Virus record (IMG/VR): IMGVR_UViG_3300050505_000066 | Location: 1,017 to 65,016 of that record | Strand: one strand, 5' to 3' | Origin: a virus | DNA length: 64,000 nt | Shown here: positions 1 through 64,000 of the stretch, in pieces | Numbering within the stretch: position 1 is the first letter of the stretch | Layout: each line of letters begins with the position of its first letter | Translations under genes and position numbers: made by a program | The notes under the pieces: model-generated | Seen by the model: the letters and a program-made list of their open reading frames with translations, nothing else | Databases searched by the model: none | Told to the model about the DNA's origin: nothing

Positions 1-31
1 ATTCCTGTCTTAGCTTGTGCTTTAGTTGGCA

Positions 32-2581
32 TTAGGCTCTCGTATAAACCATCTCAAATGCGATCACATTAACTTGGTTCTCGTATGTATCTGTCGCATC
101 AGAGCTAGCATTTCGTTGAAATTCAATAAATACATGATTCCCGGCTGAAAGTGAAGGCATACTAGTTAAATCCATCGCTTCAACTTGGATTCTATCTGCG
201 GACACAGCATCAGCAGCAATAGTATTTGTATTTAGTGTTGTTGTCGCTGTTGCACTTCCTGTATCTGCTACAGTTCGGTAACCAAATTTAATCTTCATGT
301 TACCAGATGAACTATCAGATGGAGTTATCCAGATATTAAATGCTGTGAGGGAACCAAAGTCTGCTGGTACAACAAAACTTGTTTGAAGAATAACATCAGC
401 AGTATTAATAAGTGGCATTGGATAATATGTTCCATTTGAACCACTTGATCTTGCTACAACTACAACATGAGTAATTCCACGAAACCCTTCAATCGCAGCG
501 GCAGGAATTAATACTCTTGAAGTTCCACCACTTCCAGTTCCGGTTGGAGGGTCAGCCCAAATTGCATCTGTGCCATCACTCTTAAGAAATTTTCCAGAAG
601 CACCAAGAGCAAGACGTGCCCAAACTGGACCTGTTTGTCCAGTGATTAAATCACCACGAACAACAGTTGCTCCTGTTGTATCACCGTGAGTTGAAGATAA
701 AAGATTATGTGTATCAGAAGAATATACTAATGTTCGACGATTTGGGCCACCATCTGTAAAATAAATTCGAGCACCATCATATTCAATAGCTCCTTCTACT
801 GGAGTTGTTAATGTTGAACCAGGAAATAATTTAATACAAGCTTTAGTTGCTGTACTACCTGAAATTTCAACAAAATGAGTTGGTGTTGTTGTAGAACCAA
901 ATTTAGTTGGTCCTGCAATAATATTAGGAGCATCAATAAGAAGATACAACATAAATTTATTTGTAACAGCAGCAGGGAGAGTATTTGTACGACGAATTCC
1001 AAACCAATTTGTAACTGCACCGCCACCAGAGACTGTTGCCGGAGTTACAAAAGTGTCTAAATCAATTCCAATAGCATTTGTTACAGTACCAGTTAATAAT
1101 GTAGTAGAACTAAGAAGGACATCAATTCCTTTCATAGTTCCAACAGTCGCAGGACCGGGACGGAGAGTATAAGTTGCACCACGAATTAATGTTACAGTTC
1201 CTGCTGAAGAAGTTCCTGCTTCTCCACTAATACCATCAATTTCATTAACTGCGGAACCAGAACCGATATTAGGAAGAGCACTAAAATTTGCACCAATTAA
1301 AATATTATCTGTTAAACTAGAAGGGACAATTGGTGAAATTGTAATATCAATACCAGTAAAAGAAGGCGATCCTCCTGTTCTTAGTGGAGCACCAGTATTA
1401 TTTATAATTAAAACTTTGTGTGTTCCAGTTACAGTGCCAGTCCCACTATGTTGTGCTTTAAAATTAACAAGATTTAATGCTGTTCCTGTTGTCCAATCAA
1501 AAGCTTCTACATGTACAACTTCACGATTACCTGCGATTGGGAGAACGGTTCCGACACCAAATCGAGTTCCAATTTGAAGACCACCGGCGATAATTGTCCC
1601 ATTCGGTTGAGCACCAATAAATTGACCTGTCGGACCAAATTTTCGAATTAGTTGAGTATGATCATCTGAAGCAAAAGTTCGTGTTTGTGGTTCTGTTCCG
1701 GCTGTTACAGCATTTGAAACTGTAATATTACTAGAATCAGTCACTACTGTTACAGTCGTCCCCGCTATAACACCAGGACCATAAATAACATGACCGACTT
1801 GAACTGCTCCGAATAAAGCGGCTGAGGTTAAAGCAGTTGTTCCATTAGCAGTACATGAAACATTAAAAGCATCACGATCTGTTGTATCAGAATGTTCAAT
1901 TGCAGAGCCGGGGGCAGCAGCGATTGGACCTACCCAAGCTCCATCAGATTTTCGAATACTTGAAAGCGTTACACGGGCACCACCAATTGAATTTGAACTT
2001 TCAAAAAGAATAAAATTTCCTGTTAAACGACTAGTTAAACGACGATAAATAACATCATCTTTATTTGCTCCATATGCCGTATCAACTGAGGCACTTTCTA
2101 ATAAAAGAAATTTATCAGATGATCCAGCTGGAGTTATTCTTAATGATCCATCAATTGTTGCATTTGCAAGATTTACTCCTAAAGCGATATTTAATCCTTT
2201 TGTGTAAGTAGAATCACGTTCAACAATTCGAAGATTTCCCGTACGAATTGTACAATCTTGTTTTAGTTCAATTCTACCAGAATTATTTGTTGCATTACTA
2301 GCTGTAAAAAGATTAAATCCTTGAAGAACTAAAGCAGTTCCTGTAGGGACAGACTGAGAATTACTACCAAAACCTATTTGTCCTGTAGAACGACCAGGAA
2401 GATAAAAATATTGGCTTAAATCAATAGGAATGGGATTCCCACCACCAGATGGGGCCTCGCCTCGGTCAACAGCAGCAAGTTGGATAGCTTGATTATTGAT
2501 AGCAAGTTCAAGACGACGAAATGACTCATAAATCCATCTTGGACTATCTTTATCTAATGGTAACGGTGCTCTAATTGGCAT
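32..2581 (-). CDS. Tail fibre / receptor-binding protein (849 aa)
   Basis: Gly/Thr/Ser-rich beta-type sequence, the common phage tail-fibre segment 'GAIEYDG...YFTDG', and position downstream of the tail genes. Confidence 0.75.
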   Translation of the reverse strand: MPIRAPLPLDKDSPRWIYESFRRLELAINNQAIQLAAVDRGEAPSGGGNPIPIDLSQYFYLPGRSTGQIGFGSNSQSVPTGTALVLQGFNLFTASNATNNSGRIELKQDCTIRTGNLRIVERDSTYTKGLNIALGVNLANATIDGSLRITPAGSSDKFLLLESASVDTAYGANKDDVIYRRLTSRLTGNFILFESSNSIGGARVTLSSIRKSDGAWVGPIAAAPGSAIEHSDTTDRDAFNVSCTANGTTALTSAALFGAVQVGHVIYGPGVIAGTTVTVVTDSSNITVSNAVTAGTEPQTRTFASDDHTQLIRKFGPTGQFIGAQPNGTIIAGGLQIGTRFGVGTVLPIAGNREVVHVEAFDWTTGTALNLVNFKAQHSGTGTVTGTHKVLIINNTGAPLRTGGSPSFTGIDITISPIVPSSLTDNILIGANFSALPNIGSGSAVNEIDGISGEAGTSSAGTVTLIRGATYTLRPGPATVGTMKGIDVLLSSTTLLTGTVTNAIGIDLDTFVTPATVSGGGAVTNWFGIRRTNTLPAAVTNKFMLYLLIDAPNIIAGPTKFGSTTTPTHFVEISGSTATKACIKLFPGSTLTTPVEGAIEYDGARIYFTDGGPNRRTLVYSSDTHNLLSSTHGDTTGATVVRGDLITGQTGPVWARLALGASGKFLKSDGTDAIWADPPTGTGSGGTSRVLIPAAAIEGFRGITHVVVVARSSGSNGTYYPMPLINTADVILQTSFVVPADFGSLTAFNIWITPSDSSSGNMKIKFGYRTVADTGSATATTTLNTNTIAADAVSADRIQVEAMDLTSMPSLSAGNHVFIEFQRNASSDATDTYENQVNVIAFEMVYTRA

Positions 2582-5500
2582 TAAGAATTTGCCCTATTCA
2601 TTTCAGTTCCAGCATCCGAGGCAAGGTAAGAGAAATTATAAATTCTCATATCTTGATTTAAATCGACACTAATGTCGTCTGAAATAAAAACTTTTTCAAT
2701 TTGAAGTTCAATTCCTTGTTTAGACCAATTTTGATCTGAAACTAATAAATCTCCTGTCAAAGTAGAAAAATATTTTGTATCAATCAATGTAACTGGTTCG
2801 GAAATTCCTGATCCTCTAACTCCAATTGAAATCGTACCATCATCAAATACAAGTGTAACATCTCCCGTAAATTCAACTGGTTGAGAAAGAGTTATCACAC
2901 TATCACTAAAAATTGATTCAACAATTGTTTGAGGAGGAATTCCAACTCCCTTTACAAATGTTCCAATGAGCATTTGTCCAAAAAAATGATTTGAAGAGAT
3001 GTCGGCTGAACCCGAGACAAGAGTACAAGGAATTTGAGTATATGTTCCTAAAGCATCATACAAAATATAAGTTCGTTGAACTTGTGTATCTTGATCATAT
3101 CCTGCTGGATAAATTTTTCTAGTAATAATTGATGGTGCAATAGGAGCTGAAGCAAGGATATCATTTTCATCATGAACTTGATATGTAGATGGTTGAATTA
3201 TACCATTATCTTCAATATATACAGTTCCGTTCGTTTGATGTCCAGTTAATAAATAAGGAACGCCCCCTAATTTTGCTGAGGCCGCTGATCTTGCAGAAAT
3301 TGAAAGTGGGCCGGTAACTGGAAGGAATGTTCCATTTTTAATTTTATCAGCACTATAACTGAAAACTATTGCTCGTGTATTTTTTGTATGAGTACCAGCA
3401 GCATTTTTGGGACAATAATAAAAAACTAACCATTTTTCACGTGGATACACTCGAAGAATTGATGTGAAAAGGGCGTCTGTATTTACGAGGTCTTCAATTT
3501 TAATATCAAGATTAAACGGTCGTGTGGAAACTCCATCTGTATAATTAAATCCATTATATGAAACATAACCGCATACAACTCCTGATCCTTTAAGATCGAA
3601 AAGAGTTGCGGCAAGGGGACCAACAATACCGTGATCGACCACTATATCCTCGTGGGCGATTCCTTTACCAAAGTCAGCATCCACTTCAGTAGGAAGGTAA
3701 TTAACTCGTTTAATTGAATCTCGCATCCCAACTAAAAGAATTTGACCAATTCGTCTTATATATGTAATAATATCTTTATTTTTAGAATCAAAAACAATTT
3801 TATAAGGAGCTGGGAAGGATTCTGGAGCACCAGCAATTGAATATCTTAAAGTTGAAGGATTTGTTACATCATTTAAAACAAGTGATCCTTGGAAAATATC
3901 TCCTGTTGAAGCAGAAGGAATAATGAAATTAGCAGGATCACTAACTGTAGTTCCAATTTGTGAACGATATGTAACAACTTGGTAAGGAGGTCCGTCTAGA
4001 TTAATACTACCGTCTGCAGCGGAAGCTCCAGTGTAATAAACACGAACAGCCACATAATCAACATCAAGTTCTTGGTTACTCGCTGTGTAACTTTTTTGAA
4101 TAATAACACGGAGAGTTCCAATTTGCACAGGAGTCCATGAAATCCCCCATTTTTCAAATTGTCCTCCCCAAATTTTAGGGTAAAAAAACCAATATGTAGA
4201 AGCACCGAAATTTCGATTACTAGAAGTTGCTCCTGGCCCTTGATCTAACCAAATCCAATATCCAGCTTGTGTTCCAAGACCAGGAGAACGACTCACAACT
4301 TTAACTTCAATTCCAGTTACAGTATATGTGTTCCAGGGAGCACCAGTCAAGAATCCAAAAGAAGAAAGAGCGTTTTCTTCTGATTGCCCACTCCCCGAGG
4401 TACCAAAAGCAAAAACACCACCAATAGTTGTAAAACCTGATGGATTTGTAAATTGAGGAAGAGCGTCTGGACCTGCGCCTGTAACTGTTGGAAGAAGATA
4501 ATCTTGATAAGTATTCGTAAATTTTATATCAAGAGAAGTGTTTTCAATCGAAGGTTTTGCAATTCGTTTAAATGTTGCAGCAGGAGGCATGTTTGTTGGA
4601 TCAGGATAAGCGGCTTTTCCTGGTCCAATAAAAGACATATAAACACCCCAATTTGTTGCTCTATTCTTTCCATTAGTTCCATCATTTGTAATTATTGGAA
4701 AAGTGATTCTTACAAATTGATTTGATACATCTGTAATTGAAACAACAACAGCTTGTCCACCATTTGCAACATATCCTGCTTCGACATCATTAATATTGGA
4801 ATTATCTGATAATAAAATTTCTGTAATAAGAAACCAGTAATATCCAATCCCTAAAGTTGCAGACCAAGCTGGTCCTGCTTGAACTGAAACTGTTGGAGCA
4901 TTAGAAATTGGTTGAAGACCTGCTGGACGCATAATCAATGTTTCAGGAGCATTTGTTCCTGAAAATTGTTTCCAAAATAATCTATTTACTGTTCCTACAC
5001 GAGGTAATACAAAAAATGTACTTTGCCATTGAACAATATCAAGGAGTTCTTTTCCAGTATCTGACATTGAAAGAGCAATTCCAGCATCAAAAATCAATGT
5101 TACTGTTGCACTAGCTGTTGCAGCTTGAGAAAGTGTAATTTGAGTATCAGAATTAACGGTTAGGATGTAAGTTCCTGCTGAAATTCCTGGACCAGAAACT
5201 TTTACACCAACAAGCATATTTAAAAATGATCCAGCCGGGGCAGTTACAGTTGCATTAAGATTAATGGTAATACAATTAGCAATAGTTCCTGGTCCTGTAA
5301 TAACTGAAAATGTTCCTGTTAATGCTGTAAAATCACTTTTATAAAGATTTGAGGTTGTTCCATTTCCTTGGGGCCATGCAATTAATTGATCTGTATTTTG
5401 ATCAAATGTTAATTGAACAAGACCTTTAAGTCCCCCTGATAAAGGAGTTACATTATAAACAGTTCGGCCAGGAGCACGTTGAATAGATGGATTTTTATCT

Positions 5501-5610
5501 CTATAAACACAATCCGTTGCTCTTTGAAGTTCACCTGGAAATAAAAGAGCCGAATGTCGTACTGTAACTAATCCACCATTTAAAAATTCAGTAATTAAAG
5601 GCATTACCAT
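2581..5610 (-). CDS. Large virion tail protein (tail tubular B / P22 gp10-like role by synteny), 1009 aa
   Basis: Size, beta-rich composition and position right after the adaptor-like gene; assignment rests mostly on gene order. Confidence 0.6.
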   Translation of the reverse strand: MVMPLITEFLNGGLVTVRHSALLFPGELQRATDCVYRDKNPSIQRAPGRTVYNVTPLSGGLKGLVQLTFDQNTDQLIAWPQGNGTTSNLYKSDFTALTGTFSVITGPGTIANCITINLNATVTAPAGSFLNMLVGVKVSGPGISAGTYILTVNSDTQITLSQAATASATVTLIFDAGIALSMSDTGKELLDIVQWQSTFFVLPRVGTVNRLFWKQFSGTNAPETLIMRPAGLQPISNAPTVSVQAGPAWSATLGIGYYWFLITEILLSDNSNINDVEAGYVANGGQAVVVSITDVSNQFVRITFPIITNDGTNGKNRATNWGVYMSFIGPGKAAYPDPTNMPPAATFKRIAKPSIENTSLDIKFTNTYQDYLLPTVTGAGPDALPQFTNPSGFTTIGGVFAFGTSGSGQSEENALSSFGFLTGAPWNTYTVTGIEVKVVSRSPGLGTQAGYWIWLDQGPGATSSNRNFGASTYWFFYPKIWGGQFEKWGISWTPVQIGTLRVIIQKSYTASNQELDVDYVAVRVYYTGASAADGSINLDGPPYQVVTYRSQIGTTVSDPANFIIPSASTGDIFQGSLVLNDVTNPSTLRYSIAGAPESFPAPYKIVFDSKNKDIITYIRRIGQILLVGMRDSIKRVNYLPTEVDADFGKGIAHEDIVVDHGIVGPLAATLFDLKGSGVVCGYVSYNGFNYTDGVSTRPFNLDIKIEDLVNTDALFTSILRVYPREKWLVFYYCPKNAAGTHTKNTRAIVFSYSADKIKNGTFLPVTGPLSISARSAASAKLGGVPYLLTGHQTNGTVYIEDNGIIQPSTYQVHDENDILASAPIAPSIITRKIYPAGYDQDTQVQRTYILYDALGTYTQIPCTLVSGSADISSNHFFGQMLIGTFVKGVGIPPQTIVESIFSDSVITLSQPVEFTGDVTLVFDDGTISIGVRGSGISEPVTLIDTKYFSTLTGDLLVSDQNWSKQGIELQIEKVFISDDISVDLNQDMRIYNFSYLASDAGTEMNRANS

Positions 5611-6557
5611 CCACCATAATCAGGATAGAAAGGTCCATTATTCCAAGTAAGTCGGTATTGAGGCCACATCTCCATTTGGGATTTCATGTGAACTATTTCA
5701 TCTTCAGTTACGTTTTCATCATCTTCTTTAGCTTTAGCTAAAGCTCGATTTGAATCTGAAAGAGCTAAAGCGGGATCATCAAATCCTCTTCGGGTTGTAA
5801 TTAACAATCCTCGACAATAATCTAAAAATTTATAAAGATAGGGACCATACATATCAAGAGGATCAGCCATCTCATCAAATCTACGATAATAATCCACACG
5901 AATACTATCTGATTTTTGTGGAACTCTTAAAATTCTAAGTTGAAAGGTTCCTTTATTTTGACTTAAAGCACTTGAAATATTAAAAATTGTGTAAGCTTCA
6001 GGAGTTCCTTGAATTGTTTGATCTAATGTTACTTTATTCCAATCTCTGAATCGAATGAAGTCTAGAGGCCATTTAAGAGCACTTACAAATCGAACTCCAT
6101 AATGTTTACCAAAATCTGTTGGAAGATTATAATCTGTTTGTCCTGCTACAACAGGAATTAAACCACCAAAAGTTAAAGTAGTTGTTGTTGATCCTGTTGG
6201 ATTTGCAGATAGTGTAATAGATGCAATTGAACGATCAGCATTTCGAGTAAAACTTAACACAGTTGTATTTGCTGGAATATTTGTTCCAATTACTGTAATG
6301 CCTGCATTGATTCCATCAAAAACCGACGCCGAGGGAGCAGTTACAACTGGATTTCCTGAATTTAAAATACAATTATTGACAGCAAAAGTAGAAGTATTAT
6401 CTCGAAGAAGAAATTCCCAATCACGATCTTGCCAATCAGCAAAACCACGTAATATTGCTTCCTCAGCCATGGCTAGACTATCTAGTAATCCAGCTCCTCC
6501 AACTGGGCGAGCAATATATTTTTTAGCATCTGCTCGGGTTATTGATAAATTTGACAC
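5604..6557 (-). CDS. Head-tail adaptor / tail tubular A-like protein
   Basis: Helical N-terminus, 'W.FL' motif, 'GQTDYNLPTDF' and 'GTPEAYTIF' segments typical of podovirus adaptors; position. Confidence 0.6.
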   Translation of the reverse strand: MSNLSITRADAKKYIARPVGGAGLLDSLAMAEEAILRGFADWQDRDWEFLLRDNTSTFAVNNCILNSGNPVVTAPSASVFDGINAGITVIGTNIPANTTVLSFTRNADRSIASITLSANPTGSTTTTLTFGGLIPVVAGQTDYNLPTDFGKHYGVRFVSALKWPLDFIRFRDWNKVTLDQTIQGTPEAYTIFNISSALSQNKGTFQLRILRVPQKSDSIRVDYYRRFDEMADPLDMYGPYLYKFLDYCRGLLITTRRGFDDPALALSDSNRALAKAKEDDENVTEDEIVHMKSQMEMWPQYRLTWNNGPFYPDYGGW

Positions 6558-6558
6558 T

Positions 6559-7821
6559 TTATCTCCTAGCGAGAACTATACGTGGATTTAACTCGCTTTT
6601 TTGTCGATCTTTGAGTTCAGTATAAAAATCATATAAAGCTGGAATAGTTTTTTCTGGTGTTCGATTCTCTAAAACCCATTTTTTAGCATTTTGTGAAATT
6701 TTAGTTCGAAGGTCCTTATTTTCAATTAATTGTCCAAGTTTTTGAACAAATTCTTCTGGAGAATTAAAAAGTAATCCAGTTTTTCCATCTTTAATCTCAA
6801 AATACGGTTCTGTATTAGCTGCTAAAGTTGCTTCAGGTTGATTCCAAATAGAACCTTCGTACCATTTAATAGCTGATTTACAACGATTAAAAGCATTATT
6901 AGCAAGAGGACAAAGATTAATATCAATATTTAAAAGTCCACGTTTAAGTTTGTAAGCTTGGTAATGAGTCCAAGGATGAAATTCTACAATTTCATCAGGA
7001 ATCATATCATGAACCCAATCAAACCATTCCCCGAAAATTACCCATGTAATTTGATTTTTATATTTTTGGGATATTTCTCGAACTGCCTCGCGGAGGGGAT
7101 ACCAATCAACATAATGAGACATTGATCCTTGCCAGAGAATTCGAATTTTAGAGGGGTCTTTTCTGGCTACATCATAAAATTCATAATGAGAAAGATCAAC
7201 GGAATTCGGAAATACGTAAGTATTTGGTTGGCCTATAACTTCTTTAAAGTATGAAGCAAGAGCGGGAGTCGAAACAGTTGCTCCATGACATCTTTGAATA
7301 AGTTCATGACGAACTTTCATTTGATGTAAATTACGGGCTATGTCAAATTGAAGACCATTTCCAGTTGTTACTTTATCTTCCCAAAGCACCCGTCTTTCAT
7401 GATCAGCATCTTCCCATTCAAGAGTATTTCCAGGTTCAAGTAATTTTGCATCTGGATATGAACGAATTCCTAAATAGGAAAACGTGAAGTTCATTGGATG
7501 AACAAAATCTGTATTATCATCAACATCATAAAGAACTAAAGGAGGAATTCTAAGAATATCATCTGCTGTTTTATTTGCTTTTATATCTCGAATAGTATTA
7601 ACTTGATGTAATGCTCCTTCTCCTCCTACTGAGTATAAAATAGCCACATCAGATGTTAACATAGCTCGAAGGGCTTCATCATCATTACTACCATCATCTT
7701 GATAACATATACCAAGTCCCATTTTATGAAAATTCATCATAGGAAGGTCTAGACGATAGTACTGACAAGCGTTCGGATTTCGTGCTCGATTTGTAGCCCA
7801 AATATAAAGTGGTTCTGACAT
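6559..7821 (-). CDS. Glycosyltransferase (GT-B/GT4-like)
   Basis: Motifs 'YYRLDLPM', 'LYDVDDN', 'ILWQGS' and 'DINLCPLANNAFNRCKSAIKWYE' typical of phage GT4-like enzymes. Confidence 0.85.
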   Translation of the reverse strand: MSEPLYIWATNRARNPNACQYYRLDLPMMNFHKMGLGICYQDDGSNDDEALRAMLTSDVAILYSVGGEGALHQVNTIRDIKANKTADDILRIPPLVLYDVDDNTDFVHPMNFTFSYLGIRSYPDAKLLEPGNTLEWEDADHERRVLWEDKVTTGNGLQFDIARNLHQMKVRHELIQRCHGATVSTPALASYFKEVIGQPNTYVFPNSVDLSHYEFYDVARKDPSKIRILWQGSMSHYVDWYPLREAVREISQKYKNQITWVIFGEWFDWVHDMIPDEIVEFHPWTHYQAYKLKRGLLNIDINLCPLANNAFNRCKSAIKWYEGSIWNQPEATLAANTEPYFEIKDGKTGLLFNSPEEFVQKLGQLIENKDLRTKISQNAKKWVLENRTPEKTIPALYDFYTELKDRQKSELNPRIVLARR

Positions 7822-7831
7822 GTACGCCTTT

Positions 7832-8263
7832 CTAGACGATACTGACTTTTCCTCTCATATCAAAATCTTTTAAAGGACCAGACAAGAGGGCATAAAAGAA
7901 ATCTCGATTAAGTTTAACTTGTCCATCATTTGGATCAGTTTTATAGAGAAGACCTTCATCAATGAGATTTCCGGCTTCATCATAACGAGCAAAAACAGAA
8001 AGAACGGCACTCCAAATAGATGAATCAATATTTGCTACATATTGAAATGAACGTTTAGGATCAAATCCAGTTGCATCTGTGTGAGCGCCCAATTTTTGAA
8101 TTGTATTCATATAGTTTTTGTATTGAGAACGAGCTTCAGCAACAGACGCAATTCGAGGTGTTCGTGCGGTTAATCTAGGATCATGGAGGGTCTCATCAAG
8201 AATTCTCATATATTCTTTATTTTGAGCCTTTATTCGTGTTATTTTTAACCCACCATTTGACAT
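7832..8263 (-). CDS. Hypothetical protein (likely start ATG 8263, MSNGGLK)
   Basis: The track ORF 7832..8341 overlaps a separate small gene; ATG at 8263 follows the TAA at 8265-8267. Confidence 0.6.
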   Translation of the reverse strand: MSNGGLKITRIKAQNKEYMRILDETLHDPRLTARTPRIASVAEARSQYKNYMNTIQKLGAHTDATGFDPKRSFQYVANIDSSIWSAVLSVFARYDEAGNLIDEGLLYKTDPNDGQVKLNRDFFYALLSGPLKDFDMRGKVSIV

Positions 8264-8264
8264 G

Positions 8265-8429
8265 TTAAGCCCCGTGAACTTTTTTAAGTCTTGGATTTGC
8301 TTTCTTTGCTGCTTTAGATGCTTTATGAGTACTAGCAGCAATCATAGCTTTACCGGCTTCAAGAGATTCTCCCTCACCAGCAGCGGCTTTTCTTGCAGCA
8401 GCTTCAAAACCAATATGTTTGCGAGCCAT
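8265..8429 (-). CDS. Small basic protein (54 aa, MARKHIGFEAAARKAAAG...ANPRLKKVHGA)
   Basis: Read by hand (below the track size cut-off); Ala/Lys-rich, tightly packed in the late operon, GAGG RBS upstream. Confidence 0.6.
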   Translation of the reverse strand: MARKHIGFEAAARKAAAGEGESLEAGKAMIAASTHKASKAAKKANPRLKKVHGA

Positions 8430-8430
8430 T

Positions 8431-8610
8431 TTAATTCCTCTCAACTATATTACGGGATTCTTTAGAAGAAAGATTTTTCTTTCCAGTGAATTTTCGAAGA
8501 GATTTCCTTTCCCTTTGTCCTTGTTCTTGGGAAGTTTCTGCTCCTTCTGAAAAACTTTCAGCTGGAGTCCTGTTATCTTTTATTTTCAAAATACTTAATC
8601 GTTTAGCCAT
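8431..8610 (-). CDS. Small basic hypothetical protein (likely start MAKRLSILK)
   Basis: ATG at 8610 overlaps the stop of the upstream gene. Confidence 0.5.
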   Translation of the reverse strand: MAKRLSILKIKDNRTPAESFSEGAETSQEQGQRERKSLRKFTGKKNLSSKESRNIVERN

Positions 8611-8941
8611 GATGAGGTGTTCCTTGATGAGGCATTCCGGGGCGTCCTGGAAAAATAGGACTAAAACCAGAGGTATCTTTAACTCTTGTATCTCCTTCTT
8701 GTGGAAGAGATACATCGAATGAATAATTCGGATTATCTCCCTGAGGGGTTCCTGCTTCATTAAAAGTTTCTTGAGTTATTTGATTCCCAGGAACTGAATG
8801 TCTATCTTTATCAGTATCCCCCATTCCAGTTCCAGCCTTAGATTTTCCGCCTTCAGAAGGACCAGATTCTGTACACATATATGATTCAGCCATTTCCCAT
8901 TTAGCAATGACATCACCTGGTTTTGGATTATTATATCCCAT
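8603..8941 (-). CDS. Hypothetical late protein
   Basis: ORF with RBS in the late operon, low-complexity sequence. Confidence 0.55.
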   Translation of the reverse strand: MGYNNPKPGDVIAKWEMAESYMCTESGPSEGGKSKAGTGMGDTDKDRHSVPGNQITQETFNEAGTPQGDNPNYSFDVSLPQEGDTRVKDTSGFSPIFPGRPGMPHQGTPHHG

Positions 8942-8943
8942 AA

Positions 8944-9162
8944 TTATTTCCTCACATCTTTGCCATTAGCAAAGGGAACAGAGATTGGCATTGATGGATT
9001 ATCTCCATTTGATTGTGAATTATTTGGCGCATCACTAGTACGAAGAGCAGCATCATCTTTAAATTCTTCGGGATTCGCTGCTGTTCCAATACCAGCAACA
9101 GTCGCAGTTAAATCCATCTCTTGTTGCCTAGATGTATATCCTTTAATTGGATTCTGTGGCAT
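8944..9162 (-). CDS. Hypothetical late protein
   Basis: ORF with GAGG RBS directly downstream of the capsid gene. Confidence 0.55.
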   Translation of the reverse strand: MPQNPIKGYTSRQQEMDLTATVAGIGTAANPEEFKDDAALRTSDAPNNSQSNGDNPSMPISVPFANGKDVRK

Positions 9163-9180
9163 TGTTTCCTCGTGGGGGCA

Positions 9181-9238
9181 CCCCTCTATAAACCTTATTA
9201 AGATTCATAGAGGGGTGGGGGTCATAAGCCCCTACCCC
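9181..9238 (-). terminator. Overlapping alternative hairpins downstream of the major capsid gene
   Basis: GGGGTGGGGG(9212-21)/CCCCTACCCC(9229-38) competes with CCCCTCTAT(9181-89)/ATAGAGGGG(9207-15); weak U-tract. Confidence 0.5.
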
Positions 9239-9254
9239 GATTACTCAGTCGTTA

Positions 9255-10286
9255 TTATGTAACGCCTGACTTGTTGTTAACAGAAAGAATACGACCATTA
9301 GCAAGTTCGTTTAGAACTTCTAGAGTAACTTCACCCACAACGAGACCTGCAACAGAGTCGCCTCGCTTACCGACTAGCTGATGAACCATTGGTCTCAACC
9401 ATGCTAGACGATTCATGTTCCTCTGTAGGAAGAACATCTGTCCACCAGTCGCTGTTGACGACGCAGTAGCAGTGTTAGCATTAGTTGATTCTGGTACCCA
9501 ACGATCTAGCACGACCTGAATTAGGCCGAAATCTGAATCGAAGAAGTCGATAGCCGAAACTAATTTCTTGTCAACGGCAGCAATACCACGAGAGTGAGGT
9601 ACGCTTGAAGACGCACCAGGAACGCTCAAGGCACTTACCTGACGTTTGACTTTTGGACTTACATAAACCTGTTCGGGATTTCCGCCAGCTTTATAAATAA
9701 GTTCCAACATATCATTGAAGTCTCCAACCGCCAACTGACCATCATGCGTAGCATCACCAGTGTTTGGAGCACCAGCATTAGTTCCTGCATACGCAGTATT
9801 GGTAAGAATGAAGGACTGGAAACCTTTCATGACACGTGCCGATGCTGAGTTACCAGTTGCGGTAGTCAACACACCGAACACGACTTTTTCTAGCTTAATT
9901 GCAAGACGCTTTGTTGCCTTTTGAATTTCATAGGCATAGGCATCCTTAAAGCCAGCAGTGTTAATTGCACGCTGCGTTTCGGAAACACCGATATCCTGAC
10001 GCAGAATCATTGTCACATTGAACACACGCGAAGGAGTGGTTGTAGTGTCATAAGTGTAATCGGCACCTTCCACTGCTCCTGTAGTATCCACGGACCCGAG
10101 AGTATCAATTGGCCACTGATGATAAACATGCTGACATGTTACTTTTGGAGCCTGTGATACCCAAGGGGTGTCCCAAGGGTCTACATTGGTGATCTGGTCT
10201 AGTAAGTCTTCCTTAGCTACACCAACACCTGGGAGTAAACCAAACTTATAGGCACCCGCATTACCAATAGGAGTTGAACCCGGCAT
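9255..10286 (-). CDS. Major capsid protein (DUF5309 / SU10-type, HK97 fold)
   Basis: 'EDLLDQITNVDPWDTP', 'HQWPIDTL', 'NVTMILRQDIGVSETQ', 'SDFGLIQVVLDRW' and 'GEVTLEVLNE' match this MCP family; position after the scaffold gene. Confidence 0.9.
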   Translation of the reverse strand: MPGSTPIGNAGAYKFGLLPGVGVAKEDLLDQITNVDPWDTPWVSQAPKVTCQHVYHQWPIDTLGSVDTTGAVEGADYTYDTTTTPSRVFNVTMILRQDIGVSETQRAINTAGFKDAYAYEIQKATKRLAIKLEKVVFGVLTTATGNSASARVMKGFQSFILTNTAYAGTNAGAPNTGDATHDGQLAVGDFNDMLELIYKAGGNPEQVYVSPKVKRQVSALSVPGASSSVPHSRGIAAVDKKLVSAIDFFDSDFGLIQVVLDRWVPESTNANTATASSTATGGQMFFLQRNMNRLAWLRPMVHQLVGKRGDSVAGLVVGEVTLEVLNELANGRILSVNNKSGVT

Positions 10287-10384
10287 GCGGTTTTACCTCT
10301 ATCACTTTGTTTGCTGTAATATCTCCCGTTTCCGAGCGGGGGTCAGATCATTAGACAGTAGAGCAAAATGACTTATTTTATTGT

Positions 10385-11551
10385 TTATGGCCCAAACACT
10401 GTTCGTGACATTGGGTCATTATCTAAGTCTCTACCTATTGTAAGGCGTCTCCATTCATCTCCTAATCCTGTATTTCTCATTCGAGCAGCAGCAGCATCAA
10501 TATCCTCTTGCGTTGGTCCCACTTTTACAGTCTCATGGACACCGCCCGCAACAGTTGCGAATACTCCTGCATCTTGACGAGCCTGATCTACAGCATCTTG
10601 GCGAACTTTATCTGCAGCGTCAAGTTGAATTTCTTTAACTTGATTAGTTGCAGTTTGATTAGCCTGAATAACCGCATTTCGTGCTCTATCAAACTCAGTC
10701 CAAGCTAACTCTGCTGCCTCGCGATGGTCATTAGAGTTGATCAAGGCGTTTACAGCTTTATTAATCAATGGATTGGTTCGAATAAAAACATCGATTTCAT
10801 CTACAAAATCAAGAGCCGCTGGATGTTTTTCCCTCATATAGGCATCGACATCTTGCCATGTTTTTTGCTCTTTAGCGAGACGATCATCTCGAATCTTAAG
10901 AGCTTCACTCACTGCATTCTGAGCAGTAGATTTAGCATATTCTGTAATGCTATCTCTCAATGCTGGAATGTCCTGTTCGTCGAGAGTTCCACCATCTGCG
11001 ACGATCTTAGATAGCACTTCATCTAATGGTAGGCTCGATGCTGGCTTTGTTTCGGGTAGTCCGAGTTGTGGAGCCTGAACCGAGAGTGTTTGACGGGAAA
11101 TTAGTTCGTTACGAAGACGGAGATTCTCAACTTCGATCATCTCTTTCTGAGTAAGAGCTTCTTTCGCCATCTGAACAGCATGACGTACACCTTTAATAGC
11201 CTCTTCCTTGTTTTTGTACTTCTCAAGGATTAGGCCATTTTTACCGCGATATGATTCCCAATCAATATCCGGCTCCGAGGTAACGGGAACTGTTTCGACT
11301 TTAGCATTCGGTGGAGTTGTAACAGCAGGTGGGTTGTCCACAGGGGCTGTTTCTGTTTTTGGAGGTTCAGTCGTTGTGCTTCCATCAGACGGTGGGTTGT
11401 CCACAGTTTCTGTTGGAGTAGTGCGAGGTTGTGCAGAAGTCCAATTAATTTCATCCATTCGATCCATAACATCTGGTTGTACAATGTTATCTGCGATATT
11501 ACGAAGAAGTTCGGCTTCTGCTTGGGTTACTAATCTTGGATCATAAGTCAT
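10385..11551 (-). CDS. Capsid scaffolding protein
   Basis: Acidic, Pro/Thr-rich N-terminus, coiled-coil, 'KYKNKEEAIKG' segment; lies between portal and MCP. Confidence 0.7.
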   Translation of the reverse strand: MTYDPRLVTQAEAELLRNIADNIVQPDVMDRMDEINWTSAQPRTTPTETVDNPPSDGSTTTEPPKTETAPVDNPPAVTTPPNAKVETVPVTSEPDIDWESYRGKNGLILEKYKNKEEAIKGVRHAVQMAKEALTQKEMIEVENLRLRNELISRQTLSVQAPQLGLPETKPASSLPLDEVLSKIVADGGTLDEQDIPALRDSITEYAKSTAQNAVSEALKIRDDRLAKEQKTWQDVDAYMREKHPAALDFVDEIDVFIRTNPLINKAVNALINSNDHREAAELAWTEFDRARNAVIQANQTATNQVKEIQLDAADKVRQDAVDQARQDAGVFATVAGGVHETVKVGPTQEDIDAAAARMRNTGLGDEWRRLTIGRDLDNDPMSRTVFGP

Positions 11552-11661
11552 TTTATTTTACCTTTCATCCCTGGAGGTTGTCTCGTCAGGGTTAATGTGA
11601 AGCGCCTCTCCGCTCTGGTCACGCCTAGTATTTTTCAATGCCCCGGCGTTCAGGCTGATCT

Positions 11662-11988
11662 TTATGCTTCGTCTACTGGCACACCAGCAGTAAAGTTTAC
11701 TGCACCGGGAGCCGAGTTTGTTACAACAACACTAAGAGTATCACTCTTGGTAGAACCATCCGGGAAATTTACAGTAGCAGAAATAGATGTACTTCCTACC
11801 TTACCACTTGTAATATCTCCATTCATTCCATCAGGACCAACCACAAAATCTGCCACAGTTGGATCAACAGAAGCAAATGTGACAGTAAAGCCTGCTGGAA
11901 GTACATCAAGAGGTTGACCATCAAGGTCTAGAAGGGTTACACCTGCAGCGGCATGCTGCTTATCATTCATTGTAAGAGTTCCTGGCAT
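11662..11988 (-). CDS. Ig-like (Big_2-type) domain protein, probable virion decoration
   Basis: 'VTFASVDPTVADF...ITSGKVGSTSISATV' Ig-like pattern. Confidence 0.7.
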   Translation of the reverse strand: MPGTLTMNDKQHAAAGVTLLDLDGQPLDVLPAGFTVTFASVDPTVADFVVGPDGMNGDITSGKVGSTSISATVNFPDGSTKSDTLSVVVTNSAPGAVNFTAGVPVDEA

Positions 11989-12188
11989 TATTCTTCTCCT
12001 TCGGGCGCATCAAAATGCCATTGAATGCTGCCCACTTCTTTGGGTTTAAATTGAATAATTAATTCTTTAATTACGATTTGAAGATTTTGAATTTCAAGTT
12101 TTGCTTCTCTTATCTCAAAAATTAGATCAAAGAGAAGAGCAATTAAAGTTTTTAAAAGTCTTACGAGGTCAAATATGAGTTTAAACAT
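11988..12188 (-). CDS. Hypothetical protein with hydrophobic N-terminus
   Basis: Stop overlaps the next start (TAATG). Confidence 0.5.
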   Translation of the reverse strand: MFKLIFDLVRLLKTLIALLFDLIFEIREAKLEIQNLQIVIKELIIQFKPKEVGSIQWHFDAPEGEE

Positions 12189-12209
12189 TGGTCATTATTT
12201 TGTCCTCCA

Positions 12210-12431
12210 TTAGTATCCTCCAGCGTTTTCCTTACGTTGCTCTGAGAGGCCAATGGCAATGGCCTGTTTCCTACTTCTCACTTTTGGCCCTGTTTTAGAA
12301 CCACTATGTAGAGTCCCCTCCTTAAACTCATGCATAGATTTTTCAACTTTATTAACACGTCCTTTAGCAATTTTAACGGGAGAATGTCTTGGCATCTTAA
12401 AAGTCCTCTTCAGGTGGGATTTGAATTCCAA
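12210..12431 (-). CDS. DUF6496-like small basic protein
   Basis: 'MHEFKEGTLHSGSKTGPKVRSRKQAIAIGLSE' is the DUF6496-type signature; the real start is probably the internal MPRHSP. Confidence 0.7.
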   Translation of the reverse strand: MEFKSHLKRTFKMPRHSPVKIAKGRVNKVEKSMHEFKEGTLHSGSKTGPKVRSRKQAIAIGLSEQRKENAGGY

Positions 12432-12777
12432 TAACTGGCTTCATGTATCCTTCTTGTTTTAGATATTGATACATTTCTTCTTCTGGAAGAGCTTGTTGTG
12501 CTCTAGCAATTCTTTCAATTTCTGTTTCTTCAACCAATTGTTTACAGAATTTAAGAAGTCCATCAATAATTATAATTCCACCACGAATAAAATCATCAGG
12601 ATATTGGTCTTTACGTTCTTGAGATGGACTTAAAAGAAGAAGATTTAAACTATTACGCATTCGTTGAAGATAAGGTTCAAACACTTGTGAATAACTTGGA
12701 GAATTAATAATATATTCAAGATGTCCAAGTTCATTATCTTCAAGTGACTTAACATCAAAAATTGTTTGAAAATCCAT
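12397..12777 (-). CDS. Hypothetical protein
   Basis: ORF between portal and scaffold. Confidence 0.55.
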   Translation of the reverse strand: MDFQTIFDVKSLEDNELGHLEYIINSPSYSQVFEPYLQRMRNSLNLLLLSPSQERKDQYPDDFIRGGIIIIDGLLKFCKQLVEETEIERIARAQQALPEEEMYQYLKQEGYMKPVIGIQIPPEEDF

Positions 12778-12787
12778 TACTGCCTTT

Positions 12788-14749
12788 CTATGTCATAGCC
12801 GCCATCGGAGGTAATTGGCCAGCTGATCCCATTCCTGATTCATTTTCTCCACTATTCATCATAGGAAGTTGAAGAGGTTGTTGTCCTCTTACAATTTGTC
12901 CTGAAGTTGGAATATTGGGTAATTGACCTCCACCAACATTTTGAACCATTTGATTCAATGGTGGTGTAGATTTAAAAATTTCATTTATATTAGGAATTTC
13001 AAACTCTCGGAAAATACCACGCCAGAAATTAACAGCATTAATTTGTGCCATAGCAACTTGACCAAGAGGCGTTCCCATGGCAGTCAAAAGTTGAATCAAA
13101 GCTTGTTGTTTCATACTTTGAGATAGACCAGATGTAGCTCCTACTGCTCTAGCAGCATAATTTGGAACCATATCATAATGATCTAATGTTTCTCGACTAG
13201 CTCCAATTGGTGCTCCAGTGACCGGATCAACTTGTGCTCCATCACCAAGAATCAAAATTTCAACTGGAGTATCTAAGAATTGTTTATCTAAAGCCACAAA
13301 CATATTAGCAAGTGGTTCAAGTGTTGTTTCTTCAAATAATCTAGATTCAAGAAGAAGTCTGGTTCCAGCTGCCTCGCGCCTTCCTACGAATTCACGAGCA
13401 GTTTGACGATCAGGACCTTGTAATCCTTGAACAGCATCATCTACAATTCCTGTACCCATTTGGACGAATTCTTGGATTTGGGCAATTTTATTATCAGCAA
13501 TTGAGAGACCAGCCAAATCTTTCATTAATGGACGAATCATAGCATCAGGATTTCCATCAATCCCAATAAAACGTCCAGGTCTAGCATAAAGATTTCTAGT
13601 ATTTAGATTAGATGCTCGATCATAAAACCAAACAGGATCAATAACAAGATCAGCAGCATCTAGTGATTGATTGATATAACGATTCCCAACTAATTGAAGT
13701 TTTTCGACAGTTTCAGCTTTTCCTGGTGCATAGAAATAATGAGGATCAGGTGTTGGAGCGAAACTTACGAAAGGAAGGAGATTGTGCCAGAAAGGATTTG
13801 GGCGGTTTCGGAATAAATATCTCTTATTTGCGACAGTTAATACACGATTTAAAACGCCGTCTGAAGAAAGTTCGGATGGGATATAGCCCCAAAATTCTAA
13901 TATTTCAATTGGTCTAGAATATCGATCCATCCAGCGAATGGATTCATCATCCATTCCAGCACGTACAGCAAATCTACGAATCATTGACTGGGCATCCGTA
14001 GACTGATAATTGACCCCACCCTCACGCTCTAGCCGAGCTACTTCATTCTTATCAAATATTCCCTCACTCGCGAGGAATCTGATATCATCAAGGTCTAGGA
14101 AATATCTACGAATAACCCATTTCATATCTTTTAGACGTTTTACTCCTGGTTGAGGGAAAAAGTCTAGAAGATCAAGAATTTCGGTTATTGGTCCATCAAA
14201 AGAAGTAATTTCACCTTTTTTGATGCTTTTAACTACACGACCAGAAATTGGGAGTTTATCAACATATTCGATGATTCTTTGTTCTTTTTTACGTTTCCAT
14301 CCGACTTGAGCCACTGCTACTCCATAGAGATCAGCAGTTACTATGAAGTCTGTCATTTTAACGAAGGCATCATCATCCTTCATTTGAGCAGAAACTAGAG
14401 CTTCGCGTTTCCTCGCGGTAGGCATATCATCTGGACCATAACCGAGGAATGTAACAATTGGCCATTTGTTGAGGGATGTGGCTGATTTACGAGCAGCATC
14501 AGCCCAAATGGCTGAGAAAATAAGAGGAATATGGATGTTATTTTTATGAGGATGGAAACGTCCAGTCCAAGTTCCCCTCCAAAGATCATAGAGGCGAGGC
14601 CATTGGATTCGAGTTCCCCCAAAATATTGTTGTGATAACTTCATTCGTGATGTTACAAGATCGATTAATTGATCTCGAAAAGCATCAGGGGTTGGTGCGC
14701 GGTTAATGACTAAACTTGTGTTTGAGCCTCCCGCACTTTGATAAAGCAT
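12788..14749 (-). CDS. Portal protein
   Basis: 653 aa; 'DFFPQPG', 'NPFWHNLLPFVSF', clip-like 'ARPGRFIGIDG' and 'QTAREF' segments; position after terL. Confidence 0.9.
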   Translation of the reverse strand: MLYQSAGGSNTSLVINRAPTPDAFRDQLIDLVTSRMKLSQQYFGGTRIQWPRLYDLWRGTWTGRFHPHKNNIHIPLIFSAIWADAARKSATSLNKWPIVTFLGYGPDDMPTARKREALVSAQMKDDDAFVKMTDFIVTADLYGVAVAQVGWKRKKEQRIIEYVDKLPISGRVVKSIKKGEITSFDGPITEILDLLDFFPQPGVKRLKDMKWVIRRYFLDLDDIRFLASEGIFDKNEVARLEREGGVNYQSTDAQSMIRRFAVRAGMDDESIRWMDRYSRPIEILEFWGYIPSELSSDGVLNRVLTVANKRYLFRNRPNPFWHNLLPFVSFAPTPDPHYFYAPGKAETVEKLQLVGNRYINQSLDAADLVIDPVWFYDRASNLNTRNLYARPGRFIGIDGNPDAMIRPLMKDLAGLSIADNKIAQIQEFVQMGTGIVDDAVQGLQGPDRQTAREFVGRREAAGTRLLLESRLFEETTLEPLANMFVALDKQFLDTPVEILILGDGAQVDPVTGAPIGASRETLDHYDMVPNYAARAVGATSGLSQSMKQQALIQLLTAMGTPLGQVAMAQINAVNFWRGIFREFEIPNINEIFKSTPPLNQMVQNVGGGQLPNIPTSGQIVRGQQPLQLPMMNSGENESGMGSAGQLPPMAAMT

Positions 14750-14750
14750 A

Positions 14751-15344
14751 TTAACTCCCTAAGGAAAACATCCAATTTGGTCTTGGTAGCGGAAGGGCTG
14801 AGTTATTTATGCTTTGGATGCCCCCATTTTTACCAATACTCTTTAAGAGATCATATGTTAAATGAACATCATCACTACAATAGTTAAATAATTCACCAAA
14901 ACGTTTTTCAGCAATTAAAGTCTTGATATTTGAACCATGGAAAATTTTACCACGACCAATTGTTCGTTGACAGACTGAATCAAGGGTAAAATCTCCTTTA
15001 TATCCCACTATTCCTCGTTGAGCATTTGCTTTAGAGATTTCGGTGTATACATCGTAATGGTGTTTGATAGCAACTTTTCGTCCGAGTACACCTTCGATGA
15101 CCGGAAGGTCAAATTTTTCGGAGAAGTACCCGGCAACCAAATCAGCGGATTCAAGATGTTTCGCTGCTGCGAGGATAGAATTATCGTCATAGAGATATGT
15201 CCAGTTCATTTCTGAGTCATAGATTACGAGGGCAGAAATTCCTCCTTTACCTTGTCGGAGGAGTTCCCAACCGTGTTCTTCATTCTCAGGATCAAGATCA
15301 ATTGCATATAAACGTGTTTCTAGGTCAAAGACACAAATCTTCAT
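14751..15344 (-). CDS. RNase H-like (DEDD) 3'-5' exonuclease
   Basis: 'VFDLET', 'FDLPV', 'TLDSVC' and 'YCSDDVHLT' acidic motifs. Confidence 0.8.
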   Translation of the reverse strand: MKICVFDLETRLYAIDLDPENEEHGWELLRQGKGGISALVIYDSEMNWTYLYDDNSILAAAKHLESADLVAGYFSEKFDLPVIEGVLGRKVAIKHHYDVYTEISKANAQRGIVGYKGDFTLDSVCQRTIGRGKIFHGSNIKTLIAEKRFGELFNYCSDDVHLTYDLLKSIGKNGGIQSINNSALPLPRPNWMFSLGS

Positions 15345-15353
15345 TTAAACTTT

Positions 15354-17222
15354 CTAGATTGGCACACGTGGATATTCAAGTTCGTTATCAAAAGGCTCCA
15401 TTGGAATATCTGGTCCATGACCAGGACCCATCCATTGAACTTCCCGTTGCTGGTCAATCATTTCATAAACTTCTTCGATAGAAGGAGGTTTTGAGAAGGC
15501 TCGTAAATCATCTCCCCAAGGAGATCGGGGAACGGCACCCTCATCTGTGATTTGATACTGAGTGGAAGGTTTAACCCAAATTCCAGGTGTAAACCCGTCT
15601 GTTGCGGCATCTGCGAGGTCGTCGTGGTCTACGACATCAATTCGAAGGATTTGATTGAAGAGTTTTCGAACAACCATTGGGATAATCCATTCTCCTGATG
15701 CGTCTTTATGGAGAAGGATACGAACATAATTTTCTACCCAAAAACCAATTCCAGTTCGAATACGTGCTTTTTTGTTGGTTGTTCTATTTAATTGAATAAA
15801 ACGTTCGAATGGTAAAGAAATTCCAACACCATTTACTACTGAAAGAAGACGATTCTTATAAGTTCCTGATTTGCCTCCAGGTTCAATCTCGTCTGTAAGA
15901 GCTTTGACACGAATTTGTCGTCGTCGAAGACTTAAAAGAACTTTAATAAGTTCGCTATTGAAATCTTCTTCGCGCCATTCATTCGAGGCCCTAAGTAAAT
16001 CAGTGTCAAGATACATGACACCATTACGACGAGCATCATGGAGCCAGACGACAATTGCTGAATCATCTCCCGTTCGCACAGTATCAAGGCGTTTAAAAGC
16101 TGTATCAATATGGACAGAAGCGCATTCGATGGGAGTATCAAATTTATAGTCTTTATAGTCTATAAAAAGATCAGCAAGTTGTGATTCAAGGAGTGGAGCA
16201 CGTTCACCAGTTCCTGGGTTATTTTGTTGCTGACAAGCAAAGTCTTCAGGATCACGAGCTTTAGCTTCTTTAATTTTCTTGGCATCCATGAGTGTTGGAT
16301 GCGTCGGCTTCCCTGTTAGTTCATCTTCTGTTTGAAAGAAGTATACATGCCAAATTCCTTGACCCATAGGAACTTTTTCAAACATGGACATATTTGGACA
16401 GGGCATCCCGGACCAAGTGGCTATTCCTTCATCTCTTAAGTGTTTTCCAGCCACGTCATTGTCAAGGTAACGCGTTAGACTAAAGATTAAAAGACCATTG
16501 GTCTGGAGAGCATTATATGAAGCATTGACCGCATCATGGACAGAGCGAAGATAAGCATCTCGTCCTTCACGAAGTTTATTTTTGAAAATTGGATCATCCC
16601 ATATATGAATTCTATGGTGATATCCTGTCATACCAACATCAACTGAGGTTACGTCAAAAGAAGGTTCTGAAAGATTTTTGTTTTTGCGGTAACCGTGATG
16701 AAGGAATTCTTTAGTCCATTCCTTTGCCCCCTTTCTCCAATTTCCATATAACCATGTAAACCAGGCATCAGGATCGTCACCATCCATAACAGCCTGCATG
16801 GCTTTGTAAATGTCTTGGGAAAGAGAACCAGTCGCCGAAGCAATAAGAGTAGACATGTCAGGTTCATCTAGATGTGCCCACAACATTGCTGATTTTGTAG
16901 ATGTAACAGTCTTCCCAAAGCCTCGGGGCATGTTAATACAAAGGTAGTATCTATCAGTACCACCAGATTTACAATAAGCTTTCCAACGAAGAATGTGGGT
17001 TTGGAGCCATTCTAGATATGGACCATGGATTTCTTCTGTAAGCCAAACGGGTTGCTCGGGATGGTTGGAAAAGAAAAATTCCGCACCCCAAGCGACCTGC
17101 ACGAACCACCAAAGGGATTTTGGGTGTGTAGAAATTTCTCCAGAATCATTAAACCAATGATTTGGAGAACAAATTGCTCGAAATATATCTCTTTCTGCTT
17201 CTAAATCCCATTTGGCTTTCAT
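15354..17222 (-). CDS. terL: Terminase large subunit
   Basis: Walker A 'PRGFGKT', Walker B 'HIWDD', nuclease 'HIDTAF', 'DDSAIVV', 'HDDLADA'. Confidence 0.92.
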   Translation of the reverse strand: MKAKWDLEAERDIFRAICSPNHWFNDSGEISTHPKSLWWFVQVAWGAEFFFSNHPEQPVWLTEEIHGPYLEWLQTHILRWKAYCKSGGTDRYYLCINMPRGFGKTVTSTKSAMLWAHLDEPDMSTLIASATGSLSQDIYKAMQAVMDGDDPDAWFTWLYGNWRKGAKEWTKEFLHHGYRKNKNLSEPSFDVTSVDVGMTGYHHRIHIWDDPIFKNKLREGRDAYLRSVHDAVNASYNALQTNGLLIFSLTRYLDNDVAGKHLRDEGIATWSGMPCPNMSMFEKVPMGQGIWHVYFFQTEDELTGKPTHPTLMDAKKIKEAKARDPEDFACQQQNNPGTGERAPLLESQLADLFIDYKDYKFDTPIECASVHIDTAFKRLDTVRTGDDSAIVVWLHDARRNGVMYLDTDLLRASNEWREEDFNSELIKVLLSLRRRQIRVKALTDEIEPGGKSGTYKNRLLSVVNGVGISLPFERFIQLNRTTNKKARIRTGIGFWVENYVRILLHKDASGEWIIPMVVRKLFNQILRIDVVDHDDLADAATDGFTPGIWVKPSTQYQITDEGAVPRSPWGDDLRAFSKPPSIEEVYEMIDQQREVQWMGPGHGPDIPMEPFDNELEYPRVPI

Positions 17223-17383
17223 GCATTAGTGATAAATTCCCCAATGTTTTTCTTGTTCTCGACCACAAAAAGAACAATACATGGGTTTTGGACGAGGGTT
17301 TTTGTGGGAACAATCACAACTTGAATCAATGAATGTTGTTTTAAGTTTAATCCCACAATATTTACAATATGCATCTTTAAACA

Positions 17384-17542
17384 TTATTTACCCTGGACTT
17401 TAGCTACAATAGCTGCAATAACAGCTGCAACTGCTCCACCAAAAGTCCAAGATGCAACATCAGGGTGTCCTTGAGTATAAGCAAGAAGTCCAGCAAGAAT
17501 TGCAACTACAGCGGCACCAAGAAATTGTTTTGTGAGAGTCAT
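17384..17542 (-). CDS. Small two-TM membrane protein (holin-like), 52 aa
   Basis: Hand translation MTLTKQFLGAAVVAILAGLLAYTQGHPDVASWTFGGAVAAVIAAIVAKVQGK; AAGGAG RBS upstream. Confidence 0.55.
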   Translation of the reverse strand: MTLTKQFLGAAVVAILAGLLAYTQGHPDVASWTFGGAVAAVIAAIVAKVQGK

Positions 17543-17555
17543 TTAAATCTCCTTG

Positions 17556-19784
17556 TTAATTTGCATTAGGGAAATTACACTTATGATTCATGTGTTGTTT
17601 AAGAATATTTAAATCTGAAACATTAAGAAGTCCATCTCCATTAAAATCATATTGATATTGATATCCTCCTTGAATTGCAGCATTAATGACATTAAAATCT
17701 AAAATATTAACAATTTCTCCTTGATTTGTAGTTTCAGGATCAAAAACGTCAACATTTTTGACATTTGCTGTGAATGTTCCATTTGCCGAGGCAGTTGTTA
17801 GTCTTCCCTGAAGTTGAACACCAAGAGCAAAAATTGGAATATCTCCAGCAAAAAGACCCCATTTACGATTACGATCACGTGTTGCAACTCCTGGTTGCCC
17901 AGGTGTAGAACCTTTCCATGTGATATATGTTGTTCCCGTAACGTCTGTCGCAGCATCAGCATTGATATGTCGTGTATTTGGACATCCAGCGAGAGGTTGC
18001 CAGACTGAACTGGCCATAAGTGTATCATCACCAGTTCCTGAGAAACCCTGCGAGGCAGGACCACCATTTAGAGATGCATAAATATCTGTAGCTGCAACAC
18101 CAGAAAGAGGGGTTCCACTAGCTGTTTTAAGAACAATTTTAATTCTAGCATTGTTATTTAGAAGATCATTATTCGGACAAGTTACAGCAAAGGCAAGAGC
18201 AGCTGTTCCAGTGATAGGACTTAGAGTAGTTCCGGCTTCTGGAACAAAATAGGATGTAGTTGGGCTTACAATAGCAGTTGTAGTTGGAATAATCCCAATA
18301 ATTTCATTTCCTGTTTGATAAACACCTATATTAATTAATTCAGTTGTATTACCATTATTATTTAAATCACCAAAATCAGGAGCCGCTCCAATGCAAGGAG
18401 AACCGTTTTGAAGATGAAAATCTCGTGTTCCTGCATTTACAAATAATGGATCAGATACTATAGAATTTAAATCTTTATTAGAACCAGATTTCCATGTAGT
18501 AAAAGTTGAATAGGTGGTTGGACAAGAACGCCAACTTTGGAGAGAGAAAAAATCATTGTAATTAGATGTATACTCATTCTCCATATGTTCAATTCCTAAA
18601 CAAAATCCACCATCATGTGTATTTAAATTAGAGATATTCATAACAATATTATTTCTTAAATCATTTCCAGGTCCAGTATATCTGTCAGGTAATCCTTCAA
18701 GATCAAAAGCTTTCCACCAACCATAAATCACGTTGTTGTAAACATCTCCATTTTTAGGAGAAGCAGGTGGACTGGATGGACTAGCGGGACAACTTCCTGC
18801 GTCAAAAGTGGTTCCGAAACAAGTCTCAGAGTAAAAAATAGCATAAGATTCACCATTTGAAAGACGACCATCTCTTATAATATTTTGATAAACTTTTGTA
18901 TTAATTGCAAAATGATCATCTATTCCAAAACAACAATCATAAATTAAATTATAACGAATAATAACATGATCACAAACAATTTGGGCAGTTCCACCACCTT
19001 TAAGAGCAATTCCACAACCAGCATTATTAATTTCATTATGTTCAATTAATAAACTATCTGTATTATATGTCATAATTCCAGTATAATTTCTTACATTAAA
19101 CACAGTAGCATCTGCTGAAACTCCACGTATCTTAGAATTTGAAATTTCACATCCTGTTGTCCATTCTGTACGAATACTATTGTGATTATCTGCAAAAGCA
19201 ATAAAAATACTTCTTATATCACAATTTTTAATTTTACATCCTCTCAAAATTGGATTTGAAAGAGGATCGCCACCAGTCATAACAACTGGACCAGTATCCG
19301 GTTGATAATTTGCGGAAGTTTCAATTATAACAAATCCATTCCATTCTATATAATTTTTTTGATATGAACCAATAAGTGGTCCTGTTCCTGTTTCTATTGG
19401 ATCATATTTAATTGCAACAGAATCTCCCGGCCAAACTCTAAATACAATTGGTTGTGTTGATGTTCCTTGATTAATAGTTGCTAAACATGGTTGAAATCTA
19501 TCTGAGGAATTACTTATAGTTGAAGTAGATCGTTCGCCATAAGGAGCAGAACGTCTATTTAAATATGTAGCAAGAACACCAGGAGAATTTCCATGAACAT
19601 AAGTAGAATCACCAGCTTGAACAACGTGACATGCCCATTGAATAGTGTGCCAAGCGGTTGCAAGTGAAAGTCCATCATTGAGATCATTCCCAGTGGGACT
19701 AACATGATAAACTGTTGCCTCGGCAGGGTGAGCAAGACAGAGAAGAGAAGCTAGAATTAATATAAATTTAAAGATATTTTTCAT
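17556..19784 (-). CDS. Secreted right-handed beta-helix protein with C-terminal dockerin-like repeats
   Basis: Signal peptide ending AEA, 'YHVSPTGNDLNDG', parallel beta-helix repeats, 'DPLFVNAGTRDFHLQNGSPCIGA', and 'DFNGDGLLNVSDL'. Confidence 0.8.
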   Translation of the reverse strand: MKNIFKFILILASLLCLAHPAEATVYHVSPTGNDLNDGLSLATAWHTIQWACHVVQAGDSTYVHGNSPGVLATYLNRRSAPYGERSTSTISNSSDRFQPCLATINQGTSTQPIVFRVWPGDSVAIKYDPIETGTGPLIGSYQKNYIEWNGFVIIETSANYQPDTGPVVMTGGDPLSNPILRGCKIKNCDIRSIFIAFADNHNSIRTEWTTGCEISNSKIRGVSADATVFNVRNYTGIMTYNTDSLLIEHNEINNAGCGIALKGGGTAQIVCDHVIIRYNLIYDCCFGIDDHFAINTKVYQNIIRDGRLSNGESYAIFYSETCFGTTFDAGSCPASPSSPPASPKNGDVYNNVIYGWWKAFDLEGLPDRYTGPGNDLRNNIVMNISNLNTHDGGFCLGIEHMENEYTSNYNDFFSLQSWRSCPTTYSTFTTWKSGSNKDLNSIVSDPLFVNAGTRDFHLQNGSPCIGAAPDFGDLNNNGNTTELINIGVYQTGNEIIGIIPTTTAIVSPTTSYFVPEAGTTLSPITGTAALAFAVTCPNNDLLNNNARIKIVLKTASGTPLSGVAATDIYASLNGGPASQGFSGTGDDTLMASSVWQPLAGCPNTRHINADAATDVTGTTYITWKGSTPGQPGVATRDRNRKWGLFAGDIPIFALGVQLQGRLTTASANGTFTANVKNVDVFDPETTNQGEIVNILDFNVINAAIQGGYQYQYDFNGDGLLNVSDLNILKQHMNHKCNFPNAN

Positions 19785-20044
19785 CCTTCTTGTTCTCCTG
19801 GTCTAGCTGGATTCCAATATTGAGCTTTACTTACTGGATAACGAGGATCAATGTGGTTTTGATGGACTGAGAAAGCTCGTTGAGCAAGAGCAGCGCGCGT
19901 TGCAGCGCCAGCGTCAGCTCCCTCACGAGTTGCGAATTCTCGGGCTTCTTTTACAGCTGTTGTGCAGCCGAGACAGTAATTGTCAGAATAGTTTGCGATG
20001 TCTTTGGGACCACCACAATTGCGGCATGTGCTTGACATTGGCAT
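19781..20044 (-). CDS. Small CxxC hypothetical protein (GC-rich)
   Basis: CRNC...CLGC motifs. Confidence 0.5.
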   Translation of the reverse strand: MPMSSTCRNCGGPKDIANYSDNYCLGCTTAVKEAREFATREGADAGAATRAALAQRAFSVHQNHIDPRYPVSKAQYWNPARPGEQEG

Positions 20045-20056
20045 TAGATTAACCTT

Positions 20057-20272
20057 TCATTCTACATATTTACAATTTTGACATTGATATTGGCCTGAAT
20101 TTATTGGCCACATAGGAGAACCACAAGATGGACAAAATTTGTCTGGAAATTCAGATTTAATTGCTTTGAGAAATTTATCTTGTTCTTTCTGAACAATTCC
20201 TTGAGGAAAGAGTCCTTCATCTAAATTACCAGGATTCAGAGGTTGTAGATCATAAGGATATTGATTATGCAT
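20057..20272 (-). CDS. Zinc-ribbon small protein
   Basis: CPSC...CQNC. Confidence 0.55.
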   Translation of the reverse strand: MHNQYPYDLQPLNPGNLDEGLFPQGIVQKEQDKFLKAIKSEFPDKFCPSCGSPMWPINSGQYQCQNCKYVE

Positions 20273-20555
20273 GATACACTACCTTATCTAAGAGAGTTGA
20301 AATCCAATCTTGTTTGTCTTTTCGTTGTTCTAAAATAACGGAATGATGGATAGGAACATCATCTCTGTGCTCAATTACAAGAACTTCAATTCCAAAAGAA
20401 TTAGTCTCCCAATGGATATCAGAAGGCTCACACCAACAATCAGTTGACATGAGATGTCCAGCAGGAAAATTAACAACATGGAGTTCATTACGCCCAGGTG
20501 GTGGGGCTGGAACTGTCATCATCTTACGAGCTTCCTGCCAATTGCTTGGCTCCAA
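20265..20555 (-). CDS. Hypothetical phage protein
   Basis: 'H...DCWCEP' motif; overlaps its neighbours. Confidence 0.5.
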   Translation of the reverse strand: MEPSNWQEARKMMTVPAPPPGRNELHVVNFPAGHLMSTDCWCEPSDIHWETNSFGIEVLVIEHRDDVPIHHSVILEQRKDKQDWISTLLDKVVYHA

Positions 20556-20902
20556 CTTTCGAGAAGGTCTTCACGAACATGAATATAGTTATAAAGATGT
20601 TGTTCCCAAGCCAAAACAAGAGATTCTTCGATTTCATATGTCATTTTGACGTTTAAGTTTATTGCGATATATACGTGAATAAGCTCATGAAGGACAAGAC
20701 GAACGTATCCATCACGGCGGGGATCAAAGCGTATGACAATATTTTTGACACGAATGTCATTTTGGAGCCATGAAGAGGAACCACAACCTTTAAGTTTGCG
20801 ACGGAGAACTTTCGTATCCGGCCTCGATAGGAGCTTCCGTAGTTCCGATAGGAGTTGAATCTTGCTGATTCGACGTTTGCGAGGCATTGGAATCCTTTTC
20901 AA
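20519..20902 (-). CDS. Small HExxH metallopeptidase-like protein
   Basis: 'LVLHELIHV' followed by 'EIEE'. Confidence 0.55.
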   Translation of the reverse strand: MKRIPMPRKRRISKIQLLSELRKLLSRPDTKVLRRKLKGCGSSSWLQNDIRVKNIVIRFDPRRDGYVRLVLHELIHVYIAINLNVKMTYEIEESLVLAWEQHLYNYIHVREDLLESWSQAIGRKLVR

Positions 20903-21464
20903 TCTGAAATGTCATTTCAAGGGCCTTGATAGCGAGTTTTGGTCCCACTGCTCTATAGATTCGAGTAAGTCTGTTAAGAACATCTTCTTCTGAAAGTGGT
21001 AATCCTGGCCCCAATTCTTTGGTTCTTGCGATATCACGAAGTTTTGTCCAGGCTTGAATAGCTGTAATTCGTGTATCGGGGTGAGTTCTTTGGTTAAAGG
21101 CGATGTTTTTGATAATTCTAAGTAGTTTTTTACGAGTTTCTTCATCATTTTCAAGGTCTTCATCGACTTCGACATCCACAATCTCTCGAAGAGTCTTACC
21201 ACCGAGCATTTGTTTTTCAGATTCTTCTGTGAGAGGCTGATCTGTTGCCTCGGCAGGCTTTATTTCATCAATTTTTTGTGAAATTTCGATTTTTGTTGGT
21301 TCTGGAACTCGTCTATTTGGCTGAAGTACACCTTCTACAATAAGATCGGCTCTTGCTGAGGCTACAGTTCTTGGAGAAACCCCGGTTTTCTTAGCAATTT
21401 CATAATCTGTGGCGTCAGGAGTCTTGATAATCGCGTTTTTGGCTAATCTTCTCGGTAATCCCAT
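20790..21464 (-). CDS. Putative terminase small subunit (N-terminal HTH)
   Basis: 'DATDYEIAKKTGVSPRTVASAR' HTH; first gene of the late operon upstream of terL. Confidence 0.65.
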   Translation of the reverse strand: MGLPRRLAKNAIIKTPDATDYEIAKKTGVSPRTVASARADLIVEGVLQPNRRVPEPTKIEISQKIDEIKPAEATDQPLTEESEKQMLGGKTLREIVDVEVDEDLENDEETRKKLLRIIKNIAFNQRTHPDTRITAIQAWTKLRDIARTKELGPGLPLSEEDVLNRLTRIYRAVGPKLAIKALEMTFQIEKDSNASQTSNQQDSTPIGTTEAPIEAGYESSPSQT

Positions 21465-21664
21465 TAATCTGCACTTTGTCTAAAATTGAATTCCACATTG
21501 ATTTTCGCCAGTTTTTGGCATATTCACTATCATCACACCACAAACAGATGGATTTTTGGAGGTTAACTTGTTTATTTTCAATAGGTTGGGTCATATTTTT
21601 GCATTCAGTTTTTTATTTTTGTGCCATACACGTTCTGAATCTATCTCGCCCTCGCTTGGGGGGT

Positions 21665-22008
21665 TGGCCCGGTTCTTGCATGGTGTAAACATTACAACGC
21701 CCCTATCCTGGCACGAAACTTGCTACAACAAGAAGCGTGCCACGTGTAACATGATGGGGCACAACACGTTAGAAATGAAAGCAAGAACTATGCCTCGCGG
21801 AGGGGCCTGGACGGTACACCCCAGCATAAACCTTGCCAAACTAACCCCTTGCGAGGCAACACATTACCGACCCCACGTACACCGAATGTCCCATTTAGTA
21901 CGAAATCCCCGTGGCACACTTTATGAAGCAAAGAGAGAGCGCGTAACCCATTGCGCGACAACGATTTAAATTCTTTCTCATCTGGTAGAATGTGGCACGT
22001 TAATGGCA
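21665..22008. promoter_or_regulatory. Cluster of sigma54-type -24/-12 elements on both strands
   Basis: Plus: TGGCCCG-GTTC-TTGCA (21665-80), TGGCACG-AAAC-TTGCT (21709-24), TGGCACG-TTAA-TGGCA (21993-22008). Minus: TGGCAAG-GTTT-ATGCT (21823-38) and near-match TGGCACG-CTTC-TTGT (21728-42). Confidence 0.55.
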
Positions 22009-22067
22009 ATAGGTACATGTGTCCGCGAGAGAAAACGCGGATGCGGAGACTGTCAAAAAATTGGACA

Positions 22068-22416
22068 GACTAGGCGCATGGTACACTTGTAATGAAAGGA
22101 TACAGGTAAATCCATGCCAAAGGTAGCATTCACAGCGGATGATGTTGCTGCGGCGAATCGTGCCGACAAGCATCAAGTCAAGGTAAACAACGCCTATGTC
22201 AAGGCGATGCGTTCACAGGCCGATGCTCTGTTGGGACAGGGAATCAAGCCGGGTTCAAAGGACTACGCCGAGAAGATCGATCCCATCCTAGCGGATATCG
22301 GCGCTACGGATTGGCTTACGACACGGATCGAGGAGCGTATCTCCCATCGTGTTCCCGGTGCGGTCAAGGTCAAGGGAAGCAATCCCTTTCGCTCGTAATC
22401 CGCCATGCGCCTAGTC
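22068..22416. repeat. 14-bp perfect inverted repeat flanking the first early gene
   Basis: GACTAGGCGCATGG (22068-81) and CCATGCGCCTAGTC (22403-16). Confidence 0.9.
22114..22398 (+). CDS. First early gene, hypothetical (GC-rich)
   Basis: Clean ORF with RBS-like sequence upstream; codon usage is more GC-rich than the rest of the genome. Confidence 0.7.
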   Translation: MPKVAFTADDVAAANRADKHQVKVNNAYVKAMRSQADALLGQGIKPGSKDYAEKIDPILADIGATDWLTTRIEERISHRVPGAVKVKGSNPFRS

Positions 22417-22420
22417 AAAT

Positions 22421-22559
22421 GATATGCCGAAATATTCCCGGTATAGGCCCGCCTAATCAGCGGGGCAATAGGATTCGGAGTGATTCTCCGACGAACCCAG
22501 TTATTTACTGGGACCGGGAATATCTACCAGCTTGACATGCTGGTACTGATGAGGCTGTC
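22421..22559 (+). ncRNA. Type II hammerhead ribozyme with a multi-hairpin insertion in stem III; predicted cleavage 3' of C22524
   Basis: GCC-GAAA (22426-32); stem III ATATTCCCGGT/ACCGGGAATAT; AUC triplet; stem I TACCAGC/GCTGGTA; CTGATGA (22546-52); stem II GGC-TGTC pairs with GATA-T-GCC. All core residues are present. Confidence 0.9.
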
Positions 22560-22589
22560 TATCGTATCGTATCATCGGAGGATCATATC

Positions 22590-22787
22590 ATGTCTCGTCG
22601 TAATCCATTCTCTCCATCGTTCACATCAGGTTCTCTTGATGATCTAATCATCAAGAATCGTTGTGAACACGAAACCCACGGTTCTATCTTCGTAGAAGGA
22701 TCGGATTGGCAACAGTGTTCTCTCTGTGGTGAGATGTATTGTCTTGATGACATCACCGAAGTCTTCAATCTCGATTACGCAGGTTAA
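22590..22787 (+). CDS. Small early protein (C/H zinc-binding-like)
   Basis: GGAGG RBS; CEH...CSLC. Confidence 0.6.
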   Translation: MSRRNPFSPSFTSGSLDDLIIKNRCEHETHGSIFVEGSDWQQCSLCGEMYCLDDITEVFNLDYAG

Positions 22788-22916
22788 ATTAGGAACCTTG
22801 TTTTCACGTGATTATCCTGTGAGCCATAAATACCCAAAACATCGCGGGCTAGGCTCGATGGATACGTGGAAATGCAAACAAAGGGTTTCTGATTCTAAGT
22901 CTACGAAGGGAGAAAC

Positions 22917-23111
22917 ATGAGAACGCCAAAACAATCAGCTGACATGATTGGTGTCTTGTATCGAGCAATGAAAACATTTCCTGATCTTCGTCTCTGTCAA
23001 ATCATTTCAAACGCAACAAGATTAGGAGATGTCTTCTACGTAACCGATGATGTTCTCATCGCTCGTCTTCATCAATATATCGAGGATTTCAAGCCACAAT
23101 CCACCATCTAA
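22917..23111 (+). CDS. Small conserved-type phage protein
   Basis: 'FPDLRLCQIISN...DVFYVTDD' pattern seen in many phages; GGGAG RBS. Confidence 0.6.
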   Translation: MRTPKQSADMIGVLYRAMKTFPDLRLCQIISNATRLGDVFYVTDDVLIARLHQYIEDFKPQSTI

Positions 23112-23143
23112 ATCATTCCACGGGGAATGTATTGGTGGAAGAC

Positions 23144-23297
23144 GGAAGGGATAACTAGGTGATCTCTAACAATGCGCTGAACCGAATGCGCTAACAAATG
23201 AGATCATCAAACAGTCTCCGCTGAGACTATACCTAGCACAAGTGACAAGGCTTCTAAGCTATTGTCCGCCATCGGTATACAGATGGTCCCATCTTTC
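23144..23297 (+). ncRNA. Candidate multi-stem structured RNA
   Basis: Nested helices CTAGG/CCTAG, TGATCTC/GAGATCA, AGTCTC/GAGACT, GACAA/TTGTC, GCCATC/GATGGT and GGG/CCC in an intergenic region. Confidence 0.6.
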
Positions 23298-24490
23298 AGG
23301 AGACGACAATGAAAATAATCAAAGCCACACCACTCGACTGGATTCTTTTCATTCTCGCCATCATCGCTCTATTACTATTTGCATCTCACGATCTTCAGCT
23401 TTCATCTTCTGACTCCCATACTCAAACCGTGGAGATTGAACAGTGACAGATGTAATTCTCAAAATCTGTCCAATCTGTAAAGGATATCGACGTTTTCACC
23501 ACATTTGGAATAGCACTACCAAAAAAGGTGATCTTTGTTGTGATGAATGTCTCACCCCACTCAAACCAAAGGAGAAATAATGCTCTATCTTTGGTCCCGC
23601 TGGCATTACATCAAAAGAATTCTCGAAAGGAACACATGAACGGTATTTTTCCTCATCCCTGGGCAGTAAAGCTATTCATAACCGGAATCACAGTTTTCAT
23701 AGTTGGTTATCATGGAAACACAGATACTGAAAAACAACGTGAATTCGGTGGTGCCTGTTTAATCTTTGGATATCTCATGATTCTCATTGGAATTTGGGGA
23801 TGGTAAAAATGAAAACACCCAAACACGTTCGTTTCACCAAATGTCGTAATCCCGGTTGTAACAAGAGGAGACCCCGGCGAGAAGTAAAAGATGATTATGT
23901 ATGTCTCACTGGTGCAAAACGCCGTTGTCCCTACTCCAAATAAGGAGGATTCATGAAGAATTCGTTTCTGATTCTTCTCTGTCTCATTTCAATGGGCTGT
24001 TCACAAAGGAGCAGAGCACCGGCTAATCCATCTTTTGTTGCCTCGCAGGTGTACACAAACAGTGTGTACATACAGCGACCATATCATCATCCCCACAAAG
24101 TTCGTCCTTTGAAAACATGGACTGGAACAATGTGGCTTGACTGGCTCGCTAGAGGCCGAAGAAACTAGGCTCAAACATTCATGGTAAATTATAAATTAAA
24201 TTATTGGAGTAGTTCGCTGGTTTACCCAACTAGCTAACACGGCGAAACCAGGAATAATAATCAACTGGACACTAGCTAGTGACACTAGCCGCTAGAAGAT
24301 TTTATTCTTGGTCATATCCAGTTCGGTACTGGATATCTGACGATGCCAACCGCGAGGGAACAATGGTAGTTAAATGTCCAAACTGTAAAACTCCAATGAC
24401 AATCGGTGCTCCACACGATGATTCTTCACGTTATCAGTATGAGTGTCATTCATGTGGTAAGATAATTCGAATCAGTAAAACCTGGGAATA

Positions 24491-25870
24491 TTGATGCCAA
24501 TTTCAACAGTGGAATTTCGAATGCCCTTTCAGATTCCTATTTTAGATGAACATACATCTATTTTAGGACACAGAAGCTCTGAAAGAATGAGTTGTATTTG
24601 TCCTGAATGTAGACGCCTTTGTCCAAATCAACATTGTCAGTGTAAACAAATTGAGGATTTCATGCCAACAACACCAGTCAATCCATTTCGTAATTTCCTT
24701 TGTCACTATTGTCAGCAAACGAAACCCCCGGAAGAACGTCATATTCCGCCGGCAAGAATTGTTCCTTATAACATGTGCAATGCATGTTTCACACGTCTGA
24801 TCTTTGTTTGTCCAACTTGTCACAATGAAGTTGTTCAAGGAGACAGAACTTCTTTTTCTTACGGTGAAGAACGAATTCAAATATGTCGAGTTTGTTTCAA
24901 TCGCACATATTATTGTTGTGTGAATTGTAATGCCATTAGATCACGAGAACTTCAACCAGGACATTGTGTTTCAGCTAATAGATTGGTTTGTGAAGCTTGT
25001 GTAGAACACTATACAGAATGTGAAAATTGTGGCCGTCTAACTTATCATGACGAAGTGTGTTATGATGATGAAGATGAAGATCACAATCATCCTCTTTGTG
25101 GCAATTGTATGGAGAGACCAAGGCTTCTTATGAGTGACACATTTAATCTCAATCCGTTCCGAAGAAAAGTTGGATTTGAAATCGAATTCTGTTCTCGTGA
25201 TGAACCCAATATCAGAAGCTTTGGTCAAATAAAAGGTGATGGTAGTATCATGCCATCTTCAGGTGATTATGGTTATGAATTTGCCAGCCATATCACTCAA
25301 GGTGACAAACTTTTCGAAATCATTGGAAAGGTTTGTAACCGAATTCGTGCGACAGGCGGTTATGTAAATTCAAGCTGTGGTGTTCATGTTCACCTTGACA
25401 TGAATGGTTCAACTGTAACTCAGAGAAATAACATTACAAGTTGGTGGGGAATCTTTGAAAGAATTTTCTTTGGTATGGTCGCCCCCTCTCGAAGAAACAA
25501 TCAATACACTCGCTCTGTGGGAGACCGATATTCTTCACCAAATGACCGCTACAGAACTCTCAACACTTCAGCATTTTCCAAATTTGGAACATATGAAATT
25601 CGTGTACATCAAGGAAGTCTTTCCTCAGCTAAACTCAAAGATTGGACATTAACTCTTCTGTCCTTCTTCGAAACATTCCAAGATATTCGTCCAACTGAAG
25701 CACGTTTTACTCAAATTCGATCAATGAATGATCGAGAACTCTTGATCTTTTTCTTCCAACAAATCAAGATTCCTCGTCACCTTCAGAAAAACATTCTGAA
25801 GAGAATCCGTACTTACAACGGAAAACCTGAACATCAGTTTCTTAATCTCGCAAAGAAAGGAAAAATTTAA
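24491..25870 (+). CDS. Putative amidoligase (COOH-NH2 ligase type 2) with N-terminal Cys-rich zinc-finger array
   Basis: 'VGFEIEF', 'DGSI', 'GYEFAS', 'SCGVHVHL', 'RYRTLN', 'YEIRVHQGS'; many CxxC pairs in the first ~200 aa. Confidence 0.85.
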   Translation: MMPISTVEFRMPFQIPILDEHTSILGHRSSERMSCICPECRRLCPNQHCQCKQIEDFMPTTPVNPFRNFLCHYCQQTKPPEERHIPPARIVPYNMCNACFTRLIFVCPTCHNEVVQGDRTSFSYGEERIQICRVCFNRTYYCCVNCNAIRSRELQPGHCVSANRLVCEACVEHYTECENCGRLTYHDEVCYDDEDEDHNHPLCGNCMERPRLLMSDTFNLNPFRRKVGFEIEFCSRDEPNIRSFGQIKGDGSIMPSSGDYGYEFASHITQGDKLFEIIGKVCNRIRATGGYVNSSCGVHVHLDMNGSTVTQRNNITSWWGIFERIFFGMVAPSRRNNQYTRSVGDRYSSPNDRYRTLNTSAFSKFGTYEIRVHQGSLSSAKLKDWTLTLLSFFETFQDIRPTEARFTQIRSMNDRELLIFFFQQIKIPRHLQKNILKRIRTYNGKPEHQFLNLAKKGKI

Positions 25871-25873
25871 ATA

Positions 25874-26752
25874 ATGTGCAGCATTAGTGGTTTCATTAGC
25901 TCTCAACCAATCGCAAAAAAGACAGCAAGTCGTCTTTGTTCAGCACTTCTGTTTTATGGCTCTGTTCGTGGTTCTCAAAGTTCTGGTATTTGGATCAACA
26001 ATCATCTGCTCAAGAAGGCTGAATCACCAGATGATTTCATCTATTCACCAGAATTCTCAAATGTATTTGATCGTGGTCCAACAATCGCCCTAATGCACAC
26101 AAGACAACCAACTTCTGGTGGTCTTGGTGATGCTCAAGCTCAGCCTTTTAAGGTAGGAAATACGGTCACAGTTCACAACGGGTATTTCCACAACATCACC
26201 GAACTAAAGAATAAATGGTCTATTCAGAAAAAGTCGGGAGTTGATTCCGAACTCGTAACTCAGTTTATTGAATCATATGGAATCAATATGCTTCCGAAAT
26301 TTCTTGCTTCCTCTGAAGGACCAAGCGCATTTGCAATTCATCACAATGGTGAATTGTATTTAATGCGAGATACCAATCCAATTCATGTTGCAAATCTTGA
26401 CATGAAAAATGGAACCAAACTCACCATTTTCGCTTCCACAGCAGACATCATTCATGATGCTCTTAAATATTGCTGGCTCATTGAATCGAATGTCAGAGCC
26501 AACATGATCAAAGAAGGAATTCTATTTCATCTCAACCGGGAAGGCGTTCTTGAAAAACTCTCAGAGAAAACCTCTTCAAAATTCTATAGTCGAGTATGTC
26601 GAGGCCATTCATCTTATTCCTCATGTGGTGATAACTACCCACATTGGTGGAAAGAGAAAAATCATGGAGTTAAAGACATTGAATCCACCTACGAAAAACA
26701 TCGCAAAAATCAACTCTCTATTGAAAAATGCTATCGGAGCGAATCGGATTAA
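25874..26752 (+). CDS. Class II glutamine amidotransferase (Ntn hydrolase)
   Basis: N-terminal MC, 'RGSQSSG', 'HTRQPT', 'HNG', 'VDSE'. Confidence 0.88.
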   Translation: MCSISGFISSQPIAKKTASRLCSALLFYGSVRGSQSSGIWINNHLLKKAESPDDFIYSPEFSNVFDRGPTIALMHTRQPTSGGLGDAQAQPFKVGNTVTVHNGYFHNITELKNKWSIQKKSGVDSELVTQFIESYGINMLPKFLASSEGPSAFAIHHNGELYLMRDTNPIHVANLDMKNGTKLTIFASTADIIHDALKYCWLIESNVRANMIKEGILFHLNREGVLEKLSEKTSSKFYSRVCRGHSSYSSCGDNYPHWWKEKNHGVKDIESTYEKHRKNQLSIEKCYRSESD

Positions 26753-29700
26753 ACTTCTTAATGAACGTTGTGATCTCATTCTCCAATATATAAGGAGGCT
26801 CAGAAACTATCTTTTTAGTTTCCTGTAAAATTATGCCGCGAATGCCAAAACCTGTAATTTCAACATCAAAAGACTCTAAAATAACATTTGAACAAATTCC
26901 TGGTGATCGAGATATTTTAATCACAGTTGAATCTCGAAATCCAGGCGTCATTCAAGGTTTTAGAGCACGCTTTAATCATCTTGATATTACCCGACTTGAA
27001 CAATTTTTCGATTTATCAGAAGCCTACACTGACGAATTGGATGGTGGATAAATGAGTTCCAAAATCTTTAATAATGCAATGTTACAAGATTCTCTTTTTT
27101 CTGCTAACGAAGAACTTCTAATTGCCTCGCGGCATGTAGACGATCCTGAGATAAGCTTAGAATTAAAAACAATGGCTGATAAGGTGGAGCAATATTTAAA
27201 ATTAGCAGAATCAGAGGGGAGACTTACAACATATAGACACCCCGAATAATTGAATCATATCATGTTAGAGTTTATTTGTCAAGTATTATTTTCATCAAAA
27301 GGAAAATAATTGAAAGCCTATATTATCACCAAAAACTCAAAAAGACACTCAATTGATCTCTTAAAGAAAGCTAAATTGTCACGAATCAAACATCTTGTAA
27401 CTCTTCGTGATGAAGAAAGCCTATTTTATGATCAAATTCAGGTCTTTCAAGTTTTTGGGACCAAGAAACGCATCACAAATCTATTTTGTGAAGATGAAGA
27501 TGTTCTCCAAGTCACGGAGATAACATGAAACATGAAGATGAAGATTTTTTAGAATCAGACTACATCATCAAACCAAATTATTATGAAGAAGAATTTGGAG
27601 ATTTTCTCGATCTAAGGATTCCTAATCCAGATCGAGGTTTCGATACTGAATATACTCTAAATAGCCTCCGAAGCAGTTATGGTTTATCCCAAGCTCGCGC
27701 CAGAAACGTCCTTAATTATTGGCTTTGGGAAAGGACACAGTGTCAATAGAAAGTCTTGATTTGGTAAACAAAGGTGATTGGTTAATTTGTAATCGCGGAC
27801 CTAAAATTCTAAGCACTTCCCCATTCAATGAAACCATCACTAGCGTTGTAGATCATACATTGGAAGGTTGTCTCGCGAAAGTATTGGCGATCAATCCTCC
27901 AATTATGTTATTGAAAATCTATACTAAACCAGGAGACTCAGGACGACTTCGAATCTCTCTCAAATGGGGTGTCGCTGAATGGGGAAAAGCTAATCGTTCA
28001 TATGTTCGAGCTTACCTTAAAAAGAATCCTAAAAAGATTAAACAACCAGAACCTGAATCAGAACCATTCAGAATTCCCGTTATTAAAATCAAAGAAGGCC
28101 CCAAATGAATCAATTTTGGCCAATAACAACTGAACCGCTTCCAAAAGCAAATGCTCCTCCTGATTCTGAAAGTTCAGATTATCGAGTTATTTTTCACCTA
28201 GTTTCTTTTGGAAGAGTTCAAGCACACATCAAACAAGGAAGTTTTATCATCGACATTCTCTCAGGTCACAATTTTGAGGAAGTTTACAATCTAGTTTCCC
28301 AAGAGTATCCTCAAGCCTCTTGGAACCCTCTAGAAAATAGGTAAATCAAATGCCAAATGAAAATAGAACAGAGGTTTTAAGAAGACTTCGTGAAGAATAT
28401 CCAGAATATTGGACCCTCACAAATGAAGGAGATGATCTTTGTATTTCCGTAGAATCAGAAACCGCAGTTAGGATTCAAATAAGAGGAATAACATTCACTC
28501 TTACAGGACAAAATGTTTTTAATTTTTCTCAGCAACTCTTTAACATGTATAATGGCTTTCTAAGACTACCTCCTACAATAAGAACACCTAGAACAACAAC
28601 AACACGAACAACTGGATCAGGATCAACTAGACTAGAACGACGAAATCTTTCAACTTTTGATATGCCAATTTGGGATACTTTAACTCAACCAGTTATTGAA
28701 ATGCCAAATTGGGAACAAATTCCTGTTGAAGAACAAGCTCCAAGAGCAGGAAGATTCGAAGTTCCTGGTCCATCAAGACCAACAGAAGCATCACTTTCAT
28801 CACCAGTTGAAACTGTATGTGGTGATGGGAGTTGTAGTGTCTGTTATCCAGAAGCACATGGTTATTCTATGGATCATGATCCTATGGATATTGATGGTAA
28901 TTCTCTATGAACAAATATAAAAGTACAATCTATTTATATTGCAATGATCTAAAAAGCCGAGAAACAATGAATCTCGGTTGTTGTGAAAAATGTCATTCTG
29001 TTCCAATTGATTTATTTCGACGAACAATTACTACCAATACCTTTTCAATTCAAGGTTATTTTTGTTGCTTTAGAGTCTGGCCAACATCCCTTACAGAACT
29101 AAAAGAAATCGCCCGGAGAAATACATGAGAAAAATAATCTACATAAACTGTGAGGACCTCCCATTTCGAAGAGATGCCACGGAATGTTGTGATGAATGTC
29201 ACTACGGGTCCACAGAAGCATTTGGAGCCTGGGACGATCTTTTTGAAGAAACCTGGGAATTTGAAGATGATAATGAAGAATTTGAAATCCTCACAAAGCA
29301 TTGCTGTGCAAAGCGTTCCCCCCAAACAGATGTGGGTTGGATGTGGCTTCTAGAAGACTTTCTAAAGAAAGAGAAAGAAAGTGAAGCTGCTCTCTCTGTA
29401 GTGGATCGGTAAGAAAATCGTTCCTAGAGCCTGTTAGGGGCCTTTAAAGGCATTCTGGAAGCCTAGATTGGATAGTTTACATGCCTCAAAATCCAGATTT
29501 CGACACTTTCTGGTTTAAATTCTTCTGTTTCCTCGGAGTAGCTCTTTTTATCTTCACATTGTTGGTGTATGGAGGGATCAAATGGATAGAATCGCAATAA
29601 CACCGGAATCTGTTATCCTAAAAGAGTTTAAGGCAAAAGAACGAATGACTATTCGTTCAAATCTTGTAAGAGAAATGCTAAAACACCTCAAAAATCATGA

Positions 29701-29783
29701 GTGTAATCGTTGCACCGAACTCTTCAATAGACTTTATCTTGTCGCTATAGGACAGGGAATTGAACCATTCGAGAATCGACACT

Positions 29784-29851
29784 AGATAGATATGATTAAG
29801 GATGAGCGAGCGATGAGCGAGATACTACGCTCACTCCTTATTTATCTATCT
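29784..29851. repeat. Long imperfect inverted repeat containing a 10-bp direct repeat, followed by an AT-rich tract
   Basis: AGATAGATA/TATCTATCT, TAAGGA/TCCTTA, TGAGCG/CGCTCA; GATGAGCGAG at 29801 and 29812. Confidence 0.75.
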
Positions 29852-29896
29852 CTTTTATATTATAATTTATAACGCGGAGAAGAAAAGGAATACTTT

Positions 29897-30175
29897 ATGG
29901 ACGGAAAACACCTATCTCTTTATACAATTCCAGGTTACGAGGGATATTTCCTAGATTCTGAAGAATTCATCTGGTCAGCTAAAGGGCTTCCTGGTTCATT
30001 GAAAAGATTAACTTGGGGTAAACTCAAAGGGAGAGCAGTAGTTAGACTCTTCAAAGCACCAGGAAAATACAATGTTTTGTCAAAATTACAAATTATTTCT
30101 CTAGCCCACTCGCGAGGCATCAAAGGAACCTGGATCAATCACAAGTTTACACCGGAGGTTTCTAATGGTAACTAA
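29897..30175 (+). CDS. NUMOD4-like domain protein (possible homing endonuclease remnant)
   Basis: 'IPGYEGYFLDSEEFIWS' resembles the NUMOD4 N-terminus; no HNH motif follows. Confidence 0.45.
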   Translation: MDGKHLSLYTIPGYEGYFLDSEEFIWSAKGLPGSLKRLTWGKLKGRAVVRLFKAPGKYNVLSKLQIISLAHSRGIKGTWINHKFTPEVSNGN

Positions 30176-30382
30176 GCCAACCAAAGAAATCTACAATGCT
30201 TTGGAAACTCTTAAATCTTATCTTAATTTAATTCCACCTTATCCTATTGATGATGATGGTTTTTACCTTCCCAGTAATAGTTTATATTCTAGTGATCCCT
30301 CACGAGCAGCGGAGATTGCAAGAGAATGGTGTAGAGAGCTTCTAGCTACCTCGCGAGCGAATGGAATGGGAGGATGTAGGTT

Positions 30383-30922
30383 ATGTCGCTCATAATGGTT
30401 GACATTGAGTCTGGTGGTCCATGTCCCGGTCTTTATCCAATGATAGAAATTGGAGCGTGGCATGTAACTCCAAATATCACAAATGGTTTCAGTGTTGAAA
30501 TAATTCCCGATCCCGATAATTTTCATCCTGATACCATGAAAGCTATGAATTGGACTCAAGAAATTCTCTACAATCGACCATATTCAGTTTCACCAATTGA
30601 GGCTATGAAGAGATTTGAGAATTTCATTCTTCAAGCTCAAGGACAACCTATTTTCATCTCCGATAACAATGGATTTGATTGGCAATTTGTGAACTACTAT
30701 TTTTGGAGATATATTGGTCGAAATCCTTTTGGATTCAGTTCAATGAATCTTGGACAATTATATAAAGGTCTTCGACAAGACATTCGTCAAAGCTTCCGAC
30801 ATCTTCGAAAAACAAAACATACTCACAAAGCAATTGATGATGCTCTTGGAAACACAGAGGCTCTTCTTCAAATTCACAAGGACTTTCCTTGCCTCTTTAA
30901 AAATCAAATCCGAGATTTTTGA
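30383..30922 (+). CDS. DEDDh 3'-5' exo(ribo)nuclease
   Basis: 'VDIESGG', 'SDNNGFDW', 'HTHKAIDDA'. Confidence 0.85.
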   Translation: MSLIMVDIESGGPCPGLYPMIEIGAWHVTPNITNGFSVEIIPDPDNFHPDTMKAMNWTQEILYNRPYSVSPIEAMKRFENFILQAQGQPIFISDNNGFDWQFVNYYFWRYIGRNPFGFSSMNLGQLYKGLRQDIRQSFRHLRKTKHTHKAIDDALGNTEALLQIHKDFPCLFKNQIRDF

Positions 30923-31086
30923 ATGCGTTGTCAATGCACAATGAATGATGAAGAATTTCCTTGGGTCCACACATTAACTTTGCGATGCTCAAATACAGGA
31001 AAATACAGAGTAGTTCGACATCGCCGAGGTAACCAAGAGTGGATCACCGTTTGTAAACTCTGTATGAAATTCCATAGGAGACGCCG

Positions 31087-31581
31087 ATGGAGAATCTAAA
31101 ACCCGCATATTGGTCTTCATATCCAAGTAGCTGTGGTCTCTCAGCCCTTGCAGCTGTTACAGGATTAGATACTAATAAGATTCTCAAGGATGTTCGAAAA
31201 TTTGATAAATATGTATGTACCGAAGGATATGGAATGTTCATGGAAGATGCCGCTCGATTCCTTTATAAAAAAGGATACAAAATCTCGGTCCTTCATGAAG
31301 GCAAAGTCAGTACAATTGCAGAAAGAATCAAAGAAAAGAAAGCAGTTCTTGCTATTCGAGTCGATCCAAACCTTAAACTTCCACCAGGGCAAACCGTTCA
31401 CGCTATTGCAGTTGGAAACAATCAGATTTGTGAAAACAATTGGGTATTTCCAACTCCAATTGAACCTTGGCTTAAATACAATCCTTGGAAATCTGAAAAA
31501 GTGATAGCTGGTATCATTATTGAAGATGAACCAAATCCAATCAGACGAATTCTCAACAACATCTTCGGTATCGGACGATAG
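31087..31581 (+). CDS. Papain-like (C39-type) cysteine peptidase-like protein
   Basis: 'SSCGLSALAAV' and 'HAIAV' catalytic-dyad pattern. Confidence 0.55.
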   Translation: MENLKPAYWSSYPSSCGLSALAAVTGLDTNKILKDVRKFDKYVCTEGYGMFMEDAARFLYKKGYKISVLHEGKVSTIAERIKEKKAVLAIRVDPNLKLPPGQTVHAIAVGNNQICENNWVFPTPIEPWLKYNPWKSEKVIAGIIIEDEPNPIRRILNNIFGIGR

Positions 31582-31644
31582 CTCAATGGTTTAGAGCACG
31601 TGTCTTATAAACACGCGATCCAGGTTCAATTCCTGGTCGTCCTA
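31572..31644 (+). tRNA. tRNA-Ile (anticodon UAU), no encoded CCA
   Basis: GCTC/GAGC D-stem, CGTGT-CT TAT AA-ACACG anticodon arm, CCAGG-TTCAATT-CCTGG T-arm; C1:U72 mismatch. Confidence 0.88.
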
Positions 31645-31652
31645 TTTCTCAC

Positions 31653-31683
31653 TTGACACCCCGCGAGGTAACTATGTTACAAT
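31653..31683 (+). promoter_or_regulatory. Sigma70-type promoter
   Basis: TTGACA, 19-nt spacer, extended -10 TGnTACAAT. Confidence 0.55.
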
Positions 31684-31704
31684 TCTCTTTCCTCAGGAGC
31701 CACC

Positions 31705-32136
31705 ATGTATCAAATGAACGAAGCTGAAAAAGAGCTTGTAGTTGCTTTGAGATCAGGGAAATATCAGCAAGGCATAAATTGTTTAAGACCAACTGAAAAT
31801 AGTTTTTGTTGTCTTGGTGTTGCTTGTGATATTTTCCTTCCAGGTTATTGGTCTGTTGAAAATCATAATGGTCACATGGCATGGTATTCAAAAAATACAC
31901 AAGGCTCAGTTTTACCATATGATGTTGTAGTAAAATTAAAATGGTACGATGAACAAGGAACTACAACTATTCCAGTAAATAGAGATGATCTAGATTCTAT
32001 GGGAAGTGATTTTTATGATTTAGCTACATTAAATGATTCAGGTTTTACATTTAATCAAATTGCTGATATCATTGAAGCAGGGCTTGTTTGTCATGACGAT
32101 GAAGAATACGCTTTATTGGAGGAAAAAGATGTCTAA
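31705..32136 (+). CDS. Conserved phage hypothetical protein
   Basis: 'ALRSGKYQQG...FCCLGVACD...LND.G.TFNQIAD' motif family common in phages. Confidence 0.7.
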   Translation: MYQMNEAEKELVVALRSGKYQQGINCLRPTENSFCCLGVACDIFLPGYWSVENHNGHMAWYSKNTQGSVLPYDVVVKLKWYDEQGTTTIPVNRDDLDSMGSDFYDLATLNDSGFTFNQIADIIEAGLVCHDDEEYALLEEKDV

Positions 32137-33325
32137 AATCCGCTGGTTTTGTGAACAACCAGAAAAAGACGCTATTCTCCAAGTTTACGATACTGCATCC
32201 ATGCCTTTCGTTCACGGTGTTGCTGTTATGCCTGACTGTCACTATGGTCGAGGTTCTACCGTGGGAACCGTAGTAGCTACAAAAGGGGCTATCATGCCCG
32301 CCTGTGTGGGGGTTGATATTGGATGTGGGATGATTGCCCTTGAAACAAATCTCACTCTTAAAGATATTAAGCCTTTTCTTTCAGATATTCGAAAAGGAAT
32401 TGAAAGACGAATTCCAACAGGGATTGGGAATTATGGAATGAATTCCAACCTTTCTGAAAGTGCAAGACCACGAATTGAAAAACTTGAAGACTTAAATGAA
32501 AAAGACGGTAAAAATAGAGGAGATTTTGATAAAAACTGGAGAAATGCTCTCGGAAGTCTCGGAGGGGGAAATCATTTTATTGAGATTTGTTTAAATCAAT
32601 ATGAAGCAAATCTTGACGAAACTCCAGTTTGGGTAATTCTCCACTCTGGCTCTCGTGGTGTTGGAAATAGAATTGGAACTTTTTGGACACGATTTGCTCA
32701 AAATCTAGCTAAGAAATATTATTATAACTCATTTCTTCCAAATCCCGATCTCGCATATCTCGTGGAAAAGAGCGAGGAATTCTGGTTCTACATGAAAGAC
32801 CTATTTTGGGCACAAGAATTCGCTCGTCTCAATCGCGAGGAAATGATGGACAGGGTAATCCAAGAACTGACTCACACTGTCTGTAAGACTACTACATCAG
32901 AGTACAACATTCAAGTTCAAAGAATCAATTGTCATCACAATTTTGTTCAGAAGGAAAATTACAGTGGACAAAATTATTGGATCACAAGAAAAGGAGCCAT
33001 TGAAGCAAAAGAAGGGATGTTGGCTCTCATCCCCGGTTCAATGGGAACCCCTTCATACGTTGTTAAAGGACTTGGAAACGAAGGAGCCTTCAATAGTGCC
33101 CCTCACGGTGCGGGAAGGAAAATGAGTCGTGGTAAAGCAAGAAAGATGTTTACTCTCGCCAATCTACAAGACAAGATGCAAGGAATTGAATCAAGGCTCA
33201 GAACTGAGATTCTTGATGAACACCCTGAGGCATACAAAGATATTAACCAAGTTATGGAAGAAGCAAAAACACTTGTCGAACCAGTTCACAAATTAGTGCA
33301 AGTGATTAATGTGAAGGGAGATTAA
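32129..33325 (+). CDS. rtcB: RNA 2',3'-cyclic phosphate/3'-phosphate--5'-OH ligase RtcB
   Basis: 'MPDCHYG', 'VGVDIGCG', 'GGGNHFIE', 'HSGSRG', 'HHN', 'HGAGR', 'DEHPEAYK'; start ATG 32129 with GGAGG RBS. Confidence 0.95.
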   Translation: MSKIRWFCEQPEKDAILQVYDTASMPFVHGVAVMPDCHYGRGSTVGTVVATKGAIMPACVGVDIGCGMIALETNLTLKDIKPFLSDIRKGIERRIPTGIGNYGMNSNLSESARPRIEKLEDLNEKDGKNRGDFDKNWRNALGSLGGGNHFIEICLNQYEANLDETPVWVILHSGSRGVGNRIGTFWTRFAQNLAKKYYYNSFLPNPDLAYLVEKSEEFWFYMKDLFWAQEFARLNREEMMDRVIQELTHTVCKTTTSEYNIQVQRINCHHNFVQKENYSGQNYWITRKGAIEAKEGMLALIPGSMGTPSYVVKGLGNEGAFNSAPHGAGRKMSRGKARKMFTLANLQDKMQGIESRLRTEILDEHPEAYKDINQVMEEAKTLVEPVHKLVQVINVKGD

Positions 33326-33625
33326 ATGAAGGAAAAATGGGAATTAATTGGTGAAGTTGGTGTTGATTCAGGGACTATTATGATTTGTGATCCTTGTTAC
33401 TGGATAGATAGTCAAGAAAAGAAATTTACATGGAAAGAATGGTGTAAACTTACAGAAAAATTAGGATTATTTAAAGATGGTTTTTCATCAATTCCCTATG
33501 ATTTAGGTCATGAAGGAAGAGGAGTTGTTATTGGTTCATTTGGTGGAGATGGAACTTATGGCGTTTATGTAAAAAGAAAAGGATTAGCAATTCAAGAAAT
33601 GAAGATTGTTTTTAATAATTATTAG
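33326..33625 (+). CDS. Hypothetical protein (DUF4241-like)
   Basis: 'GEVGVDSGTIMICDPCY' and 'GGDGTYGVY'. Confidence 0.55.
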   Translation: MKEKWELIGEVGVDSGTIMICDPCYWIDSQEKKFTWKEWCKLTEKLGLFKDGFSSIPYDLGHEGRGVVIGSFGGDGTYGVYVKRKGLAIQEMKIVFNNY

Positions 33626-34045
33626 AAAGGAATTTTAATGTCTGACTTAAAGAGATTAAAATGAATTATGACCCATCAAGACTACATCCAAATCTTTGGA
33701 CACTAGCTGATGTTCAAGCTGCCCTTGATGAAATAAATTATCAGGATAATCATGGAACTCCATTTGGTTTTAATGAATTTCGTAAAGCTTTAGAAAATAG
33801 GAAAAAAGAAATACTTCGTAATGGAATTCTTTTATCTGAAAAAATATAAGGAGGATTAAAATTGGAACAGATGTTTTCTAAACTTAGACAATTATCTCAA
33901 AATTTAGATGATATTTGTGATTGTGAAGAATCAAAATGTATCACATGTGAAGGATCATATCTTATAGATGATGTAATCGAAAAATTAGAAGGTTTGGAAA
34001 CTGCAATTAATGATTTAAATTCTACTTGGGACGGAGAGAATTAAA

Positions 34046-34294
34046 ATGAGAAAATGTCGAAAGTGTAATAAGAAAACCTATCTGTATTATTGCCCTGATT
34101 GCCAAAACACAAGAACTGATGATGATGATGATTTTGATTCTTTAAATCCTCTTAATCCTCTCAGTCCAATAAGTCCCTTTAATCCATTATTGGATTTCAC
34201 TCCAACCCCCGATCCAATTGATTCTGGATCATCTGGATTTGATGGATTTGGTGGAGGAGAATCAGGTGGTGGTGGAGCGAGTGGAGGATTTTAA
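34046..34294 (+). CDS. Small CxxC protein with Gly-rich C-terminal tail
   Basis: CRKC..CPDC; ends FGGGESGGGGASGGF. Confidence 0.6.
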   Translation: MRKCRKCNKKTYLYYCPDCQNTRTDDDDDFDSLNPLNPLSPISPFNPLLDFTPTPDPIDSGSSGFDGFGGGESGGGGASGGF

Positions 34295-34650
34295 TGTCTG
34301 AAACTCAAAATGAAGTTCTTTATCAAGAACTCCTCAAAGCCAAAGACGAACTAATCTCAGCCATGCGAGAATTCATGGGTCCCGCAAATCAAATCGCGGC
34401 TGCTCTTCTTCTCCGTGCTGAACAGATTAAACCTGAACTTGGTGAGGGGTTTCAGAGACGAGTTAAACGAATTATGTATAAGGAAACTCCTGCCTCGGGG
34501 GAGGGCATCAACAAGAATGAAGAATCAGAGATTAAACAAGAATTAGCTGAAAAAGAAGCTTCTATCCCTGTTGGAAAGAGAGCTTGTTCAATTTGTAGAA
34601 AGCCGGGGCATCGTAGAACAAATTGTCCTGAAATTAAGGTGGTTTTATAA
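34294..34650 (+). CDS. Protein with C-terminal CCHC zinc knuckle
   Basis: 'CSICRKPGHRRTNC'. Confidence 0.65.
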   Translation: MSETQNEVLYQELLKAKDELISAMREFMGPANQIAAALLLRAEQIKPELGEGFQRRVKRIMYKETPASGEGINKNEESEIKQELAEKEASIPVGKRACSICRKPGHRRTNCPEIKVVL

Positions 34651-34725
34651 TGTTATGGTGGTTTGTAGCGACAGGGGGTCCTTGGAGTTTTAATTATCTC
34701 CCTTGGAATTGGAAAATTTTCCCTG

Positions 34726-35895
34726 ATGTCAAATAATGATCTTCGTCTCATAGGTCTCGAAAAGGTCAAACCCTATGCACTCATTGAATCTACGCAACTA
34801 TATCATATCGAGTCGCCGCCGATGCTGGTGGATGGCATTCTGCCAAAACAGACGATTACTGGTCTGACCTCGTATCCTGGCGTGGGGAAAACGTGGCTAG
34901 CCTTCGAACTCATGCGAGCTATTGCGACAGGCACCAAATTCCTAAACTATTTCCAAGCGGAACAAGGCTCTGTACTCTTTGTGGGAAGCGATGCCTCCAT
35001 CTTCGATTACGCTCGTCAATGGCGACGCCTAACGGTCCAAGAATGGTCCAAGCTCGCCCCCGAGGAAACTAATTGGCAACACTTCGAGAATCCTCTTGAC
35101 GACCATGTACGTTTTCTGATACAATCTGACTTCATGTTCGAAAACTTGGACTCCGTTCGACAACTTATCCAGACTTCGAGGCAATTCCAATGGGGTTTGC
35201 CAACGCAAACAGAACAAGGGATTTACCGTAATAGTGGTTTTTCCCTTATTATCTTTGATACACTTTCAGCTTTAACTCATTGCAATCAAAACGATAACAC
35301 CCAAATGCAGGAAGTCTTTCGTAATCTTAGACTTATCTCTGAACAATCTAGGGCGGGCGTTATGATTCTCCACCATAACTCATATGCCAATGAATTCAAT
35401 GATGGAGAACGATGGAGAGGAGCGGGAGCACAAATTGGTGCTCTTGATAACTGGTTTCACTTAACTCCTAGTCAGACTGATACCTCGTTGGTGGGGGTTA
35501 AAGTAAAGAGATTCAGGGGAATAACCCCTGCTCCATTCTCATATGAGATGAACGTTAATGATGAAGAAACAGCTTCATTAGTCTTTAGTAAGGAAGACGT
35601 TAACAACAATGCAAAAATAGATGACGGTATGTCTGAATCTGTTATTAATTTTTTACATTCTCCCGTCGCTGTAGGTAAATGGTTCACGCTCAAACAAGTA
35701 TCTGAGGCTATTTGGCCTGAATATAAGGAGCTTTATGGTAACAATTTAAAGAGATTCACTAACACTGTCCGTGATCATCTTAATCATGAGTGTAGGAAAT
35801 CAACTCCTAGTGTTGTGAAGTCTGGTGGAGGCCAACGAGGTATCAGAGCGGAATTTACCGCAAAGCGAAAGGAAAATGATGCATCATCTAACTAG
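34726..35895 (+). CDS. AAA_25 / RepA-like replicative helicase
   Basis: Walker A 'YPGVGKT', Walker B 'IIFDTL', 'ILHH', 'RWRGAG'. Confidence 0.85.
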   Translation: MSNNDLRLIGLEKVKPYALIESTQLYHIESPPMLVDGILPKQTITGLTSYPGVGKTWLAFELMRAIATGTKFLNYFQAEQGSVLFVGSDASIFDYARQWRRLTVQEWSKLAPEETNWQHFENPLDDHVRFLIQSDFMFENLDSVRQLIQTSRQFQWGLPTQTEQGIYRNSGFSLIIFDTLSALTHCNQNDNTQMQEVFRNLRLISEQSRAGVMILHHNSYANEFNDGERWRGAGAQIGALDNWFHLTPSQTDTSLVGVKVKRFRGITPAPFSYEMNVNDEETASLVFSKEDVNNNAKIDDGMSESVINFLHSPVAVGKWFTLKQVSEAIWPEYKELYGNNLKRFTNTVRDHLNHECRKSTPSVVKSGGGQRGIRAEFTAKRKENDASSN

Positions 35896-36049
35896 TTTTG
35901 TTGGTGGGTTAATTCTTGGGGTAGCTACTCTATTTGCAACCACTTATTTACGTGATGAACGTTACGCAAGTTTCAAAACTTTTTGTCTGAGTTCAATGTG
36001 GGCAGTTTTGATTGTTCTTCTATTTGCTTATGGTTTTCATGGGTGAAAA

Positions 36050-36799
36050 ATGATAAACCAAAAGATCGCTGAAGATAATTGCATTCTTCGTGCTCAAGTT
36101 GGTTCTAAAGCTCACGGTCTTAACATTGAGGGAACAGATGATACAGACGAGATGGGAATTTGTATTCCTCCTCCTGAATATGTGATTGGTCTTAAACCTT
36201 TTGAGCAGTGGGTTTACAGAACCCAACCCGAGGGAGTTAGAAGTGGTCCCGGTGATCTTGATCTTACGATCTATTCTCTTAAGAAGTATGTAAAGCTTGC
36301 AGCAGGAGGAAATCCATCCATCTTGATGTTGTTGTTTCTTCCATCATATCAATTTAAACATTATCTTGCTGAAGATTTGATTAAACACCGAGAATGGTTC
36401 ATTTCTAAAAGGGCGCTTAAAGCATATCTTAATTATATGATCGCTCAAAAAGAAAGACTTTTTGGGGAAAGAGGTCAAAAACGAGTTAATCGGCCTGAAT
36501 TAGTTGAAGAGTTCGGTTTCGATGTAAAGTACGCTATGCATGTTATTCGTCTTGGACTTCAAGGGCAAGAACTAGCAAAAACTCATAATATTTCATTACC
36601 AATGAATGAAGTGGATAAGGGTTGTTGTTTAGCAATTCGAAAAGGACGATGGTCTCTTATAGAAATTCGTCAATATTATGAATCTTTAAGAACTAAATTA
36701 GAATATGAAATTGATGAAGGAGACCTTCCCGATGAACCAAATCACAATCGAATTGATAATTGGTTAGTTGATGTTCACCAAGAGTATTGGAGACTTTAA
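36050..36799 (+). CDS. DNA polymerase beta-superfamily nucleotidyltransferase (PF10127-like)
   Basis: 'VGSKAHGL...DDTDEMG', 'GNPSIL', 'KYAMHVIRL'. Confidence 0.85.
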   Translation: MINQKIAEDNCILRAQVGSKAHGLNIEGTDDTDEMGICIPPPEYVIGLKPFEQWVYRTQPEGVRSGPGDLDLTIYSLKKYVKLAAGGNPSILMLLFLPSYQFKHYLAEDLIKHREWFISKRALKAYLNYMIAQKERLFGERGQKRVNRPELVEEFGFDVKYAMHVIRLGLQGQELAKTHNISLPMNEVDKGCCLAIRKGRWSLIEIRQYYESLRTKLEYEIDEGDLPDEPNHNRIDNWLVDVHQEYWRL

Positions 36800-37202
36800 A
36801 AGAAAGGGTTTAAGTGAAACAGGAAATTGCTGTTGGTCTAAATAAAGAAACTGCTGATCTTCTCCGTGATTTAGCTTCAAAGATTGGTGTGACAGTAGAT
36901 CATCTTTGGGGTGTACTTGTGAAGCAAGCCCCAATTTATGGGTGGACTATTCTTTCCCTTGGAATTCCTCTTTTGTTCGGATGGATTTTTTGGTTTAGAT
37001 GGTTGGGCTGGCTTGAGAGGACAATAAATAGTAAAAAAGAAAAACATCAATATTATGAAAGTGATCCTCACTATGTTGGAGCAGTAGTAAGTGCAATTTT
37101 ATTAGTAACTGGAACTTTGATATGGGTTTTTAATCTTCCTACAGTTTTTGGTTGTTTATTCAATCCTGAATATTGGGCACTTAAACAAATTTGGAAGTAA
37201 AG

Positions 37203-37766
37203 ATGATTAAAAATGATAAATGGATTCTGAATCATTGTAACTCAACCGATCGTCTCATTGAACCCTTTGAAGTTCAAAAAGAAAAAGGGATTTCGTGGGG
37301 TGTTTCCTCGTTTGGGTATGATCTTCGACTTGCAGATGAATTCAAGATATGTAATGGTGGAGAATATTTTCAACCAGGATCAGCACGGATAATTGATCCA
37401 AAAAACTTTGATCCTAAACTTTTTGAGGATTATAAAGATGATTTTTGTATTATCCCTCCTCATGGTTTCGTTTTAGGTAGGAGTGTTGAGTATCTTCGAA
37501 TTCCACGAAATATTATGACAGTTTGTGTGGGTAAATCTACTTATGCTAGATGTGGGATTATTCTCAATGTGACTCCTCTTGAACCGGAGTGGGAGGGTTA
37601 CGTTACCTTGGAGATTTCTAATACGACTCCACTTCCCGCTAAGATATATGCCAACGAGGGAATAGCCCAAATTCTCTTCTTTGAAGGTGAAGAACCTTGG
37701 ACATCATATGCTGATAAAAAAGGAAAGTATCAAGGACAGAAAGGGATAACACTTCCACGTTTGTGA
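37203..37766 (+). CDS. dcd: dCTP deaminase
   Basis: 'SSFGYDLRL', '[10 protein letters not shown]', 'PLEPEWEG', 'GKYQGQ'. Confidence 0.95.
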
Positions 37767-37974
37767 TTATCCACAAATACCGTTGGTCTAATAAAAATAA
37801 ATTACTTTGTGGTTTAAATATTTGGAAAACTACCCATAATCAATGGAAATATGTAACATGCAAAAAATGTTTAAAATTCAGGAAAGGAAATGAAAAAACC
37901 AAACATCCGAAAGCTTCTTAATGAACACGAACCAGATGAAGTGGATGAAATTTTAATTGAGAAAGGACTAAAGA

Positions 37975-38649
37975 GTGGAATTAACAGAATTTATAGAAAA
38001 ACAAAAAGAAAATTTGAGGAGGGGGATAGCAGAACTTCAAAACCCTCTAGCCGAAGAAAAGAAAATTGAGTTTACTCCTTGGCCAAAGATAAGTCGTTTT
38101 AATCGTGAAATATGTATCACGGAGAAAATTGATGGCACAAATTCAGCTATTGGAATCACCGATAACGGGGAAGTTTATGCTCAATCTCGCAACCGCATTC
38201 TTGAGCCGGGAAAATCTGACAATTACGGTTTTGCTGGATGGGTCCAAAAACATAAAGAAAGCCTTAAATTACTTGGGCCTGGAGTCCACTTCGGGGAATG
38301 GTATGGGGTTGGAATTGGTCGTGGATATGGACTTTCAAAAAGAGTATTTGCCCTCTTTAATGTTAAAAGGTGGAGAGAAGAGAAAGAGAATTTAATTTTT
38401 CAATCTTTGTGGGGACAAAATATAGATATTCGAACTGTTCCAGTCCTTTATGAAGGACCTTGGTGTGATCCTAAATTTGGGGATTTCATGCCTCCCAAGA
38501 TTCTTTATCAACTCGGAGCACACGGTTCAAAAGCTGAACCGGGATATGATCGCCCTGAGGGAATTGTAATTTTTCATAAAGCCAGCCAAGCGATGTTCAA
38601 AATCACCTTAGAAAAGGATTCTGAATGGAAGGAACAAAGCAAAACTTAG
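37975..38649 (+). CDS. ATP-dependent RNA ligase (Rnl2-like adenylation domain)
   Basis: 'TEKIDGTN' (KxDG), 'FGEWYG', 'FALFNV', 'EGIVI'. Confidence 0.85.
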   Translation: MELTEFIEKQKENLRRGIAELQNPLAEEKKIEFTPWPKISRFNREICITEKIDGTNSAIGITDNGEVYAQSRNRILEPGKSDNYGFAGWVQKHKESLKLLGPGVHFGEWYGVGIGRGYGLSKRVFALFNVKRWREEKENLIFQSLWGQNIDIRTVPVLYEGPWCDPKFGDFMPPKILYQLGAHGSKAEPGYDRPEGIVIFHKASQAMFKITLEKDSEWKEQSKT

Positions 38650-39604
38650 AGGAACTTTTAGCCTACCCAAGTATCAGTCATCCTTGGTTCTTGGTGCAGA
38701 AGAAACAAGATCGTCGAATGCTCTATTACACCTTTCAACTCGAAGGTAATCACGAATTTACAGATAAGAAATCTCAAGCTATGATCTTCACAAATCTTGT
38801 TTATGCCTCGCGAGTGGCTCTTGTGGAGAATTCAGAGATTCGTGTTCTCGTGACGAAAGAGGATGCCATTGAGTTTGGACGCGAAATTATGTAGAAATTG
38901 TGGAGATTTTCTAGATCGAGATTCTCTTTTGGGTCGTTGTTCTAATTGTATTCGTAAACGTGAGGAACATACTTTGTGGATGAATGATCGTGAGTTGATG
39001 GAAAAGATTATAAACGAGATGTCAAAAGTTCTTGACATGAGAATTACTGAGGGTTGTTATGAGTATGAGTGCATTAAACGTTGGAAAGATATGCTTGGAC
39101 ATAAAACTGTAGGAGCATTTGAACCACCAGATGAAATTATCTAGTCTTGAAATGTTGGAAGTCGAAATAAGAGCACTTGAGCCTTGGCCTTTACCATCTG
39201 ATTTTTCTAATTTTAAAGAATATAAAGATTATTTAGATGGAATGGGACCACGATATCGTCAGATGAAAGCTGATCTAATTAGATTAAAAAGATCATTAAA
39301 GAGATTAAGATGAGAAAACCTATTCCACTTCGATGTGTTCAATGTGATGAAATAATTTATGATGATCAACCTTATGATGAATATGGTTGGGATTGGGATT
39401 CTAGTCCAATGCCCTGTCATACCTCATGTTGGAAAGAATCAGAACTTAAAAAGAGAGAAGAACAAATAAAATATCTTGAAAAAATAAAAGAACTTAGTAA
39501 AATGCCACGAGATTCATTAAGTTACAATGACCTTCTTGCTTTACATTCATATGAAATGCATCAAAGTTTTGTCGATTTTATAACCCAACCAACCGAGGGG
39601 TTTA

Positions 39605-39883
39605 ATGAAAGTTCTTGGAAATCGAATTCTAGTAAAGAAGATTGATCCACCCAAACCAGAATCTTCACTCATTGAAGTTATTCAATTCGAACAAGAAGAA
39701 TCTCAATTCGCTCTTGTTCTTGGTGTTGGTAATGGGCCTCAAGTAGACCCCGAGGTGACAAAGGGAGATACTGTTGTAATCAAGCCCTATTCAGGTGCTC
39801 CTTTAAAAGTGAACATCAAAGGAAAGGATGTTGAAGCTCATATGTTAGCAGCTGAAGATGTTTTGGCGGTAGTTTTAGTATGA
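39605..39883 (+). CDS. groES: GroES-like co-chaperonin
   Basis: 'LGNRILVK', 'VLGVGNG', 'GDTVV', 'EDVLAV'; the mobile loop is divergent. Confidence 0.8.
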   Translation: MKVLGNRILVKKIDPPKPESSLIEVIQFEQEESQFALVLGVGNGPQVDPEVTKGDTVVIKPYSGAPLKVNIKGKDVEAHMLAAEDVLAVVLV

Positions 39884-40250
39884 GTTGGTCTTTTACACCA
39901 AGATTTAATATCCAAAAATGGTTGTGTAAACATCGTTTCCATTGGTGGATAAATATGGTTTCTCAGAAAGGTAATGAATATCGTATATGTTTATGGGATA
40001 GTTGTACATCATATCAACGACCTATTAAAAAAGGAAGACTCTTCACAAAATGGGAATATTGCTCTTCTTTCCAAGCATGGGGGTTAAGAGATTAAAATGA
40101 CTTCTTGTCGTCACGATCCTAAACTTTTAACTGGTCTCCCAATTGGAATGTATCACTGTCCTGATTGTGGGATTATGGTTGTGGCTGGACTTCCCCACCT
40201 TACTGATAAAGATTGTAAAGATTTAGACCCATATTGGGAAAAACCAATTT

Positions 40251-40787
40251 ATGATAATCGAACCAATCCATAATTCCACCCAAGTCGAACTTATGCGTCA
40301 GATTTACAATGAGAACCGACAATACATGGAAACAAAAGGACCATTACCAGAACGCACCCGTGAGGCTCAACTTGAATGGTGGGATTCATTAGATCATGAT
40401 AAGGTAAAGGCATGGTTACATTATGATTTATTTGAAAGACTCTTTTTATCAGATCATAATGATGAACGAAAACTAATTGGTTTTTCAATGCTTCAAAACC
40501 GTGGATCATTTTCAACTCCCATGTTTGCAATTAAAAAAGAATACCATGGCAAGGGGTATGGTCGAGAATTCATAAAGTGGTATCTCGACCGAGCATCGCG
40601 ACCCCTTGCCGGTTCTCAACTTCAATCTAATAAGGCGATTTGTCATTTGAATAAGGAGTTTGGGTGGAAAATTCTTTGTTCCCATAGTGGTGTAGATCAT
40701 TTATATCATCCCGGTCCTAACTATTGGATAACTTTACATTTTTTAGATGTTGTAAAATTTCATCATCCAGAGGAGAATAACAATTAA
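40251..40787 (+). CDS. GNAT-family N-acetyltransferase
   Basis: Acetyl-CoA loop 'YHGKGYGRE' and 'NKAICHLNKEFGW'. Confidence 0.75.
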   Translation: MIIEPIHNSTQVELMRQIYNENRQYMETKGPLPERTREAQLEWWDSLDHDKVKAWLHYDLFERLFLSDHNDERKLIGFSMLQNRGSFSTPMFAIKKEYHGKGYGREFIKWYLDRASRPLAGSQLQSNKAICHLNKEFGWKILCSHSGVDHLYHPGPNYWITLHFLDVVKFHHPEENNN

Positions 40788-41913
40788 TTTCAATCTCGAT
40801 CTTTGTGAATCATATTCCGAAGAAATTGAACAGGCAATCATAAGAGCCGTTCGTAATCATGCCTATATTCTAGGTCCTGAAACCCAAGCCTTCGAAGAGG
40901 AATTCGCTTCATATTGTGGGCAGCGATACGCTGTCACTGTGAACAGCGGAACGGATGCAATTCTAATTGCCCTCCAAGCCCTCGGGATAGGTCCAGGCGA
41001 CGAGGTTATATCCCCTGCCCACAATGTCGCTTATACCGCCCTTGCCGTTAATCGTCTTGGGGCAAAAAATGTCTTCGTTGACATTGACCCCTTGACAATG
41101 CTCATGGATTGTGATAGAATCCAAGATGTCATTACAGGATCGACGAGGGCGATTGTTCCGGTTCACTTGTATGGGCAAATGGTTAATATGAAACGAGTTA
41201 GGGACATCGCCCGCGCCAATAACCTAATGGTGGTCGAAGATGCTGCTCAAGCTCATGGTGCTCTTTATGATGGACACCCACCTGGATATTTTAGTCATGC
41301 TGTTGCTTATTCTTTTTACCCTACGAAAAATCTCGGATCGTTAGGTGAGGCTGGTGGGATTACGACTAATATTCCCTCTGTAGCGAAGGCCGCGAGGCAA
41401 CTACGGGATGGTGGGCGTTCTGATCGGTACATCCATAGTTTACCGGGTGTGAATTCGGTGATGGATGAAATCCAGGCAGCTGTTCTTAGGGTAAAACTTA
41501 AACATCTTGATCTTTCAAATAGGAAAAGATGTAAGTTAGCATTTGAATATATTAAAGAATTAAGTCGAATTGAAGATATTAGACTTCAAGTTTGGCCACA
41601 AAAAGTTTCTCCAGTCTATCATTTATTTGTAATTCGTATTAAAAGACGAACAGCACTTATGCAATGGTTAAAAGAAAATGAGGTTCCTACACTAATTCAC
41701 TACCCTTTGACCGTTCCTGAACAACCAGTTTTTGTCTCAGAGTGTTATGAACAGGGACCATTTCCACACGCTCAAGAAGCCTCACGAACTGTATTAAGTC
41801 TACCCATGTTTCCAGATATGTCTAAAAAACAACAGGATTGGATAATTGGAAAAATTAAAGCTTTCTTTGATCTGCCCAACAATCGGAAGAAGCTCACTTG
41901 CTCAACTTCTTGA
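40783..41913 (+). CDS. DegT/DnrJ/EryC1/StrS PLP-dependent sugar aminotransferase (probable AUU start at 40783)
   Basis: 'EDAAQAHGA', 'SFYPTKNLG', 'GEAGG', 'MDEIQAA'; the conserved N-terminal region continues in frame 52 codons upstream of the track's GTG start. Confidence 0.9.
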   Translation: MNFNLDLCESYSEEIEQAIIRAVRNHAYILGPETQAFEEEFASYCGQRYAVTVNSGTDAILIALQALGIGPGDEVISPAHNVAYTALAVNRLGAKNVFVDIDPLTMLMDCDRIQDVITGSTRAIVPVHLYGQMVNMKRVRDIARANNLMVVEDAAQAHGALYDGHPPGYFSHAVAYSFYPTKNLGSLGEAGGITTNIPSVAKAARQLRDGGRSDRYIHSLPGVNSVMDEIQAAVLRVKLKHLDLSNRKRCKLAFEYIKELSRIEDIRLQVWPQKVSPVYHLFVIRIKRRTALMQWLKENEVPTLIHYPLTVPEQPVFVSECYEQGPFPHAQEASRTVLSLPMFPDMSKKQQDWIIGKIKAFFDLPNNRKKLTCSTS

Positions 41914-42451
41914 ACAAGTCTATCCTCAACTTGAAGAAGGAGACGAATTCATTGTTGTCGGAGATGGACCCCAACCTACCGCTATGGAAATGTGTCTCCC
42001 GTACGATCCAGAAAAAGTTGTTTATCGAGAATTGCCTGAACATGTTGGAAACTACGGCTGTGATCCTTGTGATCTCGGCATTAGCATTGCTCGCGGTGAT
42101 TTTGTTTGGTTTATTGGCGATGATGATGTTTGTCCTGACAATGTGTTTAGTCTCATACGGTCTCGCGTAGTTGAGGCTCCTGATGTTCCACATCTATTTG
42201 CTATGTGGCATACTGGGAGTTTTTTCCCAGGTGACAGATTTATCTGTTGTCAAACATCTGGTCAACAACTTGTAGTTCCAAGAGATATGGACCGAATGCC
42301 AAGAATGGGAGATGTGGCACAAGAACAATGGCCTGTATCAGATTGGGTATTTATGGATAAGGTTGCCTCGGCATGGAATAGAGAAATAAAGTTTCATCGT
42401 GATGATGTGATTTGTATATTGCCTGTGATGAATCAAGGGAGGATGGTTTGA
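41846..42451 (+). CDS. Glycosyltransferase family 2 (GT-A)
   Basis: 'LICPTIGR', 'IVVGDG', 'ARGDFVWFIGDDD'. Confidence 0.85.
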   Translation: MEKLKLSLICPTIGRSSLAQLLEQVYPQLEEGDEFIVVGDGPQPTAMEMCLPYDPEKVVYRELPEHVGNYGCDPCDLGISIARGDFVWFIGDDDVCPDNVFSLIRSRVVEAPDVPHLFAMWHTGSFFPGDRFICCQTSGQQLVVPRDMDRMPRMGDVAQEQWPVSDWVFMDKVASAWNREIKFHRDDVICILPVMNQGRMV

Positions 42452-42632
42452 ATTGAATAATATTGATTCCGTTGTAGAACAAATGACAAATTGGATTATC
42501 AAAGATAAAGACAAAGATGATCCCTGGCAAACGATTAGTGATGCTGAGTCATTAATGGAGATTTGTATCAGAAAACTCCTTCAAATTGAAAATTGGAAAG
42601 AGGATTTTGATCCTCTAAGAAAGGATTAAATC

Positions 42633-43337
42633 TTGAATCAAGAAGATGTTTATGGTGATGAAGAAAGACCAGAAAGAACAATAATTTTTCCTGGTGAAGA
42701 ACCCAAACAAGAAGTTTACGATTTTTCTAAAGGTAAACTCGCGGAACAAATCAAAGAACTAAAAGAAAAAATTGGGATGGATAAAGCCGAACTTACGCCC
42801 GAAGCTGAGCAAGCCCGAGCAGAAGCCCCCGAGGAATCCGGCATTCCTGGGAAAGAAATTAATTGGGAAGATTATGATCTTGATCCCAAATATGCTCATT
42901 TTTATCCCAAATCTACGTTCATGGAAACCGGGGCAGGTCCTAAATTCGTTGTTGAAATTACAGAATTTCACTCAGAGAACAAAAATCCCACAGGATCAAT
43001 TGGAACTTTAAATCAAAAAGGTCAACCTGTTAATCTTGGTGAGTACATGACGTATCTTGTGAATGGTCAAGAACAATGGCATCCATTTGCATTCATCCCA
43101 GGTGGAACAGGAAGTGTTTATGCTATTTTCCAGCGTCGTGTAAAGGTTGCCCTACCTGATCCAGTTTTAATTGAAAAGGAAACTAAGGTTGAAAAACCAA
43201 CAGATGAAGAACTCAAGAAGATTGAAGATAAGGCTCTTGCGTGGACTGGTGAGAGTTCTTCAAATCCTGAACATGAGGAACAAAACTCGGGGGCATCGAC
43301 AGAGATATCAGGGGAAGTGGGTAACGTGTCAGAATAA
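42633..43337 (+). CDS. Acidic hypothetical protein
   Basis: Long ORF with RBS; no recognised motif. Confidence 0.6.
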   Translation: MNQEDVYGDEERPERTIIFPGEEPKQEVYDFSKGKLAEQIKELKEKIGMDKAELTPEAEQARAEAPEESGIPGKEINWEDYDLDPKYAHFYPKSTFMETGAGPKFVVEITEFHSENKNPTGSIGTLNQKGQPVNLGEYMTYLVNGQEQWHPFAFIPGGTGSVYAIFQRRVKVALPDPVLIEKETKVEKPTDEELKKIEDKALAWTGESSSNPEHEEQNSGASTEISGEVGNVSE

Positions 43338-43433
43338 GATTCTTGGTGTATCTTCAGAAGGAATAATTACTAGTTGTCCAGCATGTCTAATGGAATCTTA
43401 TAATTTTAAACGACATATAAAGGAGGTTAATCA

Positions 43434-43751
43434 GTGGTTTCGAAGTCTGCAATGATCCGGCTTGCTAAAAGGTCTCCCTACACCAATTGGAAACATGGAG
43501 CAATTGTGTTCAAGGGAGGGTGTGTTGTTGGAATGGCGACCAATGACCGAAGAACACATGCCGAGGTAAGAGCATTGTCCCAAACCAAGTATCCTAAGAA
43601 TACAACTGTTCTAAGTGTTCGTGTGAATAAGAGTGGGGATTTGTGTAATGCTCTTCCCTGTTTGAATTGTTGGAACTTTATGAAGAAAGAGGGAGTTAAA
43701 ACGGTGTTTTATTCAACGGATGCAGGGTCTATTGAAAGGATTAGAATATGA
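43434..43751 (+). CDS. Cytidine/dCMP deaminase-fold protein
   Basis: 'HGA', 'HAE', 'PCLNC' zinc motif. Confidence 0.85.
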   Translation: MVSKSAMIRLAKRSPYTNWKHGAIVFKGGCVVGMATNDRRTHAEVRALSQTKYPKNTTVLSVRVNKSGDLCNALPCLNCWNFMKKEGVKTVFYSTDAGSIERIRI

Positions 43752-44176
43752 CCGGCCCGCCTGATGTGGAGGGAGTGAAGGAGAGGCTTGCATACTACGA
43801 CCGACAGTCTCTAAAGACTCCCGAGTACGATCCATTGCTCGCCCGCGACGCCCTAGCCGTGATCGAGGCGCTGGAGAAGGAGAACGCTGAGATTGTGGGC
43901 GGCGCGAGATGGAATCGCATGAACGCTCGCATCGCGCCCCTCGAAGAAGCAGCGCAGCCAAGCGAAGAATACGTGCAGCGGCCTGTCGAAGATCGTGGGG
44001 CGGCACGGTGCGCTCTATCCTCCACGAGAAGTCATCGTGGAGGATTCGGACCAAGCGGTCGCAAACTTCCTGACGAACGCCGCGGTGTTCCGATGAGCGC
44101 CCCCACTCCTGAATCAATCGCTTTCCGAGACCTTGCGACCGCTCTCGACCAAGCTCTCGCAGGAGAAGAGTCTTGA
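43748..44176 (+). other. GC-rich insert encoding a hypothetical ORF
   Basis: Visibly about 60% GC against an AT-rich background, with sharp edges at the ORF boundaries. Confidence 0.7.
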
Positions 44177-45117
44177 TTCCTTATAAAGTTAATGTTTCAG
44201 CTATAAACCAATTTTCCCGTTGTCGTTTCCGTTGGTGGGCACAGTACATTGAAAATTGGGTTCCTATCCAAGAAGCACAACCCCTTGCTTTTGGAAGGCT
44301 TCTTCATGAAGTGTTTGAAGCTTCACACCAAGCAGATATTTCAATGAAAGGAGCTATTGAACTTTGTTTTCAATTATGGCAGAAAAAGGCTGAAACAACA
44401 ACAGATTCCTTTGAACGAACAATGAGATTTGATGCTCTTCAACAACTTGATGAATTAAGTGAAGCTCTTTGTCTTTGGGTGGATAAATATCCAATTACAA
44501 CAACATTAGCGGTTGAAGAACCCTTTGAAATCGAACATCCCGATGATCCATCAATTCATATAATTGGTCGCCCCGACCGCGAGGTCGTAATGAATAATAA
44601 GATTTGGCACATCCAAAACCGTGGCCTCGCGCCTGGAATTAACTTCGGAACTTATATTGAACTACAGAAACGAAGTTACCATGAGCATGTTTATGCTGAA
44701 GCCTTAAACCGAAAATATATTAATCCAAATGAAAAATTTGGATTAAAATATGGTGGAACTCTTTTCAATCTTGTTCGTAAATTAAAATATCGGACAAAGG
44801 TTACAAAGAAAAATCCCGAAGGTGAGATCAAAGACCTCTCGGAAATGTTTTTCCAGCATCCAATGACAATTGACTTGACTTCTCCACTTCATAAGCATAT
44901 AATGGCATGTGTGCTTGGGTATGCAAGGGAGATGCGTGATGCTGAGGTAGCATATCGGGATGAGGGGATTATTCCACTTCCGAATGAGTCAGTTAACGGT
45001 GGGGCTTATGGAAATTCACCAGACCCTTATTTCAAAGTCCTGATTGGAGAATATGAACTTGGAGACAGCCGATATTTCAAAAAGCGCGATGATCCCTACA
45101 CAGGGGTTCACGTATAA
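44173..45117 (+). CDS. PD-(D/E)XK (RecB/Cas4-like) exonuclease
   Basis: 'CRFRWWAQY', 'FGRLLHEVFE', 'VEEPF', 'IGRPD'. Confidence 0.75.
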   Translation: MIPYKVNVSAINQFSRCRFRWWAQYIENWVPIQEAQPLAFGRLLHEVFEASHQADISMKGAIELCFQLWQKKAETTTDSFERTMRFDALQQLDELSEALCLWVDKYPITTTLAVEEPFEIEHPDDPSIHIIGRPDREVVMNNKIWHIQNRGLAPGINFGTYIELQKRSYHEHVYAEALNRKYINPNEKFGLKYGGTLFNLVRKLKYRTKVTKKNPEGEIKDLSEMFFQHPMTIDLTSPLHKHIMACVLGYAREMRDAEVAYRDEGIIPLPNESVNGGAYGNSPDPYFKVLIGEYELGDSRYFKKRDDPYTGVHV

Positions 45118-45233
45118 ACAAGAGAAACAATTAACAGTTAGAGAGTTAACATTACTTTTGTATAAATGTAATCAAGAAGCTTTGGTGTATACAGATGGAT
45201 GTGATTGTACTGGACATGCTAATGGGGTGAGTT

Positions 45234-46229
45234 TTGACGAACGATCAAGTGTCTATATTACAAGATCAAATTGAAAAATTCTGGAATTGTCTTCCTCATC
45301 CAACTCCAGATCACGTTGTTCGTTTGTTTGCAAAGAAAGGTGATGTAAGATATGGTGACTTTGCCCGTTCCCCTAGCGAGCTTAAACGTTTTATCCTGGG
45401 CCATCTTGACTTCGATGTGTATATGGCACCTAACCCAACAACAAAAACCACAGAAACTAGACATTCGGCATCTGATGTTGATTATTGGTCTTTTCTTTTC
45501 TTTGACATTGACCCTATCGAATCTATTAATAATCCAACTTTAGCATTAGATGAAATTCTTAAATTATTTGGAGGATGGTCTGGTCATGACTTAATCACAA
45601 AAGATCGACCAACTATTATTGATAGTGGCCGTGGTGTCCAAGCGTGGCTACAACTTGAAAGTATCAATTTAGATCGACCAATCCTCCAAATGAAATTAAC
45701 ACAAAAACCTGTTGAAAGAAAAGAAGTTCGTAAATTAATGAGCTTCTGGCTTCGTCATATTTCAGACCGAATTGGACTTGTTCATGGTTGCCGTCTAGAT
45801 ACCTCGGTGTCGGACTTACCAAGAGTTATGAGAATGCCTGGAACAGTGAATCAGAAAACAGGACGGATGGCGAGCGTTCTTCACTATCAAGAACGACCAT
45901 ATCCTTGGCTTGCTTCATTTCTTATTCATGGCGCACCAGATTCTATCTACCAGGAACCAGATAATTTAAGCATGCCCGAGGGAACTTCATGGCAGATGGT
46001 TTTTAACCGTTTATCAATGCAATCTCAAAAATATTATTTTGAGGGAAAGGCTGAGCCTGGAAGACATAAATTAGCGTGGCACACAGCACGGACGTTTTGT
46101 GAACTTGGAATTAGTCGTGAACAAGCATATTTGTTTATTAAGACAGCTAATAGTCGATTGGGAGAAGATGAAGAACTCGATGAAGGAGCGATAAAGCATG
46201 CCCTTGACACAGCCTATTCCACAGAATGA
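45234..46229 (+). CDS. Archaeo-eukaryotic (RepB-type) primase
   Basis: Motif I 'FFDID', motif II 'SGRGVQ' (usual His is Gln), motif III 'DLPRVMRMPG'; helical C-terminal domain. Confidence 0.75.
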   Translation: MTNDQVSILQDQIEKFWNCLPHPTPDHVVRLFAKKGDVRYGDFARSPSELKRFILGHLDFDVYMAPNPTTKTTETRHSASDVDYWSFLFFDIDPIESINNPTLALDEILKLFGGWSGHDLITKDRPTIIDSGRGVQAWLQLESINLDRPILQMKLTQKPVERKEVRKLMSFWLRHISDRIGLVHGCRLDTSVSDLPRVMRMPGTVNQKTGRMASVLHYQERPYPWLASFLIHGAPDSIYQEPDNLSMPEGTSWQMVFNRLSMQSQKYYFEGKAEPGRHKLAWHTARTFCELGISREQAYLFIKTANSRLGEDEELDEGAIKHALDTAYSTE

Positions 46230-46619
46230 ACCTAATTTTTCAGGCACCTTAGTTTTGAATGATAATGGAGAAAATGGGACTTTTTGGACATATAGTCTGC
46301 CAAATGCTATAGATTTTTATGATTCTAGTTTTGGATCAATTCGACCAAGACAAGTTTGTGATATTCGAACAATGTTTTTTCAAGATTGGATTAGATTAGC
46401 AACATCAGACGTTACAATTTATACATTTAAATTAGTTCTTTCAAACCAAAGAACATATTCAAAATCTAGAAATATTTCAAGATTAGAAGAGGTTCGAGGT
46501 GATAGACCAGGGATTGAAAGAATAACAAAATTTGAGTTAGTGAGTGAACTTTTGAATGGTCAAATTTCTCTTTGTCCCGATCATCGACGACAACTTGAGA
46601 TAATGCGTGAAGAATATTC

Positions 46620-46648
46620 TTGACATAAGGGTTAAATTGTGGTAATAT
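46620..46648 (+). promoter_or_regulatory. Sigma70-type promoter
   Basis: TTGACA-17 nt-TAATAT with TG extension, upstream of the vWA/recombination block. Confidence 0.65.
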
Positions 46649-47388
46649 ACAAGTTCAATCATCCAAACAAGAAGGGAATGTCGATGCCGAAAGTTAAAGC
46701 AAAGAAACGAGTTACAAAATCTGTAAAAACAAAGCCCGTCCATGTGGTTTTCATCCTCGATGAAACAGGGTCTATGCTTCGAGTTAAGGATTCTACGATT
46801 TCCGGTTTCAATGAGTATCTTGAAACTCTTCAAAATGATAAGAATGCTAATACTCATAAAATGAGCTTCTTAACTTTTAATTCACGAGGAGTTAGACGTA
46901 GAGAGCTTTTTACAAATTTGAAGGCTGTAGAAAAGTTGAATCATCAAAGCTATAATCCTGCAGCTAATACTCCGCTTTATGATGCTATTGGAGAAGGACT
47001 TGCAGGAATTGATTTAGATTCTAAACATGATATTCTTGTAGTTATTCAAACAGATGGTGAAGAGAATTCGAGTGTTAGGGAAACAAGAGATTCAATCTTT
47101 AGAAAAATTGAAGAGGCTAAAAAAGCGGGATGGGGATTTGTTTTCCTTGGGGCTGATCAAGATGCATGGGGTGCAGCTCAGTTAATTGGAATTCCTCGTG
47201 GGTCTACTATGAGTTATGATAATACAGCTCAGGGAATTCAAGGAGCAATGACAGATACAGAAAGAGCCACAGTTAGATACATGAATAGCACTGCAGAACA
47301 AAGAAATCAATTGCGAGCTTCTTTTTTGTCGGGTGATGAAAATCAAGGTCTCGACCTTAGAAGGGATGTAAATGCTCCGAATTCTTAA
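46639..47388 (+). CDS. vWA domain protein (real start probably the ATG near 46678)
   Basis: MIDAS 'DETGS', 'TPLYDA', 'TDG.ENSS', 'FVFLGA'. Confidence 0.85.
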   Translation: MVIYKFNHPNKKGMSMPKVKAKKRVTKSVKTKPVHVVFILDETGSMLRVKDSTISGFNEYLETLQNDKNANTHKMSFLTFNSRGVRRRELFTNLKAVEKLNHQSYNPAANTPLYDAIGEGLAGIDLDSKHDILVVIQTDGEENSSVRETRDSIFRKIEEAKKAGWGFVFLGADQDAWGAAQLIGIPRGSTMSYDNTAQGIQGAMTDTERATVRYMNSTAEQRNQLRASFLSGDENQGLDLRRDVNAPNS

Positions 47389-48220
47389 AACAGCAGATAT
47401 TCTTAAAGAAACAAAAGAACGAATTATCATTTATGGGAGAGCAGGAATTGGTAAAACTCGTCTCGCTCTTTCTCTTACACCAAGATTTGGAAAGATCGTT
47501 TATTATGCCTCAGACATGAACTCTGAGTTTCTTTCTTCTATTGAACCAAGAAAAAGAGATCGAATTTATGTAATTAAGCCTTCAGGAGATGATCCAATTC
47601 AGAACTTCATGGAGTTCTGTATGCACGATTGGAAATCTGTTGACAAGGAAATTCAAACGATTGTTGTTGATACTTACACAAAGGTTGCTTTAGATTGTAT
47701 TCGACATTCAGCTAATAGTGGTTCAGTCACGAGTGAAAAACACTTTGTTGTAGGTGATCCCTCAAAGGGGGGACAAACAATTCCGAATCGAGGAGACTAT
47801 CTTGGGATTGAATCAATTAGTCGAGGATTTCTCGACATGTTGTTTGACAAACAACGAGACCTTAACATCATCTTACTTTTTCACGAGGATATTAAACTGG
47901 TGGAAGGAATACACGCTGTTGGAGGTCCAGCCCATCCTGGCAGAGCGATGGCTGAATTTATCCCGGCTCAATTCAACACTGTAATCCGTCTTATCCGTGA
48001 ACAAATCCTAATACCGGGTGCGTCAGTCCCTGAGGATGTTGTCGTAGCAATCACGGAGAATGACGGAAAGTTTATTAGTAAAGTCCGTACAACGGATGAA
48101 TCAAAAGCAAATCCTTTAGCAAAGGTTACGTTGGATTTGAATCCTGAAACATATTGGTCACAGAAGTATGATCCAATCTATGCGCCTAAGGCGGAAAGAG
48201 AGACAGTAAATGTCGGATAA
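47372..48220 (+). CDS. AAA_24 (Sak4-like) ATPase
   Basis: 'YGRAGIGKT', 'IVVDT', 'LLFHE'. Confidence 0.8.
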   Translation: MLRILKTADILKETKERIIIYGRAGIGKTRLALSLTPRFGKIVYYASDMNSEFLSSIEPRKRDRIYVIKPSGDDPIQNFMEFCMHDWKSVDKEIQTIVVDTYTKVALDCIRHSANSGSVTSEKHFVVGDPSKGGQTIPNRGDYLGIESISRGFLDMLFDKQRDLNIILLFHEDIKLVEGIHAVGGPAHPGRAMAEFIPAQFNTVIRLIREQILIPGASVPEDVVVAITENDGKFISKVRTTDESKANPLAKVTLDLNPETYWSQKYDPIYAPKAERETVNVG

Positions 48221-48803
48221 TATGCACGTTCCAGATTTCATAGACATTGCGGAAGACACTCAGAAGGCGGCTCAAGCCGCAATGAATCGTTCATTCGTTC
48301 TTACTCCACCAGAAGATGCTGTTGTTTCTGTGGCGAAAAATGGTGATGAATACAAGAGATGGGTGGAAGGCGGGGTTATTGAAGATACATGGCGCGAAGG
48401 AACAGCTAGTGGACTTGTTGTTGCTGTTGCTCAGGTAAAAATTCGTTCAGGATATCCAAATCAACATGAACGAGTTTGGGCGCGTCATATGCTTCATCCA
48501 AAGGTCCTTCTTGGACAGGGAAATGAGCAAGAGAAGAAATCTTATGAAGGAATGAATAATCGTTCTATTAATGCTATTACAACCCTTCTACAGGCGACAG
48601 GATATGCTCCTACCTCGGGGGGTCTTAGCAAGAGACTTCTTGAGATGATGTTTCCAATTAAGAACCAGCCAGGAGCTAAAGCACCTGTTGTTGGGAAGAG
48701 TGTGATGCTTAATCTCGTAGATCAACCCAATCGTGGAGAAAAAGCCCGTTCACCAAGACAGACTACTGTTGACTCATACTTGCCTGATGTTGTGGAGGCT
48801 TAA
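48210..48803 (+). CDS. Probable single-stranded DNA-binding protein
   Basis: Position after AAA_24; OB-like beta pattern; family not securely recognised. Confidence 0.5.
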   Translation: MSDNMHVPDFIDIAEDTQKAAQAAMNRSFVLTPPEDAVVSVAKNGDEYKRWVEGGVIEDTWREGTASGLVVAVAQVKIRSGYPNQHERVWARHMLHPKVLLGQGNEQEKKSYEGMNNRSINAITTLLQATGYAPTSGGLSKRLLEMMFPIKNQPGAKAPVVGKSVMLNLVDQPNRGEKARSPRQTTVDSYLPDVVEA

Positions 48804-49588
48804 TGCTTAACGCCCCAGGACTTGAAAAGAAAAATCCCTTCACTGACTTGATCCATGAAGTAAATCGGATCAATAGAGAAGGTGGGGCATTAGCTGGTCG
48901 TGGCGGGGGGACTCCAATCGTGCAAGGAGGTCCTCTCGTTCGATCTGCAGAAGTTAATAGACCACCAGATATTTTATCACCAGAAGAATATGCGGAACGT
49001 GATAGATTGGCTAGAGAAATAGGGATTTTGCCCCCATCTGAGGAAGAACCACCAGCTTATCCCACATGGGAATCTGCAGCTAAAATTGGAAGAGAAGATA
49101 TTATTAATCCTGTAGCTTTCCAGGGATCGGCTAGAGAATATATTGGAGAAACTAAAAATGAGCTTCCTCGGCTCATTGATTTTAAAAAAATTCAGGGGAT
49201 CGATCTTATTCTAAATTGTGTTTACGTTGATGGATTTAGGATACCACTCCCCGAGGAAACAGTTAAACAATATAAACAAGATGTTCTTAATCTTGCGGTA
49301 AATTTTGTAACTCAGCAACTTGCAGAAGCTCTTGCAGAAATTACCTTTACCAAGGAACAATTATCTGAAACTATGCAACGGATGCCAGACGATCAAGGAA
49401 AGGAGCCACTTCAGTCGGAGAACGGAATCACCCAAGAAACTACGGAGCCATTGCAAACCGTGTCGGGTGAAAGTCAGTCTTCGATGGCAGAAAAACAATC
49501 GGAATCGACAGAATCAGAATTGCCAGAAATACAACCAGTCAGAAAAAGGGGTCGCAAGAGGCTTAAGAGCACACCACAATCTGAGTAA
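48803..49588 (+). CDS. Hypothetical protein
   Basis: ORF translationally coupled to the upstream gene (TAATG). Confidence 0.6.
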   Translation: MLNAPGLEKKNPFTDLIHEVNRINREGGALAGRGGGTPIVQGGPLVRSAEVNRPPDILSPEEYAERDRLAREIGILPPSEEEPPAYPTWESAAKIGREDIINPVAFQGSAREYIGETKNELPRLIDFKKIQGIDLILNCVYVDGFRIPLPEETVKQYKQDVLNLAVNFVTQQLAEALAEITFTKEQLSETMQRMPDDQGKEPLQSENGITQETTEPLQTVSGESQSSMAEKQSESTESELPEIQPVRKRGRKRLKSTPQSE

Positions 49589-49982
49589 ACTTCAATCAGG
49601 ATTTTGGTCGCGACTTCTCAATAATCCTAATACGAGATGTGGAATCTGTGGATTACCTAATTATCTTCTAAAACTATATTATGAATCAGGACCTTATCCC
49701 AAATTTATGGGAGAACGTAAATATGGTCGGAGATTACACCTTGACCATCGATCCCCAGGAGATAAAAATGGGGGATTCCGGCCTCTTTGTCCTGGCTGTA
49801 ATATTAGACGAGGAAATAATCAATACTCAGACAATGAAGTTTTGGCCTGGATTAGACGAAAATGGGAATACATTCTTCCCTTACGGTTTCTCTACTGGTT
49901 AAATACGTCCCCTGGAAAAGGGGGAGATTTGGAACGGAATGAGTTTATGGAAAAGAAATTGATCCGTCTTATGAATGAGTAA
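49320..49982 (+). CDS. HNH / endonuclease VII-like nuclease with N-terminal zinc finger
   Basis: CNGC..CKPC, 'CGICG', 'LHLDH', 'LCPGCN'. Confidence 0.75.
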   Translation: MQKLLQKLPLPRNNYLKLCNGCQTIKERSHFSRRTESPKKLRSHCKPCRVKVSLRWQKNNRNRQNQNCQKYNQSEKGVARGLRAHHNLSKLQSGFWSRLLNNPNTRCGICGLPNYLLKLYYESGPYPKFMGERKYGRRLHLDHRSPGDKNGGFRPLCPGCNIRRGNNQYSDNEVLAWIRRKWEYILPLRFLYWLNTSPGKGGDLERNEFMEKKLIRLMNE

Positions 49983-52359
49983 ATATTTATTCGTTCTCCC
50001 TCATAAACCATCTGAAGGAATGTCAGCTTGGTTCTGGAAAGTTGTTTCACAAGAATGTGGAATTCAAACCACTGATTGTGAAGTAATTTACATGTTGGAT
50101 TCAGTTCCTAAAGGAGCATCAGGTCGGGCTACTAAAGAACAAATACGAGCATCATGGGATAGATTTTCTAAAGAGATAGAGGAATCTGAAGCTAGAGTCG
50201 TCATTCCTTTAGGTAGTCAACCTCTTTATTTTCTCACTGGTATTCAAAAATCTATCTTTGATGCTCGTGGTTATGTTATTACCAATAAATTCTTCCGTCC
50301 AATTGAATACGATTCATGGGAACAATTTGGAGAATACAAGACCGGTAACAAAAAATTGGGTCGGATTAAGGGCGATCCAAGATATAAGTGGATAACAAAA
50401 TCAAGTGAAGGACTCCTGGGAAGTGACTTTCAAGGAATAGTCATTCCCACCTTCACTCTTGAATATATCCGAACGTCTGCATTCTCCTGTAAACCCTCCC
50501 TTAAAGAGGATATTCTTCGTGCAAAAAGAGCCAGCAAGGGAACACTTAAACTAGTTGATGAAAACCTTGTTTACTATACGGATTTTTCACATGTAGAAAC
50601 AGAAGATGGAACTCGAACATCCGTATCTTTAAATCTCAAACAAATTCCATGGTCTAAAGATTTGATTGCTTTAGACATTGAAACACATGGAATTGATAAT
50701 GATGTAATTGATCGAGTTTCTATTAGTGATGGACATATAACTGCCTCGCTTGCGTGGTCGAATGAAGTTAGATCATTATTAAATGATATTTTAACTCTTT
50801 CAGAACCTAAGTTTGTTTTTCATAATTCACCATTCGATGTTCCACGTCTAATTCAACATGGTGTGAACATCACAACTCGAATTTTAGAGAATCAGATTTT
50901 TGACACGATGTTCGGGGCAGTTATTCTTCAACCTGATCTTCATAAAGGATTAGGTCGCTGTGCTTCTGTGTATTTAGATTGTCAGTTGTGGAAAGATCAG
51001 AACGAAAGTAATCCAATTTTTTATAGTGCTAAGGATGCCTTCATAACCGCTTGGTTAGCTAGACAAGAGATCAAGGTTATGAAGACCCTTGGAACTTATG
51101 ATCTCTTCACAAAGAAGATAATGCCAGCAATTCCAGTTCTCACGGAAATGACACAAAAGGGCATACGAACAAATCGTCCTTATGCTGAGAAATGGACTAA
51201 AAAATTAGTCCGAAGGCAACTAAAATATGAGCAACTATGGGCAAAGAAATTCCCTAATACCGATCCTCATTCTTCTCAATCTGTACAAAAATTATTGTAT
51301 GGTGAATGGGGACTACCTATACAAAGAACTAGAGAGGGCGGGATTTCGGTTGATGAACTTTCACTTGTAAAACTTAAATATTACATTAACGCTCCTCCAG
51401 AAGAACTTGTTAAAGTTGTAAGTAGTCGAACATTAGACCTTCTTCTCAAGCTCCGTGATGTTTCTAAAATGTTAAGTACCTATGTTCAACCTGTTGCAGA
51501 GAGTGAATCGATTTGGGTTCATCCAAGTTACCTTCCGATTTCCAAAGATGCTGAGGCTGGTAAGTCGAATAAAATGACCAGTAAAGGAAATACTTCTACT
51601 GGTCGCCTAGCAACTTATAATCCAAATATTGGAAATCAACCAAAGAAAGCACGAGTTCTTTATGTTCCTGATAATGAAGATATGTGCTTCCTCGAAGCGG
51701 ATTGGAAGTCCGCTGAATCATATGTAATGGCTTATTCTGCGAACGATAAACGTCTTTTAGATGATCTAAAAATAGGAATTCATGAACAGAATGCCGAACG
51801 ATTTGGAATCGACAGAGATACAGCTAAGAATGTTTATTATGCACAACAATACCTTGCTGGACCATCTAAAGTTAATGAGATGATTCTGGAACAAACTCAT
51901 AAATATGTTCCAGTTGAAGAATGCAAACGAATTATGTATGGTCTTCAAGAATATTACTACCAAACAACTGCCTTTAAAAGGCACCTAGTTCAACTTTGTG
52001 AAACACAGAAATACATAAAGAACCCATTCGGACGAATTAGATTTTTTCATGATGGACGGACACCCGCTGCGGTCGATTTTTGGCCACAATCCATCGTCGC
52101 AGATTGCCTTTGGGAAATCATCCCCGAGGTAGCTAGAATGGCTAAAAGTCTTGGAGGACGTTTTACAACTACTGTTTATGATAGTGTGTTAATCCAAGTG
52201 CCACGACAGGTCATACAAGAAACTGCAGAACGCCTTATGGGGATAATGCAGCGGCGCTTTGAAATCGTAGCACCCTTGTTTTCTATTCCATGTGAGTTAA
52301 AATTTGGACAACCTGGAGCTTCGTGGGGGGAATTAAGTGTTGACAGATTATTCGAATAA
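49975..52359 (+). CDS. Family A DNA polymerase: degenerate UDG-like N-domain + 3'-5' exonuclease + polymerase
   Basis: 'VIPLGSQPL...SIFDARG...VIPTF' UDG-like; ExoI 'LDIET'; 'TGRL'; motif A 'DWKSAE'; motif B 'RDTAKNVYYAQQY'; motif C 'VYDS'. Confidence 0.9.
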   Translation: MSKYLFVLPHKPSEGMSAWFWKVVSQECGIQTTDCEVIYMLDSVPKGASGRATKEQIRASWDRFSKEIEESEARVVIPLGSQPLYFLTGIQKSIFDARGYVITNKFFRPIEYDSWEQFGEYKTGNKKLGRIKGDPRYKWITKSSEGLLGSDFQGIVIPTFTLEYIRTSAFSCKPSLKEDILRAKRASKGTLKLVDENLVYYTDFSHVETEDGTRTSVSLNLKQIPWSKDLIALDIETHGIDNDVIDRVSISDGHITASLAWSNEVRSLLNDILTLSEPKFVFHNSPFDVPRLIQHGVNITTRILENQIFDTMFGAVILQPDLHKGLGRCASVYLDCQLWKDQNESNPIFYSAKDAFITAWLARQEIKVMKTLGTYDLFTKKIMPAIPVLTEMTQKGIRTNRPYAEKWTKKLVRRQLKYEQLWAKKFPNTDPHSSQSVQKLLYGEWGLPIQRTREGGISVDELSLVKLKYYINAPPEELVKVVSSRTLDLLLKLRDVSKMLSTYVQPVAESESIWVHPSYLPISKDAEAGKSNKMTSKGNTSTGRLATYNPNIGNQPKKARVLYVPDNEDMCFLEADWKSAESYVMAYSANDKRLLDDLKIGIHEQNAERFGIDRDTAKNVYYAQQYLAGPSKVNEMILEQTHKYVPVEECKRIMYGLQEYYYQTTAFKRHLVQLCETQKYIKNPFGRIRFFHDGRTPAAVDFWPQSIVADCLWEIIPEVARMAKSLGGRFTTTVYDSVLIQVPRQVIQETAERLMGIMQRRFEIVAPLFSIPCELKFGQPGASWGELSVDRLFE

Positions 52360-53119
52360 TGATACAATTGATGTTGAAATTATGCATGACAATACTTCTG
52401 GAGGAACAAAAGAACTTTACGCTCGACCTGGAAAATTTCTTGGAATCGATGGACCAGAAGAAGATAAAAGGATTCTTGAAAGAATGAATAAGCAAACTAC
52501 AATCTACTTATCCGGGCCAATGAGCGGATTGCCAGATTATAATTCTGCAGAGTTCGCTAAATACGCAGAAATCTATCGTCAACAAGGATTCCGGGTTCTT
52601 TCCCCTCCCGAATTAGATGCCGGGGATTGGTCTAAGGATTATGCATTCTACATTAAAAGGGATATTGAAGTCCTTGTAAAAGAACACGTCAGTCGTATCT
52701 ATCTTCTTCCTGGTTGGCAAGATTCTCGTGGAGCTAGACTCGAACACCACATTGCAGAGCTTCTTGGAATTGGAATTTACGATGCTGTAACAGGTAAGCC
52801 ATATAAAGAAACAGTTGCTCAAGAAGCAAATAGAATTGTAAATGGAGACCGCCGAGGGAACTATGGTTCTCCCCTCAAAGATTTTGGTCGTACCTCGGGC
52901 ATGCTTAATGCATTGTTAGCACATAAGCTTCGAGAGAAATTATCTGAAGAAGATGTTTCTTTAATTATGATTTGTGTGAAACTCAGTCGTTTAGCAAATT
53001 CACCTGATCATAGAGATTCCCTCGTGGATATTTGTGGGTATGCTTTAACGTATGAACTAGTTCAGAGTGAACGAAAGGATTATAGTGGGACTGTGGTTTC
53101 TGGATCAAGCACGAAATAG
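52337..53119 (+). CDS. DUF4406 (nucleoside deoxyribosyltransferase-like) + DUF6378-like fusion with a portal-like N-terminal peptide
   Basis: 'IYLSGPMSGLPDYN', 'W.DSRGARLE', 'GDRRGNYGSP', 'DSLVDICGYA'. Confidence 0.75.
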   Translation: MLTDYSNNDTIDVEIMHDNTSGGTKELYARPGKFLGIDGPEEDKRILERMNKQTTIYLSGPMSGLPDYNSAEFAKYAEIYRQQGFRVLSPPELDAGDWSKDYAFYIKRDIEVLVKEHVSRIYLLPGWQDSRGARLEHHIAELLGIGIYDAVTGKPYKETVAQEANRIVNGDRRGNYGSPLKDFGRTSGMLNALLAHKLREKLSEEDVSLIMICVKLSRLANSPDHRDSLVDICGYALTYELVQSERKDYSGTVVSGSSTK

Positions 53120-53396
53120 ACTTTGGTTAAATGATTATACTGGTGAATGGATTTTTACACGACCTGAATTAAGATATCAAAGATGTAAAAATCCAATTTT
53201 TGTTCATTTTAAACGTGAAACTCAACCAGGATTTCATAATCGTAGCCATAGAAAAGCAATTTCAAATGCTTGGTATAAATATTTACTAGATCAAATTACT
53301 AATATTGATCCTTGGGAAACTCCTTGGATTTGGAAACATCCTAAAATAACAGATTTTATATGCGATATTGTGCCGAATGTCATGGTAGAAAAATAA
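53067..53396 (+). CDS. Hypothetical protein containing a copy of the MCP N-arm peptide
   Basis: LLDQITNIDPWETPWIWKHPKIT versus MCP LLDQITNVDPWDTPWVSQAPKVT. Confidence 0.7.
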   Translation: MNERIIVGLWFLDQARNRLWLNDYTGEWIFTRPELRYQRCKNPIFVHFKRETQPGFHNRSHRKAISNAWYKYLLDQITNIDPWETPWIWKHPKITDFICDIVPNVMVEK

Positions 53397-53923
53397 AAGC
53401 TGTTCTTGGTTCTCGTTGTATAAGACATTACCTTTGGAGACAAGCTAGATATCATAGAATTTCTAAATATGGATGGTGGAAACATCACGTTCCTAAACTT
53501 TCTAGACAAATTCTTGGACGATATCTTGCAATTAGTGAGGGATTTGATCCAGGAAACATCAAACCCATTATTCAACAGTTTTTAATGGGTGATCATTCAG
53601 TTCATAGATCAAAGAAGAAAGCTCGATATTCAGGAATTATTGCGATAGTTAAGATCATAGACGCAGCAGATAGACACGCTAGGAAGGATTATGAAGCCAG
53701 TCAACGTAGCAATAGTAGCAAAGAAAATTGATGGGAAGTATGAAGGAGTTTATCTTGTGGATAATCGTTTCACAAGAATTTTAACTGGAACGGCCCTCGT
53801 GCCAATGGTTCAAGGACAGATTTCAAAGATACTTAAAGAGGATTTTCCTGAAGGTGTTGATGTAGCGATCAATATTAGCATTAATGAAGACGATACAATT
53901 CAACCCAAAGAAGAAGAAAAAGA

Positions 53924-54262
53924 ATGACTCTAGGTGAACAACAAAGATTATTTGGTAAATTAGTTGGAGAACTTCTTCATCATATTTATGATCAAAAATT
54001 AGAAGTCACCTTAGATTGGATGTATCGTCCTCCTGAAGTTGCTGCTTACTATGCATCCATCGGCGTGGGAATCCGTTCAAGTCTTCATACACTTAAACTT
54101 GCTCTTGATATAAATTTGTTTAAAGATGGGGTTTGGCTTCGTGATACTGAATCTCATAAACCTATTGGTGAATGGTGGAAACAACAACATCCACTTTGTC
54201 GATGGGGTGGAGATTGGGGAGATGGAAATCACTATAGTTTAGAATGGAATGGGGTTAAATGA
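53924..54262 (+). CDS. Endolysin, peptidase M15 family
   Basis: 'SLH.LKLALD' (SxHxxxxAxD), 'WGGDW', 'DGNHYS'. Confidence 0.88.
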   Translation: MTLGEQQRLFGKLVGELLHHIYDQKLEVTLDWMYRPPEVAAYYASIGVGIRSSLHTLKLALDINLFKDGVWLRDTESHKPIGEWWKQQHPLCRWGGDWGDGNHYSLEWNGVK

Positions 54263-54852
54263 TAAATGCAAAACTTCTAGTAGTGGATGTCGAAACAGGT
54301 GGATTGGACCCAAGTGAACATTCAATCCTCAGCTTGGGGGCAGTAGTTTTAGATGAAGGAGAAGTTGTAGATAAGTTTCTCGCAACTATCAAAGAACCTA
54401 ATTTTTTAGCGACAGAACCTGCTTTGAAAATCAATGGCTTTACCAAAGAACGAATTGAAAAAGAAGGGCATAATCCTGAAGAAGTTGTCCTAGAATTTGA
54501 GTCTTTTATCCTCCGGAATGATTTTGATGATGATAAAATCGTTCTTGCAGGTCATAATGTAAATTTTGACATTGGATTTATTAAACGTCTCTATTCATTT
54601 ACAAAACAAAGTTATGAATCCAGATTCTCACATAGAGTTCTAGATACTCAAACAGCAGCACTTCTTTTAAAGTATGCCGGTAGAATCACCACCGAGGCAA
54701 CAAGTTTAGATGCTCTTTGTGCATGTTTTGGGATTAAGGGACGAAAGAAAGGAACACCACATACAGCTTTAGAGGATGCTGAATTAACAGCGGAACTTCT
54801 TAAACGAGAGTTAAAAATGTTAGAGCAACCACTTACAATACCGGATTTTTAA
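54259..54852 (+). CDS. DnaQ-like 3'-5' exonuclease
   Basis: 'DVETGG', 'GHNVNFD', 'HTALED'. Confidence 0.9.
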   Translation: MINAKLLVVDVETGGLDPSEHSILSLGAVVLDEGEVVDKFLATIKEPNFLATEPALKINGFTKERIEKEGHNPEEVVLEFESFILRNDFDDDKIVLAGHNVNFDIGFIKRLYSFTKQSYESRFSHRVLDTQTAALLLKYAGRITTEATSLDALCACFGIKGRKKGTPHTALEDAELTAELLKRELKMLEQPLTIPDF

Positions 54853-55328
54853 ATGAAGGGATTAACAAGCCACCAAGAAGATTCAATTTGTCTTGATTTT
54901 TGTATTTCTTGTGGAACAAAAATGGTAAGTTACCAATGTATGGCTCATTTTTGGGTGAATGAATGTCTAGAGTGTCAGAAAAAGAAAGTTGAGAAAATGA
55001 AACAAGATTTTCTCACAAAATCAACTAATGAGATAATGAAATATATCGAAGATGAAGTCTTCAGGAAACTTAAATAGTGCAAGTCTATGTGAACTTCATT
55101 ACCGCTTGTGGGTGTTCACGCATGGAAGTTGCTGTTCCTGATTGGAAGGCTCCTCCATCTATAAAAATGCCTCTCCAATTTCCACCTAAAATAATGGATT
55201 GGGTGAACACTCCTACTGATTCTGTTTTAGAAACCCAAGTTATGAGAGAAAGAAAGTTTCAATTAAACAGTGAAGAAGTTATGAAAGATGGACAAATGAA
55301 GATATTTATTTATAGGGAGGTTGAATAA

Positions 55329-55601
55329 TTGCCGTATATCAAACAATCAATTCGGAATAAACTTGATCCTTTTATTGACGAACTTATTTATTGTCTTGTG
55401 GGATATGATAAATACGTCGAACCAGGGACATTGAATTATGTTTTAACTAGAATTCTCTCTCGAACCCTTTCTGACCATCCTTCATATGGGGAACTTTCTT
55501 CGATTGTTGGGGTTCTAGAGACGATGAAGCTTGAGTTTCAGAGACGGATTGTCTCTCCATATGAAGATAAAAAAATCTTAGAAAATGGGGACGTGTATTG
55601 A
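55329..55601 (+). CDS. Conserved phage protein (MPYIK family, DUF6899-like)
   Basis: 'MPYIK', 'GTLNYVLTRI', 'KLEFQRRIVSPYED.KI.ENGDV'. Confidence 0.6.
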   Translation: MPYIKQSIRNKLDPFIDELIYCLVGYDKYVEPGTLNYVLTRILSRTLSDHPSYGELSSIVGVLETMKLEFQRRIVSPYEDKKILENGDVY

Positions 55602-55782
55602 AAAAGATAAAATGTAGTGAATGCGGAATTGATTTAGTTACGGCTTGTCTTTCATTTCTTGATGATAAACCTACATGTAAAGATCATGAAAAATCTTCTA
55701 AAGCTGAACCTGGATCAATTAGTTTAGGAGCCATGGTTGATCCTGGTAATATTGATATTTATGGTGGTGTAATTGTCTAAAA

Positions 55783-55870
55783 GCCAGAGTAAACGGTTAA
55801 TAGAGACCGCCGAGACTGTAAACCTCGTCCCTCGGGTTATCGCGTGGGGCAGTACCACGATCTGGCACCA
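55783..55870 (+). tRNA. tRNA-Tyr (GUA), atypical elbow, encoded CCA
   Basis: GCCAGA/TCTGGC acceptor, CT GTA AA loop, long variable arm, T-loop GGCAGTA, D-loop without GG. Confidence 0.7.
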
Positions 55871-55877
55871 AAATTAA

Positions 55878-55951
55878 CGGCTCGTGGCTGTAATTGGTAA
55901 ACACACTTGGCTCAAACCCAAGGCATGAAGGTTCGAATCCTTCCGAGCCGA
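55878..55951 (+). tRNA. tRNA-Leu (CAA) with short variable loop
   Basis: CGGCTCG/CGAGCCG, CTTGG-CT CAA AC-CCAAG, GAAGG-TTCGAAT-CCTTC. Confidence 0.85.
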
Positions 55952-55956
55952 CATTA

Positions 55957-56049
55957 AGTTGGTGTCTGAAAAGACCACTGAGTCAATCACATGGCCCCAA
56001 GGACAAGAAATTACAGGGGGAGTGCCTGGAAGTTGCACCAGGACCAACT
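55957..56049 (+). ncRNA. Candidate structured RNA with a perfect four-way junction
   Basis: AGTTGGT/ACCAACT, GTC/GAC, CACT/AGTG and CCTGG/CCAGG abut with no linker nucleotides. Confidence 0.55.
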
Positions 56050-56231
56050 AATTAATTATGGAAAAAGAAATAACTGGATATGTGGCTTGGGATGATGGAA
56101 ATTGGAAATTAGTTTTAAAATGTCCTTGTACATGTTGGTATTGTTTATGTACTAGAGAAGGACATTGTGGAAAAAATAAATGTGATAAACAAAAATTTCA
56201 TCCAGAAGATGAAACACGGAGAAAATAATGA

Positions 56232-57869
56232 ATGGAATCAATGTCATTTTTCGCACAAACAATCATGGAACAAAAGTATAGCCACACACGAACAAATGGT
56301 GAGAAAGAACAATGGCACCACATAGCACGTCGAGTAGCGCGACATGTTATGGGTGCCATTAACGCCTCTGATGAACTTGTCAAAGAGATTGCGGAGATAA
56401 TTGAACAACGAAAATTTATTCCTGGGGGTAGATATCTAGCTGCCTCGGGCAGGCAGTATCATCAAACACAGAATTGTATCCTTCTCAAGGCCGAGGATTC
56501 ACGAGAAGGATGGGCTGATATAATGCAGAAGTCCACTTTAGCTCTTATGACAGGAGCAGGGATAGGATGCGATTACTCAGATATCCGACCCGAGAATAAA
56601 CCAATTAGAAAAACGGGTGGAGTCTCTACAGGCCCTATTGCCCTTATGCAAATGGTTAACGAAGCTGGTCGAGGCATCATGCAGGGGGGTTCACGTCGCT
56701 CAGCAATTTGGGCGGGACTTAGTTGGAAGCATGCGGATATTCAAAAATTCATCACATTAAAAAATTGGATTCCAGAAGTTCGGGAGATGAAGGAAAAGGA
56801 TTTTAATTTCCCGGCAACAATGGATGGAACAAATATCTCAGTTATTCTTGATGATGAATTTTTCAAGGCTTTTCATGATGATAAAAATCCTTTAAACTCT
56901 CATGCTCAATCTGTTTATTGGTCTACTCTTCGTCAGATGTTAAAAACCGCTGAACCAGGATTTAGTATTGATATAGGGAAAAATAAGGGAGAAACATTAA
57001 GGAATGCGTGTACTGAAGTATCTTCAGGAGATGATAGTGATATTTGTAATCTTGGTTCTATTAATTTGGCTAGGATCACATCCTTAGAAGAAATGAAGAA
57101 AGTTGTAAATCTTGCGACTGCTTTTCTTACAGCTGGAACTGTTTATAGTGATGTTCCATATTCAAAACTAGATCAGATTAGGAATAAGAATAGACGCCTT
57201 GGTCTTGGTCTTATGGGTCTTCATGAATGGCTTCTTGTTAGAGATGAAAAATATGGATTTAATGAAGACCTTCAAAAATATTTAGAAATTTATGGAGATA
57301 GTACACATTACGCACATGAATGGCAAGATAAGTGGGACCTTTCAAGATCAATCAAAACAAGAGCAATTGCACCGACTGGGACTATTGGGATCATTGGTGA
57401 AACTACAACAGGAATTGAACCAATTTTCTGTGTAGCATTTAAAAGACGATATCTTAAATATCACACCTGGAATTATCAATATGTTATTGATCCAACAGCT
57501 AAAAGATTAATTGAAAATGGTATTCATTCAGATTCTATTGAAGACGCTTATGTTCTCGCAAGTGATGTAGAACGTCGAGTTGCATTTCAATCATGGGTTC
57601 AGAAATATGTAGACCATGCAATTTCTTCTACGATCAATCTTCCAGCATGGGGAAGTGAATTGAATAACGATGGAACTGTTTCTAAATTTGGTAATATGCT
57701 TATCAATTATCTTCCTAATCTACGCGGTTTTACAGTGTATCCTGATGGAGGACGAGGAGGACAACCATTGACACCCGTGAAGTATAGTGTAGCCGTGAAT
57801 CATGCAGATAAAGTGTTTGAAGAGATTAATGTATGTGATATAACTAAAGGTGGTAGCTGTGGAAGTTAA
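56232..57869 (+). CDS. nrdJ: Ribonucleotide reductase, probably class II (AdoCbl-dependent)
   Basis: 'NACTE' catalytic motif, 'CNLGSINL', 'APTGT', 'ISSTINLP', C-terminal Cys pair; no nrdB gene in the window. Confidence 0.85.
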   Translation: MESMSFFAQTIMEQKYSHTRTNGEKEQWHHIARRVARHVMGAINASDELVKEIAEIIEQRKFIPGGRYLAASGRQYHQTQNCILLKAEDSREGWADIMQKSTLALMTGAGIGCDYSDIRPENKPIRKTGGVSTGPIALMQMVNEAGRGIMQGGSRRSAIWAGLSWKHADIQKFITLKNWIPEVREMKEKDFNFPATMDGTNISVILDDEFFKAFHDDKNPLNSHAQSVYWSTLRQMLKTAEPGFSIDIGKNKGETLRNACTEVSSGDDSDICNLGSINLARITSLEEMKKVVNLATAFLTAGTVYSDVPYSKLDQIRNKNRRLGLGLMGLHEWLLVRDEKYGFNEDLQKYLEIYGDSTHYAHEWQDKWDLSRSIKTRAIAPTGTIGIIGETTTGIEPIFCVAFKRRYLKYHTWNYQYVIDPTAKRLIENGIHSDSIEDAYVLASDVERRVAFQSWVQKYVDHAISSTINLPAWGSELNNDGTVSKFGNMLINYLPNLRGFTVYPDGGRGGQPLTPVKYSVAVNHADKVFEEINVCDITKGGSCGS

Positions 57870-58016
57870 AACCTTAGAAAAATACAAAGTAAAATTTCAT
57901 GTTTCTTTCGAAATAGATGCGGAAAATAATGCTCAAGCAATTGTGAAAGCTTATGATTTATTAAATTTCTATGGGTTGGAAAGAATTATTTTTACAATTA
58001 AAGTTAAAAAGAAATA

Positions 58017-58089
58017 GCCCGATTGGTGTAATTGGTAAACACAATAGACTTAGACTCTATTTTTGAGGGTTCGAATCCTTCATTGGGCA
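58017..58089 (+). tRNA. tRNA-Leu (UAG) with short variable loop and A37
   Basis: GCCCGAT/ATTGGGC, ATAGA-CT TAG AC-TCTAT, T-loop TTCGAAT. Confidence 0.88.
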
Positions 58090-58093
58090 CTTT

Positions 58094-58166
58094 TCCCTGG
58101 TAGTTTAAGTAAAACATCTGTCTCCAAAACAGAAAGATGTTGGTTCAAATCCAGCCTGGGGAGCCA
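58094..58166 (+). tRNA. tRNA-Trp (CCA), encoded CCA end
   Basis: TCTGT-CT CCA AA-ACAGA; G73; T-loop TTCAAAT. Confidence 0.88.
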
Positions 58167-58171
58167 TTTTA

Positions 58172-58244
58172 TGCGGTCAGATGCTCCGGGTGGCATACAA
58201 GCCTCATAAGCTTGATTCAGTGGGTTCGACTCCCACGACCGCTA
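58172..58244 (+). tRNA. tRNA with CAU anticodon (Met or Ile2), U1:U72 mismatch
   Basis: CAAGC-CT CAT AA-GCTTG; GTGGG-TTCGACT-CCCAC; lacks the three G-C pairs of initiator tRNAs. Confidence 0.85.
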
Positions 58245-58248
58245 CATT

Positions 58249-58323
58249 GTGACTGTAGCTTAAAGCCAAAGCCCCTGATTGTGAATCAGGTGAATGTGGA
58301 TGCGAGAACCACCAGTCACCCCA
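58249..58323 (+). tRNA. tRNA-His (GUG), C73, no encoded G-1, atypical T-loop
   Basis: GTGACTG/CAGTCAC, CCTGA-TT GTG AA-TCAGG, encoded CCA. Confidence 0.8.
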
Positions 58324-58325
58324 TA

Positions 58326-58415
58326 ATCTAGCGTGACCGTTCGATTCGGTTGGGTGGAATACCGGGGTTCGATTCCCTGCTTGAACTGGTGTTGGCGCTA
58401 GATAAAGAACACCGG
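58326..58415 (+). ncRNA. Candidate tRNA-elbow-mimic / Y-RNA-like RNA
   Basis: ATCTAGCG/CGCTAGAT closing stem, two TTCGATT T-loop motifs, possible pseudoknot CTGGTGTT/AACACCGG. Confidence 0.6.
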
Positions 58416-58467
58416 CCTAATTACGTTCTAATCCAAATGGGTCATTCCCTACGTGATGAAAGCCAAT

Positions 58468-58543
58468 CCGTCTATAGTTCAGTGAATAGAACGCTTGGCT
58501 ACGAACCAAGAGGACGGGGGTTTAAATCCCTCTAGACGGTCCA
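58468..58543 (+). tRNA. tRNA-Arg (ACG), encoded CCA
   Basis: CCGTCTA/TAGACGG, CTTGG-CT ACG AA-CCAAG; T-loop TTTAAAT. Confidence 0.9.
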
Positions 58544-58546
58544 TTT

Positions 58547-58623
58547 CAGAGAGTAGCTCAGCCCGGTAGAGTTCTCGGCCTGGAACCGAGATGTCGCAGG
58601 TTCGAATCCTGCCTCTCTGACCA
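58547..58623 (+). tRNA. tRNA-Pro (UGG) with C33 and A37, encoded CCA
   Basis: C1-G72/A73, CTCGG-CC TGG AA-CCGAG. Confidence 0.9.
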
Positions 58624-58633
58624 CACAAAGAGG

Positions 58634-58707
58634 CTCTAAACGCGCAACGAGCAGTCTGAGGCACGGCCTTGGAGGAAGGCGGATGCGGCGGCTAGGATGG
58701 TTTAGAG
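58634..58707 (+). ncRNA. Candidate GC-rich rod-like RNA
   Basis: CTCTAAAC/GTTTAGAG, AGTC/GGCT, GCA/TGC, GCCTT/AAGGC. Confidence 0.45.
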
Positions 58708-58711
58708 TAAT

Positions 58712-58756
58712 AAAAAAGCCCCGAAGGATTAAGTTCCCTCGGGGCTTCTCTTTTTC
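58712..58756. terminator. Bidirectional intrinsic terminator at the convergence of the early and late blocks
   Basis: AAAAAA-GCCCCGA...TCGGGGC-TTCTCTTTTT. Confidence 0.85.
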
Positions 58757-58764
58757 TATTAAAT

Positions 58765-59277
58765 TTACACAGATAAACTCTTAATAGTCTCATCTTTTGT
58801 TTGACTTCCAGATGAACTACCAAAATAAAATCCTAATACAAGCATTAACGCTGAATTGAAAGTACCTAAAGCAATATTGATGATTTGAGCGTTAGATTGA
58901 GGAACTGTTTCCATAAGAAGATAAATCATAAGCCCAATCCACCCAACAACAACAACACCAGCTAATACAGCAGGAGTTTTACTCTTAGTTGAAAGTTGCA
59001 TTGCCCTGGCATTGGCTGTGTCCTCGGTGGCGAGCTTAATGACATCAATCTTTTGTTGTCCCATCTTCTCAACAAAATCAGTCTCAGCTTGCTTAAGTTT
59101 AATAAGAAGATCAGGACTTGCTGAAGCTAAAAGTTTCTCTATTTCCTCCTGCGAGGTAACAGATTTACCTAATACATCTCCAATAACTTTCTGAACGACC
59201 GAACCAAGTGGCCCAGGGAGAAGACCAGCGAAAATTGGGGTAACTGCTCCAAGAATTCCTTTTAGTGTTATACTCAT
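58765..59277 (-). CDS. Holin-like membrane protein (3TM/GTA-holin type)
   Basis: 'ANARAMQ', two C-terminal TM helices and 'VLGFYFGSS' ending. Confidence 0.7.
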   Translation of the reverse strand: MSITLKGILGAVTPIFAGLLPGPLGSVVQKVIGDVLGKSVTSQEEIEKLLASASPDLLIKLKQAETDFVEKMGQQKIDVIKLATEDTANARAMQLSTKSKTPAVLAGVVVVGWIGLMIYLLMETVPQSNAQIINIALGTFNSALMLVLGFYFGSSSGSQTKDETIKSLSV

Positions 59278-59627
59278 TTTCCTGATATCCCCTTAATCAG
59301 TACCCCTTCTAGAAAATCTATACGATTTCTAGCTCTTTCATTTTCAGCACGTAATATATCTCGTTGTTCTTTTGATACATTTATTTCTCTTTCAAACTCA
59401 CCCCGATGAATAAATCCATTATTATTCATCTCTTCCAAGATATTTTTAATGTCTTTAGCATTTGAATCTCCTTGTCCCTTAAGTCTATAGTAAAGCATTA
59501 AAGAAGTCCCTACAAGAGCAAGGATTTGAACAATAATTTGAATTAAGGCTTGAAGCATGTTAGCATCCATTGGTGTCCTCTTATTGGGTTTGCTTAGCCT
59601 GTTCTTTGGCTTGGACTTCTGGTCCAC
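59274..59627 (-). CDS. Single-TM coiled-coil protein (likely start MDANML); lysis-associated by position
   Basis: One hydrophobic helix followed by a charged coiled-coil. Confidence 0.5.
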   Translation of the reverse strand: MDQKSKPKNRLSKPNKRTPMDANMLQALIQIIVQILALVGTSLMLYYRLKGQGDSNAKDIKNILEEMNNNGFIHRGEFEREINVSKEQRDILRAENERARNRIDFLEGVLIKGISGK

Positions 59628-62600
59628 CTAATCCAACAAGAGCTTTATACTTCATGCGGATAGGTTCTTGTGCTTTTTGAACAACATTATTCAGAAGTTT
59701 CCGTTTTTGTTCATCACTAAGATTGGTAAATTGTGGTTGTTGAAATATATCAATTGCTTCATGAACAACTTGATCTGCGGCTTTATTCATTTCTATGAAA
59801 TATTGTTCTTTTTGTTTTCCTTTAAGTTCAAATTCTTTGTCTTGATATTTTAACTTTCTTTCAACATCAGGAGGTTCCCAAGCGAGTTTGTTTTTGAGTT
59901 CAAGTTCAGGTGATGTAGGTGTTGCTGTAAAAACTTGTTTACTTGCTCTAAGAAGTCTATTTTCGACCTGCATACGAGGTTTTCCAGAAGTTGTAATATC
60001 TGCAGGAACACGTTCAGATAAACCAGGAATCATGTTCTCGATGGCTTCTTGGAGATTAGATGGTTTTCGAACAACTGGATCAATTTGATTTCTTATGTCT
60101 CGAAGAACATTAGGGAAAAATCCAGTAACAAGAAGTCGTTTGAAATTCTCAAGATTAGCATGTGGGTCTTCAAGAGCTTGAGATAGGTCTTCAATGCTTC
60201 CTAAGAATGGAAGATCAAATCCGCCATGAGCGTATTGATAAATTAATTTTTGAGACATCGTAGATGCTTCGTCATATTTATCATTAACTATGGCAGTTTT
60301 AATTGCTGTAATGTGTTGTAAAAACGTTCCTAATGGTTGAGTTTTATCAAATTTAATAAAATATTTTCCAATTCGGATAGACCAAGGTTGAATATTGTTA
60401 TCTTTCCAATGTTGTCTTTCTTTAGGATTATGTGGAAAAGCTCCATACATTTCAAAATTGTTTGCGAGAGTTAATCCAACACCTGTTAAGAAAATACCAG
60501 TTAATTGTCTTCCAATCTCATCTGCTCGACGAAGAGGCTCTTTAGCAAAAAGGTTCTCTTTAACCTCACCACTAAAAGCAAGACCTAAAGGAGAAGACCT
60601 TGAAGCCATTTTTGAGACATTATATGGGAATTTAACAACTGGCATAATAAGTCTCATGAAAGGAAGATTCTGAATTTTTTGAATAACTTTAAGAAGAGCA
60701 TCCGGGTCTTCCTGACCAGTTAATTTCTTCGCAACTTCATCAGCTTCAAAATGCCATTCTTTATTAGGATGTTCCATTAAAAATCGGAAACGTTCCATTA
60801 ATTGTTCTGGATTTGTTATTCCTTCAGAAAGTGCTTGAGTGTAAACTTTAGTTGCCATCTCAGAATGATAACTAACAGCATGCCAAGCATTCGTGACCGC
60901 CTGAAGAGCACTTAATACATTAACGGGACGAAGTTTTTTAGCTAAACGAGGAGAACCATAAATTCGTTTAAATGATGTAATGTCTCCGTCTAAGATTGTT
61001 CCAGCAGGAGTATCATCAAGATACACTTGCTTAAATGCTTTAAACCCATTACGAAAACCTTCTTTAACGCCAAAAGCAAATTTAAGATTAGCTAAAGCCT
61101 CAGCATCATATCCTTGAACTTTAAGAATTCCAGCACTTAAAGTTTTTGAAACTCCTCTAAATGCATAGAAAAATGAGTCTGTTAAGAATTTAAGAGGCGG
61201 AAGAGCAACCGTTTCAAGTTTAGCAAATACTGAGTATGTTTCAATTGTACGAAGCATACTTTTCTTTTCAGGTGTATTTGGATTGACTTTAGCTTCTTCT
61301 TCAGCACGGATAGCTTCTAGTTTAGCTGCCATCTGCGAGGGAGGAATATTCTGATCCCACAATTCAGTTGTTCGTTTTACAATATTTTCTCCAGCACTAA
61401 AAACTTTTTGAATTTCAAGAGCACGACCAGGAGTTCCAGTAAGGTTATGATATCCGGCTTCAGTCTTTAAAAATAAACTCTTAACGTGTTCAGCACCTTC
61501 TGTAAAACCACTTGTAATAGCATCCCAATATGTATTCCAAAGATGAGTTCTTAGAATAGCTGCACGAACCTCATCTGTAGGGTGTACGGGTTTATCAGGA
61601 GTCCAATTGCTCAATTCCTCAATTGTCATAGCAGGTGATTCTAGGGCTTTTTGAACGGTTTCAGCGTGGGATATACGTCTCCCACCACCCATTTCTTCAA
61701 GTTGCTGACGATATGCGGGACTGGTTTCTAGTTTCCTCGCGGCTTCTTGATGAATTGGGTCTAACTGGTGTGCTCGGGACGATGTCCCATTAGGTGCTCC
61801 CAAGTTGGGACTGGTGGGGAACCTTGGGGCCTGATCTTCAACGCTAGTTGGTAAAGGTCCTTGGGATTTAGTCCCTGTTTCTTTGCTAGGTTTAATACTG
61901 CCTTTATTGGTTCCAGTTGCACTTTCCCTAATAGGGTTGGCAACAGGTGATACAACATTTGGCGTTCCTTTTGATCCTTTAATTCGTTTGTAGTCATTGT
62001 GGATAAGCTTTGCGAGGCCATTATCATTTTCATCCATTCCTTCTAGAAGAAGTTTTTTGAGTTCAGGAAGATCATTAGCAAGTCGGGAGATATTATGAGT
62101 TAACTCATAGGCAAAATTTGTACCTTCATCTCTGTAAATATTGTGGGTCAGTTCATGAATAATTGCCCCAACTGCTTGTCCAGCATAAGCATCATTAATT
62201 GCATCCCAAGAATTTGGAATTTTCTTTTCAAGTAAAAGATTTTGAACACTTTCCCAAATATTATATGGATGGACTGTAATTAAATTTTTAGTCGAATTTT
62301 CATATGAACCTGGGATATTAGCAGCTTCATGGGTTCCACCAGAAATATCTATTCCCCAAAATTTAGAGTTTAAATATTTTTTATTATATTTAACTAATTT
62401 TTGAACAACCGCATCATGAATATCTTGAAGAGTTCCAGAAAGAGCCTCATAAATTGGAGATTCTGCAATATCTTGAACAATTTCAAGTGGACGGTTAGAG
62501 ATATCTAATATCTTAAAATTACTCCCGAGGATTCTAGGAGCACGATGGACAGCAGTTAAATGATCATTAATTGATTGTTCAATAGCAGCACGTTCTGCTT

Positions 62601-63999
62601 TTTTGCGTTCAATTCGAATTTTTGCTCGTTGTTCTTTAGATAATTCTGAAGGTTCTTGAGGAGCCAATTTCTTCTCAAGCTGATCAATTAAATCCAACAT
62701 TTTTTGATTATCTTCAGGCGATAATCCAGTTTGTAGAATTTCTTTTCCTGTGATATCTAATTTCTTTGTTGGAATTACATTTATTTTTTGTTGAATTTCT
62801 TCCTGTCGAGTTTTAGGTTCTTCAATTTTAGGTTCAAGTTCTGGAAGAGCTGGTTCTTTTACATCTGTTCGAAGAAAAGGATTTTCAAGTTTCTTTTGGA
62901 TAATTCCAATTGCTTTATTACGAATTGATGGATTAATATCTGTTCCACCAAAATCTTTAACAATTTCAGTTGCTTGAGTTACTGGATCAATCCCCCGAGG
63001 CACCATATCTGGATGAAATGCATTAGCAAATTTCATTATAGCATGTTCAGATTCAACAGGTGTTTTAGCCGAAGCTAAGGCTTTTCCAGCTGCCTCGGCT
63101 TTGGTCATAGGATAATGAATTCGTTCATTTCCTAGTTCATCTTTATATAACCAAGTTCCATCAGGTTTACGTTCAATAGGGGAACCAGAGAACCAATCTG
63201 AAGTAATATGTTTATCAAGAGCAGCTTTAGCTGTTTTACCAACGTCTCCAACAGCACCTAAAACTGGACCAGCAATTGCTCCGGCTTTAGCTCCTTCAAT
63301 AACCCCTTGGACTCCTGTTGAAAAAGCTTTTCCAAGATCACCACTTGTAGCAAGTTCTTTGGTTCCAGCATATGTTCCACCAAAAGTACCAAAACCTACT
63401 GCACCGTGGATAGAACGTTTAGCAATGGTTCCTAATAACCCTTTAGCTGCTGATCCTTCAAGAAAGGGAATGGCTTCAGTTAATCCACCAGTTAGAGATG
63501 CAGCAGCAGTAGCAGCGGCAAAAGCACCACCACGAGCTAGATGTTGTCCAGCTTGTTTTTGTAGTTGTTCTCTTTGTGGATTTTCTTGTGGGGGAACACC
63601 AAATGCTGTATTCTTTGCTTGCTGTAATTGATCAGAAACCAGTTGGCCTGTTTCAGCTAATCCTTTAGGAATTCCAGTGATATCATTGATAATACCAGCA
63701 CCAAAATCTTTAGCCATAGCTACGCCCCGAGGAATCAATCCTGGTTTTGGTGGTGGTGTCCAGTCTTGTCCATACAATTTATGAGCAACTTGCATAAATT
63801 GCTCAGGCGTAGCTTCAGGAAGATTTACCTGTTTAGCTGTTTTTAGAACCACAATATCTGGTTGATCTTTAAAAAGATCAGGATGTTCAGCTCGAATTTT
63901 TGAAGAAATATGTTTAATTAACGAGTCTTGACTCTCTTTCTGATATTGTTGATCTAAATCTTGATTTGCAGTCTCTGGTAAATCTGAATAACCAATAGT
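59581..63999 (-). CDS. Large virion / DNA-ejection polyvalent-type protein (5' end outside the window)
   Basis: The frame stays open to the window edge (TIGYSDLPE...QPDIVVLK); contains HELTH metallopeptidase motif and a C-terminal 'PWSIRIG...QPLG' region typical of large ejection proteins. Confidence 0.7.
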   Translation of the reverse strand, partial: TIGYSDLPETANQDLDQQYQKESQDSLIKHISSKIRAEHPDLFKDQPDIVVLKTAKQVNLPEATPEQFMQVAHKLYGQDWTPPPKPGLIPRGVAMAKDFGAGIINDITGIPKGLAETGQLVSDQLQQAKNTAFGVPPQENPQREQLQKQAGQHLARGGAFAAATAAASLTGGLTEAIPFLEGSAAKGLLGTIAKRSIHGAVGFGTFGGTYAGTKELATSGDLGKAFSTGVQGVIEGAKAGAIAGPVLGAVGDVGKTAKAALDKHITSDWFSGSPIERKPDGTWLYKDELGNERIHYPMTKAEAAGKALASAKTPVESEHAIMKFANAFHPDMVPRGIDPVTQATEIVKDFGGTDINPSIRNKAIGIIQKKLENPFLRTDVKEPALPELEPKIEEPKTRQEEIQQKINVIPTKKLDITGKEILQTGLSPEDNQKMLDLIDQLEKKLAPQEPSELSKEQRAKIRIERKKAERAAIEQSINDHLTAVHRAPRILGSNFKILDISNRPLEIVQDIAESPIYEALSGTLQDIHDAVVQKLVKYNKKYLNSKFWGIDISGGTHEAANIPGSYENSTKNLITVHPYNIWESVQNLLLEKKIPNSWDAINDAYAGQAVGAIIHELTHNIYRDEGTNFAYELTHNISRLANDLPELKKLLLEGMDENDNGLAKLIHNDYKRIKGSKGTPNVVSPVANPIRESATGTNKGSIKPSKETGTKSQGPLPTSVEDQAPRFPTSPNLGAPNGTSSRAHQLDPIHQEAARKLETSPAYRQQLEEMGGGRRISHAETVQKALESPAMTIEELSNWTPDKPVHPTDEVRAAILRTHLWNTYWDAITSGFTEGAEHVKSLFLKTEAGYHNLTGTPGRALEIQKVFSAGENIVKRTTELWDQNIPPSQMAAKLEAIRAEEEAKVNPNTPEKKSMLRTIETYSVFAKLETVALPPLKFLTDSFFYAFRGVSKTLSAGILKVQGYDAEALANLKFAFGVKEGFRNGFKAFKQVYLDDTPAGTILDGDITSFKRIYGSPRLAKKLRPVNVLSALQAVTNAWHAVSYHSEMATKVYTQALSEGITNPEQLMERFRFLMEHPNKEWHFEADEVAKKLTGQEDPDALLKVIQKIQNLPFMRLIMPVVKFPYNVSKMASRSSPLGLAFSGEVKENLFAKEPLRRADEIGRQLTGIFLTGVGLTLANNFEMYGAFPHNPKERQHWKDNNIQPWSIRIGKYFIKFDKTQPLGTFLQHITAIKTAIVNDKYDEASTMSQKLIYQYAHGGFDLPFLGSIEDLSQALEDPHANLENFKRLLVTGFFPNVLRDIRNQIDPVVRKPSNLQEAIENMIPGLSERVPADITTSGKPRMQVENRLLRASKQVFTATPTSPELELKNKLAWEPPDVERKLKYQDKEFELKGKQKEQYFIEMNKAADQVVHEAIDIFQQPQFTNLSDEQKRKLLNNVVQKAQEPIRMKYKALVGLGGPEVQAKEQAKQTQ

Positions 64000-64000
64000 T

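What the first reader, a model, noticed from the sequence alone, without database searches (positions are those of the whole stretch)
53283..53351. Major capsid N-arm peptide copied into the adjacent non-structural gene: candidate structural-epitope decoy locus
ORF 53067-53396 contains LLDQITNIDPWETPWIWKHPKIT; the MCP (10137-10205, minus strand) has LLDQITNVDPWDTPWVSQAPKVT (16/23 identical, 4 conservative). Most shared residues use different synonymous codons (GAT/GAC, CAA/CAG, ATT/ATC, ACT/ACC), indicating protein-level selection. It directly follows the gene carrying the portal peptide, so two neighbouring middle genes each display a fragment of a different self structural protein. Capsid and portal are established triggers of abortive defences (CapRel, Avs). 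I know of no described locus of paired self-epitope mimics. Alternatives are assembly timing control, or interference with related co-infecting phages.
Basis: partly seen in the sequence, partly recalled or inferred. Interest (0 to 1): 0.9.

Follow-up and report, generated by a model that had tools for sequence, protein, structure and literature searches.

The report
Small phage protein copying capsid arm
An uncultured soil phage keeps, next to its DNA polymerase, a small conserved gene whose tail end is an old, selectively preserved copy of the N-terminal arm of its own major capsid protein. Phage T4 has an uncharacterised gene of the same kind, so this looks like a recurring but unstudied type of capsid-arm mimic whose function is still unknown.

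Summary
**Observation confirmed.**
- Window 53283-53351 (+) and the capsid gene at 10137-10205 (-) encode 23-residue stretches that are 16/23 identical.
- The local alignment score is 105, against a maximum of 59 in 100 shuffles.
- Synonymous sites are saturated (pS 0.75) while replacement sites are conserved (pN 0.15).

**The ORF is a real gene** (most likely 53085-53396, 103 aa).
- It has in-frame coding signal.
- It has four metagenomic homologues in conserved synteny, after DNA polymerase A or the DUF4406/DUF6378 gene.
- An overlapping, conserved zinc-ribbon gene follows it.
- The arm-like block is one of only two conserved blocks in the family.

**The pattern is wider than reported.**
- A related 63% GC phage has a different 105-aa replication-module ORF that copies its own capsid arm (16/32, E 3e-9).
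- The portal-like peptide in the neighbouring gene is real and lies in coding sequence.
- A third ORF (46198-46623) is a diverged copy of the last third of the capsid protein.
- I verified that T4 gp61.1 resembles gp23 residues 57-93. The scan had already noted this T4 case, and other capsid-piece mimics, on other DNA.

**Function is not shown.**
- My best guess is a linear-motif mimic that engages the partner of the capsid arm during head assembly.
- The immune-decoy reading is neither supported nor excluded.
- The complex prediction gave no answer, and no RNA data exist.

The parts
53085..53396 (+). Small gene (103 aa from GTG 53085; 109 aa if from GTG 53067), founder of a five-member family of capsid-arm mimic proteins
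   Evidence: Coding log-likelihood is +0.30 per codon in frame and negative in the other frames; GC3 is 0.15. AAAGGA lies 5 nt upstream of GTG 53085. Homologues P0002, P0003, P0004 and P0006 score E 4e-17 to 6e-7.
53283..53351 (+). Arm-like segment, a copy of the capsid protein's N-arm
   Evidence: 16/23 identical to the capsid protein, E 6e-12. This block has 57% mean pairwise identity within the family, against 7-31% for the flanks. The family profile matches relatives' capsid proteins over about 40 positions, E 5e-11.
53187..53270 (+). Basic, His/Arg-rich core block (KNPIFVH..PGFHNRxHRKAIS), the second conserved block of the family, with no known relatives
   Evidence: Alignments; 58% mean pairwise identity. 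No Pfam or PHROG hit.
9255..10286 (-). Major capsid protein, SU10 type (HK97 fold)
   Evidence: Pfam PF17236, E 2e-64. Solved relatives 9ny2 and 7z45.
10137..10205 (-). N-arm segment of the capsid protein, the source of the copy. It is nearly invariant in the clade.
   Evidence: All 27 IMG/VR loci and the 28 JGI metagenome loci (some the same contigs) are capsid genes carrying EDLLDQITNVDPWDTPWVSQAPKV or a close variant. Invariant columns are listed.
53360..53731 (+). Overlapping downstream gene (123 aa, CxxC zinc-ribbon-like, basic), conserved together with the arm-mimic gene
   Evidence: Homologue in L003, E 1e-24; tblastn matches in L004 and L005 at the same relative position. Coding signal in frame.
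52382..53119 (+). DUF4406/DUF6378 gene with an N-terminal extension of about 35 aa. The start is probably ATG 52382; the ORF is open from 52337.
   Evidence: Pfam hits. The extension has coding signal of 0.62 per codon and GC3 of 0.14. The extension is absent from the L004 homologue.
52406..52453 (+). Portal-like peptide in that extension
   Evidence: E 1e-5; score 73 against a shuffle maximum of 70.
13553..13600 (-). Portal motif TRNLYARPGRFIGIDG, the source of the portal-like peptide. It is probably in the clip domain.
   Evidence: Conserved in the portal genes found in 27 of the related loci. It lies between the two stem helices in the alignment to solved portal 9k09. The clip assignment is an inference.
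46198..46623 (+). 141-aa ORF, a diverged copy of the last third of the capsid protein (residues about 239-333)
   Evidence: hhalign probability 85%, E 6e-6, 83 columns. BLASTP E 9e-5. Score 63 against a shuffle maximum of 59. Coding signal in frame. No relatives found.
39605..39883 (+). Phage GroES-like co-chaperonin (Cpn10). It co-occurs with arm mimics; this is context, not a proven part.
   Evidence: Pfam Cpn10, E 6e-10. Also present in G002. Absent from five complete relatives that lack an arm mimic.

Best explanation
Shown:
- ORF 53085-53396 is a genuine, conserved small gene of the replication (early/middle) module.
- Its C-terminal 35-40 residues are an old partial paralogue of the N-terminal arm of the phage's own SU10-type major capsid protein.
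- That segment has been held by purifying selection while synonymous sites saturated.

Inferred:
- The protein is largely unfolded on its own and acts as a short-linear-motif mimic.
- The free arm copy would occupy the site that the capsid arm normally occupies during head assembly. That site could be on a neighbouring capsid subunit or on the scaffolding protein (10385-11551).
- The effect would be either to modulate the timing or geometry of assembly, or to tag the basic N-terminal part of the protein onto the procapsid.
For: - Match statistics.
- pS 0.75 against pN 0.15.
- Real gene.
- Conserved synteny after DNA polymerase A or DUF4406/DUF6378, with an overlapping partner gene.
- The arm block is one of only two conserved blocks in the family.
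- The family shares the clade-specific DPW-TPW form of the motif rather than the generic DTPF of other SU10-type capsids.
- An independent second case in relative G002.
- An independent analogue in T4, gp61.1 against gp23 residues 57-93.
- Low-confidence fold when modelled alone (pLDDT 51), which fits a segment that folds on binding.
- From general knowledge, the N-arm of HK97-fold capsid proteins makes contacts between subunits and with the scaffold.
Against: - There is no direct evidence of binding. The complex prediction with the capsid protein scored 0.00, which counts neither for nor against.
- There are no expression data.
- The gene lies in the replication module, not the head module.
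- Five complete relatives with the same capsid arm lack any such gene, so it is not needed for assembly as such.
- The arm's partner in this capsid type has not been determined.
Confidence: 0.4

Rival explanations
1. Historical relic. The gene arose by partial duplication of the 5' part of the capsid gene. The arm-like block is now simply a structural element of a small protein with an unrelated job, for example nucleic-acid binding through its basic core together with the zinc-ribbon neighbour. No mimicry of the capsid arm is involved.
For: The basic His/Arg-rich core and the translationally coupled zinc-ribbon partner suggest a nucleic-acid-related role. The gene sits in the replication module. 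Phage ORFans often arise from gene fragments (general knowledge).
Against: The residues conserved in the family (P..TPW and the preceding helix) are the same ones that are invariant in the capsid clade. The same arm was captured or kept separately in G002 and, in another capsid family, in T4. A pure relic model does not predict that.
Confidence: 0.25
2. Immune decoy or inhibitor. The free arm copy binds a host sensor that recognises the very conserved capsid arm. It either blocks the sensor or titrates it before capsid protein accumulates.
For: The capsid arm is nearly invariant across the clade and would make a good target. The gene is accessory and sporadic, as counter-defence genes are. Three head-protein pieces occur in one module. 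According to earlier scan notes, the T4 analogue 61.1 lies beside dmd, 61.4 and 61.2, which those notes name as counter-defence genes; I verified only the gene order.
Against: No sensor, host or phenotype is known. From general knowledge, peptides derived from capsid proteins activate known sensors (Gol with Lit; capsid protein with CapRel), so an early copy could be harmful. A literature search found no described capsid-mimic decoy.
Confidence: 0.12
3. Chaperonin link. The arm copy engages the GroEL / phage-GroES folding route used by the capsid protein, for example by priming, competing for or regulating GroEL.
For: Both genomes with an arm mimic encode Cpn10, and five complete relatives without a mimic lack it. 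T4 has both gp31, a GroES analogue (general knowledge), and 61.1. The motif is Trp- and Pro-rich and hydrophobic.
Against: The co-occurrence is confounded by phylogeny: effectively one clade against another, plus T4. There is no evidence that the arm is a GroEL determinant.
Confidence: 0.12
4. Chance match, or not a gene.
For: None beyond the small size of the ORF, its GTG start and the lack of database annotation.
Against: Score 105 against a shuffle maximum of 59. Coding signal. Four homologues in conserved synteny from independent samples.
Confidence: 0.01

Closest known systems
Phage T4 gene 61.1 product (54 aa, 'hypothetical protein', next to primase gene 61)
   Same: It is a small ORF in the early/replication region whose sequence copies the N-terminal region of the phage's own major capsid protein. 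Residues 2-38 match gp23 residues 57-93 at 17/37, E 1e-9. It is uncharacterised; a search for 'gp61.1' returned one genome paper that mentions it once, which I did not open.
   Different: There is no sequence relationship to the family here, and the capsid family differs (T4 gp23 against SU10 type). The T4 copy spans what I recall as the gp21 cleavage site (about residue 65) and lies at the N-terminal end of the mini-protein. Here the copy is C-terminal, follows a basic core, and no head protease is seen.
SaPI1 CpmB, a staphylococcal-island capsid-size protein whose C-terminus resembles the helper phage's scaffolding protein (general knowledge, not tested here)
   Same: It is a small protein that shares only a short terminal segment with a head-assembly protein and, through it, competes for the same binding site.
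   Different: CpmB mimics the scaffold rather than the capsid arm. It belongs to a satellite, not to the phage itself. Its binding and effect are experimentally shown, whereas nothing is shown here.
T4 internal proteins (IPI-III, Alt) with a capsid-targeting sequence (general knowledge)
   Same: A short peptide directs small, often basic proteins into the procapsid.
   Different: That targeting sequence is N-terminal, binds the scaffold core and is removed by the gp21 protease. It is not a copy of the capsid protein.
Capsid-protein paralogues used as extra head parts (for example T4 gp24, a vertex protein)
   Same: They derive from the capsid gene by duplication.
   Different: They keep the whole HK97 fold. 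ORF 53085-53396 keeps only about 40 residues of the arm and gets no Pfam SU10_MCP hit.

Membership tests
SU10-type major capsid protein (Pfam PF17236) | Match to the family model above its cut-off, across the full HK97-fold body | tested here: not met
   No Pfam hit for the ORF (E up to 0.01) or for its 103-aa product P0001 and the four homologues (E up to 10). The proteins are 90-125 aa, against about 340 aa for the capsid proteins.
SU10-type major capsid protein (Pfam PF17236) | Homology to the N-arm segment of the clade's capsid proteins | tested here: met
   The family profile matches relatives' capsid proteins over model positions 45-84, E 5e-11. Pairwise E is 6e-12.
Capsid-arm mimic mini-proteins (informal class: T4 gp61.1, G002 P0009, this family) | ORF under about 130 aa with a significant match to the N-terminal arm of the same phage's capsid protein | tested here: met
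   Window. G002. T4.
Capsid-arm mimic mini-proteins (informal class) | Encoded in the early/replication module rather than the head module | tested here: met
   Window: after DNA polymerase A and DUF4406/DUF6378. G002: after the AAA_25 helicase. T4: beside primase.
Capsid-arm mimic mini-proteins (informal class) | Common descent of the members | tested here: not met
   hhalign aligns P0009 to the family only over the arm-like part, probability 40%. T4 gp61.1 is unrelated in sequence. The class is defined by analogy, not homology.
Anti-defence decoy or inhibitor of capsid-sensing systems | Binds or blocks a host sensor and rescues phage growth | not testable with these tools
   The host is unknown and the phage uncultured. 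The nearest cultured capsid relatives are about 30% identical. No RNA or phenotype data exist.
T4-type capsid-targeting-sequence proteins | N-terminal targeting peptide followed by a head-protease site, with a head protease in the genome | tested here: not met
   The arm-like block is C-terminal. Pfam and PHROG scans of most ORFs of the head module, including those between portal and capsid genes, named no protease; not every ORF of the module was scanned.

The most novel reading that the evidence does not exclude
Capsid-arm mimic mini-proteins are a recurrent, convergently evolved class of early phage proteins, seen here in an SU10-capsid soil phage clade, in a second locus in a relative, and in T4 gene 61.1. 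They would act as self-epitope mimics. One reading is that they blunt host sensors that recognise the conserved capsid arm. The other is that they gate chaperonin-dependent capsid folding and assembly. In this reading the portal-clip and capsid C-terminal copies in the same module belong to the same strategy.
Probability: 0.15. Interest if true: 0.9.

Novelty: new variant of a known kind. Interest (0 to 1): 0.62.

Why it matters
If the arm copy really engages the capsid arm's partner, this is a simple, portable way for a phage to control or exploit its own head assembly. It could equally be a way to interfere with whatever else reads the capsid arm, such as a chaperonin or an immune sensor.

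The same design turns up independently in T4, where gene 61.1 is still unassigned and genetics is easy. The idea can therefore be tested directly.

The result also shows that all-against-all short-peptide searches within phage genomes can assign a lead to otherwise orphan small genes. In this genome that search gave three significant hits.

Tried and rejected
**Searches that found nothing for the small protein or its neighbours**
- Pfam and PHROG scans of the small protein, its homologues and neighbouring small ORFs gave nothing useful.
- Two ESM Atlas look-ups gave no usable lead.
- GenBank phages: no DNA or protein match for the small gene. The nearest cultured capsid proteins are about 30% identical.

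**Searches for further family members**
- Word-based protein searches found only the query itself or the five known members.
- Scans of IMG/VR, JGI metagenomes and prokaryote genomes returned only capsid genes or nothing.

**Structure and complex prediction**
- AlphaFold2 of the small protein gave pLDDT 51.
- AlphaFold2 of the capsid protein with a shallow alignment gave pLDDT 41. It is too poor to map contacts.
- Complex prediction of the capsid protein with residues 28-103 of the small protein gave no verdict, score 0.00. This is no evidence either way.

**Expression**
- Only DNA runs from rhizosphere metagenomes hold the sequence.
- Laying their contigs showed identical sequence over the covered parts of the gene and nothing about expression.

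**Walking a relative's contig**
- I tried to walk along the 63-kb ENA contig of the G002-type phage to see the region after its polymerase.
- Exact-protein look-ups failed and the record is not searchable.

**Ideas considered and rejected**
- A nucleotide-level repeat or regulatory element: rejected, because identity is 72% with differences mainly at third positions.
- A frameshift fusion of ORF 53085-53396 with ORF 53360-53731: I saw no canonical slippery site in the overlap by eye, and homologues keep two overlapping ORFs.
- One inserted, decayed copy of the head module as the source of all three pieces: rejected. The pieces are 7 kb apart, out of order, and separated by replication-module genes conserved in relative G002.
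- A weak match of the ORF's N-terminus to capsid residues 284-297 is not significant (E 0.22).

Full report
**1. The observation**

The window is almost the whole of a 65.6-kb uncultured virus record. It is found in rhizosphere metagenomes.
- The ORF listed at 53067..53396 (+) contains LLDQITNIDPWETPWIWKHPKIT at 53283-53351.
- The 343-aa ORF at 9255..10286 (-) contains LLDQITNVDPWDTPWVSQAPKVT at 10137-10205.
- That second ORF is an SU10-type major capsid protein: Pfam PF17236, E 2e-64. Its solved relatives are 9ny2 and 7z45.
- The two stretches are 16/23 identical and 21/23 similar, BLASTP E 6e-12.
- The pair is the best hit in an all-against-all search of 617 six-frame ORFs (E 3e-11).
- In a Smith-Waterman comparison of four head-module proteins (capsid, portal, scaffold, large terminase) with 42 non-structural ORFs, the pair scores 105. 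The best score in any of 100 shuffles was 59.
- At DNA level 50/69 bases agree, and 12 of the 19 differences are at third positions. pS is 0.75 (saturated) and pN is 0.15.

This is therefore an old copy held at the protein level, not a recent DNA repeat.

**2. Is the ORF a gene?**

Yes.
- Codon-usage log-likelihood is +0.30 per codon in frame and -0.39 and -0.97 in the other two frames. GC3 is 0.15.
- GTG 53085 is preceded by AAAGGA at a 5-nt spacing. It is the start used in public gene calls: P0001, 103 aa.
- An exhaustive phmmer search of 1.8 billion representatives found four small homologues (90-125 aa, E 4e-17 to 6e-7) from independent samples.
- In L003-L006 the homologue directly follows a DUF4406/DUF6378 gene, as in the window. 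In L007 it directly follows DNA polymerase A.
- The next gene, 53360-53731, is a basic CxxC protein that overlaps the end of the small gene. It is conserved in the same position in L003, L004 and L005.

**3. What the family looks like**

Only two blocks are conserved.
- A basic His/Arg-rich core: 58% mean pairwise identity.
- The arm-like block LLDQITNIDPWETPW: 57%.
- The flanks are 7-31% identical.
- P, T, P and W of the DPWxTPW motif are invariant across the family.
- In P0003 and P0006 the likeness to the capsid protein runs on through the QAP and H.W positions.
- The family profile matches relatives' capsid proteins over about 40 model positions, E 5e-11.
- The family shares the clade-specific Trp-containing form of the motif. 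More distant SU10-type capsids have DTPF.
- No Pfam or PHROG family matches.
- AlphaFold2 gives a low-confidence model (pLDDT 51) with a helix over residues 53-72 followed by coil.

**4. The capsid arm itself**

Motif scans returned 27 IMG/VR loci and 28 JGI loci, some of them the same contigs. All are capsid genes.
- In these the arm, EDLLDQITNVDPWDTPWVSQAPKV, is close to invariant, although the capsid proteins are only 55-84% identical overall.
- Co-variation between mimic and capsid protein therefore cannot be tested, because the capsid side does not vary.

**5. Distribution**

The family is rare: five members.
- Five complete relatives of 41-53 kb have only the capsid match. Five incomplete relatives also show only the capsid match.
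- Four of those incomplete records were checked and lack the replication module, so they are uninformative.
- Relative G002 has 63% GC, a capsid protein 80% identical to the window's, and an estimated genome of about 64 kb.
- G002 carries a different 105-aa ORF, P0009. Its C-terminus matches its own capsid arm at 16/32, E 3e-9, right through the YH.WL.D.L positions.
- For P0009, GC3 equals that of its neighbours. Its score is 90 against a shuffle maximum of 56.
- P0009 sits after the AAA_25 helicase, which is a different place from the window's gene.
- Only the arm part of P0009 aligns to the window's family. It is either a second capture or a very diverged, relocated member.

**6. More head-protein pieces in the same module**

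*Portal-like peptide*
- The peptide at 52406-52453 is significant.
- It lies in an N-terminal extension with strong coding signal.
- It copies a motif that is conserved in every relative's portal that I could align.
- By alignment to solved portals, that motif falls between the stem helices, so it is probably the clip. This is an inference.
- The L004 homologue of the gene lacks the extension.

*Capsid C-terminal copy*
- ORF 46198-46623 (141 aa, coding signal) aligns to capsid residues 239-333.
- hhalign gives probability 85%, E 6e-6. The score is 63 against a shuffle maximum of 59.
- No relatives of this ORF were found.

*Composition*
- All three pieces have unusually low GC3 (0.14-0.17), against 0.25-0.29 for neighbouring genes.

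**7. An analogue in a model phage**

Earlier notes of this scan pointed to T4 gene 61.1. I checked it.
- The 54-aa product is annotated as hypothetical and lies next to primase gene 61.
- It matches gp23 residues 57-93 at 17/37, E 1e-9.
- A search for 'gp61.1' returned one genome paper that mentions it once, which I did not open; nothing characterising it turned up.
- The scan has thus seen this kind of thing before on other DNA: T4 61.1, and other notes on capsid and portal piece mimics. I did not test those other notes.

**8. Mechanism**

Shown:
- It is a real gene.
- It is homologous to the capsid arm.
- The arm block is under purifying selection.
- The design recurs.

Inferred:
- The arm copy works by occupying the binding site of the real arm.
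- In HK97-fold capsids the N-arm contacts neighbouring subunits and, where the scaffold is a separate protein, the scaffold (general knowledge).
- My best guess is therefore an assembly modulator or a procapsid-targeting tag, at about 0.4.

Rivals:
- A relic with an unrelated, perhaps nucleic-acid-related, role: 0.25.
- An immune decoy: 0.12.
- A link to chaperonin-dependent capsid folding: 0.12.

On the chaperonin rival:
- It rests on co-occurrence with a phage Cpn10. Two of two genomes with a mimic have it, and none of five complete relatives without a mimic do. T4 has gp31.
- This co-occurrence is phylogenetically confounded.

On direct tests:
- The one complex prediction gave no answer.
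- No RNA data exist.

**9. Verdict**

The decoy interpretation is untested. The feature is a new variant of short-segment mimicry of head-assembly proteins, and its closest parallel is the uncharacterised T4 gene 61.1.

Noticed in passing
window 46198-46623 (+): This 141-aa ORF in the replication module is a diverged copy of the last third of the phage's own capsid protein (residues about 239-333). hhalign gives probability 85%, E 6e-6. The score is 63 against a shuffle maximum of 59. It keeps the AIDFYDS.FG and RN..RL motifs. No relatives were found.
   Followed up: partly
window 52406-52453 (+) and 13553-13600 (-): The portal-like peptide lies in a translated N-terminal extension of the DUF4406/DUF6378 gene. 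It copies a portal motif that is conserved in all relatives and probably lies in the clip domain. The extension is missing from the one full-length homologue available (L004).
   Followed up: partly
L040:1489-1806 (-) = G002:C1:10309-10626: A related high-GC phage has a 105-aa ORF (P0009) whose C-terminal 32 residues copy its own capsid arm (16/32, E 3e-9). It sits after the helicase and before a Zn_ribbon_8 gene and a Cpn10 gene.
   Followed up: partly
window 39605-39883 (+): The phage encodes a GroES-like co-chaperonin (Cpn10, E 6e-10). It is also present in G002 but absent from five complete relatives that lack an arm mimic.
   Followed up: partly
window 53360-53731 (+): This 123-aa basic protein with an N-terminal CxxC...C motif overlaps the end of the arm-mimic gene by 37 nt. 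It is conserved in the same position in relatives (E 1e-24 to L003). It has no family assignment and may be a functional partner.
   Followed up: partly
L083:2967-3131 (-) and L086:46-501 (+), phage T4: T4 gp61.1 (54 aa, hypothetical) matches gp23 residues 57-93 at 17/37, E 1e-9. That is the region around what I recall as the head-protease cleavage site and the start of the mature capsid protein.
   Followed up: yes
window 9255-10286 (-) compared with L019 / G002: The capsid proteins are 80% identical between genomes of 39% and 63% GC. The window's capsid gene (46% GC, GC3 0.37) is much richer in GC than the rest of its genome.
   Followed up: no
L004:963-1340: The called 125-aa homologue P0002 runs on in frame over the start of the homologue of ORF 53360-53731 (tblastn match at 1190-1366). 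This may be a longer overlap or a frameshift in that contig.
   Followed up: no
window 53085-53125 (+): The N-terminus of the small protein (LWFLDQARNRLWL) weakly resembles the conserved capsid motif FFLQRNMNRLAWL (capsid residues 284-297). At E 0.22 this is not significant, and it is not conserved in the homologues.
   Followed up: partly
window 36050-38649 (+): An RNA-repair-type gene set is present: an RlaP-like nucleotidyltransferase (E 6e-29), a dCTP deaminase-like protein and an RNA ligase.
   Followed up: no

What the first reader, a model, noticed from the sequence alone, without database searches (positions are those of the whole stretch)
58326..58467. Double T-loop, Y-RNA-like element inside the tRNA array
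Between tRNA-His and tRNA-Arg the sequence folds either as an 8-bp stem enclosing two TTCGATT T-loop hairpins, or as a long bulged rod (GTTCGA/TTGAAC, reminiscent of the GUCCGA/UUGAC Ro-binding helix) capped by a GG-containing D-like hairpin and a T hairpin, i.e. a tRNA elbow without anticodon. CTGGTGTT/AACACCGG adds a potential pseudoknot. Bacterial Y RNAs mimic tRNA and are linked to Ro60 and RtcB; this phage has RtcB but no Ro60 in the window, and the arm order differs from YrlA. It is a candidate tRNA-mimic decoy or a guide for RNA repair.
Basis: partly seen in the sequence, partly recalled or inferred. Interest (0 to 1): 0.7.

Follow-up and report, generated by a model that had tools for sequence, protein, structure and literature searches.

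The report
tRNA-derived double T-arm spacer in phage
The 144-base gap in this soil phage's tRNA gene row really holds two perfect copies of the tRNA "T-arm" hairpin inside a tRNA-sized stem. It is not a Y RNA, it has no relatives to test it against, and it is about equally likely to be leftover tRNA gene debris or a small non-decoding tRNA look-alike.

Summary
The sequence features are real. A 9-bp stem (58326-58334/58395-58403) starts 3 nt after tRNA-His and closes a 78-nt, tRNA-sized unit. This unit holds two canonical T-arm hairpins (58335-58351 and 58363-58379). A T-arm scan of the whole 64-kb window finds only the tRNAs' T-arms plus these two. The remaining 64 nt carry two decayed T-loop copies.

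The Y-RNA reading fails: there is no YrlA or tRNA model hit in the gap, no Ro60 gene and no GNCGAA motif, and RtcB lies 25 kb away.

No homologue exists in IMG/VR, metagenomes, GTDB genomes or cultured phages. Relatives found through the neighbouring RNR gene lack the whole tRNA array, so covariation cannot be tested. Folding energy is unremarkable (z -0.65 for the gap, -1.5 for the unit), and several pairings compete.

Conserved multi-T-arm RNAs do exist in other phage tRNA arrays. I confirmed one "triple T-arm" family by covariation, but this element does not score as a member.

Best reading (0.5): a patchwork of tRNA gene remnants, transcribed and removed as a spacer. Main rival (0.35): a functional anticodon-less tRNA mimic.

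The scan has earlier noted double T-arm and anticodon-less tRNA mimics on other phage DNA (e1-4038614 and others).

The parts
58249..58323 (+). tRNA-His(GTG) with encoded CCA; upstream boundary of the element
   Evidence: ARAGORN; Rfam tRNA 49.6 bits
58326..58334 (+). 5' strand of the closing stem (ATCTAGCGT). It starts 3 nt after the CCA of tRNA-His and runs straight into H1 with no linker.
   Evidence: Sequence; paired with p 0.89-1.0 in the ensemble
58335..58351 (+). H1: T-arm-type hairpin GACCG-TTCGATT-CGGTT (5 bp, 7-nt T-loop, G-C closing pair)
   Evidence: one of two non-tRNA T-arm hits in 64 kb
58352..58362 (+). GG-rich linker GGGTGGAATAC. It can form a 4-bp mini-hairpin (58353-58363). 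GGAATAC also reads as the anticodon-stem 3' strand plus variable loop of an ordinary tRNA.
   Evidence: Energy of that drawing; 92.6% match of 58356-58381 to Microbacterium phage tRNA-Thr/Cys
58363..58379 (+). H2: T-arm-type hairpin CGGGG-TTCGATT-CCCTG
   Evidence: repeat families D1-D3
58380..58386 (+). CTTGAAC. It sits where the acceptor 3' strand of the tRNA that donated H2 would lie. It is complementary (with G-U) to GTTCGA of both T-loops, so it competes with H1 and H2.
   Evidence: p 0.6 with T-loop 1, p 0.3 with T-loop 2
58386..58415 (+). It is mutually exclusive with the closing stem.
   Evidence: Sequence; the closing stem it excludes has p about 1 in the ensemble; aligned by model R2 to stem 5 of the triple T-arm family, but at a non-discriminating score
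58395..58403 (+). 3' strand of the closing stem (GCGCTAGAT). No CCA follows it.
58420..58457 (+). 7-bp stem ATTACGT/ACGTGAT enclosing the decayed T-loop copies. A stem of this size is expected by chance in 64 nt.
   Evidence: chance estimate is my own arithmetic
58425..58434 (+). Degenerate T-loop GTTCTAATCC (9 of 10 bases match GTTCGAATCC) without a proper stem
   Evidence: Local alignment to tRNA-Leu and tRNA-Pro T-arms
58439..58449 (+). Degenerate T-arm GGGTCATTCCC (3-bp stem, 5-nt loop). Together with the following ACGTGA it repeats ATTCCCTGCTTGA of H2, 72 nt upstream.
   Evidence: Repeat D5
58468..58543 (+). tRNA-Arg(ACG); downstream boundary. RNase P cleavage here would free the 3' end of the spacer.
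   Evidence: the processing step is inferred

Best explanation
The gap is a patchwork of tRNA gene remnants with no decoding role. It has two parts.

Unit X (58326-58403) keeps an acceptor-type stem in the register of the array, but its interior is a mosaic of the 3' portions of tRNA genes: T-arm H1, then a linker that reads as a variable loop, then T-arm H2 and an acceptor-3'-like strand. Unit Y (58404-58467) is older debris with two decayed T-loops.

Such mosaics would arise by deletion and illegitimate recombination between the near-identical T-loop sequences of neighbouring tRNA genes.

The stretch is transcribed with the array. It is then released as a spacer by RNase P cutting at the 5' end of tRNA-Arg and by 3' processing after the CCA of tRNA-His (an AU-rich UAAU follows it). 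It is presumably degraded afterwards, and its T-hairpins might at most be bound in passing by T-arm enzymes.

Shown: the sequence anatomy. Inferred: transcription, processing and the recombinational origin.
For: 1. There is no anticodon arm and no tRNA call by ARAGORN or Infernal, even with relaxed, intron and mitochondrial settings.
2. 58356-58381 matches the variable loop plus T-arm of ordinary phage tRNA-Thr/Cys at 92.6%. It is followed by 7 nt plus 1 nt exactly where an acceptor 3' strand and discriminator would lie. The H2 block therefore looks like a plain 3' tRNA fragment and not a purpose-built module.
3. Two further T-loop copies in different states of decay lie downstream: GTTCTAATCC, and GGGTCATTCCC repeated at a 72-nt offset. 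This indicates turnover in this slot.
4. Folding energy is not above shuffled controls, and there are several mutually exclusive pairings.
5. The element fits none of the conserved multi-T-arm architectures. R1 gives 15.3 bits, from the two T-arms only. None of about 120 double-T-loop loci has its layout. Similarity of the flanking motifs is not significant, p 0.10 and 0.66.
6. It has no CCA or tRNA-like 3' end.
Against: 1. All three helices of unit X are perfect: 19 pairs, no mismatch and only G-U wobbles. Both T-loops are fully canonical, whereas unit Y next to it is visibly decayed. That contrast would be expected if X were under selection or very young.
2. The closing stem is in register with the array, and X is exactly tRNA-sized. 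Random rearrangement does not predict this.
3. Each T-arm is followed by a GG-containing segment of the kind that pairs with a T-loop in tRNA.
4. Conserved non-decoding multi-T-arm RNAs do exist in other phage tRNA arrays, so the design has precedent.
5. The recombination history is inferred; no intermediate form was found.
Confidence: 0.5

Rival explanations
1. Unit X is a functional, non-decoding tRNA look-alike. It is cut from the array transcript by the tRNA-processing enzymes. It folds into a closing stem stacked on T-arm H1 (a 14-bp 'minihelix' with the long excursion on the 3' strand instead of the 5' strand), plus a second T-arm. Each T-loop would be docked on a neighbouring GG segment. 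It would act by occupying proteins that recognise the T-arm or elbow of tRNA, for example a host tRNA-targeting defence nuclease, alongside the phage's tRNA set and RtcB repair ligase.
For: Two canonical T-arms are the only non-tRNA T-arm hits in 64 kb. The perfect 9-bp stem is in array register and encloses a tRNA-sized 78 nt. X is intact while Y is decayed. The array is otherwise tightly packed, with 3-5 nt spacers. The phage encodes RtcB. A conserved triple T-arm family with strong covariation sits in other phage tRNA arrays, which shows the design principle is used. T4 rnaC/rnaD are proven stable non-tRNA RNAs in a phage tRNA cluster.
Against: It is a singleton with no covariation test possible. 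Stability is unremarkable and TTGAAC competes with both T-hairpins. It has no tRNA-like 3' end. Its architecture matches no conserved family. The H2 block looks like an unmodified tRNA fragment. Non-coding stretches of 100 nt or more are common in this genome, about 20 by a rough ORF tiling. Retaining 144 nt is therefore not in itself evidence of selection.
Confidence: 0.35
2. The whole gap, running into the end of tRNA-His, is a divergent or degenerating member of the 'triple T-arm' tRNA-like RNA family found in other phage tRNA arrays. In that reading H1 is T1, H2 is T2, CTGGTGTT/AACACCGG is stem 5, GTTCTAATC is a decayed T3, and the acceptor stem has been lost.
For: The broadened model R2 aligns 58316-58445 end to end at 27.6 bits, with all elements in the family's order. 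By eye, AGCGTGA lies just 5' of T1 (family: AGCGTAG), and CTTGAAC..TGGTG..GCG..AAAG follows T2 (family: CTTGACCATGGTGGCGAAAAG).
Against: R2 is promiscuous. It gives about 70 hits of 27.6 bits or more in 870 kb of tRNA-rich phage DNA, because adjacent tRNAs mimic the model. The specific model R1 gives only 15.3 bits over the two T-arms, against 123-165 bits for members and 58-66 bits for remote members. Permutation tests of the two flanking motif blocks give p 0.10 and 0.66. The proposed acceptor stem would need the 3' end of tRNA-His.
Confidence: 0.1
3. It is a bacterial-type Y RNA (YrlA-like) or a guide RNA working with Ro60 or RtcB.
For: It has T-arm-like hairpins and GTTCGA/TTGAAC forms a helix. 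RtcB is present in the genome.
Against: There is no YrlA hit in the gap at E<=10. There is no TROVE/Ro60 gene anywhere in the 65.6-kb genome. There is no GNCGAA motif (criterion from PMC4201824). There is no D-arm. RtcB is about 25 kb away.
Confidence: 0.02

Closest known systems
Canonical tRNA genes (Rfam RF00005) and their T-arm
   Same: Both hairpins have the full T-arm signature: a 5-bp stem, a G53-C61 closing pair and a TTCGATT loop. The closing stem is 7-9 bp, in array register, and the unit is 78 nt. The H2 flank matches the variable loop of real tRNAs.
   Different: There is no anticodon arm, no D-arm and no CCA. The T-arm adjoins the 5' strand of the closing stem and not the 3' strand. 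It is not detected by ARAGORN or Infernal.
Phage T4 rnaC (species 1) and rnaD (species 2) stable RNAs
   Same: They are non-tRNA RNAs of 119-139 nt encoded inside a phage tRNA cluster on the tRNA strand. rnaC carries a T-arm preceded by AATAAC, locally similar to AATACC plus H2 here (z 2.4).
   Different: There is no similarity outside the T-arm, and none to rnaD. The T4 RNAs are annotated in the record as small stable RNAs; this element has no expression data. rnaC has one clear T-arm near its 3' end, not two inside a closing stem.
Unnamed 'triple T-arm' tRNA-like RNA family of uncultured phages (alignment A1, model R1; loci L086, L188-L190, L194, L195, L197-L199; remote members L079, L112)
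   Same: It sits in or beside phage tRNA arrays. It contains a module of T-arm, small hairpin, T-arm with identical TTCGATT loops. It has no anticodon loop and is missed by Rfam 15 and ARAGORN.
   Different: The family has a 6-7 bp acceptor stem flush with a third T-arm, and conserved ACCAYGGTGGCGAA. The element here lacks both. It scores 15.3 bits against 123-165 bits for members, and motif similarity is not significant.
YrlA / bacterial and phage Y RNAs (Rfam RF02553; Chen et al. 2014, PMC4201824)
   Same: Both are tRNA-derived non-decoding RNAs with a T-arm. Some occur in phages, and some loci are linked to RtcB.
   Different: This element has no Ro60 gene nearby, no GNCGAA motif, no D-arm, a different arm order and no model hit.

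Membership tests
tRNA (RF00005) | Cloverleaf with an anticodon arm; Infernal score at or above 29 bits, or an ARAGORN call | tested here: not met
   No hit in 58324-58467 at the gathering score or at E<=10. ARAGORN default finds nothing. Relaxed, intron and mitochondrial modes give only implausible drawings.
tRNA (RF00005) | T-arm: 5-bp stem, G53-C61 closing pair, 7-nt T-loop TTCRANN | tested here: met
   H1 and H2 both pass. They are the only non-tRNA hits in 64 kb.
tRNA (RF00005) | 7-bp acceptor stem stacked on the T-arm through the 3' strand, followed by a discriminator and CCA (encoded or added) | tested here: not met
   The closing stem is continuous with H1 through the 5' strand. H2 is 15-16 nt from the 3' strand. 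TAAAG follows the stem, with no CCA.
YrlA / Y RNA (RF02553) | Covariance-model match (gathering score 69 bits) | tested here: not met
   The only YrlA hit in the region is 15 bits over true tRNAs at 58509-58575. Nothing appears in the gap, even when the gap is searched alone at E<=10.
YrlA / Y RNA (RF02553) | Encoded within about 4 kb of a Ro60 (TROVE) gene on the same strand (PMC4201824) | tested here: not met
   No TROVE match anywhere in the 65.6-kb genome; the positive controls responded.
YrlA / Y RNA (RF02553) | GNCGAAN0-1G motif near the 5' end, and T-like plus D-like stem-loops flanking an acceptor-like stem-loop (PMC4201824) | tested here: not met
   No CGAA in the gap. It has two T-type loops and no D-arm.
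Triple T-arm phage RNA family (model R1) | Full-length match: acceptor stem, T1, hairpin, T2, stem 5, T3 flush with the acceptor 3' strand | tested here: not met
   R1 gives 15.3 bits over model positions 22-72 only, with the middle hairpin unmatched. Members score 123-165 bits and remote members 58-66 bits.
Triple T-arm phage RNA family (model R2, broadened) | Score above the background of tRNA-rich DNA | tested here: inconclusive
   27.6 bits, full length. However, about 70 unrelated sites in 870 kb of tRNA arrays score as high or higher. Motif blocks give p 0.10 and 0.66.
T4 rnaC/rnaD-type stable RNAs of phage tRNA clusters | Non-tRNA RNA encoded within the tRNA cluster on the same strand | tested here: met
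   The gap lies between tRNA-His and tRNA-Arg on the + strand. T4 layout.
T4 rnaC/rnaD-type stable RNAs of phage tRNA clusters | Accumulates as a discrete stable RNA | not testable with these tools
   Only two DNA runs hold the sequence and no RNA run does.

The most novel reading that the evidence does not exclude
Unit X is a working 'mirror-topology' tRNA mimic. It would be a 14-bp minihelix capped by a T-loop whose long excursion leaves from the 3' strand and carries a second T-arm, giving an RNA with two tRNA-elbow-like surfaces and no anticodon. It would serve as a decoy or sponge for a host factor that grips the tRNA elbow or T-arm, such as a tRNA-cleaving defence nuclease. This would complement the phage's own tRNA set and its RtcB repair ligase. 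It would be one more independent invention in the emerging class of non-decoding tRNA look-alikes in phage tRNA arrays.
Probability: 0.15. Interest if true: 0.65.

Novelty: new member of a known kind. Interest (0 to 1): 0.3.

Why it matters
Phage tRNA clusters have long been known to hide non-tRNA RNAs of unknown role, such as T4 rnaC and rnaD.

If this element is functional, it adds a new layout to that class. It sits in a phage that also carries RNA-repair enzymes, which points to conflict over host tRNA cleavage.

If it is debris, it is a clear snapshot of how tRNA arrays turn over by recombination at their shared T-loop sequence. It is also a caution that perfect T-arm hairpins alone do not make an RNA gene. 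Because it is a singleton, the case cannot be settled from sequence.

Tried and rejected
1. Homologue hunts all came back empty.
- RNR-anchored relatives in IMG/VR (9 loci) and metagenomes (23 loci), at most 72% identity, carry no tRNA array or T-loops after RNR.
- Relatives of the 170-aa neighbouring protein are only 27-56% identical and I did not examine those loci further.
- Exact or degenerate pattern scans gave no hits for H2+TTGAAC, for the odd tRNA-His T-arm and for the H1-linker-H2 pattern in viral contigs.
- A scan of the GTDB genome set for H2+TTGAAC gave no hits.
- BLAST against cultured phages gave T-arm-level matches only. The closest cultured DNA polymerase is at most 24% identical.

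2. Sequencing runs: only two rhizosphere DNA runs hold the stretch, probably the source samples. No RNA holder is listed, and the contigs show no variants.

3. attP or integration scar: no integrase in the genome, and no bacterial tRNA with this 3' end.

4. Hidden tRNA (intron-containing, D-armless or mitochondrial-type): relaxed ARAGORN gives only poor drawings.

5. Duplicate of a neighbouring tRNA: local alignments to the phage's 8 tRNAs do not exceed T-arm similarity, and the 3' half shows no similarity.

6. Minus-strand RNA: the 78-nt unit folds with z -3.1 on the minus strand. However, its loops are not T-loops and the array is on the + strand, so I did not pursue this.

7. Membership of the triple T-arm family: rejected or inconclusive after a specificity control.

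8. Compactness argument: about 20 non-coding stretches of 100 nt or more exist in the window by a rough ORF tiling, so 144 nt is not unusual genome-wide.

9. mascRNA: 16.5 bits, E 0.4 on the gap alone, so not significant.

10. The energy and pairing probabilities for CTGGTGTT/AACACCGG were computed one base out of register, so they are not used.

Full report
CONTEXT. The window is nearly all of a 65.6-kb IMG/VR virus record from rhizosphere metagenomes. It has no close cultured relative; the DNA polymerase is at most 24% identical to any cultured phage. At the end of the + strand replication module, just after a ribonucleotide reductase gene (56232-57869), lies a tRNA array. It contains Leu(TAG) 58017-58090, Trp 58094-58166, Met 58172-58245 and His 58249-58323. 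A 144-nt gap follows, and then Arg(ACG) 58468-58543 and Pro(TGG) 58547-58623. Spacers elsewhere in the array are 3-5 nt. A GC-rich hairpin and a bidirectional terminator (about 58718-58756) follow.

The gap contains a closing stem, ATCTAGCGT (58326-58334) with GCGCTAGAT (58395-58403). Flush against its 5' strand is hairpin H1, GACCG-TTCGATT-CGGTT (58335-58351). Eleven bases later comes H2, CGGGG-TTCGATT-CCCTG (58363-58379). Both hairpins carry the complete T-arm signature.

I scanned both strands of the window for a stem of at least 4 bp, a G-C closing pair and a TTYRANN loop. The scan returns nine sites: seven tRNA T-arms plus H1 and H2, and nothing else. The hairpins are therefore tRNA-derived, not chance.

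The closing stem begins 3 nt after the CCA of tRNA-His and encloses 78 nt. It occupies one tRNA 'slot' in the register of the array. I estimate that an 8-bp Watson-Crick stem so placed has a chance probability of a few in a thousand.

THE FOLD IS NOT WELL DEFINED.
- Folding energy is ordinary: z -0.65 for the gap and z -1.54 for the 78-nt unit.
- In the predicted ensemble only the closing stem is firm, with p about 1.
- TTGAAC (58381-58386) pairs with T-loop 1 (p 0.6) or T-loop 2 (p 0.3). This leaves the T-hairpins as minor conformers: H1 at 0.18 and H2 at 0.05.
- The two-T-hairpin drawing, the 'rod' and the minimum-free-energy three-way junction lie within about 4 kcal/mol of each other.
- CTGGTGTT/AACACCGG is mutually exclusive with the closing stem. 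My probability for it was computed one base out of register and is not used.
- Nearest-neighbour models ignore T-loop tertiary contacts, so these results weaken but do not exclude the T-arm fold.

NOT A tRNA AND NOT A Y RNA. Infernal finds no tRNA, tmRNA-like domain or YrlA in the gap, even when the 144 nt are searched alone at E<=10. The best match is mascRNA at 16.5 bits, E 0.4. ARAGORN finds nothing at default settings and only implausible drawings in relaxed, intron or mitochondrial modes.

Chen et al. 2014 (PMC4201824) define YrlA by three features:
- proximity to a Ro60 gene on the same strand;
- a GNCGAAN0-1G motif;
- T-like and D-like stem-loops around an acceptor-like stem.

The genome has no TROVE gene. 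The gap has no CGAA and no D-arm. RtcB is real (window about 32180-33319), but it lies 25 kb away beside tRNA-Ile(UAU).

NO RELATIVES, SO NO COVARIATION TEST. Thirty-two loci with RNR genes 51-73% identical, from IMG/VR and metagenomes, have no tRNA array after RNR. Pattern scans for the H2-TTGAAC junction, for the unusual tRNA-His T-arm and for the H1-linker-H2 module found nothing in IMG/VR. A scan of GTDB genomes for the H2-TTGAAC junction also found nothing. Only two rhizosphere DNA runs hold the sequence, and they show no variants.

SIGNS OF tRNA DEBRIS.
- 58356-58381 matches the variable loop plus T-arm of Microbacterium phage tRNA-Thr/Cys at 92.6%. It is followed by CTTGAAC plus T exactly where an acceptor 3' strand and discriminator would lie. 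The H2 block therefore reads as an ordinary tRNA 3' fragment of about 35 nt.
- Downstream lies GTTCTAATCC (58425-58434), which matches 9 of 10 bases of the T-loop core.
- Also downstream lies GGGTCATTCCC-T-ACGTGA (58439-58456), a degraded repeat of H2 and its trailer at a 72-nt offset.
- The slot thus holds four T-loop-derived pieces: two intact and two decayed.
- There is no integrase, so an attP remnant is unlikely.

SIGNS OF SELECTION. All 19 pairs in the three helices of unit X are intact, while the adjacent unit Y is decayed. X is tRNA-sized and in register with the array. Each T-arm is followed by a GG-containing segment.

PRECEDENT IN OTHER PHAGES. A degenerate scan for two T-loops 8-30 nt apart hit more than 118 viral contigs. 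One recurrent set is a clear family: acceptor stem, T-arm, small TGG-loop hairpin, T-arm, the conserved ACCAYGGTGGCGAA leading into a stem, and a third T-arm flush with the acceptor 3' strand.
- Across nine sequences, 96.9% of cells are paired and 15 of 29 pairs show double changes. None of 500 shuffles, and none of the slid registers, comes near this.
- Of the five members scanned with Rfam 15, none gets a hit; of the eight scanned with ARAGORN, none is called. In four of the eight loci the family member adjoins tRNA genes.
- Non-decoding multi-T-arm RNAs in phage tRNA arrays therefore exist.

The present element does not join that family.
- Model R1 gives 15.3 bits over the two T-arms only, against 123-165 bits for members and 58-66 bits for remote members.
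- A broadened model, R2, aligns 58316-58445 end to end at 27.6 bits. As a control I ran R2 on 870 kb of tRNA-rich phage DNA. About 70 sites scored as high or higher, because adjacent tRNAs imitate the model.
- Permutation tests of the two flanking motif blocks give p 0.10 and 0.66.
- None of about 120 double-T-loop loci has a closing stem flush with the first T-arm as seen here.

COMPARISON WITH T4. T4 rnaC and rnaD are stable non-tRNA RNAs of 139 and 119 nt in the T4 tRNA cluster. rnaC shares only a T-arm with an AATA-type flank with this element.

VERDICT. The stretch is a tRNA-derived, anticodon-less element. On present evidence I cannot separate two readings: a recombinational patchwork of tRNA remnants that is simply spliced out of the precursor, and a genuine non-decoding tRNA look-alike. 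I give the null reading (debris) 0.5 because nothing positive shows function. I give the functional mimic 0.35, a degenerate member of the triple T-arm family 0.1, and the Y-RNA idea 0.02.

EARLIER NOTES OF THIS SCAN. The scan's earlier notes describe double T-arm and anticodon-less tRNA mimics in other phages (e1-4038614, e1-5392777, e1-5318434). My pattern scan reached the same general picture independently. Those notes are unchecked and were not used as evidence.

Noticed in passing
L195:8003-8130, L189:2309-2456(-), L190:5261-5408(-), L198:4855-5002, L199:10715-10862(-), L194:16-164(-), L188:3118-3249(-), L086:3466-3596; remote: L079:9046-9183(-), L112:2616-2747(-): A conserved 'triple T-arm' tRNA-like RNA family of 128-149 nt in uncultured phages, often inside tRNA clusters. 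It has an acceptor stem, two internal T-arms separated by a TGG-loop hairpin, the invariant ACCAYGGTGGCGAA, and a third T-arm flush with the acceptor 3' strand. 15 of 29 pairs show compensatory changes. It has no Rfam 15 hit and no ARAGORN call.
   Followed up: yes
L058:2402-2481(-), L061, L087, L094:6070-6138, L098, L099, L111, L113, L122, L127, L130:1138-1210: A second recurrent RNA of about 95 nt in large phage tRNA arrays. It has a GGGAGAG/CTCTCCC acceptor stem and a normal T-arm. A 5-bp stem capped by a GACG tetraloop sits where the anticodon arm should be; its stem covaries by eye. A T-arm-like hairpin sits in the variable-arm position. ARAGORN does not call it.
   Followed up: partly
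window 58624-58717: A GC-rich stretch in a phage that averages about 39% GC. A 9-bp stem (about 58633-58641/58700-58708) encloses a branched interior. It lies between tRNA-Pro and the terminator. Minimum free energy is -28.8, z -2.47. It has no Rfam family and no BLAST relatives.
   Followed up: partly
window 55953-56057: Directly after the solitary tRNA-Leu(CAA) lies a tRNA-shaped four-way junction. It has an AGTTGGT/ACCAACT stem, a GTCT-GAAA-AGAC hairpin, a central arm and a CCTGG-loop-CCAGG arm flush with the 3' strand. Minimum free energy is -29, z -1.58. This phage may therefore carry more than one tRNA-adjacent odd RNA.
   Followed up: partly
L203:2117-2165 and L204:1345-1400 (uncultured Acidobacteriaceae MAG contigs): Orphan elements of the form GTTCGATTC-(G/A)CAC-GGTGGAAGTC, then a T-arm whose stem covaries between the two genomes, then an acceptor-3'-like strand (with CCA in L204). 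They lie in ordinary chromosomal context. No tRNA, tmRNA or Rfam call was made.
   Followed up: partly
L055, L067, L074, L083, L131, L133, L140 (high-GC phage tRNA arrays): Many tRNAs are followed at once by CGAG, 10-15 nt and a further orphan T-arm, sometimes several times per array. This is a repeated 'tRNA plus trailing T-arm' unit of unknown meaning.
   Followed up: no
window 58248-58323: The phage tRNA-His has T, not G, at position -1. It has C73 with an encoded CCA, and an atypical T-loop (TGCGAGA).
   Followed up: no
window 31571-33319: tRNA-Ile(UAU) lies about 530 nt upstream of the RtcB gene on the same strand. No Ro60 gene and no integrase is present anywhere in the genome.
   Followed up: partly
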